From Candidatus Latescibacterota bacterium (GTDB lineage Bacteria; Latescibacterota; UBA2968; UBA8231), in NCBI GenBank assembly GCA_965243025.1, contig CBDETY010000003.1, positions 2,912,001 through 2,976,000 on the forward strand: a DNA stretch of 64,000 nt, read 5' to 3'. The position numbers and the translations under genes were made by a program. The notes below the pieces were generated by a model that made no database searches, was not told the DNA's origin, and worked only from the letters and a program-made list of their open reading frames with translations. Position 1 is the first letter of the stretch. Each line of letters starts with the position of its first letter. Below, one piece after another: positions 1 to 64,000 of this stretch.

Positions 1-1
1 G

Positions 2-2158
2 AACCTGCTCCTCCACAACCAGGGGGACGGAACCTTTCGGGACATCGCGGCCGAGGTCGGTCTCGATCTCGAGAACTTCTGTTCCAGCGCCGCCTTCGCC
101 GACTTCGACAACGACGGCGACCCCGACGTCTTCATTGGCCGCACCTTCGAACGCAGTCTCTACTTCGTCAACGAGGATGGGCGTTTCTACGACCGCTCAG
201 GAACCTTGGCCCTTGCCGCCCTCCCGAATTTCGTGACCTCGATCTCGGCAGCGGACTACAACGGGGACGGGCTGCTCGACGTCTACTTCTCCACCTACGC
301 CCACGACGACACATGGGACCGGCTGCGGGAGGTGCTCGAGCTGATGCCGAGGAGCCAGGCGAGAGAGCTGCTGGCGCGCCGCAGGAAAGGACATCGCTTC
401 CGCGATCACTACGGGCCGCCCAACCTGCTGCTGGTGAACCGGGGTGCCGGCCGCTTCGCCGTGGCGCTGCAGAGCAGCCAACTCGCCCTGTGGCGCAATA
501 CCTTCCAGTCGACCTGGGCGGACTACGACGGCGACGGCGACCCCGATCTCTACGCGGCCAACGACTTCGCCCCCAACAACATGCTGCGCAACGACGGCGA
601 CCGGTTCAGCGACGTCACCGCCGAGACCGGGACCGCCGACATCGGCTTCGGCATGGGGGTGAGCTGGGGGGACTACGACAACGACGGTCTGCAGGACCTG
701 TACGTCTGCAACATGTACAGCAAGGCGGGCCAGCGCATCATGGGCCAGATCCCCGGGCTCGATCCGCGCATCGTCATGCTCGCCGGGGGCAACTCGCTGT
801 TCCGCAACGAGGGCGGGCGCTTCCGCAAGGTCTCCGGCGTCGAGCCCCCCTCCCTGCTCGTCGAAAAGGTCGGCTGGGCCTGGGGAGGCCAGTTCGCCGA
901 CTTCGACAACGACGGATTCCTCGACATCTACTCCCTGTCCGGGTACTACTCCGCTCCCCCGGAGATCGCCATTCCCGAGGCGGACTTGTGAAGCTTCTTC
1001 TGGCGCACGGTCGTGCGCACCGATGAGCAGATCGCCGCGGAGCTGGACTCGACCGGGATGGTCGAACAGCGCTGGAAAGGGGGGGCCACCTCCGGCTGGT
1101 TGGAGGAGCCGGGAGGGGAGATCTCCCTTTCGATCAGCGGGTACGAGCGCAACCGCCTCTTCCTCGGCGCCGGCGGCAGTCAGTTCCGCGACCTGTCGGG
1201 AGTTTCCGGGCTCGACGCGCTGGCCGACGGCCGCGCCTTTGCCCTGACCGACTACGACCGGGACGGCTGGCAGGATGTCGCCGCGGTCAACACCAACGCC
1301 CCGCTGCTGCAACTGTTCCGCAACGACATCGCCGATCGGGGTGGCACCGGGAACACGATCGCCCTCCGTTTCTCGGGGGGCAATCACTCACCCGGGGCCT
1401 CCGCCGGCTTCGGTCCGCGCGACGGGTACGGCGCCATGGTGACGGTATCGGTGGGGGAAACGCAGCTGCTGCGGGAGCACCGCTGCGGCGAGGGGCTGGC
1501 GGCCCAGAACAGCGCCACCATGCTGGTGGGGATCGGCCGCCGGGAGGCTGCCGACGCGGTGGAGGTGCGCTGGCCCGGAGGGGCGGTGCAGCGAACCGGC
1601 CCGGTTTCAGCAGGCACCCTTCTAACGGTCTTCGAAAACCCGTCGCACTCCCCAAATGGAGAGGCCTTCGTCCCCGAGCCGTACCTGAGACCGGCCCCCG
1701 CACCGCCGGCGGGGCCGCCCCGGAAGCAGGAGGCCGGGGAATTCAGCCTTCCTTCGCCGGCCGCGAGTTCCCGAGCCGGAGCGAAACTGCGGATGTACAC
1801 CTCGACCGCCACCTGGTGCCCCTCCTGCAAGGCGAGCCTGCCGCAGCTGCAGGCTCTGCGGGATGCCTTCACCCTCGAGGAGCTGGAGATGACCGGGGTT
1901 CCCGTCGACCCCGGCGAGGGGGAGGAGAAGCTCGACGCCTACGCCGCGAAGTACCGGCCGGCCTACCGGCTGCGCACCGACCTGAGCCCGGAGCAGGCCG
2001 CCTCGTTCGGCGAGACCCTGGCGCGGACCACGGGGCTCGATGCCCTGCCTTCGACGCTGATCACCGCCGCGGACGGAACCATCCTGCTGGGGATCCCGGG
2101 GGTGCCGACGATCTCGGAGATCCGCAGTCTGCTGCGCCGCGGCCGCACCGGGGGGTGA
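2..2158 (+). CDS. FG-GAP repeat + ASPIC/UnbV (CRTAC1-like) protein with C-terminal TlpA/thioredoxin-like domain; probable selenoprotein (UGA at 989-991); 5' truncated by window edge
   Basis: The frame is open from position 2 (NLLLHNQGDGTF...ADFDNDGDPD) and has repeated DxDxDGxxD motifs. Track ORFs 206-991 and 1013-2158 are in the same frame, separated only by TGA + SFFWRTV. An ASPIC-like region (VEVRWPGG) is followed by TATWCPSC at 1805-1828. The alternative reading is two genes, <2-991 and 1013-2158. Confidence 0.8.
989..1022 (+). promoter_or_regulatory. putative bacterial SECIS element (UGA + hairpin)
   Basis: TGA at 989-991, an 11-nt spacer, then stem GCGCAC (1003-1008), loop GGTC (1009-1012) and GTGCGC (1013-1018). 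Spacing and GGUC apex match the E. coli fdhF SECIS. Confidence 0.75.
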
Positions 2159-2450
2159 TCACCTGCCGGCGAACGGCACGAAAGCAGGATCTCCTGTCCG
2201 GTGGGCGAGGGTGACGAATCGATATGAAAACCGCCGGATTTTCGATTCGACCGGCACCCGGACCGGTGGAGCGGACGCGGGGGAACGAAACGACTGCTGC
2301 GGGGGCGACCTTCTCCGAACTGGCACGGTGCTTCGGGAATCAGGGGCCCGGATGACCTCGACTGGTATCCGGCATCCGGAGCGGCCTCCCCTGCTGGCGG
2401 CAGGACAATTCGGCGCGTACTCTGTGCCTGAAACGGAAAGGAGGGGAACG

Positions 2451-3125
2451 GTGGCCGAAATCGTTCTCGAGCCGGAGCGGATTGAGGAGTTCAACCAGCA
2501 GGGATTCGTCGTCCTGCGCCGGCTGATCTCCGAAGAGATGGTCGAGGAGCTGCGGGCGGGGTACGACGAGGCCGTGGCCGGAGGTTACGACGTGCCCGGG
2601 TGGAAGATTGCGCCGGACCGGATCCTGCAGCTCGGAAACCCCAGCAAGAACATCCCCGGGTGGCGCGGCCACCCGTACATGCAGCGCATCGTCGGCGCCG
2701 GCAAACAGCTGCTGGGCGACGACCTCGAATACCGCTACGACCAGCTGATCTTCAAGCCTCCCCACAATCCGGTGGAGCTGCTCTGGCACCAGGACGCCGG
2801 GTACGGCTGGCGCGGCAAGGCAAACTACCGCAGCGGCACCTGCTGGCTGGCGCTGTCCGAGGTGACCACCGGCATGGGAGGCATGCAGTTCATCCCCGGC
2901 AGCCACCTCGAGGGGATCGCCGAGCACGTCGACGCCCGCCACAAGAACCCGATCAATGCCGCCCTCGAGGTAATGGTGGACGAAGGCCGGGCGGTGCAGG
3001 TCGAGTACGGCCCGGGAGACGCGACCATCCACCACGGGCGCACCCTGCACTACACCAGCGGCAACGGCACGGACAGGCCCCGGAGGGGGCTGTCGACCCA
3101 TCTCTGGCCGGAGCCGAACGAGTGA
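2451..3125 (+). CDS. phytanoyl-CoA dioxygenase (PhyH) family 2-oxoglutarate/Fe(II) oxygenase
   Basis: FNQQGFVVLR start, WHQD (HxD), GGMQFIPGSH and distal His in HHGRTLH. GTG start at 2451 follows the RBS GGAGGGG; the track ORF starts at 2211. Confidence 0.85.
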   Translation: MAEIVLEPERIEEFNQQGFVVLRRLISEEMVEELRAGYDEAVAGGYDVPGWKIAPDRILQLGNPSKNIPGWRGHPYMQRIVGAGKQLLGDDLEYRYDQLIFKPPHNPVELLWHQDAGYGWRGKANYRSGTCWLALSEVTTGMGGMQFIPGSHLEGIAEHVDARHKNPINAALEVMVDEGRAVQVEYGPGDATIHHGRTLHYTSGNGTDRPRRGLSTHLWPEPNE

Positions 3126-3132
3126 GGGTCTC

Positions 3133-4635
3133 GTGGCAAACCCCTTCCCCGACATCAATTCGAGGCCGCTTGCGGAGGCGACCAGGCCGTTCCACGCCGG
3201 CTCGGTCCGCCAGCTGCTGTTCGACGATTTCCTCCTGCACATGGCGGACCGCAACCACTGGGACCAGATCGCCTGGAACGTCCGCTTCTCCAACGGCCCC
3301 GTCGAAAAGTCCGACGGCCCGGTCATGGTCAGCGACGCTCCCTTCGAGCAGTCGATGGCCTGGATTTCGGTGATGCGGGAGTCGGGCGGGTACCGAATGT
3401 GGTACAACTCCGTACAGGGCGACCGCCGCGGCATGCGGGTCAGCTACGCCGAGTCGGACGACGGCCTGACCTGGCGGCGGCCGGCTCTCAACCTGCTCGA
3501 GGTCGCCGGCTGCAGCGATCACAACATCGTCTTCGAAGGGGGCCGCGACGGCAACTCCCCGGAGATGGGCGGCGTCTTCAGGGACCCCGCGGCCGAACCG
3601 GGCGAGGAGTACAAGATGGTCTACGCCGAGTGGATCGACCGCCGGCTCTTCGACGCCGGGCAGCCCTCGAACGGGGCGATGCGGGGGGCCTGCTCCGGCG
3701 ACGGCATCCACTGGCAGCGGTACCGCGAAAACTTCACCACCTACTATCCGGATTCGCAGAACGCGGCTTCCTGGGACCCGACCCTGGGCAGGTACGTCTG
3801 CTATCACCGCAGGCTGGCGGGCTTCGGCGGCCTCGACGCCGGCTCCCTGCAGGTCGAGCCGCAGCGCCGGGGGCGCTCGGTCGTGCGCCTGGAATCGGAG
3901 GATTTCCGCACCTGGTCGAACCCGGAGCCCGCCATCGTTCCCGACCTCGAGGACGGGCTCAACACCGACATCTACAACAGCGCCTACAGCCGCCACCCGG
4001 ACAACGACAACGCCCACTACGTGTTCCCGTCGTTCTACCGCCATTTCGAAGGGACCTTCGAGGTGCAGGCGCTGACAAGCCGCGACAACCGCAACTGGGC
4101 CCGCCCCTGCCGCGACACCTTCATCCCCCTCGGAGCGCCCGGGGAGTTCGACTGCTACATCGTCTCCGTCGCCCCCGGGATCGTCCCTGTCGACGGCGAC
4201 ACCTGGGCGCTTTACTACCGCTCGGGAGACGGGCCCCACGCAGGCTGCCGGCCCGTCGAGCTCGACTACGAGCCGGAGAGCAGGGTGGGACGGGTCACTT
4301 TCGGCAGGGACCGGGTGGTCGGCATCGAGGGGAGCGCCGCGGGCGGGCAGTTCTCGCTGCGGCCCCTGGCCTTCGAGGGGAGCGGGCTGGTCGTCAACGC
4401 CGGGCCGACCGGGCCCGACCCGGAAATCCGCGTGCAGCTTGTATCCTCCGAAACCCACGATCCGCTTCCCGGGTACACGTTCGAAGACTGCGAGCCGCTG
4501 CGGAGGGACGGACTGGACCAGCGGCTGCGCTGGAACGGCAGCGCGGCAATCGGGGGAGAGGTGTCCCGGGAATCGCTGCGGCTTCACTTCCGCGTCCGCT
4601 CGATGCGGATCTACGCCTTCCAGTTCGTCGACTGA
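3133..4635 (+). CDS. hypothetical five-bladed beta-propeller glycosidase-like protein (GH32/GH43/GH130-like fold)
   Basis: 500-aa ORF with Asp-box-like motifs YAESDDGLTW, SGDGIHW, SEDFRTW and SRDNRNW, plus a C-terminal beta-sandwich ending LRLHFRVRSMRIYAFQF. Confidence 0.6.
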   Translation: MANPFPDINSRPLAEATRPFHAGSVRQLLFDDFLLHMADRNHWDQIAWNVRFSNGPVEKSDGPVMVSDAPFEQSMAWISVMRESGGYRMWYNSVQGDRRGMRVSYAESDDGLTWRRPALNLLEVAGCSDHNIVFEGGRDGNSPEMGGVFRDPAAEPGEEYKMVYAEWIDRRLFDAGQPSNGAMRGACSGDGIHWQRYRENFTTYYPDSQNAASWDPTLGRYVCYHRRLAGFGGLDAGSLQVEPQRRGRSVVRLESEDFRTWSNPEPAIVPDLEDGLNTDIYNSAYSRHPDNDNAHYVFPSFYRHFEGTFEVQALTSRDNRNWARPCRDTFIPLGAPGEFDCYIVSVAPGIVPVDGDTWALYYRSGDGPHAGCRPVELDYEPESRVGRVTFGRDRVVGIEGSAAGGQFSLRPLAFEGSGLVVNAGPTGPDPEIRVQLVSSETHDPLPGYTFEDCEPLRRDGLDQRLRWNGSAAIGGEVSRESLRLHFRVRSMRIYAFQFVD

Positions 4636-4658
4636 GGATTCGCCGGATCGATATACCG

Positions 4659-6332
4659 CTACTCGGATTCGAAAGGCTCCGTGACGACCAGCACCTGATT
4701 TACCCCCACGTTTTTCAGGGTCTGGGTGATGCCACTCGGCCAGCGCAAGGTCACGCTGTCGACGAGCTCGGCCTTTCCCAGACCGAAATGCGCCCGCATG
4801 TCGTCGTGGCCAAGGTAGCTGCCGCCGCTTCTCACTTCCGCAACCTGACGCCTGCCCCCTGCGTCGATCTCGATTCTCGTTCCGACGCCGTCGCGGTTGC
4901 TGCGCGTGCCGACTGTCTCGATCAGCAGGTAGTTGTTCGAGCTGCCGCCGTCGTTGCGCAACAGGTTGGGAAAGCCGTTGAGATTGAGCACGAAGATATC
5001 GAGATCGCCGTCGTCGTCGTAATCTCCGAAGGCGGCGCCGCGGCTCACCGCTTCGATCCCCAGACCCGGGCCGGCGAGCTTCGAGACCTCGCGGAAGGTG
5101 CCGTCTCCGAGGTTCTCATACAGAAAATTCGGTTGCGCATAGCTCGCGTTGGTGTTAGGCAGGTCGGCCTCGGGATAGGTATGGCCGTTGGCGACGAAGA
5201 TATCCTTGTCGCCGTCGTTGTCGTAGTCGAAAAGGGCGGTACCCCACCCGACCTCGGGGCCACCCACAGCCGCCACTTTCGTCGAGAAGGATGCGTCGAG
5301 AAAAAACCCGGCGCCTTCATTCCGGTAGAGGGCATTGTACTGCCCCTCGAAATTGGTGACGAAGAGGTCGAGACGGCCGTCGCCGTCGTAGTCCCCCACA
5401 CCCACGCCCATGCATCCCTGCTCGGTGCCCCTGGCGCTGAATCCGAGCCCGGATCCGAGAGTTTCGTCGGAAAACGTGCCGTTCTGCCGGTTGATGAACA
5501 GCTTGTTCGGCGTCATGTCATTGGCGACGAAGACATCGGGCCAGCCGTCCTCGTTGAGGTCGACAAAGACCGCGCCGTACGAGTAGTACTTGCGGCCGGA
5601 CATGCCGACGGCGGCAGTCGCCTCGGAGAACGTGCCGTCGCCGTCATTGCGGTAGAAAACGTCAGCCTGGGGGATCATGCCGCGAGGCCCGCAGAGAGTG
5701 TCGTAGCCCTTCCAGTTGCACGGCAGCGTCGACTCGTAATCCAGTGAGAACTCGATGTAGTTGGCGACGTAGGTGTCGAGGTCGCCGTCGAGGTCGTAGT
5801 CGCCGAAGGTCACTCCGGTTCCGTACCCCCCGTCTCCCACTCCAGCCCGTTCGGTAACGTCTTTGAAGGAGGCGTTGCCCGGATTCCTGTAGAGTGTGTT
5901 GCGGCCGAAATTCGCGACGTACAGATCGAGGTGGCCGTCGTTGTCGTAGTCGGCGGCGGAGCACCCCAGGCTCCAGCTCGTATCGCCGACACCGGCGGCG
6001 GCGGTGACGTCGTCGAAGAGGCCGCCCCGATTGCGGTAGAGGTGGTTGAATGGCCTCTCTCCGGCGGGAAAGCCATGAAAGCTCGAACCGTTCACGACGT
6101 AGAGATCGATATCGCCGTCGTCGTCGTAGTCGAAGAACGCCGTCCCGCCGATCGAAGTTTCGACGATAAAAGCCTGGTCCCTGCCTGAAACGTTGCGATC
6201 GGACCCCAGTCCGATCGCTTCGGCAACATCGACGAACTCGACCGGAAAGGAGACAGAAGGACCGGCGACACCCGGCGAAAGAATACAGATCACAAGGGCG
6301 CCGGCGATTGAAGCAACTAATGCAATGGCCAT
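4659..6332 (-). CDS. CRTAC1 family protein (FG-GAP repeats + ASPIC/UnbV)
   Basis: Signal-like N-terminus MAIALVASIAG, many DYDxDGxxDxxVxN repeats, and an ASPIC/UnbV C-terminus (SNRDGVG...GGSYLG...HFGLG...RWPSG). Start moved from 6431 to avoid overlap with the divergent gene. Confidence 0.9.
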   Translation of the reverse strand: MAIALVASIAGALVICILSPGVAGPSVSFPVEFVDVAEAIGLGSDRNVSGRDQAFIVETSIGGTAFFDYDDDGDIDLYVVNGSSFHGFPAGERPFNHLYRNRGGLFDDVTAAAGVGDTSWSLGCSAADYDNDGHLDLYVANFGRNTLYRNPGNASFKDVTERAGVGDGGYGTGVTFGDYDLDGDLDTYVANYIEFSLDYESTLPCNWKGYDTLCGPRGMIPQADVFYRNDGDGTFSEATAAVGMSGRKYYSYGAVFVDLNEDGWPDVFVANDMTPNKLFINRQNGTFSDETLGSGLGFSARGTEQGCMGVGVGDYDGDGRLDLFVTNFEGQYNALYRNEGAGFFLDASFSTKVAAVGGPEVGWGTALFDYDNDGDKDIFVANGHTYPEADLPNTNASYAQPNFLYENLGDGTFREVSKLAGPGLGIEAVSRGAAFGDYDDDGDLDIFVLNLNGFPNLLRNDGGSSNNYLLIETVGTRSNRDGVGTRIEIDAGGRRQVAEVRSGGSYLGHDDMRAHFGLGKAELVDSVTLRWPSGITQTLKNVGVNQVLVVTEPFESE

Positions 6333-6404
6333 GGAGATTCGGTGGATTTTGGGGGAGGCGATCCGGTTGAAACCAGCGACGGCATCGGCTAATGTACGAA
6401 CCTT

Positions 6405-7868
6405 ATGAGTCGTCCACGCCTCTTCCCCCATGGCCTGATCGCCATCTGCGTTGCCGCGTCATGCGCTCCTGAGAAAGAGACTCCGACCGATGCGGGATTT
6501 CTCGAGGGTTGGAAGCACTACTCGAACGGGGAGTACGGCGAGGCGATCGGGATTTTCAAGCGCACCTTGGAGGAACACCCTGGAGAAATCAACACCCTCC
6601 TCTTCCTCGGCCGGTCGTACACGTTTCTCAGCAAATACGATTCCGCCCGAATTGCCATAGAGAGGGCGATCGATATCGACCCGGACGATCCACGACTGCA
6701 CGAAGCGGTGGGAATCATCCACACCGGCCTCTACACCTCCCGAGCCTACACCGACAGCCAGTCCATGCACGCCGCTGCAGCGACCGCCGCGTTCAAGAGG
6801 GCGATTGCATTCGACTCGCTTCGGCTGGGTGCTCATTACAATCTGGGTGTGGTGTACAGCTACGAAGACAGTGTTCAACTCGCGCTTCAAGCCTTCGCCG
6901 CGGCTCTGAGGTCGGACTCGACATACGCTCCCGCCCACAAGAAGCTGGGACAGTTGTATCGTCAGGGAGGTTACCTCGAGGCGGCTTTCGCGAGCTTTCG
7001 CGAGGCAGCCCGGTACGCCCCCGATGATGCCGAAGCGCACTTCGAGCTCGGACTCGCCTACCGGATCCGCGGCGACCTCGCCAACGCGGTTGCCAGCATG
7101 GAGAGAGCCACGGAGCTCAATCCGGTCGACCACAAGATGCGGCTGAACCTCGGGAATCTCTACATGCGGACAGGTCGCCGGGAGGAGGGCATGCGGCTCG
7201 TGGAGTCCGCCGAGCGCCAGCGGCGGACTCTCTCGGGGCTGCATGCTGAAATCCGGTCCCCCGCGCAGGGGGGAGCCGTGCTGGTGGGTTCTGCGAGAGA
7301 TCACTACCACATGGGCCTGTCGTACATCATGAAAGGCGAACAGCACAAGGCCATTCTCGAGTTTCGCCGGTCGATCGAGATCGAGCCCGATCGCAAGGAC
7401 CCGCATACCGGCCTCGGCATGCTCCTGCTGGAAGCGGGCAATACTTCCGAGGCAATCCCCCATCTGGAGCGGGCCGTCGAGATCGACGAAGACGATCCCA
7501 TCGCCTGGACACGCCTGGGCTGGGGGTACAAAAAGCTCAAGCGACTGATCGACGCGCGCCGCGCTTTCGAGACGGCCGCGCGGCTCGACACCAACCTCGC
7601 CGAAGCGCCGCTGAACCTGGGCCACGTGCTGTTTCGCATGGGGGACATCGAAGAATCCGTCGACCACTACCGAAGGGCCATCCGCCTGCTTCCCAACATG
7701 CCGGGAGCTCACACCAGCCTCGGAGCAGCCTATGCCCGCCTCGGCAAACTCGAGGAGGCCGCTGCTGCGTACAAGCGTGCGATTGAGCTGGATCCCGACA
7801 ACATGCGGTCCCGCCTTGCGCTCGCGGACGTGTCGCGTCGACTGCGCCCGGCCGAGGCAGGTGAATGA
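6405..7868 (+). CDS. tetratricopeptide repeat lipoprotein
   Basis: Lipobox-like VAASC and many TPR motifs (AHYNLGVVY, AHFELGLAY, AHTSLGAAY). Confidence 0.85.
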   Translation: MSRPRLFPHGLIAICVAASCAPEKETPTDAGFLEGWKHYSNGEYGEAIGIFKRTLEEHPGEINTLLFLGRSYTFLSKYDSARIAIERAIDIDPDDPRLHEAVGIIHTGLYTSRAYTDSQSMHAAAATAAFKRAIAFDSLRLGAHYNLGVVYSYEDSVQLALQAFAAALRSDSTYAPAHKKLGQLYRQGGYLEAAFASFREAARYAPDDAEAHFELGLAYRIRGDLANAVASMERATELNPVDHKMRLNLGNLYMRTGRREEGMRLVESAERQRRTLSGLHAEIRSPAQGGAVLVGSARDHYHMGLSYIMKGEQHKAILEFRRSIEIEPDRKDPHTGLGMLLLEAGNTSEAIPHLERAVEIDEDDPIAWTRLGWGYKKLKRLIDARRAFETAARLDTNLAEAPLNLGHVLFRMGDIEESVDHYRRAIRLLPNMPGAHTSLGAAYARLGKLEEAAAAYKRAIELDPDNMRSRLALADVSRRLRPAEAGE

Positions 7869-8608
7869 TCAGGTGCCTGATTGCCGTGGCGGCGGCTTCC
7901 ATATTCCCCTTCTTGCCCGCGCTCCGCAGCGCCGAATCCTCAACGGCTTCCGCCATGGCGAGCGCCGGCTCGAGGGCCGACTCCGCCGCCCATTACCTCG
8001 CCGGAGGGCGCAGGTATTTCAAGGCGCGGGCTCACTCGGAGGCGGTTGCTCAGCTGCGTCAGGCCGTCCGCCTGGCGCCGGAGTCGGCGCAAGCCCACAA
8101 CCTGCTGGGTCTGGCCTATTCCTTCAGGTTGCAGACGGGAAAGGCCATCGAACACATCGAGAGGGCCATCGCGCTGGATCCCGACAACGGCATCTTCTAC
8201 CTGAATCTCGGCAAGCAGCACATGCTGTTGGTGAACCACGACGCCGCCAGGGCAGCCTATTGGCGCGCCATGGAGCTTGGCTTGAAACAGGACATGCCGT
8301 TCTACGACCTCGGGATCATCAGCGAGCGGGAAAACAGACTCGGGGACGCCCGGGAATTCTACCGCAAGACGATCGAGACGCTTCCCGGGTTCGCCCCCGG
8401 GTATTTCCGGCTCGGGATGGTCATCGAAAAGGACGGGGACGAGATGCGGGCCCTCGAACTGTATTCACTCGCACTGAAGCTCGATCCGAATCTGACCGCG
8501 GCTCACTACCGCATCGCCCATCTCTACCTGCGTGCAGGCCGCAAAGTACTGGCCGGGATCCACCTCGACCGGTTCCGGACGCTCAAGGCTTCTGAAGCGG
8601 AACAATGA
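7865..8608 (+). CDS. secreted tetratricopeptide repeat protein
   Basis: Signal peptide and TPR motifs (AHNLLGLAY, YLNLGK, YFRLGM). Starts on the previous stop-codon region. Confidence 0.85.
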   Translation: MIRCLIAVAAASIFPFLPALRSAESSTASAMASAGSRADSAAHYLAGGRRYFKARAHSEAVAQLRQAVRLAPESAQAHNLLGLAYSFRLQTGKAIEHIERAIALDPDNGIFYLNLGKQHMLLVNHDAARAAYWRAMELGLKQDMPFYDLGIISERENRLGDAREFYRKTIETLPGFAPGYFRLGMVIEKDGDEMRALELYSLALKLDPNLTAAHYRIAHLYLRAGRKVLAGIHLDRFRTLKASEAEQ

Positions 8609-10404
8609 AACAGCGCCTGGTGCCGGTTCTCCTCTTCGCACTCGCCCTCGGGGTGCGAACCTGGTATTTCCTCGAGATCGACGACGCCCCCACTTTCACC
8701 CACCCGCCGGTCGATGGGCTGACGTACGTACAACACGCCGAGGACCTCGCCGAGGGCAACTGGCTCGGCTACGGCCGCGAGCCTTTCTGGCAACCTCCGC
8801 TCTACCCGTACGTCCTGGGTGTTTTCCGCGTCTTCTTCGGAGGCGACGGCTTCTTCTACGCTATCCGTTTTTTCCAGGCCCTGTGCGGCTCGATAACCTG
8901 CGTGCTCGTCTGGTACCTCGGGAGGCAGCTGTTCACCTCCCGGGTCGGCATCGCCGCCGCTGCGGCGGCAGCGGTTTACGGCCCTCTCATCTACTTCGAC
9001 GGCGAGATCCTGCCCGCGAGCCTGGCCACTCTTCTCGATCTGGTCGGTGTCTGCCTGCTGCTGCACTGCCTTCGCCGTCCCACCGTGCCGGGATTTCTCG
9101 GAAGCGGAGCTATCTTCGGACTCGCCTCCCTTGCTGTGGCAACCGTGCTGACCTTTGCCGCCGGAGCCGCGGTTTACACCTGGTTGAAAGTGGACTGGGG
9201 AAGACTGCTCTCACTGCGGCGGCTCGCTTGCCCGGGTGCCTTCGCCCTGGGAGTCCTTCTGGTCATCTGTCCGGTCGTGGTTCGAAACGCCGTCGTCGGC
9301 GGAGACGCCGTTCTGATCTCCTACAATGCCGGCGTGAACTTCTTCGTGGGCAACAACGAGAACTACGATGAGAGCGTTGACATCCTTCCCGGATGGGACT
9401 GGGACGAGCTCCTCGACCGGCCCCGCAAGGAGGCCGGCATCGGGCGGCCGAGCGAGCGCTCGCGCTTTTTCATGGCGCAGGCATGGGAATTCATCAGCAC
9501 CCGCCCGGCGGACTATCTCGCCCTGCTGGGGAAGAAGACGTTCCTGTTCTGGCACGGCGACGAGATCGGTCGCAACCAGGCCATCTATTTCTGGCGGAAC
9601 TACTCCGACATACTGACCGCCCTGTTGTGGAAGGGGGCGGGAGTGGCATTCCCTTTCGGGATCGCAGGCCCTCTGGCGATTCTGGGGGGATTGCTGGCGA
9701 TCCGTCGTGGAGGCTGGTCCCTGCCTTTGCTTTTCATCGCCCTGTACAGTCTCTCGGTTATCGCCTTCTTCGTCACATCGCGGTACCGCATTCCCCTCGT
9801 CCCGCTGCTTCTCATCTACGCCTGTCACGGGGGTCAGTGTTTCGCCGCCTTTCTGAAGGGGGGCCAGCGCAAGGCGTTGGCGTTCTGCGCGGCCTGCACC
9901 TGCCTCCTGCTGCTTGCATCGAACTTCAGAGTCGGCGCCATGGACCTCGAAGGAGACGCGGCCATTCATTTCAACCTCGGCCTTGCGCACACCCATGAAC
10001 GCGACCCCGATGCCGCCAGAAAGGAATACGAACTGGCCGTCGCCCGGGACCCGGCCCACTGGCAGGCCTGGTTCAACCTCGGTTCGATCAACGCTGTCCA
10101 GGGAGACCCCGAAGGGGCGATCCCCATATTCGAGCAGGTCGTGGAGGCACATCCCGATCGCGTAGTCGCCTGGATCAGCCTCGCCCGCGTGCGCAGGATT
10201 GTCGGAGACCGGGAGGGGGCGCTGCGGGCATACGAGACCGGACTTTCCGTGGACCCGGTGGCCTTCAACTACTTCGGCAGGTACGCAGAGCTGATCGAGC
10301 TCTACTTGCAGATGGGCAACCGCGAGGGCGCCGAGCGGGTCCTGGGAATTGCCATGCGCCACTTCCCCGAGGAGACGCGCCGCCTGCGCCAGTACGTGCC
10401 GTGA
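8605..10404 (+). CDS. GT39/ArnT-like integral membrane glycosyltransferase with C-terminal TPR
   Basis: Many TM helices, PxVDxxxY and QPPLYPY motifs, NFFVGNN, FFVTSRYRIP and C-terminal TPRs. ATGA overlap with the previous gene. Confidence 0.8.
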   Translation: MKQRLVPVLLFALALGVRTWYFLEIDDAPTFTHPPVDGLTYVQHAEDLAEGNWLGYGREPFWQPPLYPYVLGVFRVFFGGDGFFYAIRFFQALCGSITCVLVWYLGRQLFTSRVGIAAAAAAAVYGPLIYFDGEILPASLATLLDLVGVCLLLHCLRRPTVPGFLGSGAIFGLASLAVATVLTFAAGAAVYTWLKVDWGRLLSLRRLACPGAFALGVLLVICPVVVRNAVVGGDAVLISYNAGVNFFVGNNENYDESVDILPGWDWDELLDRPRKEAGIGRPSERSRFFMAQAWEFISTRPADYLALLGKKTFLFWHGDEIGRNQAIYFWRNYSDILTALLWKGAGVAFPFGIAGPLAILGGLLAIRRGGWSLPLLFIALYSLSVIAFFVTSRYRIPLVPLLLIYACHGGQCFAAFLKGGQRKALAFCAACTCLLLLASNFRVGAMDLEGDAAIHFNLGLAHTHERDPDAARKEYELAVARDPAHWQAWFNLGSINAVQGDPEGAIPIFEQVVEAHPDRVVAWISLARVRRIVGDREGALRAYETGLSVDPVAFNYFGRYAELIELYLQMGNREGAERVLGIAMRHFPEETRRLRQYVP

Positions 10405-12230
10405 ACCGGGTTTTCGCCCTCCTGGCATTGTCCCCTGCCCTTATCGCTGCCGGCTCCGCAGCGGAAACGCGGACTGGTCCGGCCCCCTTTTTTGCCGATG
10501 CAACGCGTGAAGCCGGGATCGACTTCATCCACACCAGCGGCGCGGCGGGCCGCTACTACCTGATCGAGACGATGGGAGCGGGAGGCGGCTTCTTCGATTA
10601 CGACAGCGACGGTTACCTCGACATTTACCTCGTCGACGGCCACTCACTCCGGGGAATCTTGCAGGAATCGCCGCCGGTGAATCTGGTGGAAGAAACTGAA
10701 GGCCATTATTTCATCAGGCATACCGATGAGATAAAACTGGACGTGAGGCCCGAGCGAGCGGCAAGCAGTCTCGTTGCCCAAGTCGGTCAGCATGGACCTG
10801 CCAAGGTGAAGAACAGGCTCTACAGGAATGAGGGAGGAAGCAGCTTTGTAGAAGCGATGGCCGGAGCCGGCGACAGCGGCTATGGCATGGGATGCGCTAC
10901 CGGGGACTACGACAATGACGGCGATCCCGATCTCTATGTCGCGAACTACGGGCCGAACGCACTGTTCGAAAATGCAATTGCCGAGAGGGGTTCATTCGTC
11001 GAGGCAACCGGGAACACCGGTGCCGGCGACGCGCACTGGGGCGCGGGGGCCGCGTTCTTCGACTACGACAACGACGGCATGCTCGACCTCTACGTTGTCA
11101 ACTACGTCGACTTCCACGCAGGCAACAACCTGGTATGCGGGGTCGAAGATGCCAGCCTGCAGTCCGATGAGGGCACCCTCGTCCGCGTGCGCAAGGACCG
11201 GCGCAGTTATTGCAGTCCCGATCGCTACGGAGGCGCTCCGGATGTTCTCTACCGCAACACCGGACGCCGGTTCGAGGACGTGACGCGCCCGGCAGGGGTG
11301 TTCAGTATCGAGGGCAAGGGGCTCGGCGTCGTCACCGCAGACTACGACAGCGACGGCGATACCGATCTGTATGTCGCCAACGACGGGGTGAGGAACTTTC
11401 TCTACAGGAACGAGGGAGGAGGACGGTTTCGCGAGGTTGGCATGGTCGCCGGTGTTGCCTACAACGGGGACGGCAGGCCGGAAGCGGGGATGGGAGTGGA
11501 TTGGGGTGACTACGACGGCGATGCCGACTACGACCTGTTCGTCACGAACTACTCGAAGCAGACGAATACCTTGTACCGCAACGAGGGAAGCCGCTTCGGC
11601 GATGTGACCTCGCTGTTGCAGCTGGCCGAAAGCAGCTACAAGCCTCTCGGCTTCGGCACCTTCTTCTTCGAGGCGGACAACGACGGCGACCTCGACCTTT
11701 TCGTCGCCAATGGCCATGTACAGGACAAAGTCCGGTACATCGCCGGCAACCAGGGGATATCGTACGAGCAGCCGAACCAGCTATTCGAAAACAATTCCGG
11801 CAGGGCCTTTGTCGATGTCTCTGAAAACAGCGGACCCGGTCTCGAACCGGCGTTCGTGTCCCGGGGCGGCGCCTACGGGGATTACGACAACGACGGCGAC
11901 CTGGACATTCTGGTGACCAACTGCAACGGCCCGGCGCAACTGCTTCGCAACGATCTGGCAGGGTCCAGGAACTGGCTGTCCGTGCGTCTTGTGGGCGCGG
12001 TGATGACGGATGCGGTCGGATCGAGGATAGCGGTGGACTGCAATGGCGCAACGCAGGTTCGCGAAGTCAGGTCGAGCGGCAGTTACGGATCGGCGAACGA
12101 CATCCGTCAGCACTTCGGACTCGGTGACTGCGGGGTTGTGGAGAGCCTGGAAATCATCTGGCACGATGGTACGCTGCAAGTGATGGACGGGCTGGCTGCG
12201 AATCAGTTCCTCACGATCGAGCAGCAGTAG
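10401..12230 (+). CDS. CRTAC1 family protein (FG-GAP repeats + ASPIC/UnbV)
   Basis: Signal peptide, ETMGAGGGFFDYDSDG, YCSP, repeated FG-GAP motifs and an HFGLG...W ASPIC tail. GTGA overlap with the previous gene. Confidence 0.9.
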   Translation: MNRVFALLALSPALIAAGSAAETRTGPAPFFADATREAGIDFIHTSGAAGRYYLIETMGAGGGFFDYDSDGYLDIYLVDGHSLRGILQESPPVNLVEETEGHYFIRHTDEIKLDVRPERAASSLVAQVGQHGPAKVKNRLYRNEGGSSFVEAMAGAGDSGYGMGCATGDYDNDGDPDLYVANYGPNALFENAIAERGSFVEATGNTGAGDAHWGAGAAFFDYDNDGMLDLYVVNYVDFHAGNNLVCGVEDASLQSDEGTLVRVRKDRRSYCSPDRYGGAPDVLYRNTGRRFEDVTRPAGVFSIEGKGLGVVTADYDSDGDTDLYVANDGVRNFLYRNEGGGRFREVGMVAGVAYNGDGRPEAGMGVDWGDYDGDADYDLFVTNYSKQTNTLYRNEGSRFGDVTSLLQLAESSYKPLGFGTFFFEADNDGDLDLFVANGHVQDKVRYIAGNQGISYEQPNQLFENNSGRAFVDVSENSGPGLEPAFVSRGGAYGDYDNDGDLDILVTNCNGPAQLLRNDLAGSRNWLSVRLVGAVMTDAVGSRIAVDCNGATQVREVRSSGSYGSANDIRQHFGLGDCGVVESLEIIWHDGTLQVMDGLAANQFLTIEQQ

Positions 12231-12336
12231 AGGACATGGGGCACGGTCCCGGGGAATTTGACCGCCCGGTTCTACTGCGACGTGCTCCTGGACTCGTATC
12301 GCCGGGAGTTCAGGCGACGCTCCGGCGAAAGCATGT

Positions 12337-13560
12337 CTACTCGTGGACCTTGATCCAGTGATTGCGCATCTGCAGCGGCAGGTCCCGGCCCCGCTGACCG
12401 ACTACGCGCAGTGCCGTGGTCTGTCGGGGCATGTGGCAATCGATGCAGTTCGCTGCCCCCCCTGCCTCCGCCATGGGAATTTCGGTACAATGCCGACCGG
12501 ACGACGAGGTGTGACACTGCAGGCAGCGCTGTGAGAAGAAGGCGATCTCGTCCCGCTGGTTCCTGTGAGGGTCGTGGCACGTCGTGCACGTCATCGATGG
12601 CGTGCGCTTGAAGCACTGGCTCATCGTCAGGAAGGGCGCCTGGGTCGCATGGGGATCGGTGTCCCGAAAATCGACCACCGCGGGCTCGATGAAATCGGAG
12701 TAGGTGTCCCCAGGCTGAAAACTGAAGGGGGTGCGCAATACGGCTCCCGGCGGGGTGTGGCAGAACCCGCAGACCTGGACCTGCTGAGTCTGCGTGAGGT
12801 CCCGGATTCTTGTTATGTGGCGCCCGGTTTCATCGTCCGGGTTTTCGCGGTGGTAGCGAACATGCTGCGCTGAACGGCCGTGACATTTCGCGCACGATAT
12901 GGGAAGCACGAAGGTTTCTTTCTCGAACAAAAAGGAATCGGCGGAATGCAGGTATTCGTCCAGGGGACGCGCCGGTCCTGAGTACTGCGTCGTTTTTCTC
13001 ACTTCGAAATGTCCCGAGTGGCAGTCCAGGCAGGCCGCCGATACGGGTCGACCGCCCTGCATCGTCGCCAGGTGACCGTAGATCCCGGGCCCGAACGCCC
13101 ACGCCCCGGCGCCAGTGTAATACGAGAGCGGGTTGAGGAAGAGCCTGTCTCCTTCCCACCGCAGATAAGCCTTGGCGAACTTGCCGGAACCCAGCTCGAG
13201 ATCGAGGCTCAGGCGGTCCAGCTCCTCGGGCCCGTTCTTCCCCGAAACGAAGATCTGCTGTTCGTACCCCGCCCCGGTGATCGCCAGCCGGAAAAAGGCG
13301 CTGTTCGCAGTATCTTTCTTGACGTAGAAGAACTCGTTTTTTTCTCCGAACTGCTCATCGAGCAGACCAGGCTCGACCACGCGCATCGCCTGCGCGTGCG
13401 ACGTCTGCAGGTAGCCGTCGGAAACGGACTCATGGCAACCGCGACATGCCTCCGGTGTCAGAAAATCATCCGACGAAGGGTCCGCGGCGGCGGCCGGTTC
13501 CCCGGCTCCGTTCTCAGCGGCCAGGAACGCGAGCCATGCCAGTACTGATGCAACGCGCAT
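12337..13560 (-). CDS. multiheme c-type cytochrome (7 CxxCH)
   Basis: Signal peptide and CRGCH, CLDCH, CAKCH, CGFCH, CTTCH, CLQCH, CIDCH, with a CHMP...H.I C-terminal pattern. Confidence 0.9.
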   Translation of the reverse strand: MRVASVLAWLAFLAAENGAGEPAAAADPSSDDFLTPEACRGCHESVSDGYLQTSHAQAMRVVEPGLLDEQFGEKNEFFYVKKDTANSAFFRLAITGAGYEQQIFVSGKNGPEELDRLSLDLELGSGKFAKAYLRWEGDRLFLNPLSYYTGAGAWAFGPGIYGHLATMQGGRPVSAACLDCHSGHFEVRKTTQYSGPARPLDEYLHSADSFLFEKETFVLPISCAKCHGRSAQHVRYHRENPDDETGRHITRIRDLTQTQQVQVCGFCHTPPGAVLRTPFSFQPGDTYSDFIEPAVVDFRDTDPHATQAPFLTMSQCFKRTPSMTCTTCHDPHRNQRDEIAFFSQRCLQCHTSSSGRHCTEIPMAEAGGAANCIDCHMPRQTTALRVVGQRGRDLPLQMRNHWIKVHE

Positions 13561-13580
13561 ACGGGTAAATAGTCGAAGGT

Positions 13581-15164
13581 TTGGGACCAGATCAATCGGG
13601 GAACTCTCGCGGCTCTTTTCGGGGCACCCTGCTCGCCCTGCTCGCGGGTGTTGGCTTCGTCCTCATGCTCGAAGCTTCGCTGCAGCTCCTGAAGGTGGGC
13701 CCGGCGAACAGCCTGTTCCTGAGGACCGGCAGCGACGGCGAAATCCGCTACGTTGCCAATCGCGAGGCCGCCCATCGTTTCTTCCAGCCACGGTACCGGC
13801 GCGATTTTGGGGGCGGGGCCAGTTTCACGGAGCCCAAGCCCGCGAATACGGTGCGCATCTTCATCCTCGGCGCATCCACGGTCGTCGGCTTTCCCAACCC
13901 TTCCCAGACAGCGTTCCCGCGCTTTCTCGAGCAGATGCTGGCGGACCTCTACGCTTCACAGCGCTTCGAGGTCATCAACTGCGGCCTGACTGCGATCAAC
14001 AGTTTCTGTGTGCTCGATTTCGTCGAGGAAGTCGTCGACTATGCACCCGATCTGATCGTCCTCTACACAGGTCACAACGAGTTTGTCGGGCCCTACGGGA
14101 TTACAACCCCCTTCACGAGATTCGGCAACGACTGGTATGGGATCCGGGTCTTCATGAATCTTCAGCGCTCCAAGATCCACTACGGCCTCAAACGCCTGAT
14201 TTCGTGGGGGACTGAAAAATCTTCCAGGGAGCCCTTCGGCCTGCACCTTGTCGGCCGGGAGATCGGGCCGCACGACGAGGGATACGAAACGACGGGACGG
14301 AACTTCCGGCGCAACCTCGAAGAGATACTGGCGATCGCAGACCGACGCGCCGTACCGGTGGCCCTGTCGACACTCGTTTCGAACCTCAAGGACTTTCACC
14401 CGCTGCGTTCGGAGTGCGATGGCTCCGGTGTTTCAAACCGGATCGAACGTCTGCTGCACGACGGCGACCTCGCGGAGGCCGGGAGGCTCGCCGCAAACGC
14501 ATTGGAGGAGCACCCGGACTGTGCGGACATCCACTTCCAATTGGGGCAGGTGCACTACAGGAAGGGGGAGTATTCCCAGGCCGCCGAGGCGTTCGCTTCA
14601 GCCCGCGACCTCGACCGGATGCCGTTCCGCGCGCCGACATCCTTCAACCGGGTGATCCACGATCTGGTCGCCGGAAGCGGGGGACGGGTGCTTCTCAACG
14701 ACGTGGAAGCAGCGTTCGCCGCGGCCTCGCCCAACCGGATCGTCGGCAACGAGCTGATTACGGAGTACCTGCACCCGACGGTATACGGACATTACCTGAT
14801 AGCCAGAACGCTGGCAGAGACGCTCGCAGAGAGCCGAATCAGCGGCGCATGGGGCTCCCCCCGGACAGGGGGACTGTCGGACTACGCGAGCTATGCGCAG
14901 CGGCTCGGGTATTTCTTGCCGGACCAGGTGTTCAACCGCAACTACCTCATACGGTTTCTCGGCAGCCTTCCGTACAGGGAGCAACCCGCGTCGTTGCGCA
15001 GGCAAATGGTTGCGCTGATACGGGAGCAGGCGCTGCAGGTCTCCCGCCTCGACCCGACATCTCGACAGGTTTTCGAACAGCGTGGCGAGATGGCCTTCCT
15101 GCGATCGATGGTGGATTCCCTGCTTCCGGAGGACCGGGAGAAACTGGGGCCTCTGCTAGAGTAG
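13581..15164 (+). CDS. SGNH/GDSL hydrolase family protein with TPR, N-terminal membrane anchor
   Basis: IFILGAST (block I), EVINCG, YTGHNEF, an internal TPR and EYLHP (block V-like). Confidence 0.8.
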   Translation: MGPDQSGNSRGSFRGTLLALLAGVGFVLMLEASLQLLKVGPANSLFLRTGSDGEIRYVANREAAHRFFQPRYRRDFGGGASFTEPKPANTVRIFILGASTVVGFPNPSQTAFPRFLEQMLADLYASQRFEVINCGLTAINSFCVLDFVEEVVDYAPDLIVLYTGHNEFVGPYGITTPFTRFGNDWYGIRVFMNLQRSKIHYGLKRLISWGTEKSSREPFGLHLVGREIGPHDEGYETTGRNFRRNLEEILAIADRRAVPVALSTLVSNLKDFHPLRSECDGSGVSNRIERLLHDGDLAEAGRLAANALEEHPDCADIHFQLGQVHYRKGEYSQAAEAFASARDLDRMPFRAPTSFNRVIHDLVAGSGGRVLLNDVEAAFAAASPNRIVGNELITEYLHPTVYGHYLIARTLAETLAESRISGAWGSPRTGGLSDYASYAQRLGYFLPDQVFNRNYLIRFLGSLPYREQPASLRRQMVALIREQALQVSRLDPTSRQVFEQRGEMAFLRSMVDSLLPEDREKLGPLLE

Positions 15165-15171
15165 GAGATCC

Positions 15172-16881
15172 TCATTCGGGGCGCTTATTCGAGGTCTTCT
15201 CGCGGATGAGCCGGGCCCGCTCGAGCAAGGGCCCGGCCTCGTCGTTGCGGCCCTGGGCGCGGTAAAGCGCCGCGAGGTTCCCGAGCGCCCGGGCAACCTC
15301 GACCCGGTCGGTCCCCAGCTTCTTCTCGTAGATGTATAGGGCGCGCTCGAGAAACTGCTCCGCCTCGCCGTAGCGCCCCTGCAGGCGGCAGATTCCGGCG
15401 AGGTTGTTGAGAGCTGCTGCTACCGCCGGGTGATCCGGGCCGAACCTCTTCTCCTGGATCGCGAGGACGCGGCCGAGCGTGGAACCGGACTGATCGAAGC
15501 GGCCGGCGGCGTGGTAGAGCCCGGCAAGACTGTTCAACAACGGGGGTATCCCGGGGTGGTCGGGACCCAGCGCATCCTCCTGGATGGCGACCGCCCTCAC
15601 GAGCAGGGACTCCGCCCGGGCATGCCGCTCCTGCCCGATGTAGAAGGCAACCAGGGTCTGCAGCGACTCCGCCGCATGCGGATGCCCGGGCACAAGCATC
15701 TCCTGCCGGATCTCCAGGGCTCTTCTGTACGCCGCCTCGGCCTCCCCGAGCCGGCCGCGCCCGGCTAGGAACGCCCCCAGCTCCGCGAGCGACGCGGCGA
15801 CGTCGGGATGGTCCGGGCCCATGGCCTTTTCACGGATGGCGACCGACCGCCTGAACATGGCCTCGGCCTCGGCATGCCGGCCCTGATCGCGGCGAAACAC
15901 CGCCAGCGACAGCAGGTAGGCCGCCACCTCGAAGTGGCCGGGTCCGAGCTCCTTTTCATAGATGGCAAGGGCGCGCTCGTACAGGGGTTCGGCCTCGTCG
16001 TAGCGGTTCAGGGCGTGGTGGAGGGTGGCGAGGTTGGTCAGCGACTGCGCCACGTCCGGGTGCTCCGGCCCGTGGGCCTTCTCCCGAATCTCCAGGACAC
16101 GCTCGTAGAGCGGCTCCGCCTCCTCGTACTGGCCGCGGGCAAAATACAGGCCCGCTAGGTTGCTCAAGGTCTTCGCCACCCCGGGATGATCGGGACCGAA
16201 GGACTTCCTGTAGATCGCCAGGGACCGCCCCAAGGCCGCTTCCGCCTTTCCCAGGCGGCCCTGGTCGGAGTAGAGCAGGGCCAGGCTGTTGAGGACCGGC
16301 GCCAGATCGGCATGGTCGGTTCCCAGCGCCCTGGCGCGTATGTCGAGGGCGCGCGCGTAGAGGGGCTCGGCCTTGACGTTGAGTCCCTGGGCCCGGTACA
16401 TGCCGGCGAGATTGTGCAGCGCCGTCGCCACCCGGGGATGGTCCGGCCCCAGGGATTTCTCGAGAATGGCCAGCGCCCTCCCGTAGGCCGCCTCGGTTTC
16501 AGGGTAGCGGTCCTGGTCGTAGTAGAGCAGCCCCAGGTTGTTCAGCGTCTGCGCCAGCTCGGTATGGTCCGGGCCGAGGGCCTTCTCCTGCAGGGCGGCC
16601 GCCCGCAGGAAAAGCGGCTCCGCCCTGGAGTACTCGTCCCTGACGTAGTAGAGAAGCCCGAGATTGTTCAGGCTGGCCGGGAGGCGGGAGTCCTCCGAAC
16701 CGAGCCTCTCCGCGATCGCGAGGGCTTCCTGCCAGGAGGTCTCCGCGCCGGCGTAGTCCCCCGCCTCGAACAGGGACCATCCACTCCCGGTGGCGGTCTC
16801 CCAGTCTCCGTTCCGGCCTGCGGCCGGCAGCGCCAGGAGAACGCACCCGACTGCGGCGAGGAACCCGGCCTTGCGCCCCAT
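15172..16881 (-). CDS. tetratricopeptide repeat protein with kinesin-light-chain-type 42-aa repeats
   Basis: About a dozen tandem repeats of the type LGPDHPxVAxxLNNLAxLY..QG.Y.EAE.LY.RAL.I.EK. Signal-like start MGRKAGFLAAVG at 16881, coupled by TGATG to the upstream gene. Confidence 0.88.
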   Translation of the reverse strand: MGRKAGFLAAVGCVLLALPAAGRNGDWETATGSGWSLFEAGDYAGAETSWQEALAIAERLGSEDSRLPASLNNLGLLYYVRDEYSRAEPLFLRAAALQEKALGPDHTELAQTLNNLGLLYYDQDRYPETEAAYGRALAILEKSLGPDHPRVATALHNLAGMYRAQGLNVKAEPLYARALDIRARALGTDHADLAPVLNSLALLYSDQGRLGKAEAALGRSLAIYRKSFGPDHPGVAKTLSNLAGLYFARGQYEEAEPLYERVLEIREKAHGPEHPDVAQSLTNLATLHHALNRYDEAEPLYERALAIYEKELGPGHFEVAAYLLSLAVFRRDQGRHAEAEAMFRRSVAIREKAMGPDHPDVAASLAELGAFLAGRGRLGEAEAAYRRALEIRQEMLVPGHPHAAESLQTLVAFYIGQERHARAESLLVRAVAIQEDALGPDHPGIPPLLNSLAGLYHAAGRFDQSGSTLGRVLAIQEKRFGPDHPAVAAALNNLAGICRLQGRYGEAEQFLERALYIYEKKLGTDRVEVARALGNLAALYRAQGRNDEAGPLLERARLIREKTSNKRPE

Positions 16882-17951
16882 CAGTTCCCCTCGAGCCGGT
16901 CCCGCAGCCAGGGCTCGAGCCTGGCCGCCACGAGCCCGGCGATGCGCCGGTTTGTGCGCGCCGTGGGATGGACCCGGTCGTGGAAGAGTCCGGCGAGGGG
17001 ATGGATCGCCGCCATGGCCTGGATCGCCGGCACCGTGTCGATGCATCCGTCGGCCCCGCCCGGGCCGAAACGGATGCTCCTGCAGTAGTCCCCCGCCTCA
17101 ATCTGGTAGGACGACCGCCTTCCGGGGGGCCCGGTGAGGTTGTTGCGGTGGGGCCCGACGATGATCAGGAGCTCCACCCCCCGCCTGCCCGTCGATTCGC
17201 GAACCCGCGCCAGCAGGCCGCGGAATTCGTCAGGGCGCAGCCGCGGACGCTTGCCCGGGCTGGCCTGGCCCTTTCCTTCCGACGGAGCCGGGGAGGCGGC
17301 GGCCTGCCACAGCATGCGGGCGATCCGGCTCCAGCGCAGGGGCCGGACCGGCAGCTGCGCCTGCAGGGCCTCGTACTGCTGCGGATCGCTCATGCCCCCC
17401 CAGGACGCCCCTTCGTTCCAGCCGAAGTAAACGACGACGACATCAGGCTCATACCCGTACCCCTCCGTTTCCAGGAACCTCCAGCCCTGGAAGAGTGTGT
17501 AGCCCGGAACTCCGGCGTTGATGCACTCGACCGCGGCCCCGGGAATCCCGGAGCGCAGGCTGTCCTCGACTCCCTGCACGAACGATTCGGCGTGGCTCAG
17601 GTATTCCCCGAAGGTGCAGGAATCCCCGAGAAACAGGATGCGGATCTCCCCTTCCCCTTTCGTTATCGGGATCTCGTGGTCCTCGCGCAGGCCTTGGTCG
17701 TTCGACAGGATGCCGAACAGAGGCCCGGAGGCGTCGGGCCGTTCCAGGCCGGGCCTGAGGCGCCAGAAGAGCTCGGGGTCGTTGGCGAACAGCTCCTCGG
17801 CCGGCACGGCGTTGACGCGCTCGGCGATGTCGGCGAACTGCCGCCACACCACCATCGGGCGGTGCGGGACGAAGAGCCGCAGCGCGACCTCGCCCAGCGC
17901 CAGGGCGGCGAGGGTTGCCGCGGCGGCGAGCGCGATCCGGGACCATACCAT
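16881..17951 (-). CDS. SGNH/GDSL hydrolase family protein
   Basis: ILFLGDSCTFG, INAGVPGY, FGWNE and DRVHP catalytic blocks, with an N-terminal TM/signal segment. Confidence 0.88.
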   Translation of the reverse strand: MVWSRIALAAAATLAALALGEVALRLFVPHRPMVVWRQFADIAERVNAVPAEELFANDPELFWRLRPGLERPDASGPLFGILSNDQGLREDHEIPITKGEGEIRILFLGDSCTFGEYLSHAESFVQGVEDSLRSGIPGAAVECINAGVPGYTLFQGWRFLETEGYGYEPDVVVVYFGWNEGASWGGMSDPQQYEALQAQLPVRPLRWSRIARMLWQAAASPAPSEGKGQASPGKRPRLRPDEFRGLLARVRESTGRRGVELLIIVGPHRNNLTGPPGRRSSYQIEAGDYCRSIRFGPGGADGCIDTVPAIQAMAAIHPLAGLFHDRVHPTARTNRRIAGLVAARLEPWLRDRLEGN

Positions 17952-17969
17952 CCCTCTGCCCCTTCAGTT

Positions 17970-19601
17970 TTAATCGGCGAATACCTGCACTTTGTGCCGC
18001 TCCCGAAGGAGCTCGACGAACTCCGCGAACGAGCGTTGATACCTGTCCAACTTGACATACGCTCGGGCCCGCTTCTGCGAGGTTTCGTTGAAGGGCTTGA
18101 CCTGAGAGGGTGTACGCTCGACGACCTTGAACACGGACCAGCCGTCCTCGAGCTCGACCGGACCGCCGATTTCTCCGACGCCGAGCTGCCTGGCGCCCTC
18201 GAACAGGGGGGCGCCGTAATGGAACTGGGTCCCTTTGTTCAGGGTGATGAGACCGTCGTGGTGGTCGAGTCCCGCTCGTGTGGTGTGCTGCCTCGCCAGC
18301 TCTCCGGCATCCCCGCCGGCATCCAACTCTCTCCGCAACTCCTCGGCGCGCTGCCTGTCGTCGACCATGATTTCGGTGACCTTTATCGTCTCCCAGGTCA
18401 GGAACTTCCCGGGGTGGTCCCGGTAAAATCCTTCAGCCTCCTGGAAGGTGGTTTCCGGTATGCGATCGTCCACTTCGCGTCTCTTCAGGGTGCTGACAAG
18501 CATGTTCTGCTTCTCATTCTCCAGCCATTGCAGCGTGGATTCCTCCGTATCGAGACCGAGTGTCTTGGCGGCTTCGAGGTACAGGGCAAAGGGGATGACC
18601 CTGGCATTCAGCATCCCCTCAATCCAGGAAGGGTTGGAAAGGTTGGTAACCCCGTCCTTGCTGCGGCTGACGACGGACTGGAAGTCATCGATCCTGATCT
18701 CCCCCCCCCTGTAGGTGCACACCGGCAGTGCTTTCACCTCGTCCGTCAGCCCTTCCCTGAGGAACCTTTCCGAGGCGGCTGCTATGTTCTTTGTTTGAAT
18801 CTCGGGAGCATAGTGCTCGCGCAACGAGTCGAGGACCACCCGCTCTCTCTCGGCTCGTTTGCGAATGAAGATCTCCTCCTTGACCTCGTCGACGACGGCT
18901 TCGATACCGACGGAAATGGAATCGAGAATCTTGAAGACGCCAAAATGCTGTTTGCCCTTGAAGGGAAAAGGCAATGGCTCCGACAGGGATCCGACCTCGA
19001 GCCGAAAGATCGGCTGGATGGGGGGATTGGTCTCATCCCTGAGCATGTACAGACCGGTGTCCCCTCCCTGATCCCGGGTTTTCTCGAACAGGCTGTGCTT
19101 CCTTGCGAGCTCGGCAAAGTCAGCGCCTTCATCGGCAAGCTGTAAAATTTCCCGGGCTTCCTCTTCCGTTTCCACGAGAATACCGGCAAAACGCAGCGCC
19201 CGGTCCCGGTGAGTTGCCCTGAAACGCTCTTCCAGTTCCTCTTCCGCAATCGAGACCGGCGCACTGATCCGGGCGGTGGTGTACAGATTGACGACATGGG
19301 CGTTGACCCTTTCCTGCAGCCGCCTCTTGAACCAGTCCTCGTCCTGGATATTGCGATGCCGCGCTTCGGCAAGCATAACGGTCTTGTCGATCAGCGCGCG
19401 CAGCAGCGCACTGTCCCGCTGTGTCTCCGTCAGATCGGCTGAAAGTGCTTTGGCCCCCAGCAGCTCGAAGCCTCTCAGGTCCTCCGCTGTGATTTTCCGC
19501 TCCCCCACCGAGGCGAGGACGGTTTCGTCGGCAGCCTGCGCCGTAAAGGCGATGCCAGAAAAGAAGGCGGCGGCGAGTACACGCAGGCGGATGTCGTTCA
19601 T
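17970..19601 (-). CDS. PpiC-type peptidyl-prolyl isomerase / SurA-PrsA-like foldase with two rotamase domains
   Basis: Signal peptide MNDIRLRVLAAAFF, then ILVETEEEA...GADFAELARKHS...GGDTG and a second similar domain (IMVDD...ELARQHT...GPVELEDGWSVFKV). Confidence 0.85.
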   Translation of the reverse strand: MNDIRLRVLAAAFFSGIAFTAQAADETVLASVGERKITAEDLRGFELLGAKALSADLTETQRDSALLRALIDKTVMLAEARHRNIQDEDWFKRRLQERVNAHVVNLYTTARISAPVSIAEEELEERFRATHRDRALRFAGILVETEEEAREILQLADEGADFAELARKHSLFEKTRDQGGDTGLYMLRDETNPPIQPIFRLEVGSLSEPLPFPFKGKQHFGVFKILDSISVGIEAVVDEVKEEIFIRKRAERERVVLDSLREHYAPEIQTKNIAAASERFLREGLTDEVKALPVCTYRGGEIRIDDFQSVVSRSKDGVTNLSNPSWIEGMLNARVIPFALYLEAAKTLGLDTEESTLQWLENEKQNMLVSTLKRREVDDRIPETTFQEAEGFYRDHPGKFLTWETIKVTEIMVDDRQRAEELRRELDAGGDAGELARQHTTRAGLDHHDGLITLNKGTQFHYGAPLFEGARQLGVGEIGGPVELEDGWSVFKVVERTPSQVKPFNETSQKRARAYVKLDRYQRSFAEFVELLRERHKVQVFAD

Positions 19602-19651
19602 GTTCGAGCTCCCGGGTTTTCCTTTTGCTTGTTGGTTGTTGCAGTCACGAC

Positions 19652-22600
19652 TCACTCCGACGCCGTGGTCCGGATGTCCCGGGCCGGGTGCGCGCGCAGC
19701 AGCCGGAACATCAGCTCCTCCCCGCCGCTCCATTCGCCGTGGCGGGTTTCCGAACCGTACCGCTCCCACAGCGCGGACAGGGCATTCCAGTCTCCGCCCC
19801 CGGCGCGGCCGGCCATCGCCGCGGAGAGAAGGTAACCGAGCCTGTTTTTCGGCATCCGCCCGGACCGCGCCAGTATTTCCTCTGCGTTGGCCGCCATTCG
19901 AGGCGCGTTACGGGCCCCGGTCGCCGCGAACAGCGAGACCCATGCCTTGCCGACCGGGGGAAGAGCGCCGTAGCAGCGTGAGGACGCGACCATGTTCCAG
20001 ACCTCGCTCGACCCGCCCTTTCCGAGGGCGGGGTTGACCACCGTTGCCACGGTGTAGAGGGAGCCGAGCCATTGTTGCGCCTCCACCGGGTCGGAACATT
20101 CCTGGAGACCCCGCCTGCAGACCTGGGCGTCGTCCCGCAATGAGGGCGGCATCCGCTTCAGGGCGGATTCATCACCCCCTGCCAGATAGGCGCGGAGGGC
20201 GCGGGCGCTCTGAACCAGCTGCAGGAGTGCATACCCGTCCTTCGTTCCGACTCCCCCTTTTGCCGACGGAGGGCGCCACTCCCGGCTGCCCCTTCCGGAT
20301 TGCAGGAGATCGAGGACCGGAACCGGAGAGGTGCGCAGGGCCATGAGTCCGCTGGCGCTGTGATCGAGAAACCGGGATCTCACGGCGTTCAGGTCGAGAA
20401 AGGGGCGGTAATCGCTGTTCGCCGGCACCTCCCAGGAATCGAAAAACGGCTGCAGCGCCGCGCTGCCGGCGATCCTCCTCGTCTCGAGGTCGGCGACGGA
20501 GTGGATGTGGTGCCGGCGCAGCTCGCCGGCCACTCCGGCATCGGCGAACAGGGCCCCCCGGAGCTCGCCGACCGGCCCGCCCTTGCGCGCCAGGATCAGG
20601 ATGTTGGCGTTGTCGGTAGCGTACACGTCGTAGTCCGGGAAGGTGCGCGAGAGGGCGCCCATGACGGACGCGACGAGCCGCGGCTCGATTTCGTAGAGTT
20701 GCAGCCACTGGGCGAGGACTCCCCGCGGCCGCAGATGGCGCTCGGCGAGCTCGTAGAACTCCGCGGAAAAGAGGCTCGACACGCCGCTCACCCAGGGATT
20801 CGATGGCTCGGCGATCAGCAGGTCGTACTGCGCGTTCTGCGTCGACAGGAAGCTCCGGGCGTCGTCGGTGAAAATGCGGCTGCGGGGATCGGTGAAGACG
20901 CGCTCGACGTGCGGCCCGAACTTGCGGGCGGCAGCGATCACAGCCGCCTCGATTTCGATCGTGTCGACCAGCTCGAGGCTTGAGCTGCCGAGCAGGACGT
21001 GACTCGTCTGCCCCGAGCCCATACCGACGACGGCCGCGGTCCGCGCCTTCGGCCGGGCGGCAAGGGGCAGCACCGCGGAGAGAACCATGGTTATTTCGTC
21101 GCTGGCGGGATTGTCCCCTTCCGCCAGGTTGATGGAGGCCTCGGCCTTGCCGTTTGTGAATATGACGAGCCGCCCGGTCGAATACTGAACGAGATCGACG
21201 CTCGTGGTTTTGCCGTCTTTGTGGAATACGTTGGTCGCTTTCTCCGCTGAGATGAGTTCCGAGTACCGATAGACGCCGGAGGCCATCTTCAGAGGGTCGA
21301 TGTGGGCCCCTGCCAGGATGGCCGAAACAGCGGCTGCACCCGTGCCGGCCGCTATCCCCGGAACGAGCCGGGACGAACATACCGACCACAGGAGCCCCAC
21401 TCCAAGGGCGAGGTCCACTGCCGCACCGAAAGCCACGAGGCCCTTCAGTCCCAGCAGCGGCATACCGACGTGTGTCGCGGCAACTACTCCCGCAATCGCT
21501 CCGACCGTGTTGGCGGCATAAACGGCGCCGATGCTCTTTTCCCCGCCGCCTTGCTTGAGCAGCGCAAACGTGATGAGGGGCAGCGTCATGCCGGCGCAGA
21601 ACGTGGCCGGAAACATGACAAGCAGGGAAAGCGAGTGGCTGGCGATGTTGAACAGGACATACCCCTGGTCGGTCCGGCTCAACCCTTTCATTACCGCCGC
21701 CATCAGCTCGAAGCAGTTCGCGTAGACCGGCACCGTCGCCAGCGCCAGCAGACCCATGGCGATTTGTACTGCCGCGAGATAACGCACCGGCTCCACGATG
21801 CCGTCGATTCGGCCCCTGATCCAGAGACCCCCGAAGGCCAGGCCGGCGATGAAGGCGCTCAGCATCAGCTCGAATGAGTGAGTCGAGCTGCCCAGCACGA
21901 GACTGAGCATACGAATCCAGCCGATCTCGTAGACGAACGATGCAAACCCCGTCAGGGCGGCAACCCACAACATCAAGCCGTAACCGACGGTGGAACCCAG
22001 GCGTCCGGGCTCGTCGTGGCTCGTCGCCGTCTCCTCCTTCGGGAGAGGCTCGGAGACGAAGTTCACCAGGATGTAGACGACCGCGGCCACGGCCAGGTTC
22101 AGTACAGCAGCCACGACCAACGTCCCCGGAAGTCCAAGCAGTTCCACGAAAACGAACCCGCTCATCAGCACCCCCGCTGCCGCCCCGATGCTGTTGGTGA
22201 AGTAGAGGATGGAAACGGACGAGCCTGCAAGGCGCGGGAACTGGCGCACGACTCCGGCGCTCATCAGCGGGAAGGTCATGCCCAGCAGGACCGCCGGTGG
22301 CAGAATCAGCAGCCCCGACAAGATCAGCTTCAGGCCCCCTACCCCTGCCGGAAAACCCACGGCGGGCATCAGGCTGATGTAAGACAGCTGCGTGAGACCT
22401 GCGAAGAGAGGGTGAAAGAGCAGTCCCAGAACGCCGATAGCCGCTTCGGCTATCGCGTACCAGCGCAGCAGGCGGTGCAAGCGGGTCGAGTAGCGGCTCG
22501 CCAGCCAGGAGCCCAGTGAAAGCCCTCCCATGAACAGGGCGATCACCAGAGTCTGGGCGTAGGCGGAGTGCCCGAGGAAGAGGCTGAGGTAGCGACTCCA

Positions 22601-22675
22601 GATCGACTCGTAGATGAGCCCGGCGAAGCCGGACACCGCGAAGGAGAGGAACAGCGTGAAGCGCAGCAGTTTCAC
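19652..22675 (-). CDS. fused MFS-like membrane / spermidine synthase-like methyltransferase-fold protein
   Basis: SGFAGLIYESIWSR and LLGMTFP TM repeats, followed by SAM-fold motifs VVGMGSG, EIE, DAR and YDLLIAEPSNPW. Confidence 0.88.
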   Translation of the reverse strand: MKLLRFTLFLSFAVSGFAGLIYESIWSRYLSLFLGHSAYAQTLVIALFMGGLSLGSWLASRYSTRLHRLLRWYAIAEAAIGVLGLLFHPLFAGLTQLSYISLMPAVGFPAGVGGLKLILSGLLILPPAVLLGMTFPLMSAGVVRQFPRLAGSSVSILYFTNSIGAAAGVLMSGFVFVELLGLPGTLVVAAVLNLAVAAVVYILVNFVSEPLPKEETATSHDEPGRLGSTVGYGLMLWVAALTGFASFVYEIGWIRMLSLVLGSSTHSFELMLSAFIAGLAFGGLWIRGRIDGIVEPVRYLAAVQIAMGLLALATVPVYANCFELMAAVMKGLSRTDQGYVLFNIASHSLSLLVMFPATFCAGMTLPLITFALLKQGGGEKSIGAVYAANTVGAIAGVVAATHVGMPLLGLKGLVAFGAAVDLALGVGLLWSVCSSRLVPGIAAGTGAAAVSAILAGAHIDPLKMASGVYRYSELISAEKATNVFHKDGKTTSVDLVQYSTGRLVIFTNGKAEASINLAEGDNPASDEITMVLSAVLPLAARPKARTAAVVGMGSGQTSHVLLGSSSLELVDTIEIEAAVIAAARKFGPHVERVFTDPRSRIFTDDARSFLSTQNAQYDLLIAEPSNPWVSGVSSLFSAEFYELAERHLRPRGVLAQWLQLYEIEPRLVASVMGALSRTFPDYDVYATDNANILILARKGGPVGELRGALFADAGVAGELRRHHIHSVADLETRRIAGSAALQPFFDSWEVPANSDYRPFLDLNAVRSRFLDHSASGLMALRTSPVPVLDLLQSGRGSREWRPPSAKGGVGTKDGYALLQLVQSARALRAYLAGGDESALKRMPPSLRDDAQVCRRGLQECSDPVEAQQWLGSLYTVATVVNPALGKGGSSEVWNMVASSRCYGALPPVGKAWVSLFAATGARNAPRMAANAEEILARSGRMPKNRLGYLLSAAMAGRAGGGDWNALSALWERYGSETRHGEWSGGEELMFRLLRAHPARDIRTTASE

Positions 22676-22789
22676 GCTGTTCCTCTCCTTCGATCGCCGG
22701 GGTCGGAGACGGCGCTACTGAACCATCTGAAGGAGGCGGCGGGTTGTCCAGCCTGTGCGGCTGCTGCCGGTCTGATCGCTCCCAAATAC

Positions 22790-24271
22790 CTACCCTGCCG
22801 GTTCGTCGCCGTACTTGCGCTGCAGCCGTTCGAGTTCGCCGTGCAAGTAACGTTGCACCTTGGCGTAGGCTGGGTGGTCGTAAATATTGCTCAACTCGTC
22901 GGGGTCTTTTTGCAGGTCGAACATTTCCCAGTAGGGGTCGAGCTGCGGTGATTCGGCCGAGCCGCGCCACTGGGTCTCGTCCGGACCCGGGGTGTAGAAG
23001 TGGACGAGCTTGTGGTGCGGGGTTCGCACGCCATAGTGGGCGCAGACATTGTGCCCCCCGTGATTCCAGTAACGATAATAGAAGGAGTTCTGCCAGTCAC
23101 CCTGCGGTTGTCCGCGCAGCATCGCCCGGGCGGAGACACCCTGCATCTGGTCGGGAATGTCAATGCCGGCGTAGTCCAGCAGCGTTGGGGCGAAGTCGAG
23201 ATTGGTCAGAATCTCATCGCGAACGCTTCCCGCCGGCACCTCGGCAGGGAGACGCAACAAGAAAGGCATGCGCAGCGAGTGCTCGTAAATGAATCGCTTG
23301 TCGTACCAGCCGTGATCGCCGAGGAAGAAACCCTGATCGCTGGTGTAGACCACCAGAGTATTGTCCTGGAGTCCGGCATTTGAAAGGTAGTCAAGCAGCC
23401 GGCCGACAGATGCGTCAACGCTGGCGACACAGCGCAGGTAGTCCTTCATGTATCGCTGGTAGTACCAGTCTTTGAGCGCCGCTTCGTCGAGTGCATCCGG
23501 CGGGTCGGCTTTGACATCCTCGTGGAGGAGGTCGCCAAGGATGCACATTTTTGCAGCGGCGGCGGCGGGACGCGTGGCGTAATCGTCGTCGAAGGTCGCC
23601 GGGTGCGGCACTCGCTCGTCTTCGTACAGGTGCTTGTAACGCTCTCCCGGGGTCCACGGCCGATGCGGCGCCTTGTGGTGCACGCACAGGAAAAAGGGTT
23701 TGTCGGGGTCGCGGCGCTGCGTCAGCCAGTGCAGTGACAGATCGGTGATGACGTCACTGCAGTAGCCCTCGACGACCATGGGGCCGCCCGGGGTGTGGAA
23801 TGCCGGGTTTTCATACAGGCCCTGGCTGGGAAATGTTGCCCAGTCATCAAAACCCGCCGGCGAGGCGGGTACGGCGTCGGGGTGGTCGGAATCGTTGAGT
23901 ATGGGGGTCTGAAGGTTGTCCTGTTCCGTACTGACCTCGTGGGTCAGCCCGGAACCCAGGTGCCATTTGCCGAAAAGCGCAGTCGTGTAACCGGACGAGC
24001 GCAGGAGCTTCTGCAGTTGAATCGGACGGCGGTTGTCCAACGGCTGCCATTCGCGGACCCCGGTAATGTGACCGTATTGACCGGTGAGAATCGTCGCCCG
24101 GCTGGGAGTGCAGATCGCGTTGGTGCAAAAGCAGTTGTTGAGTCGCACCCCGCCATTTGCGATGCGATCGATATGGGGCGTTTCGTTGACCGCGCTGCCG
24201 TACGCCGAGATGGCGTGGGCGGCGTGATCATCGCTCATGATGAATAGAATGTTCGGTCGCTGATGCGACAT
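22790..24271 (-). CDS. sulfatase (formylglycine-dependent, N-acetylglucosamine-6-sulfatase-like)
   Basis: PNILFIMSDDH, CTPSR (CxPxR), GKWHLG, HKAPH and YTSDQGFFLGDHGWYDKR. Confidence 0.93.
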   Translation of the reverse strand: MSHQRPNILFIMSDDHAAHAISAYGSAVNETPHIDRIANGGVRLNNCFCTNAICTPSRATILTGQYGHITGVREWQPLDNRRPIQLQKLLRSSGYTTALFGKWHLGSGLTHEVSTEQDNLQTPILNDSDHPDAVPASPAGFDDWATFPSQGLYENPAFHTPGGPMVVEGYCSDVITDLSLHWLTQRRDPDKPFFLCVHHKAPHRPWTPGERYKHLYEDERVPHPATFDDDYATRPAAAAAKMCILGDLLHEDVKADPPDALDEAALKDWYYQRYMKDYLRCVASVDASVGRLLDYLSNAGLQDNTLVVYTSDQGFFLGDHGWYDKRFIYEHSLRMPFLLRLPAEVPAGSVRDEILTNLDFAPTLLDYAGIDIPDQMQGVSARAMLRGQPQGDWQNSFYYRYWNHGGHNVCAHYGVRTPHHKLVHFYTPGPDETQWRGSAESPQLDPYWEMFDLQKDPDELSNIYDHPAYAKVQRYLHGELERLQRKYGDEPAG

Positions 24272-24796
24272 CCTGCCTCTTCCCGGCTGAAACGGAAGCT
24301 TGCCGGGGCACTCAGGGGTGCCGGGCTCAATTCCGTGAGCTCCACGAAGGAATCGACTCGCCGTGCGCTTCGTAGAGTGGCGACTGACCTGAATCTCTCG
24401 TATGGAGTCGAAGAAGACCTCAACGGTGCGGCTTGTTTGGCCTCCCTAGAGACCGCTTGGACCTCGCGACACCAACCCGGCCTACAGTCCGGTATTCTTC
24501 AAGGGTAACCTGGGGCTCGTACTGAAGATTCATGAGCGTGTGGGTGTAGAGCCCGGCTTCTCGGCGGCCGAAATATAGGACCGTATCCCCCGCGATGGCA
24601 GGGTTCGGTTTCACCCGTTCGGCTCGCCCTCACAGATTCACAGGCGCGGCTTTCCACTGGCCGCTTTTTTTGCAATTTTGGGAGGGTCCTCCGTTTTGGT
24701 TTTCTTCGGGACAGTCGCGGGAGCGGCAACCTCGCAGTGGAAGGTTCCAGCCTGCTTTCTGGTGATTACCGGGGAAAAAAGGAGACCGATGGCGGC

Positions 24797-25797
24797 ATGG
24801 CGTTGATGCAGGACTGGCTTGTCACCGACTACGACCGCGAAATCATCGAGCGTGAACTCGACAGCTTCGTGCCCCCCGAGGTATTCGACGCCCACGCTCA
24901 CCTCTATTCCCTCACTCATTTTCACGAAGACGCCGATCTGGCATTTCTCCCGGGTGGACCGACAACGGTCGGCTTGGAGGAGTACTATCGCGGGATCGAT
25001 GAGATCATGCCGCGATGTTCGGTAGACGCTCTTTTCTTCGCTTTTCCCCGGCTGCCGGTAGACTTCGCCGCAATCAACGAGTTCGTGGCGAAGGAAGTGA
25101 GCAAGCGGCCCCGCTCCCGGGCAGAAATGCTGGTCCGCCCCTCCCACGACCCGGAGTACATTCGAGAGACCGTCCGCTCGGGAGGCTTTGTCGGCCTCAA
25201 ACCCTACCATCTTTTTTCCACCCGCACTCCGACACAGGCGTCCAGGATCGAGGAGTTCCTCCCGGAGCAGCAGGTTCGAGTCGCCCACCAGGAGGGGCTC
25301 GTCGTCACGCTGCACATCGTACGGCCGCGAGCCCTCGCCGACCCGGCAAATCAGGAGACGATTCGCCGATACGCCGAAAAGTACCCCGATATGAGGCTGA
25401 TCCTTGCCCACGCCGCCAGGGGATTCAACCCGCACCATACCATCGAGGGAATCCGTGCTTTGTCCGGCCTGGGCAACGTGTATTTCGACACATCGGCGGT
25501 GGCCGACCCGGGCGCCAACGAAGCGATCATCCAGACCATGGGACACCATAGCCTTTTATTCGGGTCGGATTACCCCGTTACGCACCAGCGCGGCAGACCT
25601 GTGGCGGCTGGCGACGACTATCACTGGGTGTTTCCGAAAACCTAAAGACCGAGCAATGGGGTGGAATGGCCCGGCCGACGATGATAGGAATCGAGTCGCT
25701 GAGAGCCTTGAAAATCACTGCCATGACCCTCAGGCTCACCGACGCTCAGATCGAGGACATCTTCCACAACAACGCCGTGCGGCTTCTGCGCCTGTGA
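24797..25797 (+). pseudogene. amidohydrolase family (amidohydrolase_2-like) gene with a frameshift near 25635
   Basis: FDAHAH, GLKPY, LILAH, NVYFDTS and LLFGSDYP in frame until TAA at 25643-25645. The -1 frame continues ENLKTEQ...IEDIFHNNAVRLLRL to TGA at 25795-25797, which is the expected family C-terminus. This could be a sequencing indel. Confidence 0.75.
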
Positions 25798-25869
25798 CCG
25801 CGATTTCCGGCGACGCTGTAACCGCGCTGTGACTGCCTGCTCGCGGGGGCGAATTCGGGGGAAGTCACC

Positions 25870-27057
25870 GTGAGCCAACAGATCGTATTGGGCTGCGGGA
25901 ACTGTATCGACTATGAAGTTTCATGGGACTCCCGGGTGCTCGAACGGCTGATTGCGGAGCATGGTATAGGGGCCTGCGAAACAGGGACCGGGGGACCGAT
26001 ATCCAGCACCCGGGACCTGGTTGTATCGATACTCGGTTATTTGAAGAGCGGAACCGGTGGCGGACACTTTGTGGATTCCCCCTCGGTCATCGAGGACTTC
26101 GCCGGCCTCTTCCAGAAGAAGGTCACCATGGGGGGAACGGCGGTTCGGGCGGCGATCGCCATGGGGAAGCTGGGACACACTTCCGCCCTGCATCTGGTGA
26201 CTGTCAGCGACGAGGTGCGCAAACAGATTCCGCGGAACTGTCCCTGGGTTTGCAGCAGCAAAAAGGACAGCTCATACCCTCACCTGATCGTGCAATTCCC
26301 CAAGGACGCACGCGTTCGGGTCGGAAATCTCGTTATCAAGGCACCCCGGGCGAACCGCGTCATCTACGAGAACGATCCCGACAATACCGCCATGGAGCTT
26401 GATCCAGGGCTGGCTTCCCTCGCTTCCGATGCCCGGGTGTTCCTGGTTTCCGGGTTCAACGCCATGCGAAACCGCGCACTCCTGGCCGACAGAATGGAAG
26501 CGCTCGTGAAAGTCCTCGCCTCCATTCCCGCCGATGCACTGGTTTTCTACGAGGATGCCAGTTTCCACGAACCCGCATTGGCCTGGCAGGTCCGCGATGC
26601 CCTGGTCAACTCGATCGACATCTTCAGCCTCAATGAGGACGAAATGACGGGATACCTGGGCAGAAAGGTCGCGCTGCTGGATCCGGTCGAGGTGCATTGC
26701 GCCTTGAGGGAGCTGCATCGGTTGCTCCCCGTTCCGGCGCTGCTGGTACATACCCGGTATTGGGCCCTGGCCTTCGGACCGGATGCCGGCCGCTACCAGA
26801 GGCCCTTGAAAGGCGGAATCACCATGGCGGCCACACGGCTCCGCTTCGGCGATGACTTCGCCCCCTCGGACTATCGGGAAACGGAAGGATTGCCCGAGGA
26901 GCCATTGGGAAAGGAGTTTGCCGAGGCTCTCGGCGTGGAGGCTGGAGACGCTGTCTGCTGTCTCCCTTCGGTTGAGATAGGGGAAAGTGTTGCGACGACG
27001 GTCGGTTTGGGAGATGCCTTTGTGGGAGGAGCGCTCCCGAAACTGGCTCAGATGTAG
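25870..27057 (+). CDS. ADP-dependent glucokinase/phosphofructokinase family protein
   Basis: N-terminal GCGNCID, MGGTA, SLNEDE, LVHT and the C-terminal ribokinase-fold motif TVGLGDAFVGG. Confidence 0.75.
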   Translation: MSQQIVLGCGNCIDYEVSWDSRVLERLIAEHGIGACETGTGGPISSTRDLVVSILGYLKSGTGGGHFVDSPSVIEDFAGLFQKKVTMGGTAVRAAIAMGKLGHTSALHLVTVSDEVRKQIPRNCPWVCSSKKDSSYPHLIVQFPKDARVRVGNLVIKAPRANRVIYENDPDNTAMELDPGLASLASDARVFLVSGFNAMRNRALLADRMEALVKVLASIPADALVFYEDASFHEPALAWQVRDALVNSIDIFSLNEDEMTGYLGRKVALLDPVEVHCALRELHRLLPVPALLVHTRYWALAFGPDAGRYQRPLKGGITMAATRLRFGDDFAPSDYRETEGLPEEPLGKEFAEALGVEAGDAVCCLPSVEIGESVATTVGLGDAFVGGALPKLAQM

Positions 27058-27101
27058 GACTTCACCGCAAAGCTGCTATCCCGGCACAGCGCACCCGTTG
27101 C

Positions 27102-28541
27102 TCATCCCGCAATGGTCCTCAGGCTCGTGCCGTTGAATACCGCCCTTCCTCCTTCCGAGACGAACAGCCCGGCTGAACCCTCTTTCAAATCGTACACCCG
27201 CCCGCTCAACACGACGTCGTCGTTCACGCATACACAGATGACCGTGTCGGAAACAACGACCCGAATCACCGCGCGATCACCGGAAAGTCGCAATGGCCGC
27301 TCCATCCACGGGTAGTCCCAGCCCCGCCGCCAGCGGTCGAAGGTGAGCAAGCCCGAACCCGGCTGGATGCAAACCAGATAGGTGTCATCCAAATCCTTTT
27401 TTGCTCGCACCAGCACGCCTATCGCCTTGGTGCCTGCAATCCACTCGGCGGTGGTCTCAAGTATGCAGGTTCCCGGCGCCGTTCCCAGCAACAGAGCGCT
27501 GAAACCATCCCGCGCCTCTGCTGCAATCCGACCTTCCGCGACGTTCCAATTACCCGTCGAGGGCGCCGGGGCAAGCGGCACCGCGGTAGAGAACGCGTCC
27601 TGGATTTCCGCAGGAATCCGGGCGGCAAGCGTTCCGTCAGAACGCTGAACCAGTTCGTGCGCCATCAGACAGCCGCCGTGAAGGTATCTGCCGTCGTCAC
27701 TGTCCTCCTCTTTCCCGCTCGTCCAGCCGAATAGGATCCGGCGCGCCCCGTCGGTCGCGGTCTTTGCCGCGTAGAATGCCCTGCCGTCGAAACAGTCATC
27801 GGCAGGGGCGATCCACGGCCCACGCGGGTCCCGCGCCATGCGGTAGCGGGTGATCCAGACATCGTGATATTGTGAGAAGATGAGGTACCACCACTCGCCG
27901 ATGCGGAACAGGTCGGGACACTCGGTCGTGTCGAACAGCCCAGGTGACCAGATGGGGTCCTGCGTCCGCCATTCGACGAGATCCCGCGAAGTTAAAAGCG
28001 CCGTACATCCCAGGCGTCCGTGGGGGTCAGGATGGAGAATGCTGCTTCCATCCCGGGGAACCTCGTCGGTGGTGTCTTTCTTCACCTGGGCGGCGAGCAC
28101 CATCCAGTACTCCCCCGCCTCGTCGTTCCAGATTACGCAGGGGTCCCGCCAGGCGACCGCGCCGTACCTGGAAAGGTCGGGAGGCAATCGCCAATCTGGA
28201 TCTTTGGTCCAGGAGATCAGGTCGGGGCTCGTAGCGTGCAGTTGAACCCAGTCGAACCTGCCTGGGATATCGCGCCAGTTCGCGTTGTGGCCGGTGTAGA
28301 AGGCGTGAAAGGTTCCACCCTTTTCGATGACGCAGCCGGTTGCCACGGCGTGATCCTGGCTGCCCTCCCCTCCCGAGGGTATGGCGGTACCGTGATCCGC
28401 AAAGTCGACGAGGTTCGTCGTGCTCAGGTGGCGCCAGGAGCAGGGTCTGCCTTCGAGGTAGAACAAGTTCCACGCACCGTTGGCGTACAGCGGTATGAAG
28501 TCCCCGCTCTTTCCCTCTTCTGGCTCCGGGTAGATTCTCAT
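27102..28541 (-). CDS. glycoside hydrolase family 32 (beta-fructofuranosidase-like)
   Basis: GDFIP (nucleophile region), ATG, WRDP, ECPDLF, FYAAK and a C-terminal beta-sandwich. Confidence 0.85.
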   Translation of the reverse strand: MRIYPEPEEGKSGDFIPLYANGAWNLFYLEGRPCSWRHLSTTNLVDFADHGTAIPSGGEGSQDHAVATGCVIEKGGTFHAFYTGHNANWRDIPGRFDWVQLHATSPDLISWTKDPDWRLPPDLSRYGAVAWRDPCVIWNDEAGEYWMVLAAQVKKDTTDEVPRDGSSILHPDPHGRLGCTALLTSRDLVEWRTQDPIWSPGLFDTTECPDLFRIGEWWYLIFSQYHDVWITRYRMARDPRGPWIAPADDCFDGRAFYAAKTATDGARRILFGWTSGKEEDSDDGRYLHGGCLMAHELVQRSDGTLAARIPAEIQDAFSTAVPLAPAPSTGNWNVAEGRIAAEARDGFSALLLGTAPGTCILETTAEWIAGTKAIGVLVRAKKDLDDTYLVCIQPGSGLLTFDRWRRGWDYPWMERPLRLSGDRAVIRVVVSDTVICVCVNDDVVLSGRVYDLKEGSAGLFVSEGGRAVFNGTSLRTIAG

Positions 28542-28556
28542 GGGCCGGCCTCGCTG

Positions 28557-30488
28557 CTACATGATTGTCAGAATACGGCCGTACTCCGTCGTCTGGGAGT
28601 AGATGACCGCCCACACGCCCCCCACGACGACCTCTCCCAGAATCAATCCCAGGAAGAACGGTTTCAGCAGCCGAAACAGCTTGCTTCCGCCAACGTGAAG
28701 GATAATCGCCTTCAGCAGCCAGGAGACCAGGGCGGAGAACCAGATCGACTGCACCAGCCACCCCACGGAGATCGCCAGGCCGATGGGGTGCAGCGGCCAC
28801 CAGTGCCACCGGTGTTGCGCCCACATCAGGAACCACTCGACCGCTCCACCGATCCCTTTGAAGAGCCATCCCCTCATGTTTGCCTCTGGCTGAGTCTCGA
28901 TCGTCGTCCCTATGTGGGGCCACCCGTGAGCCCCTGCCCAATGCAGCGAACCCAGGTTTATGGCCCCATGGCTGTAGGCCATGTTGAGTGTCGTCAGCAG
29001 CGATGCTGCGAGACTGGCGACGAGGGCGATCATCAAGCCCCAGAACAGACGCCTTTTGCTCCCCCGGATGCCTTCGGCCAGCTTGAGCCCGTTGGAGGCG
29101 GCCACCATTGGGGAAGTGCGCGACTCTCCCTGCCAGATGAAGGTGAAGATCAACGCCACTAGCCCCTTGGCTCCCAGCATCGACGTCCCGAACCCGGATA
29201 TGATGAAATAGGCCGGCACGATCGGGCTTCGCGCCGTCGGCACCCCGGCAGCGGCCACGACCCGGGCGACGAGAGCGAAGAACAGGAGGCTGACGATGAC
29301 GATTATGGGGACGAAAACCGCCGGTATGCCCGAGCGCCACAGCCATACGCAAACGATGACGAAGCTGGCGAGAAAGCCCAGAACAGCGGTGCGGTAGCGC
29401 AACAGTTCCTCGCTGTCGTCAACCACCCTCGACGGATTCCACGCCGTCTTCAGCACGTCCCCGATGTGAGCGCGGGCGATCCACAGTCCGAACAGGACGA
29501 AGACGATGACGGCGCCTGTCTGCTGATGGGTCAGGTCCGGGGCAATCGTCGGGGATGACTCATAGGTGCTCATGCGTTCGGTGCTGCCGATGCCAAGCAT
29601 GTTGAAGGTGCCCTCCTCCACCCGGCACAGCACATAGAAGAACCAGACGCTGAAGGTCAGATCCAGGCTGGCGAGGTAGAAGAAGCCGATGTAGGCGAAG
29701 TTCACCACCATGTTCAGCGTAACGGTGTTGCGAAAAAGATCGATACTCCCGCGCAGGCTCGGATCCGGAAGGAAGGGGAAGAAGAAGTTGAGCCCCTTCA
29801 TGCTCAGGAACAGGAAGGGCACGGCGAATCCCAGCCACATGATCTTGTTCCTGAACAGCGGCGCGATCCGCGACCTCGTGGTCGGGTCGCCCTCGAGCAT
29901 GGCCTGCGGCAGCTGCATCATCGGATAGGCCAGCCGCTCGTGCACCGACCACTGCCGGTGGAGGATGGAGCTCATGCAGATGAGCATGAAGCCCATGGCA
30001 ACGATGAGGCCGAGCCAGTACCCCATCGGCTCGACCCACGTCTCCCAGGGAATCGAGGCGCCCTTCGGCAGGCCCTCGTAGTACTCCTTGACGGCCTGGT
30101 GGTCCTGCGGCACCATCCACGAGGGAATGTGATCGTGGAGCTGCTCGGCGAATCGGTTTTCGGGAGTGGCGTAGTAGAACGGATAGACGGTCGTGCCGAT
30201 CAGAAAGAACATCAGGCCCCACGTCGGGACGGTGACCGACATGAGAAGCATGCAGTAGATGAGCACCAGGTCGGGCTTCGACAGCTGGAAGCGGTGGCCG
30301 ATGTAACCGACGACGATGTTGACGAGGAGGAGACAGGAAAAAAACAGGATGGCTCCCGGCGACGAGGGGTTGAACCCGATCGCGTGATACCGGAACAGGG
30401 TGACGAAGGGGGCGGCGACGCCGATGGCCAGGCAGAGCGCCGTGCCGATAGTGAGCCCTTTCAAGCTGAAGGAGGAGTCTCTCACCAT
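28557..30488 (-). CDS. DUF6785/DUF6784-type polytopic membrane protein (putative transporter)
   Basis: Many TM helices with QWxxxERLxYP, WWPLHPIG and PFFLGLILGE motifs. RBS GAGGAG upstream. Confidence 0.75.
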   Translation of the reverse strand: MVRDSSFSLKGLTIGTALCLAIGVAAPFVTLFRYHAIGFNPSSPGAILFFSCLLLVNIVVGYIGHRFQLSKPDLVLIYCMLLMSVTVPTWGLMFFLIGTTVYPFYYATPENRFAEQLHDHIPSWMVPQDHQAVKEYYEGLPKGASIPWETWVEPMGYWLGLIVAMGFMLICMSSILHRQWSVHERLAYPMMQLPQAMLEGDPTTRSRIAPLFRNKIMWLGFAVPFLFLSMKGLNFFFPFLPDPSLRGSIDLFRNTVTLNMVVNFAYIGFFYLASLDLTFSVWFFYVLCRVEEGTFNMLGIGSTERMSTYESSPTIAPDLTHQQTGAVIVFVLFGLWIARAHIGDVLKTAWNPSRVVDDSEELLRYRTAVLGFLASFVIVCVWLWRSGIPAVFVPIIVIVSLLFFALVARVVAAAGVPTARSPIVPAYFIISGFGTSMLGAKGLVALIFTFIWQGESRTSPMVAASNGLKLAEGIRGSKRRLFWGLMIALVASLAASLLTTLNMAYSHGAINLGSLHWAGAHGWPHIGTTIETQPEANMRGWLFKGIGGAVEWFLMWAQHRWHWWPLHPIGLAISVGWLVQSIWFSALVSWLLKAIILHVGGSKLFRLLKPFFLGLILGEVVVGGVWAVIYSQTTEYGRILTIM

Positions 30489-30763
30489 CCTGGCATCTCC
30501 TCACACGACCAAACCTGCCACTCGTAACACCTCGTCGAGGATGGATCCATCCTCAGCCTGTCCGCGATGGAGCGCGGCCAGTGTCCGCGATGTCGAATTT
30601 CCGGAAATCAACCCAAGTTCCTCCAAGGCGTCGCCGTCTCCCATGGGGACCGGAACCTTGGAGTTCGCCACGTCCAGTGCACCATGGTCTTTCCGGGACG
30701 AAGCGGAGATACTGCTGTGTTGTCAGGAAGGTGCGCCCGTGGGAACGGACCGTTTGACGTTCG

Positions 30764-32788
30764 TCAATACGCCAGGGAGACAACGCGACTGGCAGTGAAG
30801 GTGTCGTCGTCGGTTTCCACGTCCAATCGCAGCAGATAAATGCCGGGGGGCAGCAGTCTCTGGTGGTCGTCCATTCCGTCCCAGGTTACTGAATGGGGTC
30901 CGCTGGCGCGGTCTTCCAGGAGCAGTTCGGCGCGACGCGTTCCCGCCAGATCGAACACCTTCAATCTCACCGGCACGGCCGTCGACAGGTTCACCAGGTC
31001 GAAGCGGACGTCGAGGCGGTCGTTGACGCCGTCGCCGTTTGGGGTGAACCCCGCCGCGGAGACTTCGATCGCCTCCAGTACTTCCTGACCAACGTCGGTC
31101 AGCTCGACGGTGAGGGAGTTGTTGTCGGAAAGGAAAGCGGCGTCGCCGGGCTCCAGGGCCTGAGCCACTTCCCAGGGCCGGGTGCTGTCGTATACCTGGC
31201 CATCGAACATCGTGCCGAAGTCGAAGATGGCTGCGTGGAAGACAATTTCCACGAGTTCCCCGGTCTGGCGGTCATCCATTCGCGGCAGACTCACCTCAAA
31301 ACGGCTGGAGTCGATGGTTGTCTGCCACTGCGACGGCTCGAGTGAGACGCCGGCGACGGAGACCGACTCGACCCTGTCGATGCGCGAAGGCGTGGCAACC
31401 CGAATGCGGTCGAAACCCAGATCCCCCACACTGATTTCCGGCCGCAGGAACAGGGTGAAACGAGTCGCCTTCCTGGCCTGCACCCGTGGCGGCTCGATCT
31501 CGGCTGTGGCGCGAGTCAACACCGGAGGTTGGGTGACCGGGAACTGGAGGTGATCGAGGCGGCCTCCGGAAAGGAATTCGGCTCTGAACTGCACGTACCG
31601 GCGAGGCCGGGAGGTACCGAGGTCAGCCGTCTGAGCGCTGAATCCCAGCGGCGAGCTCCAAGCTGACCAGTTGTCGAGATCCGGGGCGATTCCCCCCTGC
31701 TCACCGGACTCCAGCTTGAGGTACGAAGCGCGGTCAAGGGGGGTTCCCTCGCTGTTGTAACGGCTCCGCTCGGACCCCCTGAACGTTTTGCGATAGTAGA
31801 TGTTGGGATCGGGAGTGTCGCCGCTGCGCATCCTCAGATCAACACGGGCGCCCCGGTGGAGCCTCCCCGACCAGGTGAGCGGGCCGAGGGTAGCGGGTTC
31901 CTCCAGATCGATCACAGTCGAGGCGTAGTTTGAACTCACGGCGAAGCCTCCGCCATACACCTCGAACTCCGCGATCCACCAGTTCCCGATCTCTGCGATG
32001 AAGATGATGTTCTGGACCGGTTCACCGGAAAACTGGAACTCGAGCACGGGGCTCTTGTTGTCCAGAACTTCCGTGACGACGTCGAAGTCCAGGACGCGAA
32101 CCCCCTTCCCGGGACCGGTGTGCAGCTTGTGCCATATCTCCCTCTCCCGGAAGCCGATCTTCAGGGGATCTCCGTCGTTGATCCCCACGGTGTAAGTGGG
32201 GATAAATCGGTCGTCTTCGGTGCCCGGCGGCGGAAACACGCGGATCGAGTGGAGGGGAAAAACACCTGGAAGGGTCACCCAGATGTGTTTGCACCTTCCA
32301 ATCAGATCGGTATCAGTCCTTACTGATTCAGTATCCGCATCCCCGCAGTAAGGCGCCCCCTGAGAGCCGACATAAGGAAACTGACCGACGTAGTAGGTTT
32401 CAGAATCACCGTCCCACATCGTCTCCATGGCATCTTCCTGCTGGAATCCGTTGTATCCCGCCCATCCTTTTATCAGGCCACCTGCGGCCTTGACCTGCGG
32501 CGTGAGGTTCAACGTGTTGGGCAGGAATTGGGGGCGTATGGAATCGGGGTGGATTTCGACGAGGTCGGAGCCGCCCAAGGGCAGCTCGTCCAGCTCATCC
32601 CAGGAGAGCTGAATAAACTGCATGGAGTCAGCAGGGGCGCCCACAGAGTCGGTATCCGGCGGAAGAAGGCTCTCTCCGCCGATCCGGTAGATGGTCAGGG
32701 CCGAACTCTGCGACAGGCCCATCAAGGCGGTTGTGCAGCAGCAGAGAAAAACCAGTCTGGTCGACCTCGAACTCAAAGCGACTCCCAT
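30764..32788 (-). CDS. secreted FTPNGDG/FlgD-Ig C-terminal domain protein, family A (copy A3)
   Basis: Start set at ATG 32788 after CAGGAG. Signal peptide, LTIYRIGG, a discoidin-like region, WSxWSSP and FTPNGDGVND...WDG...PGIY...VVSLAY. Paralog of 43111 and 45136. Confidence 0.85.
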   Translation of the reverse strand: MGVALSSRSTRLVFLCCCTTALMGLSQSSALTIYRIGGESLLPPDTDSVGAPADSMQFIQLSWDELDELPLGGSDLVEIHPDSIRPQFLPNTLNLTPQVKAAGGLIKGWAGYNGFQQEDAMETMWDGDSETYYVGQFPYVGSQGAPYCGDADTESVRTDTDLIGRCKHIWVTLPGVFPLHSIRVFPPPGTEDDRFIPTYTVGINDGDPLKIGFREREIWHKLHTGPGKGVRVLDFDVVTEVLDNKSPVLEFQFSGEPVQNIIFIAEIGNWWIAEFEVYGGGFAVSSNYASTVIDLEEPATLGPLTWSGRLHRGARVDLRMRSGDTPDPNIYYRKTFRGSERSRYNSEGTPLDRASYLKLESGEQGGIAPDLDNWSAWSSPLGFSAQTADLGTSRPRRYVQFRAEFLSGGRLDHLQFPVTQPPVLTRATAEIEPPRVQARKATRFTLFLRPEISVGDLGFDRIRVATPSRIDRVESVSVAGVSLEPSQWQTTIDSSRFEVSLPRMDDRQTGELVEIVFHAAIFDFGTMFDGQVYDSTRPWEVAQALEPGDAAFLSDNNSLTVELTDVGQEVLEAIEVSAAGFTPNGDGVNDRLDVRFDLVNLSTAVPVRLKVFDLAGTRRAELLLEDRASGPHSVTWDGMDDHQRLLPPGIYLLRLDVETDDDTFTASRVVSLAY

Positions 32789-32894
32789 CACGGTCTCCTG
32801 GTGTCGTGCCGCGGGACCAGCTTGCCAAAGTCGGGGCGGCAAACCTGGGCGCATCGCGTCCGATTTGGAATAGGATACATCCGACGCGACGCAA

Positions 32895-35567
32895 TCAGTA
32901 GGCGACGGCGACGGTTCGAATGACCTCGCGCCCGTCGAGGCCGGCCCCCGCCTCGTCCGCCTCCACCTGAAAGCGCAGGGCATACACCCCCGGGGGCACC
33001 CGCACCCCGCCGGCGTCGGCTCCGTCCCACCTCATCTCGTAGGTGCCCGCGCTCACCTCTTCCCGCTGGCGCAGGGTGCGCACCAACCGGCCGCTCAGGT
33101 CGAAGACGCTGACCGCCACCGCACGACTGGCCCCCACCAGCACCACCGCGAAGCGGAACACCGCCTCGTCGTTGACCCCGTCCCCGTTCGGCGTGAACGC
33201 AGCGGGAAGCTCGAACGCCGTCATCAGCTGCCGGCGCTCCTGCACCCCCACCACCAGCAGGCGGTTGCTGTCGACCCCCTCGACGGCATTGCCCCCGTCC
33301 ACCTGCTGCCAGACCGTCTCCCCCTCGCCGGAAAACCGGGCAAACGCCTGCACCTGCCCGCCAATCGAATACAACCGCCCCGTGAAGTCGAGGCGAAGCA
33401 CTTCCAGGTCGGCGTCCGGCTCGATGAGGGGAAAGGAAACCAGCAGACTGTCCCCGGCCGGCCCGAGCTGGACGGCGTCGGTCAGGACAAAGGAGGACGG
33501 ATCGCCGGCCGCTGTCAGCTCCTGCTCCGGTCCGGCCAGCAGGCGGGTGAAGCCCTCCAGGCTGAGGCCGTCCGGAGCGGTCAGCAGGAGCCCGTCGAAC
33601 CCGGGGTTGGCGCGCCCGAAGTCGGGACGCACGTACAGGGAAAACGGCCGCTCGACGGCCAGGGACTCGACCCGAGCCGGAGTCACCTCCCCCAGAAAGC
33701 GCTGCGCCAGCGGCTCGGCGTACTTCAGGCGCACGCTGCGCAGGGTGGCGGCCGCCTCGGGGCTGTCCGAGACCAGGGTGGCGCGCATCTGCACGAAGTT
33801 GCGCGGCGACGGCGAGGTGATGCGGCTGCCCGACACCGGATACGGCTCGCTCCAGGCGCTGGCGTCGCTGCCCATGACTTCCTCGATGACGATGTCCCCT
33901 CTGAGAGTGTTGGGGGGAAGCTCGACCTTCGGGTTGGGCTCCTTGAGCTTGTCGTACCTCTCCGCCGTCACCTCCTCGCCGAGGCCGTTGAAATAATGGT
34001 TGACCTCCGACTTCGTGCTGCTGGTGCGGGTCTGCAGTAAGACGCGGGTTCCGGGCGGGGTGTCGGCGTCCCACTCGATGGCGGTCAGCGTGCGCGTGCC
34101 GCGCAGGTCGATGAGGGGGGACTCGAGGCTCACCCGCGGTTGATACCCCTCCCCGAACATGCGCAGCTCCGTGAGCGGATACGCTTGGGCCCTTGAAACC
34201 ACCCACTCGTCGTCGTTTACGTACAGGAGCCGGAAGAAGCGAGCCCGTACGGGGGCGAAGGAATGGCGCTCGGACTGCACCCCTGATCGGTGGATTTCGC
34301 TCAGAACACGGGCGACGACAGGCACCGTTCTGATGGGCTGCTGGATGCGTTTGGCCGTGACCCATTCGAGGCTGCCGTCGACTCTCCGGGAGCCGTCGGA
34401 GAAATCGAGCTGGAAATCCCCGAAGGTGAAATTCTGGCCGCCTCCCCTGAGATTGTTGACCATCTGCAGATTGCTGATCCAGAAAAAGGACCCCAGGTCT
34501 GCGATCAATTCCCGTTCAGCCCTGTAAGGTTTGACCAGAAACGAGCTGGAGATGTCGCCGTCGAACATATCCCCCGGATTTGAAGTGGACGGCGGCTGAG
34601 TGGTAATACTGCCGCCCCTGTCGAGGAGACGGCGCGCAAGGTCCTCCCCTTCCTCCCAGATCTCGAGCTCGGCCAGACGAGGCCGTTCGCGGCGGTAATA
34701 GCGGATCGGGCCCTTCCGATCCTCCGGCAGGCGGCGGTAGTTTTCTTCCGGCACGACCAGCAGCTGGCCATCACCCAGGCGCTTCACGTAATCCACCGCG
34801 CCACGGTCTTCATCGGGCAACTCTTCGTACGTGGCGGCGTCGATCTCCTCGGCGCGGCCAAGGCGCGAGCCGCGCACCACCAGCTGCAGGTAACGGGCGA
34901 CGTTCTTGCGGGCATCGGCGGGCGCGTCCGAAAGGTCGATCTCGAACAGACGCTGGGTGGTGTTGGGCGTCAACAGCTGCAGGACGGGCAGGTATTCGAG
35001 GGATTCCCCGGCGACGGCCGAGTTCGGTTTCTGCCCGTCCGAGGTCAGCACGTCGAACAGGTAAAGGGGATCCCCTCCCACATCCTCGTCGACGAAGCGC
35101 AGCGCAATCCGGTTGAGCACGACCAGACGGCCCAGATCGAGGGTGAACCACCACTGAGTGGCGAGTTCGGCCCCCTTTGGAAGGAGGGCTGGCTCCCAGT
35201 AGGTGGAAGGATCCCCATCCAGGATGGAAGGCAGACCCTCGCGATTCGAATCCCCGTCGACTGCGTCGAGCAGAGTAATCTCCTCCGGGGCCTTGTCGGC
35301 GAGGTGATCGGGCGGCTGTTCGCGGAGGAAGTCGACAATGCTGTCCACCGCGTTCGTCTCCAGGGTCCAGCGCCGGGGTCCTATGCCGACCGCGTCGATC
35401 TCGAGGGTACCAACCGGAAACAGCCAGTCTGCCCAGTGCTCCCGCGTATCGGCGACGATCTGGCGCCCGGAGCGGTCGAGGCGATACCCGGCCTGCCCCC
35501 AGAGCTCGGAGCCGGTGAGTACCAGTACGGCCGCAAGGGCGATCACTGGGTTCGAATTCCTCTGCAT
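32895..35567 (-). CDS. secreted FTPNGDG/FlgD-Ig C-terminal domain protein with two discoidin-like domains, family B (copy B1)
   Basis: Signal MQRNSNPVIALAAVLVLTG, WFTLDLGR and DLGSFFWI discoidin-like motifs, FTPNGDGVND and terminal TVAVAY. Paralog of 47115. Confidence 0.85.
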   Translation of the reverse strand: MQRNSNPVIALAAVLVLTGSELWGQAGYRLDRSGRQIVADTREHWADWLFPVGTLEIDAVGIGPRRWTLETNAVDSIVDFLREQPPDHLADKAPEEITLLDAVDGDSNREGLPSILDGDPSTYWEPALLPKGAELATQWWFTLDLGRLVVLNRIALRFVDEDVGGDPLYLFDVLTSDGQKPNSAVAGESLEYLPVLQLLTPNTTQRLFEIDLSDAPADARKNVARYLQLVVRGSRLGRAEEIDAATYEELPDEDRGAVDYVKRLGDGQLLVVPEENYRRLPEDRKGPIRYYRRERPRLAELEIWEEGEDLARRLLDRGGSITTQPPSTSNPGDMFDGDISSSFLVKPYRAERELIADLGSFFWISNLQMVNNLRGGGQNFTFGDFQLDFSDGSRRVDGSLEWVTAKRIQQPIRTVPVVARVLSEIHRSGVQSERHSFAPVRARFFRLLYVNDDEWVVSRAQAYPLTELRMFGEGYQPRVSLESPLIDLRGTRTLTAIEWDADTPPGTRVLLQTRTSSTKSEVNHYFNGLGEEVTAERYDKLKEPNPKVELPPNTLRGDIVIEEVMGSDASAWSEPYPVSGSRITSPSPRNFVQMRATLVSDSPEAAATLRSVRLKYAEPLAQRFLGEVTPARVESLAVERPFSLYVRPDFGRANPGFDGLLLTAPDGLSLEGFTRLLAGPEQELTAAGDPSSFVLTDAVQLGPAGDSLLVSFPLIEPDADLEVLRLDFTGRLYSIGGQVQAFARFSGEGETVWQQVDGGNAVEGVDSNRLLVVGVQERRQLMTAFELPAAFTPNGDGVNDEAVFRFAVVLVGASRAVAVSVFDLSGRLVRTLRQREEVSAGTYEMRWDGADAGGVRVPPGVYALRFQVEADEAGAGLDGREVIRTVAVAY
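32897..34165. repeat. inverted repeat, left copy (partner 48544-49812)
   Basis: The reverse complement aligns with 48544-49812 with no net length difference (both ends give coordinate sum 82709). 32897-33803 looks identical by eye; most mismatches cluster at about 33870-34010. Confidence 0.92.
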
Positions 35568-35887
35568 AGTCGCCAAGGAGCCAGCAATGCGACCCGGATG
35601 CCCGTGAAGCGATCGCGGGTGTCCACGTCGCGTCACAGCAGGTTCGTCATCCCGCTTCGACCAGAGGTGGGTCGGGATACTTCCGGGATGGCTTGTCGAG
35701 GTATAAACAGGAATTTACAGCGCTGAAGGGCCCGTCTGCAATCAAAAATCGCCCCGATGGATGCAGGGTTCTCAACCAGGTCCCGTGCACTGATTGGAGA
35801 TTGACTTTCTCGTCGTGGGTGGGGGAGTTGCAAGGGAATGGGGTCCAAGGTTGGCAATGCGGCTTGGAGGCGAGCAAGAGCGCGCTC

Positions 35888-35924
35888 AAAAAAAGAGGGG
35901 GTGGATCCGACCGGATCCACCCCC
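35888..35924 (-). terminator. Rho-independent terminator downstream of 35954-36877
   Basis: On the minus strand, a 12-bp stem GGGGGTGGATCC-GGTC-GGATCCACCCCC is followed by TCTTTTTTT, 30 nt after the stop codon. Confidence 0.9.
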
Positions 35925-35953
35925 AGACTCGAGATTGCAGACTGACCAGGTGC

Positions 35954-36877
35954 TTACCTCTGCATCGACGCCTTGATTACCCCCCAGCTCCCAGCCTTCA
36001 CAGCCGTATCTTCGTCTATCGGCATGACCAGGAAATCGGTGAAGAAGTCGGCGTCGCCGAAGTCTTCGGTAAAGGTCCCCAAGTTCCAACGCGAACAGCA
36101 TTCTGTGCCCTCTGCCCCACAATCGCAGTCGGCATAAGTGTCGTAGACACAGGTGGCAATCCCGACGATCTGACCTTCTTCGATGTCGTGGATGTTGTCG
36201 AAGCTGTAGTCGGGATCGTCCCACTTGAAGTCGTTGAAGCCCGGCAGGTAAAACTCGGCGACCAAGGTAAACTCCTCTTGGGAAAGGGGCTCCCCGGTGT
36301 AGCTGTAGGAGGCATCCATGAAGCGGGGATCCTCATACCAGTCGGCTGCCGTCTGCCAATTCCATGCCCAGTCGCCCGGCCCTTGCTGGGCACCGTCAGA
36401 GAAGAACAGGTGGTAGGGCTGGGCCCCACGGGACTTGGCGCGCTTCTGCTCCTCCTCTGTCTGACCCTCTTCGAACCAGAAGGAGCCCGCGCTGTGGTCG
36501 GCGTCGATCTTCGGTTCGAGGTCGGACCAGCCTGTCCATGAATCATCGAACCGTTCGTATGCCCAGTAGAACCGATCGTCCGCCGCATTGGCGGTTGGGA
36601 CAAAGCGGAACGACAGGCGCGCGGGGTCGACTCCCGTGGTAACGGGAGAGTTGCCCGGCTCGGTCTGGTACAGCGTACCCTCCTCAACACTGTCGTTGTC
36701 GAACCAGTACTCCTCGGGCACCACGTCCCACTCGGACAGGTTGGTGTCCAGGATCGGCATCCCCTCCGGCCACTGCCACAGGAAATGCAGCACACCCTCC
36801 GGTTCGTGCGCGTCGGGTGCGTCGGCGCTTGCGAACAGCAAGCACCCAACCGCGAAGGTTGTTGCGAGCTTTTTCAC
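35954..36877 (-). CDS. secreted acidic hypothetical protein with C-terminal TAVxxxSWGxIK motif
   Basis: GTG start after GGGGGAG, signal (M)KKLATTFAVGCLLFASADA, LDxxLSEW motif (CBM9/DOMON-like, tentative) and C-terminal DTAVKAGSWGVIKASMQR. Confidence 0.82.
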   Translation of the reverse strand: MKKLATTFAVGCLLFASADAPDAHEPEGVLHFLWQWPEGMPILDTNLSEWDVVPEEYWFDNDSVEEGTLYQTEPGNSPVTTGVDPARLSFRFVPTANAADDRFYWAYERFDDSWTGWSDLEPKIDADHSAGSFWFEEGQTEEEQKRAKSRGAQPYHLFFSDGAQQGPGDWAWNWQTAADWYEDPRFMDASYSYTGEPLSQEEFTLVAEFYLPGFNDFKWDDPDYSFDNIHDIEEGQIVGIATCVYDTYADCDCGAEGTECCSRWNLGTFTEDFGDADFFTDFLVMPIDEDTAVKAGSWGVIKASMQR

Positions 36878-37264
36878 GACTCCCCCCTTCTTTGGATTAA
36901 GGAAAGTATCCATGATGGATGGCAATGGAGAACCTTCTCCGGAACTGCCCGAATGTTCACATGGACGGGTCCAGTGGGTTTTTTTCGAAAAGACGCTACT
37001 TCATTTGATACGGTAGCCAATTCGCCAAGCGGGCACAAGCTTTTTTTCGATGGTCTCCCCCTCCTCCCTATTCCGTCTCCGGCTTTGGTTGCCCCCACGT
37101 GCGTGTCAGGGGGTTTGGGCAATTTCCCAAACGCGCGCACGGATTTCCGCGGACACCCTATTCCCGGAACTTTGGTTTGGCTATATTGCCGGATCCAAGG
37201 GCAGCAAGCCTGCTGGTCGCACACAGCCAAGCGCCGGAAACCCTGCTGTCAAGCCACGTTCGCG

Positions 37265-40090
37265 ATGAAGCCACTCAGAGCGTCCGGTTCTGTCCGCGCA
37301 GTTGTTGGCATCCTGCTGGGAGCAGCCTCGCCCCTCCTGTCCCTGGACCCGGCGGGGAAAGGGACATCCCAAGCCAGACTCGAGGTTCAACGCGGCGGCA
37401 AGCCTGCCTTCGATCCTCAGGGACCCGGCGTCCTGTTCGGAGCCCTCGACCCCACGATTCAGAGATGGTACGTCCCTTACGAGCTGTACCACGAGTACCG
37501 GTGGCAACCCTCGGCCTACTCCAACTACGCCCGCTACACCTATCAGAGGTATGTCGACACAGCACTGGAAGGCGATTACTTCTACGACTCTTTCGGTGAG
37601 TACGTCAGCAGGGGATGGTTGATCTACGACTGGCGACAGGTCCAGCCCGGGGATTTCGGCAGCTCCCTTTTCAAGGGGCAACGGTTCAATGGCTGGTTCA
37701 GCGGCGCCGTGGTCAGCGCCGACTCGAAGGGCCAGCACTCCTACGCGTTCACCGTAGGCAGTAGCCTTCGCACGGTTCTGACCCCACTGACTTTTTCAAA
37801 GCCGAGCTTCAACGGGGTCCAGATCGACTATCTGTCGGACCGCCTGTCCGCCACCATGCTCACCTCCCGCATCAGCGATCCCGGCCTCGATTTCACCCAG
37901 GCGCGGGCGCAGACCTCTTCCACCGGGTTGATCGGTGGCCGGGTCACGGCCGCGATCAGTGATCACCTCGAGTTGGGAGCCACCTTCGTCGACGCTCGCC
38001 ACTCCAACACGAACCTGGGAATATCAGAGGGTCACTTCATCGCCGGAAACCTCACGGGAGGGCAGAGCAGTCGGCCGGCCAACATCATCATCGTCGTCCT
38101 CGGGGACGACTCCCCTGAGGACGGGGAGGGAGGGGCGGCGCTCTTCCAACACGATGCAAGAATCACGGTACGGAATTTCGAGACCGGAGAGGAGACGGTC
38201 TTCTCACAGGACGAAGTAGTCGGCGAGGGATTGGTGTGGCCCCAGGTATTCGGCGGGTTTCAAAGGGAAGACCACCTGGCGGCCGACGGCGAGGAACTCA
38301 TCGTCCTCAACTACGACTTCACCGACATCGCCTTCCAACTCCCGAATGGATATGACATCTCGGACATCGTCAATATCGAGTTCGACTACGTCCTGGCCAA
38401 CGACTACACGGTCCGTTTCTGGTCCGACCGCCACTTGAAGCTGGCTCAGGGTAGCGAGATCACCATAACCACCCCTGTGACTCCGCAGGTCATCGCCGAC
38501 GAAGAGCCCGCCCTGCTCGCGGTCCGCCGAGCGGAGGGGAAGGTGGGAGATCTGTCTAACATGGAGCGGTTCCGGTTCGAATACGGCCTTCCCACGGCCA
38601 GCGTAGTGGCCGGATTCACCATCCGTGGGACCGACATCTGGGGCTTCGACCTGGACGGCGAATGGGATCGGAGCGTGCGCTATTCCCAGTACCCCAACGC
38701 GTCCCTGTTCCGGGAAAATGAGGATCACAAAATCAGCTCGCGGAGCGCGGATGCCTGGTATCTCACTCTGGCGAGGTCGGGGAATCCCTATTTCCTGTAC
38801 GGAGAGGCCTATTCCCTGGATCACGACTATTCCACCACCGCCTTCGTCGTTGACCGGGACGGCGGCATCTTCTACGACTTCCCCGCTGTCCACCAGTACG
38901 AGTTCGTCGACGACAACGACGACCAGGACCTCGTTCCGGAATGGGTGCGCAGCGGCGTGACCGATGTGGTCGACATCGTCGTTTACCCCGGCTGGGACGA
39001 GAACGGCGATTTCGTGTCGGACTTCAATCAGAACGACAATCCGACGATACGGAACGAGGTGCCTGACTTCGAAGAACCCTTTCTCCGACACGGGGTGGAT
39101 CGGCCGGAATTCCTCTTTGGCATCGATCTGAACAACAACGGCTGGATCGATCGCTTCGAAGATGACGACTTGGCGGACTATCCTTACAGGACGGACAGGC
39201 GGGGATACAACGCATTCGTCGGCGCTCACATTTCACCCGAGATGCGAATGCTGCTGGGGCGGACCGACGAGCGCACACTGTCTGAAGACCGCGACAACCG
39301 CACCACCTACGCTCTGTTCTCTTTCGACCGCGACTACGCGGGTTTCGGTCGAGTGCGGTTCTTCGACATGTTCAAGCGCGCGTCGGATTCGATTCCAGAC
39401 GACCGCCGGGCCATCACCTTCAACTTCGAAGCAGGGCGGCCCTTGGTGGAAGACGTGTTACCTGCCCAGGACACCTGGATCAACACAGCCTGGTTTGGAT
39501 TCGATTACACCGGCCTGTCCGGGTTCAGGTGGAACAACAAGCTGAAGTACGAGTTCTACCGGCAGGGACAGGACGGTCTGAGATCGATCTCCGGCGAACC
39601 CTTGCAGGAGGCCAGCACCTTCTTCGGGCTGATCAACAAGTGCGACTATGAACTGCGTCTCGGGCGAACCGATATTCAGCCGCGGGCAAAGAGCGAATTC
39701 CTGCGTGCGGAGCCGTTCCTTCGCGGCGAGGAGGACCGGCGTCAATGGACAGGAACCCTGAGCCTGATCGCGCACTTCCCGGTACTCTCCAACAGCGGTT
39801 TCACCACAGGGGTTGAATTCGTCCGATTCGACGAACAGAGCGTGGACGAACAAGAACTGGTCGAGGCTGGTATCGAGGGCGAAACCGGCGATCGGCGGTC
39901 CTTTGTCTATGGGATGCAGTTTCACAATGTGTCCGACTATCTGGGGTACCGGCTCACTCTGCAGTTGGGATTCCAACTGCAGCGGACATCCCGTGAACAG
40001 GTACAACTGTCGAAATCCGGACTGTTCGAGACCGGATCCAAAGCCGGAACCGAGGTGACCACCTTCATGACCGTCTACGCCGGGGTGTGA
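37265..40090 (+). CDS. large exported protein, putative outer-membrane beta-barrel, family D (copy D1)
   Basis: Start set at ATG 37265 (signal MKPLRASGSVRAVVGILLG). Shares LDPTxxRWY, YEFVDDNDD and GIDLNNNGW motifs with 40087 and 52196. Amphipathic strands, ending FMTVYAGV. Confidence 0.8.
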   Translation: MKPLRASGSVRAVVGILLGAASPLLSLDPAGKGTSQARLEVQRGGKPAFDPQGPGVLFGALDPTIQRWYVPYELYHEYRWQPSAYSNYARYTYQRYVDTALEGDYFYDSFGEYVSRGWLIYDWRQVQPGDFGSSLFKGQRFNGWFSGAVVSADSKGQHSYAFTVGSSLRTVLTPLTFSKPSFNGVQIDYLSDRLSATMLTSRISDPGLDFTQARAQTSSTGLIGGRVTAAISDHLELGATFVDARHSNTNLGISEGHFIAGNLTGGQSSRPANIIIVVLGDDSPEDGEGGAALFQHDARITVRNFETGEETVFSQDEVVGEGLVWPQVFGGFQREDHLAADGEELIVLNYDFTDIAFQLPNGYDISDIVNIEFDYVLANDYTVRFWSDRHLKLAQGSEITITTPVTPQVIADEEPALLAVRRAEGKVGDLSNMERFRFEYGLPTASVVAGFTIRGTDIWGFDLDGEWDRSVRYSQYPNASLFRENEDHKISSRSADAWYLTLARSGNPYFLYGEAYSLDHDYSTTAFVVDRDGGIFYDFPAVHQYEFVDDNDDQDLVPEWVRSGVTDVVDIVVYPGWDENGDFVSDFNQNDNPTIRNEVPDFEEPFLRHGVDRPEFLFGIDLNNNGWIDRFEDDDLADYPYRTDRRGYNAFVGAHISPEMRMLLGRTDERTLSEDRDNRTTYALFSFDRDYAGFGRVRFFDMFKRASDSIPDDRRAITFNFEAGRPLVEDVLPAQDTWINTAWFGFDYTGLSGFRWNNKLKYEFYRQGQDGLRSISGEPLQEASTFFGLINKCDYELRLGRTDIQPRAKSEFLRAEPFLRGEEDRRQWTGTLSLIAHFPVLSNSGFTTGVEFVRFDEQSVDEQELVEAGIEGETGDRRSFVYGMQFHNVSDYLGYRLTLQLGFQLQRTSREQVQLSKSGLFETGSKAGTEVTTFMTVYAGV

Positions 40091-43065
40091 TGATGCGGTC
40101 CCGGAGTCGCGGGTCATCCCACGGGCTCGTATTCCTCACACTGTTCGCGGCGTTCCACTCAATCCGCGGCCCCGTCTCCGCTCAGGAGGAATACGGATAC
40201 CGCCTGGGAAACCAGGTTCCGGGGGGGTACGCATACCGGCCCGCCGGCGTACCGATTTACGCTCATACCCTCGATCCCACCGTTCACCGCTGGTATCTGC
40301 CGCAGATCTTTTTCCGCGAGTACGGTCGCAGGCAGTGGGAATACACGAACTACGCTTCGCTGAGATTCAACCGCCCTGTGAATGCTTCCCTTCCCGGGGA
40401 GGACTTCTACGACTTCTACGGCGACTACGTCACTCGCGGATGGCTCGTTTACGACTGGCGGCAGAGCCAACCGCGCATTGCCGAGAGTTCGTCCATCACC
40501 CAGACAACCCGCTACAGGGACTGGTTCCAGCGGCTGGTCATCTCATCGGACCGCAAGGGCGACCTCGCCTTGTCCTTCATGGTCGGAGACGAGATCGCCA
40601 CTACGCTGACCCCGATGACCTTCCGCAAGGCCGGGTTCAACGGGGTGGTGACCAGCCTCTCCACCGATCGCCTGCGGGCGACCGGTGTTTTCTCCAGAGT
40701 CAGCGATCCCGTCTTCTTCGGGACGGCGAGATTCCAGCAGATGACGAACCTCGGAGGCGGGCGCCTCGAGGCCCTCGTCAACGATGCTCTCACCCTCGGC
40801 TTTACGTTTGTCAACAGTCACAACAATCGCGGCGGACTGGATAGCTTCGAAGGGAACCCCTTCAGGGGGTTTCTCTCGGCAGAGCAGACCGCCCAGCGCC
40901 CCAACTTCATCGTCCTCCAGCTGACCGATGATTCCCCCGAAGACAATGAAGGCGGTGCCGTGCTCGTAAGCCACGATGTGGAATTCAGGACCCGGGTTCC
41001 GGTTGAATCCCTGGTGGGGGACTCCGTGGTCACGGTGTTTCGGGATACCGTCCTCCTGGGCAGGAACGTCGGCTTCGAGCCATCGATAGAGGGGGGAAGG
41101 CTGCGCCAGGGACTGCGCCGGGCAGATGGAGCGGACAGGATCGTAATGAGGTACTACCTCGGCCCGACCCCCGATCTGCCCGACGAGGAACAACTCCTGA
41201 CCCTTCAACCCCTGCTCGAGAAGGCGCTCCTTCTTGACATGGCAGCCTCGGAACAGGTCGTCGCCGATATCGAAGAGGTCCGTTTCCGGTTGGTCCTGGC
41301 GAACGACTACAAACTGGAGATGTCGTCCGATCACCAGACGGACCGCGACGGGGTGCCCCGATTCCGTTTGGTGACCCGCGCGGACGGCAACACCAAGGAT
41401 CTAGTGAATCAGCGGGAAGTCATCTTCAGCTACGGCCTGCCGACAGCAACCCAGATCTACGGTTTCACCGCCGAATTGAGGGACTTCCACGGTCTGGATG
41501 TCTACGGGGAGGTGAATTTCAATACGGAATACCGGAAGTACCCAACCCCGGACCGAACCTCCCGGTCCGCTGTGTCCGGAATCCGGGGCGACCCCAAGTC
41601 GCTCGGTTTCATGCTCAACGCCTCGTGGAAGCGAGGGCCGTGGTCCGTTTTCGGCGAGGCTTTCGGTATGGAAGACGGGTATACCACTTCGGTGCTGCCC
41701 ATGGATCGTTCCGGCCAGCCAGACTTCTCGCCTGAGAACACCCACCTCCTCTACGATTTCGTCGACGACAACGACGACCATGACCGCCATCCGGATCAAC
41801 GCCGCTTCGGGCAGGGGGCTCTGGTCCCCATCCGGGGCAGTCGTCTGACGGCCTCCATCGACGAACGAGGCGTCGCGGACCCCGAGGTATTTCCCGGGTA
41901 TGACGAAAACGGAGACTTTATTTCCGATTTCAACCAGAACAACAACCCGGAACGGCCGAACTTCTTCCCGGATTACGACGAGCCTTTCGTGCGCTACCGT
42001 TCAGACCGGCCCGAGTTCCTCTTCGGGATCGACCTCAACAACAACGGTTGGGCCGAGCGGTTCGAAAACGACGACGAGCCCGACTATCCGTACAAGAAAG
42101 ACCACTGGGGGTACAACCTGTTCGGCAGCGTGCGGGCCGGGCCGGAGGGCAAACTGACGGTGGGCCGGTTGCGGCAGGATCGGCGGAAATCCCACGAGCA
42201 GAACCACACGGACTACCTCATGGCCAGCTTCGTGAGCCGCGACTCCGGCAAAGGCCGCATCCGGGTATACGAAATGTTTAAACGGGCGGAGGACACCATA
42301 GCCGACAACCTCGTGCAGTGGATCGTTCCGGAGTCAACCACCGGCGACCCGTCCGCTTCCTCCGGGCGACTTCAGGCGGTGCCCGACCTGTTGGCCGCCC
42401 AGGACACCTGGATCAACACACTGTATGCGGACTGGCAGTCCGGCACGTCGCGGGTGTGGTCGACGTTGCACCGGTTCAAGTGGGAGACCTGGCGACAGCG
42501 CGACACGGAGGTCACTTACCAGATCGATGAAGGGGGCAACCGCGTCCTCGACGAAATCGGCGACCCCGTGGTTCTCTTCGATCCCCTCGGGCCGGAGGGC
42601 CGCAACGGCCGGCAGACCTCCGGTTTCATCGGCATGATAAACAAGGCCGAATACCTTCACCTGTGGCGGTCACTGCTGTTGAACCCGCGCTTCAAGAGCG
42701 AGCTGTTGCGGGTGACTCCTTTCAGCCGGAGTGTCGACAAACGCCGCAGCTGGGACGGAATCCTTTTCCTGCAGGCGGAAATCCCGGTCTTGCAATCGAG
42801 CCGCGTCCGGCTGGGATGGGAGCAGCGGTACTTCAGCGACCTGCGCGATGAAGACGACGTGCCGCCCGGCAGACGAACCGGCGATTTCCGGGGAACCGCC
42901 CTGGCCGTCCAGGTGACCAACGTCAGCGATTACCTCGGCTATGCATTGACTACCCAGGTGGGGATGCGCGTCGACCGTCGTTCTTTCGAAATCTCGGAGA
43001 ATGAAAACGACATTTCGACCTCCGGCCTCGTCTTCCTCTCCATGTTCGCCTCTCTGCGTGAGTAA
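40087..43065 (+). CDS. large exported protein, putative outer-membrane beta-barrel, family D (copy D2)
   Basis: GTGA overlap with D1, signal peptide and the same conserved blocks (LDPTVHRWY, FVDDNDD, FLFGIDLNNNGW, NVSDYLGY). Confidence 0.82.
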   Translation: MMMRSRSRGSSHGLVFLTLFAAFHSIRGPVSAQEEYGYRLGNQVPGGYAYRPAGVPIYAHTLDPTVHRWYLPQIFFREYGRRQWEYTNYASLRFNRPVNASLPGEDFYDFYGDYVTRGWLVYDWRQSQPRIAESSSITQTTRYRDWFQRLVISSDRKGDLALSFMVGDEIATTLTPMTFRKAGFNGVVTSLSTDRLRATGVFSRVSDPVFFGTARFQQMTNLGGGRLEALVNDALTLGFTFVNSHNNRGGLDSFEGNPFRGFLSAEQTAQRPNFIVLQLTDDSPEDNEGGAVLVSHDVEFRTRVPVESLVGDSVVTVFRDTVLLGRNVGFEPSIEGGRLRQGLRRADGADRIVMRYYLGPTPDLPDEEQLLTLQPLLEKALLLDMAASEQVVADIEEVRFRLVLANDYKLEMSSDHQTDRDGVPRFRLVTRADGNTKDLVNQREVIFSYGLPTATQIYGFTAELRDFHGLDVYGEVNFNTEYRKYPTPDRTSRSAVSGIRGDPKSLGFMLNASWKRGPWSVFGEAFGMEDGYTTSVLPMDRSGQPDFSPENTHLLYDFVDDNDDHDRHPDQRRFGQGALVPIRGSRLTASIDERGVADPEVFPGYDENGDFISDFNQNNNPERPNFFPDYDEPFVRYRSDRPEFLFGIDLNNNGWAERFENDDEPDYPYKKDHWGYNLFGSVRAGPEGKLTVGRLRQDRRKSHEQNHTDYLMASFVSRDSGKGRIRVYEMFKRAEDTIADNLVQWIVPESTTGDPSASSGRLQAVPDLLAAQDTWINTLYADWQSGTSRVWSTLHRFKWETWRQRDTEVTYQIDEGGNRVLDEIGDPVVLFDPLGPEGRNGRQTSGFIGMINKAEYLHLWRSLLLNPRFKSELLRVTPFSRSVDKRRSWDGILFLQAEIPVLQSSRVRLGWEQRYFSDLRDEDDVPPGRRTGDFRGTALAVQVTNVSDYLGYALTTQVGMRVDRRSFEISENENDISTSGLVFLSMFASLRE

Positions 43066-43110
43066 AGTCCTTTACCGGGGTGCGCCAAGAACCCTGTCTA
43101 CCCAGTTCCC

Positions 43111-45093
43111 ATGATATCCCACTGGTTGTGCCTGGCAGTGAATCTGCCTGTGGGATTGGCCTGTGCAGTGGAGACCGGTGCCCTGACGATCTATCGGATC
43201 GGCGGGGAGAACATGCCGCCTCCTGATCCAGACTCCCTGGATGCGCCGTCCGAGTCAGTGCAGTTCGTTCAGCTGTCGTGGGACGAGCTGGACGAGCCGC
43301 CCTTCGGCCGCTCTCATCTCGTCGACATCCGCCCGGATTCCATCCGCCCCGACTTCGTGGAGAACCGGAACCTGATGCCGGAGGTCGAAGACAGGGGAGG
43401 CCTCATCCGCGCCCGTTCCAATGGACGGGGGGCCTACGGCTATGACAAGGCCATGACCGTCATTTACGACAGGAACCCCAAGACCGCCTATCGCGGCCAG
43501 CCGCCGATGGCCCGCTGGGCAAGCGACATTGCGATTGCCGGAGCCCCGTACTGCGTTGGAGAACCGAATCTCTGCAAGTACGTGTGGGTTTCCCTGGCCG
43601 GCGCCTACCCCCTCCAGCGCATCAGCATCTATCCCTCCCCTGGAAACGAGGATCGCCGCTTCATCCCGACCTACACCCTGGGGATCAGCGACGGCGATCC
43701 CCTGAAAGCCGGTACCCGCGAACGGTCGATCGCCGATGAGTCCGACCTCCCTGTCGATTTCCTCGCCGATTTCGACCTGGTGGCTGAAGTTCTTGAAAAC
43801 AGGGAACCGGTGCTCGAGTTCGAATTCGTCGGCGAGCCGGTACAGGAGGTCCTCTTCATCGCCCCGGTAGGGGATTGGGAGATTGCGGAGTTCGAGATTT
43901 ACGCCGACGGTTTCGCGGTGAACTCCGACTACGCCTCCAGTGTGATCGATCTCGGGCAAGCCGCCACCCTGGGGCCCTTCACCTGGTCGGGCGCACTCCA
44001 CCCCGGAGCCCGCCTCGACCTGAGGGTGCGCAGCGGCGGCACACCCGATCCCCACATCTACTACCGCAACACCTTCCGCGGGGCCGAGCGCAGCCGCTAC
44101 AATGCCGAGGGAAGCCCCCTCGTACGAAGCACCTACTTCAACCTGGAGGCGGGGGAGCAGGGCGGCATCGTTCCCGATGTCGAAAACTGGTCTCCCTGGA
44201 GTTCGCCCCTGAAATTCAGCGCCCGGGCAGCCGACTTCGCCACCCCACGGCCCCGACGCTACCTGCAGTTCAGGGCCGACTTCCATTCCGGCGGACGCCT
44301 CGATTACCTCCAGTTCCCGGTCACTCAGCCCCCCGTGGCGACCCGTGCCGTGGCCGAGATCGAACCGGCTCGCGTCCACGCCGGACAGACCAGCCGATTC
44401 CGCTATCTCCTCCTCCCCGATATCCGCGTCGGCGATCAGGGCTTCGACCGCATCGAGATTGCAGCGCCTTCCCGCATCGACCGCGTCGAATCGGTCGCCA
44501 TCGATGGCGTCTCCCTCGAACCGGCGCAGTGGCAGGCGGACATCGAAACCGGCGCCTTCGTCGTCCACATTCCCAGAAGAAACGAACGCGACACCCAGGA
44601 CCTGATCGAAATCGTCTTCCACGCCCGCATCTTCGACTACGGCACGGTGTTCGACGGCCGCATCTACGACAGCACCCGCCCCTGGGAAGTGCCGCAGGCC
44701 CTGGAGCCGGGGGATGCCGCCTTTCTGGCCGACAGCAACTCCCTTACCGTCGAGCTCATCGAGGTCGGACAGCAGGTGCTGGGCGCCATCGAACTCTCCG
44801 GCTCCTCGTTCACCCCCAACGGCGACGGCGTCAACGACCAGCTCGACATCCGCTTCGACCTCGTCAACCTCTCGGCCCCCGTGCCGGTAAACCTGGAGGT
44901 GTTCGATCTGGCCGGGACACGCCGCACCCAACGGCCCCTGGCGCAGCGGGGCAGCGGACCCCATTCCGTCTTCTGGGACGGCAGGGACGACAGCGGCCGG
45001 ATCCTGCCTCCCGGCCTCTACCTCCTCAGACTCGACGTCGATACCGACAACCATACCTTCACCGCCAGCCGCGTCGTCTCCCTGGCGTATTGA
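43111..45093 (+). CDS. secreted FTPNGDG/FlgD-Ig C-terminal domain protein, family A (copy A1)
   Basis: LTIYRIGG, FTPNGDGVND and terminal VVSLAY. The last ~400 codons match A2. Confidence 0.85.
   Translation: MISHWLCLAVNLPVGLACAVETGALTIYRIGGENMPPPDPDSLDAPSESVQFVQLSWDELDEPPFGRSHLVDIRPDSIRPDFVENRNLMPEVEDRGGLIRARSNGRGAYGYDKAMTVIYDRNPKTAYRGQPPMARWASDIAIAGAPYCVGEPNLCKYVWVSLAGAYPLQRISIYPSPGNEDRRFIPTYTLGISDGDPLKAGTRERSIADESDLPVDFLADFDLVAEVLENREPVLEFEFVGEPVQEVLFIAPVGDWEIAEFEIYADGFAVNSDYASSVIDLGQAATLGPFTWSGALHPGARLDLRVRSGGTPDPHIYYRNTFRGAERSRYNAEGSPLVRSTYFNLEAGEQGGIVPDVENWSPWSSPLKFSARAADFATPRPRRYLQFRADFHSGGRLDYLQFPVTQPPVATRAVAEIEPARVHAGQTSRFRYLLLPDIRVGDQGFDRIEIAAPSRIDRVESVAIDGVSLEPAQWQADIETGAFVVHIPRRNERDTQDLIEIVFHARIFDYGTVFDGRIYDSTRPWEVPQALEPGDAAFLADSNSLTVELIEVGQQVLGAIELSGSSFTPNGDGVNDQLDIRFDLVNLSAPVPVNLEVFDLAGTRRTQRPLAQRGSGPHSVFWDGRDDSGRILPPGLYLLRLDVDTDNHTFTASRVVSLAY
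43258..43352 (+). repeat. 95-bp direct repeat (partner 45292-45386)
   Basis: Identical block encoding VQFVQLSWDELDEPPFGRSHLVDIRPDSIRP in A1 and A2. Confidence 0.88.
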
Positions 45094-45095
45094 CG
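43885..45095 (+). repeat. 1211-bp direct repeat, copy 1 (partner 45895-47105)
   Basis: Sequence from GCGGAGTTCGAG to TATTGACG recurs at an offset of 2010 bp. I saw no mismatch by eye and the translations are identical. Confidence 0.93.
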
Positions 45096-45135
45096 AGGCA
45101 GCGATGAGGCGTGGTGTTTCCCCCCAGATCTCGTA

Positions 45136-47103
45136 GTGATGAGATCCCTGCCCATTCGACGGATGGTACTGAGTTTGTGCGCCACGGCCTGGATGGGGTT
45201 GTCCCAGAGCGCCGCCCTGACGATTTACCGGATCGGCGGAGAAAGCTTACCCCCTCCTGAACCCGACTCCCTGAATGCGCCGCCCGAGTCCGTGCAGTTC
45301 GTTCAGCTGTCGTGGGACGAGCTGGACGAGCCGCCCTTCGGCCGCTCTCATCTCGTCGACATCCGCCCGGATTCCATCCGCCCCGAGTTCCTGCCGGACA
45401 CCTTGAACCTCACGCCGCACATCAGGAACGCAGGTGGAATAATCAATGGGTGGGCGGGATACGGACGGGGGTTCCAGCAGGAACCCGAGATGGCGACGAT
45501 GTGGGACGAGGACTTCGAGACCTACTACGTCGGCCAGGCCCCCTTCATCGGGGATCGCGGCACACCCTATTGCGGCAACACCCGCGACACGGTTTGCAAG
45601 TACGTCTGGGTGACCCTGTCGGGGGTATTTCCACTCCGCTCGGTGCGGGTGTTCCCGCCAACGGGAACCGAGGAGGACAGGCACATCACCACCTACACCC
45701 TCGGTATCAACGACGGGGATCCCCTGAAAATCGGTTTTCGCGAGAGGGAGATACGGTACGAGGGGTACATCAGTGTGGACTTCGACGTCGTCACCGAAGT
45801 CCTCGAGAATACGGACGGCGTGCTCGAGTTCGAGTTTTCGGGCGAGCCGGTACAGAACATCGTCTTCATCGCACAGGTGGGACGCTGGCGAATCGCGGAG
45901 TTCGAGATTTACGCCGACGGTTTCGCGGTGAACTCCGACTACGCCTCCAGTGTGATCGATCTCGGGCAAGCCGCCACCCTGGGGCCCTTCACCTGGTCGG
46001 GCGCACTCCACCCCGGAGCCCGCCTCGACCTGAGGGTGCGCAGCGGCGGCACACCCGATCCCCACATCTACTACCGCAACACCTTCCGCGGGGCCGAGCG
46101 CAGCCGCTACAATGCCGAGGGAAGCCCCCTCGTACGAAGCACCTACTTCAACCTGGAGGCGGGGGAGCAGGGCGGCATCGTTCCCGATGTCGAAAACTGG
46201 TCTCCCTGGAGTTCGCCCCTGAAATTCAGCGCCCGGGCAGCCGACTTCGCCACCCCACGGCCCCGACGCTACCTGCAGTTCAGGGCCGACTTCCATTCCG
46301 GCGGACGCCTCGATTACCTCCAGTTCCCGGTCACTCAGCCCCCCGTGGCGACCCGTGCCGTGGCCGAGATCGAACCGGCTCGCGTCCACGCCGGACAGAC
46401 CAGCCGATTCCGCTATCTCCTCCTCCCCGATATCCGCGTCGGCGATCAGGGCTTCGACCGCATCGAGATTGCAGCGCCTTCCCGCATCGACCGCGTCGAA
46501 TCGGTCGCCATCGATGGCGTCTCCCTCGAACCGGCGCAGTGGCAGGCGGACATCGAAACCGGCGCCTTCGTCGTCCACATTCCCAGAAGAAACGAACGCG
46601 ACACCCAGGACCTGATCGAAATCGTCTTCCACGCCCGCATCTTCGACTACGGCACGGTGTTCGACGGCCGCATCTACGACAGCACCCGCCCCTGGGAAGT
46701 GCCGCAGGCCCTGGAGCCGGGGGATGCCGCCTTTCTGGCCGACAGCAACTCCCTTACCGTCGAGCTCATCGAGGTCGGACAGCAGGTGCTGGGCGCCATC
46801 GAACTCTCCGGCTCCTCGTTCACCCCCAACGGCGACGGCGTCAACGACCAGCTCGACATCCGCTTCGACCTCGTCAACCTCTCGGCCCCCGTGCCGGTAA
46901 ACCTGGAGGTGTTCGATCTGGCCGGGACACGCCGCACCCAACGGCCCCTGGCGCAGCGGGGCAGCGGACCCCATTCCGTCTTCTGGGACGGCAGGGACGA
47001 CAGCGGCCGGATCCTGCCTCCCGGCCTCTACCTCCTCAGACTCGACGTCGATACCGACAACCATACCTTCACCGCCAGCCGCGTCGTCTCCCTGGCGTAT
47101 TGA
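45136..47103 (+). CDS. secreted FTPNGDG/FlgD-Ig C-terminal domain protein, family A (copy A2)
   Basis: Signal ...MGLSQSAALTIYRIGG, FTPNGDGVND and terminal VVSLAY. Confidence 0.85.
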   Translation: MMRSLPIRRMVLSLCATAWMGLSQSAALTIYRIGGESLPPPEPDSLNAPPESVQFVQLSWDELDEPPFGRSHLVDIRPDSIRPEFLPDTLNLTPHIRNAGGIINGWAGYGRGFQQEPEMATMWDEDFETYYVGQAPFIGDRGTPYCGNTRDTVCKYVWVTLSGVFPLRSVRVFPPTGTEEDRHITTYTLGINDGDPLKIGFREREIRYEGYISVDFDVVTEVLENTDGVLEFEFSGEPVQNIVFIAQVGRWRIAEFEIYADGFAVNSDYASSVIDLGQAATLGPFTWSGALHPGARLDLRVRSGGTPDPHIYYRNTFRGAERSRYNAEGSPLVRSTYFNLEAGEQGGIVPDVENWSPWSSPLKFSARAADFATPRPRRYLQFRADFHSGGRLDYLQFPVTQPPVATRAVAEIEPARVHAGQTSRFRYLLLPDIRVGDQGFDRIEIAAPSRIDRVESVAIDGVSLEPAQWQADIETGAFVVHIPRRNERDTQDLIEIVFHARIFDYGTVFDGRIYDSTRPWEVPQALEPGDAAFLADSNSLTVELIEVGQQVLGAIELSGSSFTPNGDGVNDQLDIRFDLVNLSAPVPVNLEVFDLAGTRRTQRPLAQRGSGPHSVFWDGRDDSGRILPPGLYLLRLDVDTDNHTFTASRVVSLAY

Positions 47104-47105
47104 CG
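45895..47105 (+). repeat. 1211-bp direct repeat, copy 2 (partner 43885-45095)
   Basis: Same sequence as 43885-45095. Confidence 0.93.
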
Positions 47106-47114
47106 CCCGCAACC

Positions 47115-49814
47115 GTGCAGAAGAACTTCTACGCCGCCATCGTTTTCGCCCTGGCACCCTTGCTGGTCCCCCCAGGTTCTGAGCTGTGGGGCCAGACAGG
47201 GTACCGGCTTGACCGACCGGCGCGCCAGATCGTCGCCGATACCCCGGAGCACTGGGATCACTGGGTGTTTCCAGTGGAAACAGTGGAGGTACTGGCGGCC
47301 GGTGTGCAACCGAGGCGCTGGACTATGGACTCGAACGCCGCAGACGGCATTGTCGACTTCCTGCGGGAACAGCCTCCCGACCACCTGACCGACAAGCCGC
47401 CAGAAGAGATTACCCTGCTCGACGCTGTCGGCGCGGGTTCGAATCGCGAGGGCGTTCTCAAGGTCCTGGACCGGGACCCGGCCACCTACTGGGAACCTGC
47501 CCCGCTGCCGGAGGGCGCTGATATTCCCTCCCAATGGTGGTTCACCCTCGATCTGGGCCGCGTGGTCGTCCTCAACCGGATCGCGTTGCGCTTCGTCGAC
47601 GAAGAAATGGGCTCGCCGTTCCTGCTGTTCGACGTTCTCACCTCGGACGGTCAGAAACCCCTCGCCGCCGTTGCCGGGGAATCCCTCGAATTCCTGCCCG
47701 TCCTGCAGCTGGTGAAACCCAACACCACCCGGCGTCTGTTCGAAATCGACTTCTCGGACGCGCCAGGCGATGCCCGCGAGAACGTCGCCCGTTACCTGCA
47801 GGTGGTGGTGCGCGGCTCGCGCCTGGACCGCGGCGAAGAGGTCGAGGCCGGCGAATACGAGAGGCTGCCCGAAGAAGAGCGGGGTGCGGTGGAATACATG
47901 AAGCGGCGCAGCGATGGGGGGGAAGTGGCGGTGCCCGAAGAAAACTACCGCAGCCTACCCGAGGACCGGCGGGGACCCATCCGCTACTACCTCCGCGAGC
48001 GCCCTCGCCTGGCCGAGCTCGAGGTCCGGGCGGAAGGTGAAGACCTGGCACGGCGGCTCCTCGACAGGGGTGGCAGCGTCGCCCTCCACCCGGCGGTCGA
48101 ATCCCGCCCGAACAACATGCTCGACGGCGACATTTCCACCTACCTGGGCCTCTACTACACTATCCGACCGGATCTCGAAGTTCTCGCGCCAAATATCGTG
48201 ACGGACCTGGGGGCATTCTTCTGGATCAACAGCCTGCAGATCATCATGAATCTCAGGGGCTCCGGCCACAGTTTCACCTTTGGAGATTTCCAGCTCGACT
48301 TCTCCGACGGCTCCCGGCAGGTCGACGGCAGCCTCCAGTGGGTCACGGCCAAACGGATCGTGCAGGAGCCGGTGGCCAAAGCCAGGGAAACCGTCGTTCT
48401 CGGTCTCCGATTGCACCAATCCCAGATGGAGGCCGAGCGCCATTCCTTCGCACCCGTACGGGCTCGCTACTTCCGGCTGGTGTACGAGAAGGCCGACGAT
48501 GACAGGGTGACGCTGTACCAAGGGATCCACCCGGTATCGGAGTTGCGCATGTTCGGGGAGGGGTATCAACCGCGGGTGAGCCTCGAGTCCCCTCTCATCG
48601 ACCCCCGCGGCACGCGCACGCTGACCGCCATCGAGTGGGACGCCGACACCCCGCCCGGAACTCGCGTCTTACTGCAGACCCGCACCAGCAGCACGAAGTC
48701 GGAAGTGACCCACTATTTCGACCGCCTCGGCAAGGAGGTGACGGCGGAGAGGTACGACAAGCTCAAGGAGCCCAACCCGAAGGTCAAAATCCCCGACAAC
48801 CTCCTGAAAGGGGACATCGTCATCGAGGAGATCATGGGCAGCGACGCCAGCGCCTGGAGCGAGCCGTATCCGGTGTCGGGCAGCCGCATCACCTCGCCGT
48901 CGCCACGCAACTTCGTGCAGATGCGCGCCACCCTGGTCTCGGACAGCCCCGAGGCGGCCGCCACCCTGCGCAGCGTGCGCCTGAAGTACGCCGAGCCGCT
49001 GGCGCAGCGCTTTCTGGGGGAGGTGACTCCGGCTCGGGTCGAGTCCCTGGCCGTCGAGCGGCCGTTTTCCCTGTACGTGCGTCCCGACTTCGGGCGCGCC
49101 AACCCCGGGTTCGACGGGCTCCTGCTGACCGCTCCGGACGGCCTCAGCCTGGAGGGCTTCACCCGCCTGCTGGCCGGACCGGAGCAGGAGCTGACAGCGG
49201 CCGGCGATCCGTCCTCCTTTGTCCTGACCGACGCCGTCCAGCTCGGGCCGGCCGGGGACAGTCTGCTGGTTTCCTTTCCCCTCATCGAGCCGGACGCCGA
49301 CCTGGAAGTGCTTCGCCTCGACTTCACGGGGCGGTTGTATTCGATTGGCGGGCAGGTGCAGGCGTTTGCCCGGTTTTCCGGCGAGGGGGAGACGGTCTGG
49401 CAGCAGGTGGACGGGGGCAATGCCGTCGAGGGGGTCGACAGCAACCGCCTGCTGGTGGTGGGGGTGCAGGAGCGCCGGCAGCTGATGACGGCGTTCGAGC
49501 TTCCCGCTGCGTTCACGCCGAACGGGGACGGGGTCAACGACGAGGCGGTGTTCCGCTTCGCGGTGGTGCTGGTGGGGGCCAGTCGTGCGGTGGCGGTCAG
49601 CGTCTTCGACCTGAGCGGCCGGTTGGTGCGCACCCTGCGCCAGCGGGAAGAGGTGAGCGCGGGCACCTACGAGATGAGGTGGGACGGAGCCGACGCCGGC
49701 GGGGTGCGGGTGCCCCCGGGGGTGTATGCCCTGCGCTTTCAGGTGGAGGCGGACGAGGCGGGGGCCGGCCTCGACGGGCGCGAGGTCATTCGAACCGTCG
49801 CCGTCGCCTACTAG
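47115..49814 (+). CDS. secreted FTPNGDG/FlgD-Ig C-terminal domain protein with two discoidin-like domains, family B (copy B2)
   Basis: GTG start gives signal (M)QKNFYAAIVFALAPLL...GSELWGQ, aligning with B1. The track ORF 45312-49814 is over-extended. Ends TVAVAY. Confidence 0.85.
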   Translation: MQKNFYAAIVFALAPLLVPPGSELWGQTGYRLDRPARQIVADTPEHWDHWVFPVETVEVLAAGVQPRRWTMDSNAADGIVDFLREQPPDHLTDKPPEEITLLDAVGAGSNREGVLKVLDRDPATYWEPAPLPEGADIPSQWWFTLDLGRVVVLNRIALRFVDEEMGSPFLLFDVLTSDGQKPLAAVAGESLEFLPVLQLVKPNTTRRLFEIDFSDAPGDARENVARYLQVVVRGSRLDRGEEVEAGEYERLPEEERGAVEYMKRRSDGGEVAVPEENYRSLPEDRRGPIRYYLRERPRLAELEVRAEGEDLARRLLDRGGSVALHPAVESRPNNMLDGDISTYLGLYYTIRPDLEVLAPNIVTDLGAFFWINSLQIIMNLRGSGHSFTFGDFQLDFSDGSRQVDGSLQWVTAKRIVQEPVAKARETVVLGLRLHQSQMEAERHSFAPVRARYFRLVYEKADDDRVTLYQGIHPVSELRMFGEGYQPRVSLESPLIDPRGTRTLTAIEWDADTPPGTRVLLQTRTSSTKSEVTHYFDRLGKEVTAERYDKLKEPNPKVKIPDNLLKGDIVIEEIMGSDASAWSEPYPVSGSRITSPSPRNFVQMRATLVSDSPEAAATLRSVRLKYAEPLAQRFLGEVTPARVESLAVERPFSLYVRPDFGRANPGFDGLLLTAPDGLSLEGFTRLLAGPEQELTAAGDPSSFVLTDAVQLGPAGDSLLVSFPLIEPDADLEVLRLDFTGRLYSIGGQVQAFARFSGEGETVWQQVDGGNAVEGVDSNRLLVVGVQERRQLMTAFELPAAFTPNGDGVNDEAVFRFAVVLVGASRAVAVSVFDLSGRLVRTLRQREEVSAGTYEMRWDGADAGGVRVPPGVYALRFQVEADEAGAGLDGREVIRTVAVAY
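48544..49812. repeat. inverted repeat, right copy (partner 32897-34165)
   Basis: Reverse complement of 32897-34165; 48906-49812 looks identical by eye. Confidence 0.92.
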
Positions 49815-49825
49815 GAGACCGAGCC

Positions 49826-52069
49826 TTGGAATTCCATTTTTCATCGATTGGCCGCCTTCCCCTGTTTTTTTTCGGGCTGGCCGCCGTGGCTTGGGCTGAC
49901 GATCTCCCCCCCAGGGTCATCGGGGAAGGGGGGGTGCCGTGGGATGGCGGCGGCGGCGGAACCATCCCGGCCCTGTGGAAGTTGTCCGAAGAGGGGGTAG
50001 AAGAGACGAACACGCCCGGCAACGTGGTCGACTTCGACGTGGCCGACTACCCCAACTGGCTGTTTCCGCAGCAGATCGACAGTACCAGGAGCATTCTGAT
50101 CGGACTCGGATCCAGGGAGCGCGGGGGGAGCGTCCACACCCCAACGTTCACTTTCAACAGCCTCACACCCGAGTTTCCGCTCATGTTCGACGACGATGCG
50201 GAGACGGCCTTCGCAATGCGCGCGGACCGGCCAGGGGAGGCAGCCGGGGGGCGTGGGTTGCTCATCCAGTTCGACTTGGGGAACGTTTTCAGCGTCAACC
50301 GCATCCGGTTCTTCCCACGGAACGCCGATCCCGCCTATCCCGCCCCCGCTTACCCATTCGAAAAGGACTTCATAAAGGCGTACGAGATCTTGACCAACGA
50401 CGGCTCCCCTGAAGCGCTCCGCTTCGGTATCCTCGACTTCACGCGCCTGGTCCGAGTGGAGCAGAGCGAGGAGGCCGTCGTCGATATCCGGATCGAACCG
50501 CAGTTCATGCGGCACCTGCGCTTCAAATCGCTGAGTGATCTCGACTTCGAGATCGCTGAATTCCAGGTCTTCTCTCTCGGTTTCGTGCCGCAGGCGACTT
50601 ACGTCTCCAACGTCTTCGATTTTGGTGACCCGGCTTTGCTGGGCAATCTGCGCTGGGTTCAGGAGAAGTTCGGAGACGCCCGTCAGTCACAGGTTCAGAT
50701 CCGTACGCGAACCGGACTCGACCGGCAACCCCTCGAATTCACCAGGGAGGGCGTCCAGAGCACCGGCAGGGTCAGGAATGTTCGCGTGGTTCTCGGAGTG
50801 AGGGAAGAGGAGATCCTCATCGATGCGGCGTGGAAGAAAGGGGAGAACCTGGAGGACGAGGAGTTGCGACGCATCGTGGATTCCGTCCTCGACAACCCCG
50901 AAATCGACGGGCAGGAAGCCCTGCTCCACTACCAGCTGCTGCCTCCGGAGACGAGGGAACTCCTCGCCCTGAATCAGGAGGATTACTTCGACCTGGATGA
51001 GGAGGAGCGCACAGGAATAGGAGACGATCTGACCAGTTGGAGCGCCTGGTCTCCCCCGTACGCCCTGGAGGGGAAGGTGGTCGAGGCGGATCTCCTGAAC
51101 CCCGAACTGGGAACTCCCCTCACATCGCCTGACGTCCGGAGATTTTTCCAGTTCATGGTGGAATTCACCAGCGAGGCGTTTGACGCCGCCACGGGGTTGG
51201 GAGCGCTGGCGTTCGATGTGGCTGTCCCCAGCTACGCCGACTCGCTGGTCGGGGAAATCGCACCCAGGGCCGCTGCCCTTGCCGAAGACACGGAGTTCAC
51301 CTACGCGGTGCTCGTCAAGATTGGTTCCGGGAGCGGGTTCGACCGACTGGAGATCGACACGCCCTTGAGGACAAGCGCCGTCGGACTGGTCGAAATCATC
51401 AGAACTGACGGGAGCGCCCTGACGGCGGACTTCACCGGCACTGATCTCGAGACCCTCCCTGTGACTGACAACAGCATTTCCATCACTGGGATCGGAAGCA
51501 ATCAGTTGGCCCTCTCCTTCCCCGAAATCAACGGGGACAATACCCTGCTGAGAGTGCAGTTCAGGAACGCCGTGCTTCGGTTCGCGACCCGCTTCGGCAG
51601 TCATGCGTTCAAAGGGGAAAGCCGCATCGGGCAGCGGGTGTTGCCCGGCAATGCGACTGATTTGCGCAGCGTGGGCATCGACGATGCCGACCTCGTTTCG
51701 ATCGGCACCCTGAAGGAGGGCAACCTGTCGGTTTCGGTTCCTATATCGAAAGACCTCCTGGTAAACGTGGCCGCCGATCCGCCGGTCTTCACCCCGAACG
51801 GGGATGGCGTCAACGACGAGTCAGTCATCGGATATGACGTCACCAACATTGGGAAGCCCACAGATGTGCAGGTCGGGATTTACGATCTCAGCGGCCGTCT
51901 CGTTCGGCAGTTCGATGATTTGCGGACGAGCGGCCGTTACGGCAGCGGCTGGGACGGTCGCGACGGGTCGCGAAATCTGGTTCCCCCAGGCAATTACATC
52001 TACACCGTTTCCATCGACGCCAACAAGGGCAACCTCGAACGCTCCGGGGTGGTGAGGGTGGCGTATTAG
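49826..52069 (+). CDS. secreted FTPNGDG/FlgD-Ig C-terminal domain protein with discoidin-like domain, family C
   Basis: TTG start 8 nt after AGGAG, signal ...LFFFGLAAVAWA, QFDLGNVFSVNRIRFFP, WSAWSPPY, FTPNGDGVND and terminal VVRVAY. The track ORF from 48635 is over-extended. Confidence 0.83.
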   Translation: MEFHFSSIGRLPLFFFGLAAVAWADDLPPRVIGEGGVPWDGGGGGTIPALWKLSEEGVEETNTPGNVVDFDVADYPNWLFPQQIDSTRSILIGLGSRERGGSVHTPTFTFNSLTPEFPLMFDDDAETAFAMRADRPGEAAGGRGLLIQFDLGNVFSVNRIRFFPRNADPAYPAPAYPFEKDFIKAYEILTNDGSPEALRFGILDFTRLVRVEQSEEAVVDIRIEPQFMRHLRFKSLSDLDFEIAEFQVFSLGFVPQATYVSNVFDFGDPALLGNLRWVQEKFGDARQSQVQIRTRTGLDRQPLEFTREGVQSTGRVRNVRVVLGVREEEILIDAAWKKGENLEDEELRRIVDSVLDNPEIDGQEALLHYQLLPPETRELLALNQEDYFDLDEEERTGIGDDLTSWSAWSPPYALEGKVVEADLLNPELGTPLTSPDVRRFFQFMVEFTSEAFDAATGLGALAFDVAVPSYADSLVGEIAPRAAALAEDTEFTYAVLVKIGSGSGFDRLEIDTPLRTSAVGLVEIIRTDGSALTADFTGTDLETLPVTDNSISITGIGSNQLALSFPEINGDNTLLRVQFRNAVLRFATRFGSHAFKGESRIGQRVLPGNATDLRSVGIDDADLVSIGTLKEGNLSVSVPISKDLLVNVAADPPVFTPNGDGVNDESVIGYDVTNIGKPTDVQVGIYDLSGRLVRQFDDLRTSGRYGSGWDGRDGSRNLVPPGNYIYTVSIDANKGNLERSGVVRVAY

Positions 52070-52195
52070 CCCCCAATGTCCGGGTTGGCGCATTGAGCTT
52101 GATGAACGCAGTGTAACGGGTGTTAGCGAGTTTCAATGGCGAACGTGGCGTATCGAGCATTTGAGGGAAGCAGGGCAGTGCCAAGGTTGGCCGCG

Positions 52196-54979
52196 ATGGC
52201 TCGAAGCCGATTTATTCACCTCCTTCTTGCCGCGTCGATTTTCGCCGCGGGGTCGGCGGAAGCCGAACGGGATTACGGAAACAGGATCGGGGTTCGTCGA
52301 GGTCATACTACCAGTTTCGAACCCCACGGCCCCGGGGTGATGTTCGGCCCTCTCGATCCGACGGTGCAGCGGTGGTACGTGCCTCAGGAGCTGTATGGCC
52401 AGTTCCAGTGGCGCCAATGGGAGCTGGCGAACTACGCGCGGATTCGGTACCAGCGGTATGTCAACACGAATATCGAGGGAGACCACTTCTACGATATCTT
52501 CGGCGACTACGTGAACCACGGATGGCTTGTATACGATTGGCGTCAGGACCAGCCCAAGGCGTTTGGCAGCGCCGTCTTCAAAGGGGAACAGTTCGACAGC
52601 TGGTTCAGCTCCGTATCCATCAGCAGCGATGGTTCAGGGCAAAACAGATACGCCATCACAGTGGGAAACCAGATCCGCGCCGGCCTCACGCCCATGACGT
52701 TCTCCAAGCCGACCTTCAACGGCGTCCAGTTCGATTTCATGTCCGACAAGTACGCCGCCACGGTGTTGGCATCCCGCATCAGCGACCCGGCTCGGGGAGT
52801 GCTCAGGGAGCCGGATTTGACGACGAACTCGACGGGGCTCATCGGCGGCCGGGTCACCACGCAGGTTGGCGACTTCATCACCGTTGGGGCCACCCTGGTC
52901 GACGCGCGCAACTCAAACGCGACGATGGACATGTTCGAGGGGAACCTGGTGGCCGGTAATCTCACGGAAGGTCAGAGTCAGGAACCTGTGGAGGTTATCG
53001 CGGTGGTGCTGGGCGACGATTCGCCGGACGATGACATCGGCGGTGCGGCGCTCTTCAGCCACGATATCCGCATCACCGCCAGGGATTTCGACACCGGCGG
53101 CGAGACCGTGTTCACACTGGAACAGGTTGTGCGTGAAGGGTCGGCGTGGCCCGCGGTCTTCGGCGGTATTCCGAAGCGCGGTTTCCTGGCCGCCGACGGC
53201 GAGGAGCTGATCGTCCTGAATTACGATTTCCGCGATCCCGCCTACACCGGCCCCGACGAGACCACGATCGTCAAAATCGAGTTCGACTACGTCCTGGCGA
53301 ACGACTATACCGTTCAAGTCTGGTCCAACCGCCAGACCGGAAGGCGGGCAATGACGACGCCGCCCTTGACCGGCGAGAGCATTCGCGCCGAGGAACCCGC
53401 CCTCCTGACCGTGGAACGCGCACGGGGCAACGTGAAGGACAAGTCCAACCTCCGTCGCCTGCGCTTCGAGTACGGCCTGCCTACCGCCAACCTCGTCGGG
53501 GGGTTCACAATCGAAGGCACCGACCTGTGGGGCATCGACTTCTACGGCGAATGGGACCGCAACCTGAGATACAGTCAGTACCCCAATGCCGGTCTGTTCA
53601 GTGCCCGGGACGGTCACGAAGTCAGTTCCAAAAGCGCCGACGCCTGGCAGCTTTCGATGTCAAAGGTGGCGTATCCGTTCTTCGTGTACGGTGAGGGGTA
53701 TTCCTTCGCCGACGACTATTCCACCGCCGCCTTCGTGGTCGATGAAGACGGCAATGTCACCTACGACGACCCCTCCATTTTTTCCTACGAATTCGTCGAC
53801 GACAACGACGATCAGGACCGCCTTCCCGATTGGATCCGCAGCGGTTCCCAGGCCGGCGATCGAGTCATCTTCCCGGGATGGGATGCCAACAACGACTTCA
53901 TCTCGGATTTCAACCAGAACGACAACTCCACCGTGGCCAACGAGCTTCCGGACTACGAGGAGCCCTTCCTGAGGCACGATGTCGACCGGCCGGAGTTCCT
54001 CTTCGGCATCGATCTGAACAACAACGGCTGGATTGACCGCTTCGAGGACGACGACCTTCCCGATTACCCTTACAAGAAGGACCGACGGGGATACAACGCC
54101 TACGCAGGGACACATCTGGGGCCCGATGTGCGGTTCACCGCCGGGCGCAGTTACGAGCGCATGTTCTCGGATGACCGCGACAACACTACTTCATACGGGC
54201 TGCTCACCGTGGACAAGAACCACCCAGGGGTGGGCAGGGTGCGCCTCTTCGATATGTTGAAACTTGCCCGGGATTCAGTTCCCGATTTACGCCGGAGCCC
54301 GACGCCTTTCCTCAGGGCCCCGGTGCAGCCGGTGATCGAGGATGTCCTGCCGGCGCAGGATACCTGGGTCAACAGCCTGTGGCTCGGTTTCGACTATACC
54401 GGCATCCCGGATGTGCGGATCGAGAACAAGCTCAAGCATGAATTCTACAAACAACGAAAAGAGAATTCACTCGATGCGACCGGGCGCCCGTTGCAGGAGA
54501 CTTCCTGGCTGTTCGGTCTTGTGAACAAGGCGGAATACGGGCACCGACTCCGAAACCTCGATCTGACCGCCAAGTTCAAGAGCGAGGTCTTCAGTCAGGA
54601 AAGCCTCCTCAAAGGCGAGGAGGACCGGAAACACTGGATGGGGATAGTGACTCTGCTCGGCAAACTGCCGGTACTCTCCCACAGCGTCGTCACCACCGGC
54701 CTGGAGTTCGCGCAGTTCAACGACCGCGTCAAAGACGAAAACGAGATGGTTGGCAGCAGAATGGCCGGTGAGACCGGGGACTTCCGCTCCGTGAACCTCG
54801 CCTTTCAGCTCTCGAACACTTCGAATTATCTGGGTTACGTCCTGACCACAGAAGCCGGTTTCCGGATCGGTCGCGTTTCCGAGGAAATCGTGCGCTCGCG
54901 AGACGGGGAATTCGAACACGCGACCAAGGGAACGACTCAGAGGACCAGCTTCATCGTCATGTACGCCGGCGTCCAATAA
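52196..54979 (+). CDS. large exported protein, putative outer-membrane beta-barrel, family D (copy D3)
   Basis: Signal MARSRFIHLLLAASIFAAGSAEA (alternative starts 52136 or 52178). Colinear with D1 throughout; ends FIVMYAGVQ. Confidence 0.82.
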   Translation: MARSRFIHLLLAASIFAAGSAEAERDYGNRIGVRRGHTTSFEPHGPGVMFGPLDPTVQRWYVPQELYGQFQWRQWELANYARIRYQRYVNTNIEGDHFYDIFGDYVNHGWLVYDWRQDQPKAFGSAVFKGEQFDSWFSSVSISSDGSGQNRYAITVGNQIRAGLTPMTFSKPTFNGVQFDFMSDKYAATVLASRISDPARGVLREPDLTTNSTGLIGGRVTTQVGDFITVGATLVDARNSNATMDMFEGNLVAGNLTEGQSQEPVEVIAVVLGDDSPDDDIGGAALFSHDIRITARDFDTGGETVFTLEQVVREGSAWPAVFGGIPKRGFLAADGEELIVLNYDFRDPAYTGPDETTIVKIEFDYVLANDYTVQVWSNRQTGRRAMTTPPLTGESIRAEEPALLTVERARGNVKDKSNLRRLRFEYGLPTANLVGGFTIEGTDLWGIDFYGEWDRNLRYSQYPNAGLFSARDGHEVSSKSADAWQLSMSKVAYPFFVYGEGYSFADDYSTAAFVVDEDGNVTYDDPSIFSYEFVDDNDDQDRLPDWIRSGSQAGDRVIFPGWDANNDFISDFNQNDNSTVANELPDYEEPFLRHDVDRPEFLFGIDLNNNGWIDRFEDDDLPDYPYKKDRRGYNAYAGTHLGPDVRFTAGRSYERMFSDDRDNTTSYGLLTVDKNHPGVGRVRLFDMLKLARDSVPDLRRSPTPFLRAPVQPVIEDVLPAQDTWVNSLWLGFDYTGIPDVRIENKLKHEFYKQRKENSLDATGRPLQETSWLFGLVNKAEYGHRLRNLDLTAKFKSEVFSQESLLKGEEDRKHWMGIVTLLGKLPVLSHSVVTTGLEFAQFNDRVKDENEMVGSRMAGETGDFRSVNLAFQLSNTSNYLGYVLTTEAGFRIGRVSEEIVRSRDGEFEHATKGTTQRTSFIVMYAGVQ

Positions 54980-55018
54980 GGGCTCACCGAAGCAGTCATA
55001 CCGCGAAACCCCCCGGCT

Positions 55019-56152
55019 TTACTGAATCAACTCCGTCGTTTCCGACTCGATTACCTCCATGTCGAGATCGACGCCCAGTCCCGGACCCTCCGGCATCTCG
55101 ACATAGCCGTCCGACACCTTCAGGGGGTTTCTTACCGCAGGATTCGTGTAGGCCTCGAAAGGGGGGTGCACCTCGAGGAGCACGGTGTTCTCGATGGCGC
55201 CGTTTACGTGGAGGGATGAGAATCCCCACATGGGGGTGGTGGCCGACACGTGAATGGACACACCGAAGCTGTAGGCCAGTTGCGCCAGCTTGAGCATCTC
55301 CGTGATGCCGCCCATCTCGACATAAGGCTTGATGCCGTCGGCAACTCCCAGGGCCAGCATCTGGGCGTAGCTGTGGAGGTGGTGGGGGAAATACTCACCG
55401 GCTACGATGGGAATCTCCAGGGTGTCGCGGAGTTTTTTCAGGCCGAGGAAATCGTGGTCCCTCAGCGGCTCCTCGAACCAGGTGAAGTCGTACTCCTCAA
55501 GAGCGCGGCCGACCCGGACCGCCTCTTTGTGCTCGTAATAGCCAACGGCATCGTGCATCAGGTGAAAGTCGGGACCGACTGCGTCGCGCAGCTTGCCGGC
55601 CAGCTCGATCATGAACTTCGGGCCAGCGTAGCAATGGTCCTTGCTGCCGAGGTACCCGTCCTCCTTGACCTGCAGGGCAAACTCCAGAAAATGGTCCATC
55701 GACTTGCCCTCGGGGCCCATCGTGCCCGACTGTGTGCGGTAGGCCGGCACCTTGTCACGGCAGGCTCCCAGAAGGCGCCAGACCGGCATTCCGTGTCGCT
55801 TGCCCGCGATGTCCCAGAGGGCAACGTCGATGGAACCCCGCAATTTCTTCGGGGGCCACAACAGGCGTTCCCGCATCAGGTTGTCGTGCCACATCCTTTC
55901 GTGGGCCAAAGCGTCGCGGCCGATCAGGTAGTCGCGGAAGGGACCGGTAATTACGTGCGCCATCTCCGGGTCGATCAGATTGCACCACCCTTCGATACCG
56001 TCTTCGGTTATGATGCGGAGGAGACCGTCCCTCTTCCCCACGCCCTTGTCGAAACCGAGCATGTGCACCTTCAGGTCGACGATGGGAAGCGGGTCGTAGC
56101 CTTCGTACTCGACCGGCTGCCAGGGGCCGGCGCTGCGGTTGTCGGTTACCAT
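55019..56152 (-). CDS. mandelate racemase/muconate lactonizing enzyme (enolase superfamily) protein
   Basis: IDVALWDIAGK..GMPVWRLLG, LMHDA, WFEEPL, AGE and PEGPGLGVD. Start set at ATG 56152. Confidence 0.9.
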   Translation of the reverse strand: MVTDNRSAGPWQPVEYEGYDPLPIVDLKVHMLGFDKGVGKRDGLLRIITEDGIEGWCNLIDPEMAHVITGPFRDYLIGRDALAHERMWHDNLMRERLLWPPKKLRGSIDVALWDIAGKRHGMPVWRLLGACRDKVPAYRTQSGTMGPEGKSMDHFLEFALQVKEDGYLGSKDHCYAGPKFMIELAGKLRDAVGPDFHLMHDAVGYYEHKEAVRVGRALEEYDFTWFEEPLRDHDFLGLKKLRDTLEIPIVAGEYFPHHLHSYAQMLALGVADGIKPYVEMGGITEMLKLAQLAYSFGVSIHVSATTPMWGFSSLHVNGAIENTVLLEVHPPFEAYTNPAVRNPLKVSDGYVEMPEGPGLGVDLDMEVIESETTELIQ

Positions 56153-56592
56153 TTCAATTCCGTTTCTGTCATGGGTTGGAAGTCGCGAAGCGCGGAGCCG
56201 CGGAATCGGTATCCCTGTTCGCCGTCGGACCTGCGCTCCGGTGATCGGGGCCGGGGGCGTTACCACCTCCCCGAACTTGAACGCGTCCTTCAAAGCGGGG
56301 GGATCGGCCGTCTCCCGACCATCCAACGGAGGTGACGACCCGGCTCGTCATCGCAAAATGTCGCGATGGCCTCCATGGTGAGACAAGGTTGCCATCCCGG
56401 CTGTCGGGAGTGTCGACCGAGCCCGCGCCAGTCGATCCTGTCCGCAGTTGCGAGGGAGAAACGCGGCCTTTCTCATCAGGTTTGCGGAATATACCTTAAG
56501 CCCAACCGGTTTCAAACGAGACGCCAACTTTTTTTTCAACCTCGTCCGGGGCCGATTGACCCGCCCCCTGGACCCGCCGCAACCCCTCCCCG

Positions 56593-58923
56593 ATGCGAAT
56601 GAGCTTCAACCCACCTGGCAAGCTTGGCTGCGGCGGAGGTCTCAAAGTTGAAACCAGGTTGATCGGGAAAGACAGACCGCCATCCCGACGAATAGCTGAT
56701 GTGGCAGCTGTTCTGTGTTTCCTCGCAGTGCTCGCAGGGGGATTCCCGAACGCTTTGGAGGCCGGCGCGGACTTCGAGGAGAGTCATCGGCGCATGGTGG
56801 CCCTGTTGCAGCAGGTCGAGGCACAAAGCCGCCAGAACAATCCCTACCAGAGCGAAAGCGAAGCGCAGCGATGGCGTCAACGGTTGCGGTTCATTTCGGA
56901 AAGTTCACCGAGCCGCGCCAGGGTGGAAGCAAATTTCCATCTGGGGGTAGCCGAACTGTTTCTGGGAAATGAACGCCTGGCCATCGAGCACCTGACTGCG
57001 GCCGACAGTCTCCTGGCCAGCATGAGCGGGGCTCCGGACGAGGTCCTCAACGAACTGAAATTCCGCCTCGGGGTCGCCTTTCTACGTCTCGGCGAAACCC
57101 AGAACTGCCGCCAGCACTACACCCCGGAAAGCTGCATACTGCCAATCAGGGACGGCGGCGTCCACGTTCTTCCGGAAGGATCCCAGGCAGCGGTCAAACA
57201 GTTTGCCGCCGTGCTGACCAACACCGGCCCCGGAACCAATTGGCACATGGAGGCTTTGTGGCTGCTGAACCTCGCCTACATGACCCTGGGCCGGTATCCG
57301 CACGAGGTGCCGGCGGAATACCTGATCCCGCCGGAGGCTTTCGCGGCCGAGGAAACCTTCCCCCATTTCGCCAATATTGCCCAGGGCCTCGGGCTCGATA
57401 CCGTCAGCCTGTCAGGTGGAGCCGTGGCCGATGATTTCGACGGCGACCACTACCTGGATCTGCTCGTCTCCACCTCGGACGCGGCAGGGCCCATCCGTTT
57501 CTTCCACAACGATAGGAACGGCACTTTTTCCGAGCGCACCGAGGCCGCCGGCCTGACGGGCATTTTCGGCGGCCTCAACATGGTCCAGGCGGACTACGAC
57601 AACGATGGCGCCCTCGATGTCCTGGTGCTGCGCGGGGCCTGGTTCGGGGCCGCTGGCCAGCACCCCAACTCCCTGCTGCGAAATCGGGGCGATGGCACCT
57701 TTGTCGACGTGACCTTCGCCGCCGGGCTGGGCGAATACCACTATCCCACCCAGACCGCCGCCTGGGCGGATTACGACAACGACGGAGACGTCGATGTCTA
57801 CATCGGCAATGAATCGACCGACGAGCTGTATGCCCCCAGCGAGCTGTTCCGCAACGAGGGGGATGGCACCTTTGTCGATGTGGCGGCCCAGGCCGGCGTC
57901 CTCAACGACCAGTTCACCAAGGCGGTGGTGTGGGGGGACTACGACGGAGACCGACGTCCGGACCTGTACGTGTCGAATCTGGGCGGGCCAAACCGCCTGT
58001 ATCGCAACCTGGGGGACGGCGCGTTCACCAATGTGGCGTTGGAACTGGGGGTATTCCGCCCTCTGCACAGTTTTCCGGCCTGGTTCTGGGATTTCGACAA
58101 CGACGGTGCCCTCGACCTGTTCGTGGCAGCCTATGCCGCGGGAATCGCCACAGTGGCCGCCTCCTACCTCGATCGGCCCTTCAAGTTGGAGCCGACCCGG
58201 ATGCACCTCTACCGGGGCGACGGACAAGGGGGGTTTTCCGAAGTCGGCAAGCAGTGCAACCTGCTCCGTCCCACCAAGCCCATGGGGGCCAACTTCGGGG
58301 ACATCGACAATGACGGCTATCTCGATTTTTACCTGGGAACCGGCGACGTGGATTACATCTATCTCATACCCAACCTGTTTTACCGCAACCTTGCCGGCAG
58401 GCGCTTCGCCGACGTGACCGCAGGGGCGGGCATGGGGCACCTGCAGAAGGGCCACGGGGTCGTCTTCGCCGATCTTGACAACGACGGCGACCAGGATCTG
58501 TTCGAACAGATGGGCGGTGCCTACCTGGGGGACAAATACGGCGACAGCCTCTACGAAAACCCGGGGTTCGGCAACAGGTGGCTGGCGGTCAAGGCGGTAG
58601 GAACGCAATCGAACCGGGCGGCCATCGGGGCCCGGATTCGAGTGCAGGTGGTAGAGGGTGGCGAGCGGCGGACCGTTTACAAATACGTCAACGGCGGGGG
58701 GACCTTCGGGGCCAATCCGCTACGGCAGACTATCGGCCTGGGGCGGGCCGAGCGGATCGAGGAACTGGAAGTTTACTGGCCGACCACGAACCAGACCCAG
58801 AAGTTCACCCATGTGCCCCTGGATGCCTTCATCCAGATCGTGGAAGGCAGCGATCGCTTCAACCGGCTGGAAGTTCAACCGTGCGCGTTCGCCGTATCCA
58901 ACCGCCCGGCGCATTCTCACTGA
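56593..58923 (+). CDS. CRTAC1 family protein (N-terminal helical Cys-containing domain + FG-GAP + ASPIC/UnbV)
   Basis: LRLGETQNC...SCILPI, FG-GAP repeats, GHLQKGHG and IGLG...YWP. The true start may be somewhat downstream. Confidence 0.88.
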   Translation: MRMSFNPPGKLGCGGGLKVETRLIGKDRPPSRRIADVAAVLCFLAVLAGGFPNALEAGADFEESHRRMVALLQQVEAQSRQNNPYQSESEAQRWRQRLRFISESSPSRARVEANFHLGVAELFLGNERLAIEHLTAADSLLASMSGAPDEVLNELKFRLGVAFLRLGETQNCRQHYTPESCILPIRDGGVHVLPEGSQAAVKQFAAVLTNTGPGTNWHMEALWLLNLAYMTLGRYPHEVPAEYLIPPEAFAAEETFPHFANIAQGLGLDTVSLSGGAVADDFDGDHYLDLLVSTSDAAGPIRFFHNDRNGTFSERTEAAGLTGIFGGLNMVQADYDNDGALDVLVLRGAWFGAAGQHPNSLLRNRGDGTFVDVTFAAGLGEYHYPTQTAAWADYDNDGDVDVYIGNESTDELYAPSELFRNEGDGTFVDVAAQAGVLNDQFTKAVVWGDYDGDRRPDLYVSNLGGPNRLYRNLGDGAFTNVALELGVFRPLHSFPAWFWDFDNDGALDLFVAAYAAGIATVAASYLDRPFKLEPTRMHLYRGDGQGGFSEVGKQCNLLRPTKPMGANFGDIDNDGYLDFYLGTGDVDYIYLIPNLFYRNLAGRRFADVTAGAGMGHLQKGHGVVFADLDNDGDQDLFEQMGGAYLGDKYGDSLYENPGFGNRWLAVKAVGTQSNRAAIGARIRVQVVEGGERRTVYKYVNGGGTFGANPLRQTIGLGRAERIEELEVYWPTTNQTQKFTHVPLDAFIQIVEGSDRFNRLEVQPCAFAVSNRPAHSH

Positions 58924-59079
58924 TTCCTGCCCCATCGATTTCTTGATCTTGCGATAGCCCGTGCCATGGCTCCTCCCGGGTCGGGTATTCACGGCATCCG
59001 GGCCGGTGCCTGATTCTGATCCCGGAACTTGCTTCAACCCACGCGCGACCGCATCCCGCCTTCTTCCGACAGGCACCGG

Positions 59080-60993
59080 TCATTCGTTGTCCTCGGGCAC
59101 GAAGGAGCCCTCCCGATACGCGTACGCCGCATCGTCGAAGAGGTAGCGCCCGTGGAGCTCCGACCAGTGGGCGCCGCCGGCGACGATCAGACGGCCGTTG
59201 AGATCGCTCGCCGAACCCCACGACTGTTCCGTGGGCAGCGGCGGTCCGGGCCGCCATGAGCCCTCGTTCGGATCATACCGGAACGTGCGCTTGGTACCGA
59301 CGCCCCCAAGCACCCAGATTTCCCCGTCGTGAGCCGCCACCTGCGCCGCCTGGGGCATGTGCCACAGTCTGGGCAGCTCGCTCCATGACCCCGCCTTTGG
59401 ATCGTAGGAGAAAGCGGCGTCTTTCGAGATACAGTAGATGACGTCGTCGAGGACAGCGCCGGCGAACTGCCGCATCGGTTCCGGCAGAGGCGGCTCGATG
59501 CTCCACCGCGATTCGCCCGACCCGACGCTCTCGACCGAAGTCATCGGCGTCGAGTAGTCACTGGCGCCGCCGATGGCGTACACGCGGTTGCCGGCCGTCA
59601 CCGCCACCGGCTCCTGCCGCGCCTCGTTCAGGGGCGCACCGAGCCGCCACGCCCCGGTGCGCGGATCGAAAATCTGTACGGTTGCCGTCGACACCCTGGT
59701 TTCGTCGACGTTGACGGCGCCGCCGACCACCCATACGTCCCCGTCGAGCGTGGCGATGCCGTTGTAACAGAGATCCTCCTGCAGTTTTCCCGCCACCCTC
59801 CAGACCTGGGTGGCGCTGTCGTACTCCCAGAGTTCGTCGAACCAGTGGTGCCGGGCGGGGTATCCCCAACCGGCCGTCACCCCTCCGGCAGTATACAGCC
59901 GGCTATCCACCTCGACGGAGAAGATGTCGTGGTTGCTCCCCGGCAATGGGCTGAGCACCTCCCAGTGGCGCTGCCAGGCGAGCGGATGCGCCATCTTGCG
60001 GTAAAGCCTCGATCCGATGCCCAGCCAGACCTGGCCTTCGGAGTCGCTGTAGACGACGTCCGCCGGGGCCGGCAGCACCCCGTCGGTCAGGTGAACGATT
60101 TCGGCTTTGCGGATTTCGCGGGCGTAGTCGATTTCGATGACCTCGCCCGACGAAAAACAGGCGAGGGCCTTGCCGTCGGGCGAGCGGCCCAGGGAGGTGA
60201 CCGGACCAGTCGGAAGGCTGAGGGGGGCGGGAAGCTCGAGCCATCCCGCGTCTGCTTCGAGTGGGTCAAGCCGCCGCAGGCCATCCGCTCCCCCGACCCA
60301 GACGAACCCGCTGACATCGGTGACGAGGCAGGACCAGGGCCCTCCCCGGGAAGGGCCGGCATCCCGCCAATCGGCAGGCGCATCCGAGGCCCGTACAAGC
60401 ACCTGGTCTCCCGACGAGGACAGCGACCAGGAATTGCCGTGCACGTCCCTTGCCAGGGGAACCGCCCCCAGTCCGCCGGCCGCCGTCGGAGCGGGAGCGT
60501 ACGCCCCGTCTGCGCGCCTCAGGGAAGGAGCGCCCTCCACCCAAATCTCGCCCGAGCTCGAACGCACCACCCGGCAGTCTCCCGAGGCCGGAGAGCCAAA
60601 GCGGTCCGTGACCTCGGTGGGGCGAGAAGGCTCCCCTTTGTCCCCATCTCCCCCACCCACCCGGGATGCCTCTTCCGCAGAAAGGCGCATGATTCTGGCT
60701 TCTCCACCCACCCTGATCGTAAAAAACAGATACCCGTCGAGAGAAGCCGCCGCAGAGACAACTTCCCCCTGGTAGACCGGCTCGTACCCCTCGTCAGTCA
60801 CCGATGCGAGGCCGCCACCGGCTCCGCCGACTACGGCGAACAGCCCGGACCCCGAAGCTTCGAACAGCTGTCGCGCCGGTCCGGGAAACTCTGCGGTCAA
60901 AGTCATGACGGTGTCGATTTCCCCCGCCCACGACGGCTTTGCAGGGGAAAGGGCAACAAGGGTGAGAAATGACAGCAACGCCGCTTTTTTCAT
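59080..60993 (-). CDS. secreted Kelch repeat beta-propeller protein
   Basis: Signal MKKAALLSFLTLVAL and C-terminal Kelch repeats (LYTAGG, VWVVGG, VYAIGG, IWVLGG, LIVAGG). The N-terminal half resembles another propeller. Confidence 0.85.
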   Translation of the reverse strand: MKKAALLSFLTLVALSPAKPSWAGEIDTVMTLTAEFPGPARQLFEASGSGLFAVVGGAGGGLASVTDEGYEPVYQGEVVSAAASLDGYLFFTIRVGGEARIMRLSAEEASRVGGGDGDKGEPSRPTEVTDRFGSPASGDCRVVRSSSGEIWVEGAPSLRRADGAYAPAPTAAGGLGAVPLARDVHGNSWSLSSSGDQVLVRASDAPADWRDAGPSRGGPWSCLVTDVSGFVWVGGADGLRRLDPLEADAGWLELPAPLSLPTGPVTSLGRSPDGKALACFSSGEVIEIDYAREIRKAEIVHLTDGVLPAPADVVYSDSEGQVWLGIGSRLYRKMAHPLAWQRHWEVLSPLPGSNHDIFSVEVDSRLYTAGGVTAGWGYPARHHWFDELWEYDSATQVWRVAGKLQEDLCYNGIATLDGDVWVVGGAVNVDETRVSTATVQIFDPRTGAWRLGAPLNEARQEPVAVTAGNRVYAIGGASDYSTPMTSVESVGSGESRWSIEPPLPEPMRQFAGAVLDDVIYCISKDAAFSYDPKAGSWSELPRLWHMPQAAQVAAHDGEIWVLGGVGTKRTFRYDPNEGSWRPGPPLPTEQSWGSASDLNGRLIVAGGAHWSELHGRYLFDDAAYAYREGSFVPEDNE

Positions 60994-61090
60994 TTGCTTA
61001 CTCTCCAAGTCGGGGGTCCCATACTGCGCTTTCGTGGTGCGGCCTTTCTCCAGTGGACAGGAGGGCGCCCGAGGGAATCGGGTGAGGCCA

Positions 61091-63505
61091 CTACCCGCCG
61101 CCAAGGGCGTACGAACGAAGTGATATCGTCCTGTACTCCTTGTCCCCTTCGACGATTTCAATCGATTGATCCATTTCCACGTCGAGAAACCTCTGCGTGA
61201 GATCGCTGGTCGGCCAGTAGACTTCAATCGAATCAATCCTTGTCGCGTTCCCAAGGCCGATATTCTGCCGAAGCGGGTTGCAACCGAAGCTTCCGCCGCT
61301 GCTGACGCGACGGTAGATCGACCGTGTCTTCCCGTTTTCCAGTATCTCCACATGGATTCTTGCCCCGATTGCCGATCGGTTGGAATTTCGGCCGACCAGC
61401 TTCAAGGTGATCCAGCGGTGACCGAAGCCGGGGTTTTCAAAGAGGGCGTCGTTGTATTTGTCGCCTGTCAGTTGTCCTCCCATCTGGACGTACACATCCT
61501 GATCCCCATCGTTGTCGATGTCGGCAAAACTGACTCCATGCCCCTTCTGCAGATGGCCGAACCCGCCTCCCATCGTGACGTTGGCAAACCTGGATCCGCC
61601 CTGGTTCAGGAACATCACGTTGGGTCGCAAAGCCCAGTAGGGAACGTCGCCCGTGGCCAGGTAAAAATCGAGATACCCGTCGCCGTTCAAATCGCCGAAG
61701 TTGGCCCCCATGGGCGCGGCTGGATAGGCGAGATTCTGCTCGCTGGCCACGTCTGCGAAACCCCCCCGGCCGTCGCCGCGCCAGAGCGCCGGAAATTCGA
61801 ACCTTCTGGTCAATGGGTTGTTTCCGCTTCCGATGCTGCCCGTGATCTGCAATATTCCCTGCGCCAGGTCGATCCGTTCGCCGACGGAGTCCAGTGAAAT
61901 CACCCCGACGTTTCCCGATGTGCTGCTGACGAACAGGTCCAACGCCCCGTCGTTGTCGAAATCCCAGAACCAGACCGGAAACGGATATTGCGGCCGGGTC
62001 TTCATGACCTTGGAGGACACGTCCGTGAAGGTCCCGTCCCGGTTGTTGTGAAACAGGGCATTCCGCGACCTTCCGGCTACGTACAGATCCGGAAAGCCAT
62101 CATTGTCGTAGTCGCCCCAGACCGTGCCCATCGCAAAAGTATGGATGTCCACTCCCGCCGGTTCGGCGACGTCGGTAAACGTTCCGTCGCCGTTGTTGCG
62201 AAACAGCTGCGAAGGCGCGCGCATTCCCTGAGGCGTCCATTGCGGACCGGTCGTTCTGGATGACTCGTTTGCCACGAACAGATCGAGGGCACCGTCGTTG
62301 TCGTAATCCGCCCAAGCGGCCGTCTTGACAGGGTAGTGAACCTCACCGAGGCCGGCGTCGAAAGTCACGTCGGTAAAGGTCCCGTTTCCATTGTTTCGGA
62401 GCAGCGAGTTGGGGTGCCGGCCCATCTTTCCGTGCCAGGCCCCGCGCACGATGAAGACGTCGAGGTTCCCATCGTTGTCGTAGTCCGCCTGGACCATGTT
62501 GAGGCCGCCGTAGATGCCGGCCAGCCCCGCGGCCCGGGTGCGTTCGCGGAAGGTGCCGTCCCGGTTGTTGAGGAAAAAGCGGGTTTGCCCCGTCGGGGCG
62601 GAAGAGGTGACGAATACATCGAGGTAGTCGTCGTTGTCGAAGTCATCCACGATTGCACCGCCGGCGTGGTTGTATGTGTTCATCGCCAGTTTGGGAGCGA
62701 CGTTCTCAAACCGGGGGAATTCGACCTCGGACTGAAAAAACCCGGGTGGGATCAGGTACTGTTCCGGTACCCGATGGGGGTACTCCCCAAGCGTCATATA
62801 AGCGATGTTGAGCAGCCACTGGGCCGCCGCGTGCCATTTGCCCCCTTTGCGTTGCCGCGCGGAGATGGCGTCGGCTTCCAGCATCTCCGTGAAGTATCTG
62901 ATTGCGTAGCGCGATCCTTTTTCAAGGCTGTGCAGTCCGCCCCCCTGAATCGGCAGGATACAGCTGTCGCCGCTGTGACGCAGACAGCAGTTTTCGGTTT
63001 CCCCCAAGCGCAGATAGGCAAGCCCCAGGGAGAACTTTATGCCGTTGAACGCCTGAATCTTCATATCGGGATCGGGGAAGATCACCCGGGGAAGCAATTC
63101 GTTCGCCTCCGTCAGGTATTCGATCGCCAGGTGCGGGAATTCTTCGAAGTCCAACGAAGTCAGTCCAGCAAGATTCAAAGCGACCAGTCGTTCAAGCTTG
63201 TCCGCATCGGGACCGAGCGCTTCCAGGGCCTGACGCCGGTGAAGGTGTGCCTTGCGACCGAAGTACTGATACTCGTCGGAGGCGCGATTCTTGATATCCT
63301 CCAGAACCGCAAGCATTTTCCGGTGGCCCGCGGGGAATTCGACGGAAACCCTGGTTTCTCCAGTTGGATTTTCCTTGTCCGTAATCGAGTCGCGACCCGG
63401 CTGAGGCAGGGCCTGGCTGTTTTCGCAACTGGAAAGAACGAGAATCAGGCAAGCGGAAAAGACGCAACCCGGACGATTCAACACGTGGGCAAACCTGGTT
63501 TCCAT
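61091..63505 (-). CDS. CRTAC1 family lipoprotein (N-terminal helical Cys-containing domain + FG-GAP + ASPIC/UnbV)
   Basis: Lipobox LSSC, LRLGETENC...SCILPI, FG-GAP repeats and GHLQKGHG. Paralog of 56593. Confidence 0.88.
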   Translation of the reverse strand: METRFAHVLNRPGCVFSACLILVLSSCENSQALPQPGRDSITDKENPTGETRVSVEFPAGHRKMLAVLEDIKNRASDEYQYFGRKAHLHRRQALEALGPDADKLERLVALNLAGLTSLDFEEFPHLAIEYLTEANELLPRVIFPDPDMKIQAFNGIKFSLGLAYLRLGETENCCLRHSGDSCILPIQGGGLHSLEKGSRYAIRYFTEMLEADAISARQRKGGKWHAAAQWLLNIAYMTLGEYPHRVPEQYLIPPGFFQSEVEFPRFENVAPKLAMNTYNHAGGAIVDDFDNDDYLDVFVTSSAPTGQTRFFLNNRDGTFRERTRAAGLAGIYGGLNMVQADYDNDGNLDVFIVRGAWHGKMGRHPNSLLRNNGNGTFTDVTFDAGLGEVHYPVKTAAWADYDNDGALDLFVANESSRTTGPQWTPQGMRAPSQLFRNNGDGTFTDVAEPAGVDIHTFAMGTVWGDYDNDGFPDLYVAGRSRNALFHNNRDGTFTDVSSKVMKTRPQYPFPVWFWDFDNDGALDLFVSSTSGNVGVISLDSVGERIDLAQGILQITGSIGSGNNPLTRRFEFPALWRGDGRGGFADVASEQNLAYPAAPMGANFGDLNGDGYLDFYLATGDVPYWALRPNVMFLNQGGSRFANVTMGGGFGHLQKGHGVSFADIDNDGDQDVYVQMGGQLTGDKYNDALFENPGFGHRWITLKLVGRNSNRSAIGARIHVEILENGKTRSIYRRVSSGGSFGCNPLRQNIGLGNATRIDSIEVYWPTSDLTQRFLDVEMDQSIEIVEGDKEYRTISLRSYALGGG

Positions 63506-63754
63506 CGGGATGCAGTGTACCGTCGAATTTCCGTGGACCGGATCCGCGGCGCATCGGCAGGCAGGGAATGTTATCGGCCCATTCGAGGACCTGCAGATCC
63601 TTCACCCGGCGGCGCGGCGGACAGGGGAGGATTCGATGCGATGCGTCCTCCGCGGCAGCCGATGTCGCGGCTGAAACGGGTCGGGGGCCGCGGGGGGGCG
63701 ATAGTACTGACAAGGAGGGGCTGCGACAAGCGGTCTCCGGCGGAAGCTGCGAAA

Positions 63755-64000
63755 ATGGATGCAGATCCACAGGAACTGCTCGAGCAGGGCTTCGTCATCC
63801 TGCGCCGAGCCGTCCCCGGCGGCGAGCTCGCGCGCATGCGCGAGAGCTGCGAGCGGCTGCTCGACCGCCAGAAGGAGACCTGGAGGCGGGAGCGCCAACC
63901 GGGAGACCCTCCCGGCGGGGAGTGGGAGCTCGCCGGGCAGCCCCGCGTCTCCATCGACAAGGTCGTCGACGAGTCGACCGCCCACGTCGTCGACTTCTGT
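63755..64000 (+). CDS. probable phytanoyl-CoA dioxygenase family protein, 3' truncated by window edge
   Basis: Open frame MDADPQELLEQGFVILRRAVP...ELARMR runs to the window end. The GFVILR start is typical of PhyH-like proteins, but the catalytic motifs lie outside the window. Confidence 0.6.
   Translation, partial: MDADPQELLEQGFVILRRAVPGGELARMRESCERLLDRQKETWRRERQPGDPPGGEWELAGQPRVSIDKVVDESTAHVVDFC

Follow-up and report, generated by a model that had tools for sequence, protein, structure and literature searches.

A probable selenoprotein with a CRTAC1-like beta-propeller and a C-terminal thioredoxin-like domain in a Latescibacterota bacterium

In Escherichia coli, the selenocysteine (Sec) codon of fdhF is an in-frame UGA followed by a short G+C-rich hairpin with a G-G-U apical loop, a SECIS element whose upper stem carries a bulged U. 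In catalogued selenoproteins of the thioredoxin (Trx) fold, Sec stands in for one of the Cys residues of the CxxC motif, inside the fold itself (UxxC, UGC). CRTAC1-like proteins, which combine FG-GAP repeats with an ASPIC/UnbV domain, are usually regarded as adhesins, and no CRTAC1 member was described as a selenoprotein in the literature that we searched.

In this work, we analyzed a gene of a Candidatus Latescibacterota bacterium that shares features with each of these systems. It was found in a 64,000-nucleotide stretch of the genome of this organism (hereafter, the window), and we consider it likely, with a probability of roughly 0.85, that positions 2-2158 of its forward strand are the 3' two-thirds of a single gene encoding a 1026-residue exported protein in which an internal UGA is decoded as Sec. 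As in fdhF, the in-frame UGA is followed by a short G+C-rich hairpin with a G-G-U apical loop, in a genome where the Sec machinery is present; unlike in fdhF, the 6-bp stem is continuous and the protein that carries the Sec codon bears no relation to formate dehydrogenase. The hairpin would work like the fdhF element without being a copy of it: of the fdhF-like SECIS that had been proposed in the original prediction, which was made from the sequence of the window, the GGUC-type loop and the 11-nt spacing fit, whereas the bulged U is absent. With CRTAC1, the protein shares the FG-GAP repeats and the UnbV_ASPIC domain, but identity is only 18% and the family described here has, in addition, an NTF2-like domain at the N-terminus and a TlpA-like domain at the C-terminus. 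With the Trx-fold selenoproteins, it has in common a putative TlpA/Redoxin-like domain in presumed extracytoplasmic thiol/selenol chemistry; its Trx domain, however, has a plain CxxC, and Sec is located about 275 residues upstream of that motif, in an insert of the propeller. The family does not appear in the 2026 catalogue of 119 selenoprotein families.

Reading frame and domain architecture

Two open reading frames in the list obtained for the window, 2..991 and 1013..2158, lie in the same frame and meet as ...IPEADL-TGA-SFFWRTVVRTDE. The former is open at the 5' end of the window, and the segment 206-991, which the original prediction had joined to 1013-2158 through the UGA, is its TTG-started inner portion; the common frame was indeed observed to run over 2..2158. 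As regards the extent of the gene, the single joined frame stood, but the start does not fall inside the window: it lies 922 bases 5' of it (L001:578), and the part upstream of the window codes for a signal or anchor stretch and the NTF2-like domain. Within the full product of 1026 residues, the TGA at 989..991 is codon 638, which we read as Sec. Positions 2..988 (codons 309-637) encode FG-GAP beta-propeller blades ahead of the Sec codon, and positions 992..2155 (codons 639-1026) a helical insert and the final blade or blades of the propeller, followed by the UnbV_ASPIC domain, a linker of 35 residues and the TlpA-like domain. The gene itself ends at 2156..2158, again with TGA, which indicates that this genome does not generally decode TGA as a sense codon. 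In public gene calls, the 992..2155 part figures as a separate protein of 381 residues starting from the GTG at 1013. Its neighbors in the window, namely a PhyH dioxygenase, a protein of 500 residues that matches no Pfam family and, upstream, an epimerase, gave no clue to the function of the gene.

The domain order of the protein would be a signal or anchor, the NTF2-like domain, the FG-GAP beta-propeller, UnbV_ASPIC and the TlpA-like thioredoxin domain. The Pfam models PF13517 (147.7 bits) and PF01839 (83.9 bits) both scored above their cut-offs, and so did UnbV_ASPIC (PF07593) at residues 783-850, encoded at 1424..1627 (E = 5.3e-13; 49.1 bits, cut-off 23.4). The putative C-terminal Trx-fold domain, TlpA/ResA-like, covers about residues 900-1023 (1775..2146). 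Its Pfam scores at residues 900-1003 are just below the gathering cut-offs (AhpC-TSA, 25.6 versus 26; Redoxin, 21.4 versus 26.6), and NCBIfam yielded no model at E ≤ 0.01 apart from weak ResA and TlpA matches. The profile built from alignment A1 retrieves TlpA (1jfu, E = 1.5e-4), and the predicted structural model presents a beta-alpha-beta pattern at 904-1023. The WCPSC motif that had been noted in a Trx-fold C-terminus is the CxxC of this domain, formed by Cys914 and Cys917; it is coded at 1814-1828, inside the weak AhpC-TSA/Redoxin match.

The predicted model (pLDDT 87.3, pTM 0.89) has beta strands on either side of the TGA, and a further blade motif of the type Dx[DN]xDG, whose residues D725, D727, D729 and G730 do not vary in alignment A1, is found downstream of it, so that the TGA falls within the propeller, as had been proposed. 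The top Foldseek match was murine CRTAC1 (9etn_A; E = 1.5e-25; TM 0.39 for the query and 0.70 for the target), which the profile of the family also finds by sequence (E = 3.6e-17). This sequence alignment ends before the Sec site and therefore does not place the D-x-U/E-S-x-x-W-R helix in CRTAC1. In the model, U638 is at the N-terminus of a predicted helix, 637-647, and the motif around it, D636-L-U-S639-x-x-W642-R, is invariant at D636, S639 and W642 in alignment A1.

Evidence for selenocysteine insertion

The putative SECIS hairpin, at 1003..1018, consists of a 6-bp stem (GCGCAC/GUGCGC) and a GGUC apical loop. Its layout is exactly as first described, with a spacer of 11 nt after the UGA (992-1002) followed by GCGCAC (1003-1008), GGTC (1009-1012) and GTGCGC (1013-1018). 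With a 4-nt loop, a 6-bp stem, a UGA-to-loop separation of 17 nt and a stem energy of -10.8 kcal/mol, the hairpin falls within all limits of a published model of bacterial SECIS elements (loop of 3-9 nt, stem of 4-16 bp, G in the first two loop positions, UGA-loop separation of 16-37 nt and MFE ≤ -7.5 kcal/mol; PMC13188914), and 62 of 72 unique Sec-form sequences also have an MFE ≤ -7.5. The pattern TGA-N11-GCGYRC-GGTC-GYRCGY occurs a single time in the two strands of the 6.8-Mb genome. For this G+C-rich DNA, the folding energy as such is unremarkable (z = -0.77; 42 of 200 shuffles fold equally well), and the case for a SECIS is founded on the comparison of homologs and not on energy. An Rfam search of 850-1150 returned no family beyond chance matches with E > 1.

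Homologs were sought by DNA pattern scans on the contigs of species-representative genomes. The TGA-form pattern retrieved at least 117 stretches; among the loci listed, 76 of 80 were true homologs with TGA at the Sec codon, a codon that the pattern itself required. These 76 homologs belong to five phyla, and in each of them the frame stays open for 200-800 codons both before and after the TGA. The recurrence of TGA and hairpin that the original prediction had named as support was indeed encountered. The hairpin is almost identical in sequence across the five phyla. Its loop is GGTC in 62 of the 72 unique Sec forms, the Val codon is GTC in 63, and 63 have G as the third base of the codon that precedes the loop, be it a codon for Thr, Ala or Ser, versus 9 of 36 forms with Glu at the Sec position (Glu forms). 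The GGUC loop is kept through synonymous sites that are fixed in the Sec forms and not in the Glu forms. The full 6-bp stem is found in 52/72 Sec forms versus 16/36 Glu forms and, since these 16 still have it, the stem is in part a side effect of the W-R-T-x-V-R codons, or else a remnant. Considering the stem columns together, 94.8% of the cells are paired and six show compensatory double changes, which none of 500 shuffles equaled. The divergent members L034, L040 and L041 have differing stems and the same GGUC loop.

A search of the genome for the Sec machinery, whose absence would have weighed against the original prediction, detected tRNA-Sec together with the proteins SelA, SelB and SelD (534, 320 and 362 bits, respectively), all above curated cut-offs. 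The selD gene of this genome carries an in-frame TGA of its own. In addition, SelA is present in all ten other genomes with the TGA form that were searched (10/10).

A true two-gene arrangement, in which translation stops at the TGA at 989-991 and restarts at the GTG at 1013, giving proteins of about 637-638 and 381 residues, would match the way in which databases list the two halves, and an in-frame GTG does exist 21 nt past the TGA. We nevertheless consider it very improbable, as the seven codons from TGA to GTG code for the invariant S-x-x-W-R motif, full-length homologs run unbroken over the site and no GGAGG-type ribosome-binding sequence precedes 1013. Furthermore, TGA was the only stop encountered, without a case of TAA or TAG, in the 76 loci, selected by a pattern that required TGA, and in 4 divergent loci that were checked, and neither the fixation of synonymous sites in the hairpin loop in TGA forms only nor the presence of SelA in the carrier genomes would be expected from a simple split. 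Even less credit can be given to a recent pseudogene or a sequencing error at the TGA, which has nothing in its favor beyond the presence of the stop codon. Compared with an ortholog of the same genus (L027; 85% identical, with TGA at the same site and the same end), dN/dS downstream of the TGA (0.284) resembles that upstream of it (0.235), and the TGA is common to that genome, to nine close database relatives (83-99% identical), all of them called as ending in ...ADL, and to the 76 distant homologs. Besides, contigs of four independent runs, one of them from an RNA library, cross 989-991, and no difference was seen within 983-1047 among the rows listed for them; the sequencing error that had been contemplated in the original prediction thus did not materialize in independent assemblies. 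As far as sequence comparison can do so, a pseudogene or error is refuted.

From the in-frame UGA, the purifying selection upstream and downstream of it, the presence of Sec machinery in the genome and the cross-phylum conservation of both UGA and hairpin, with its constraint at the RNA level, we infer that the UGA at 989-991 is very likely read as Sec, in line with what had been predicted. SelB and tRNA-Sec would decode it, directed by the GCGCAC-GGUC-GUGCGC hairpin 11 nt downstream.

The residue at the Sec site and the possible role of Sec638

In 111 full-length database homologs, the residue at the Sec site is Glu in 107, Asp in two, Ser in one and Cys in one, in a list that is biased because gene callers split all TGA forms. 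In the pattern scans, the Glu form matched 55 stretches (38 of the family, two cut at locus ends, five of a distant subfamily and 10 unrelated), and the Cys form matched 19, only one of which is true (P0007/L296). The original prediction had looked to Cys as the residue aligned with Sec in homologs; such a homolog exists, but the usual non-Sec residue is Glu and not Cys. In the trees, the Glu clade is nested inside the Sec forms, with 100* support for the key branches, which implies that Sec was exchanged for Glu at least twice, in this entire clade and a second time in the distant subfamily. Sec would then be the ancestral state of the subfamily, and one derived clade would have swapped it for Glu, after which the hairpin and the CxxC would both have decayed. 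For the distant paralogs L042-L108, the regular expression and the local HMM matched FG-GAP repeats only and did not reach the Sec site.

The CxxC motif is present in all long Sec forms (43/43), none of which has U-x-C, and is kept in 12 of 107 Glu forms. Among the short Sec forms, none of which has the Trx domain, U-S-C is found in 11 of 17, and the other six lack U-x-C as well; no conserved CxxC or Trx neighbor gene was seen downstream of these 17 loci. That Sec varies together with a tethered CxxC domain or a neighboring Cys is a strong functional hint, and it speaks for the original suggestion that Sec may be served by the Trx domain of the same protein. Cys335, which is common to the Cys form P0007, was also considered as a resolving thiol and rejected, as Cys occupies this position in a minority of the full-length Sec forms (10/38).

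The chemical role of Sec638, as a redox residue or as a metal ligand, is inferred. The chances seem to us about even that Sec638 is a redox-active selenolate whose oxidized form is resolved by a thiol, in an extracytoplasmic enzyme of the reductase or peroxidase type. Sec638 would be placed at the N-terminus of a helix, within the most conserved motif of the family; in the long forms, the tethered TlpA-like CxxC would resolve the oxidized Sec, and in the short forms devoid of that domain this would be done by the Cys two residues on (U-S-C). If this is true, at least this branch of CRTAC1-like proteins would be enzymes.

It is possible, though we hold it for doubtful, that Sec is inserted without being a redox catalyst and serves instead a metal or catalytic site as its anionic ligand or nucleophile, in a place where other members of the family have Glu, Asp or Ser, the CxxC or nearby Cys only keeping the easily oxidized selenolate reduced outside the cytoplasm. 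The metal ligand of Mo/W-bisPGD enzymes varies among Sec, Cys, Ser and Asp, which we count in favor of a ligand, and the members of the family differ at the site studied here, where U, E, D, S and C are all found. The replacement of Sec by Glu on at least two occasions points in the same direction, because Cys, and not Glu, is what one would expect in place of a redox nucleophile, and Cys forms are very rare (1/19 pattern matches). The invariance of D636, S639 and W642 beside the site can be added to this, as well as the second fold match after CRTAC1, aldos-2-ulose dehydratase (4a7y; E = 3.8e-8), a propeller enzyme that depends on a metal, although its TM values of 0.28/0.32 are low. On the other hand, the strict link of Sec to a nearby dithiol or thiol (43/43 and 11/17, as given above) is the signature of selenenylsulfide chemistry, and the N-terminus of a helix, where the model places U638, is the usual location of a redox Cys or Sec; both argue for the redox-active selenolate and against a ligand. 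We regard as unlikely that Sec is no substitute for Cys at all and that its selenolate fills the place of a carboxylate in a catalytic or metal site of an unrecognized CRTAC1-like propeller enzyme, with the repeated Sec/Glu exchange setting the fate of the Trx domain; if this were the case, methods based on Sec/Cys pairs would be prone to overlook families of this kind.

Occurrence of the family

That the usual non-Sec counterpart is Glu puts in question the Sec/Cys-pair rule for selenoprotein finding. The family would add a beta-propeller selenoprotein outside the thioredoxin fold, whose Sec form, in species-representative genomes, outnumbers the Glu form and the Cys form, and it constitutes a large family of exported proteins that is routinely annotated as two genes. 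The named matches come for the most part from uncultured MAGs. The family is common in Verrucomicrobiota and Planctomycetota, and is also found in Gemmatimonadota, Acidobacteriota and Poribacteria, including sponge-associated and marine organisms.

A reading frame open on both sides of TGA 989-991

The window corresponds to positions 2912001-2976000 of contig 3 of the genome, and frame 2 of its + strand is open from the first bases up to a TGA at 989-991 and again from that codon as far as the TGA at 2156-2158. The original prediction of a selenoprotein gene was correct as to the shared frame, the in-frame TGA, the hairpin that follows it and the WCPSC domain, but not as to the gene start, which is an ATG located 922 bases upstream of the window's first base. 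The TGA is codon 638 of the gene, whose product is 1026 residues long. Pfam places FG-GAP repeats in it, an UnbV_ASPIC domain at residues 783-850 and a weak AhpC-TSA/Redoxin match at residues 900-1003, slightly below gathering scores; the WCPSC motif lies in this C-terminal domain. FG-GAP repeat genes are very abundant genome-wide (the window's first 2400 bases gave 121 DNA matches) and others occur inside the window near 4992-6131 (-), 10861 and 57756. Despite their number, the TGA-hairpin signature belongs to a single gene in this genome. The next gene downstream (2211-3125, +) encodes a PhyH-family dioxygenase (87 bits), and is followed by one for a 500-residue protein without Pfam match (3133-4635, +).

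The same-genus ortholog is 85% identical over its full length and has the TGA at the identical position and an identical end. Against it, Nei-Gojobori dN/dS is 0.235 upstream of the TGA (637 codons) and 0.284 downstream (388 codons). Although dS is ~0.3, the two genes are identical over the 50 bases that surround the TGA and hairpin. Nine close relatives in the databases, 83-99% identical, are without exception annotated as ending ...ADL, and the downstream half is recorded as a 381-residue protein of its own. The 111 full-length database homologs (43-50% identity) are uninterrupted at the Sec site, with Glu in 107, Asp in two, and Ser and Cys in one each. TGA forms are necessarily missing from this list, as gene callers cut them in two.

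The stretch 600-1400 of the window, whole or in part, or its close relatives were recovered from 11 studies (20 rows of runs), and several of these runs carry sponge or marine metagenome labels; going by these, the host organism may be sponge-associated. Contigs of four runs span 989-991, and the sense codon there that could have explained the TGA as an error did not appear among the differences listed: none of these 40 between run contigs and window, from a table with 21 further rows, falls within 983-1047. A 377-base contig from a metatranscriptomic library spans 900-1275, including the Sec site, which is weak evidence of a single transcript because DNA may be present in an RNA library.

The genome also holds the machinery that the prediction called for, as tRNA-Sec, SelA (534 bits), SelB (320 bits) and SelD (361.8 bits to TIGR00476) were all located, the last outside the window (selD locus L024, G000 contig 3, 31883-32806). 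The selD gene contains one in-frame TGA of its own, so this SelD is probably a selenoprotein too. SelA was detected in 10 of 10 genomes with a TGA form and in three of five with a Glu form. Judged from these sequence comparisons, TGA 989-991 is very likely a genuine selenocysteine codon.

The hairpin in Sec and Glu forms

The hairpin GCGCAC-GGTC-GTGCGC occupies 1003-1018, eleven bases 3' of the TGA. With a 4-nt loop opening with GG, a 6-bp stem, a UGA-loop distance of 17 nt and -10.8 kcal/mol, it falls within all four criteria of the published bacterial SECIS model (PMC13188914), whereas its folding energy alone is not unusual against shuffled window DNA (z -0.77). Of 72 unique Sec-form sequences, 62 have a GGTC loop and 52 an intact 6-bp stem; the stem has one mismatch in 17 and two in three. 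In 63 of the 72 the codon preceding the loop has G as its last base (ACG 45, GCG 13, TCG 5), and this G is therefore kept across three different amino acids; the codon next to it is GTC, likewise in 63. The stem is partly dictated by the W-R-T-x-V-R codons; across 74 aligned Sec forms, 94.8% of stem cells are paired and double changes occur in six cells at two pairs (UA, AU and GC replacing CG), a result that none of 500 shuffles matched. Divergent members carry the GGUC loop on other stems (GCGCGU/AUGCGC, CGGCA/UGCCG, GCGAC/GUCGC).

In 36 unique Glu-form sequences the Thr codon is ACC (20), ACG (9), ACA (4) or ACT (3), and the loop codon encodes Met (ATG). The stem GCGCAC...GTGCGC is still complete around this Met codon in 16 of them (loci L226-L280), while stem changes such as GCGGAC/GTGCGC are uncompensated. 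The Glu-form stem looks like a decaying SECIS relic, consistent with the derived place of these forms in the trees.

Distribution and history of the family

The pattern D-x-TGA-[ST]-x-[LF]-W-R-x-x-V-R, run against species representatives (a single genome for each species), returned at least 117 stretches. The TGA recurs in homologs, as predicted: 76 of the 80 loci listed have it in frame within the same motif, with 200-800 open codons to either side; the other four are chance matches. Record labels assign TGA forms to Verrucomicrobiota, Planctomycetota, Gemmatimonadota, Acidobacteriota and Poribacteria, and one MAG is labelled Gammaproteobacteria. A protein search brought in four divergent members (29-44% identity), which likewise have TGA at the Sec site. 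With GAR (Glu) at this site the pattern gave 55 stretches, comprising 38 counted family members, two more cut at locus ends, five from a more distant subfamily and 10 unrelated to the family; with TGY (Cys) it gave 19, one of them a family member, identical with the Cys form P0007 counted among the 111 homologs. Several individual MAGs have at least two TGA-form paralogs, located on separate contigs (loci L116/L175, L127/L133, L128/L131, L173/L182 and L123/L178), so the family has expanded as selenoproteins inside genomes.

A full-text literature search returned nothing relevant tying FG-GAP, UnbV, ASPIC or CRTAC1 to selenoproteins or selenocysteine, and FG-GAP, ASPIC, UnbV, CRTAC, VCBS and propeller are absent from the main text of PMC13188914, PMC12013277, PMC13326102, PMC2398784 and PMC9312934. 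Table 1 of a 2026 review lists 119 selenoprotein families or subfamilies, none with FG-GAP/UnbV_ASPIC domains, and the NCBIfam models of its families gave no match to the protein at E <= 0.01. The UGA/SECIS system is of a known kind; the selenoprotein family is widespread and new, being uncatalogued or at most a listed candidate.

With the distant subfamily as root, two trees were built: FastTree was run on 87 rows, with two of every three Glu rows omitted, and IQ-TREE in a quick search on 45 rows x 932 columns, with further rows omitted. In both, all Glu/Asp forms of the subfamily make up one clade whose successive sisters are Sec forms (supports 100*, 100* and 84-89); the Cys form adjoins the clade that contains the window's gene, and the Ser form sits among Sec forms. 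Within the distant subfamily a Glu clade is nested again, and its successive sisters are two Sec forms (support 90-93). Because Glu clades are nested among Sec forms, Sec is likely the ancestral state of the subfamily, replaced by Glu at least twice. Hairpin and CxxC likely decayed after the replacement; P0013 and P0019, basal among the Glu forms, still carry WCPSC. The record of L145, the Sec form sister to the whole Glu clade, names Akkermansia muciniphila, a label that looks doubtful for an environmental-type gene.

Structure and possible chemistry of Sec638

In an AlphaFold2 model from a 91-sequence alignment (pLDDT 87.3, pTM 0.89), residue 638 lies at the N-terminal end of a predicted helix (637-647) that belongs to a helical insert between blades, and D636, S639 and W642 are invariant in the alignment. 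The 60 Sec forms with a complete 3' end fall into 43 long and 17 short ones. Every one of the 43 long forms carries CxxC in its TlpA-like C-terminal domain and lacks Cys at +2; the short forms are without this domain and 11 of the 17 have U-S-C. Glu forms keep the TlpA-like domain, and CxxC is retained in only 12 of 107. Such complementarity is the pattern expected if a thiol, from either a local Cys or the tethered TlpA-like domain, were to resolve oxidised Sec, and we put the probability of this redox cycle at about one half. It is odd that a redox nucleophile should give way to Glu and not to Cys; such a replacement fits an anionic ligand or base at position 638, and the thiols would then only protect the selenolate. 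We regard this alternative as less likely than the redox cycle.

The top fold match of the model is murine CRTAC1 (9etn_A, E 1.5e-25), and the next matches, of low TM, are chains of aldos-2-ulose dehydratase, a metal-dependent propeller enzyme. For the N-terminal domain the model shows an NTF2/SnoaL-like fold, for which the matches are weak (E about 5e-4). Export of the protein is suggested by its N-terminus, where a charged stretch is followed by a hydrophobic one and pLDDT is low at residues 1-38, and by the TlpA-like domain.
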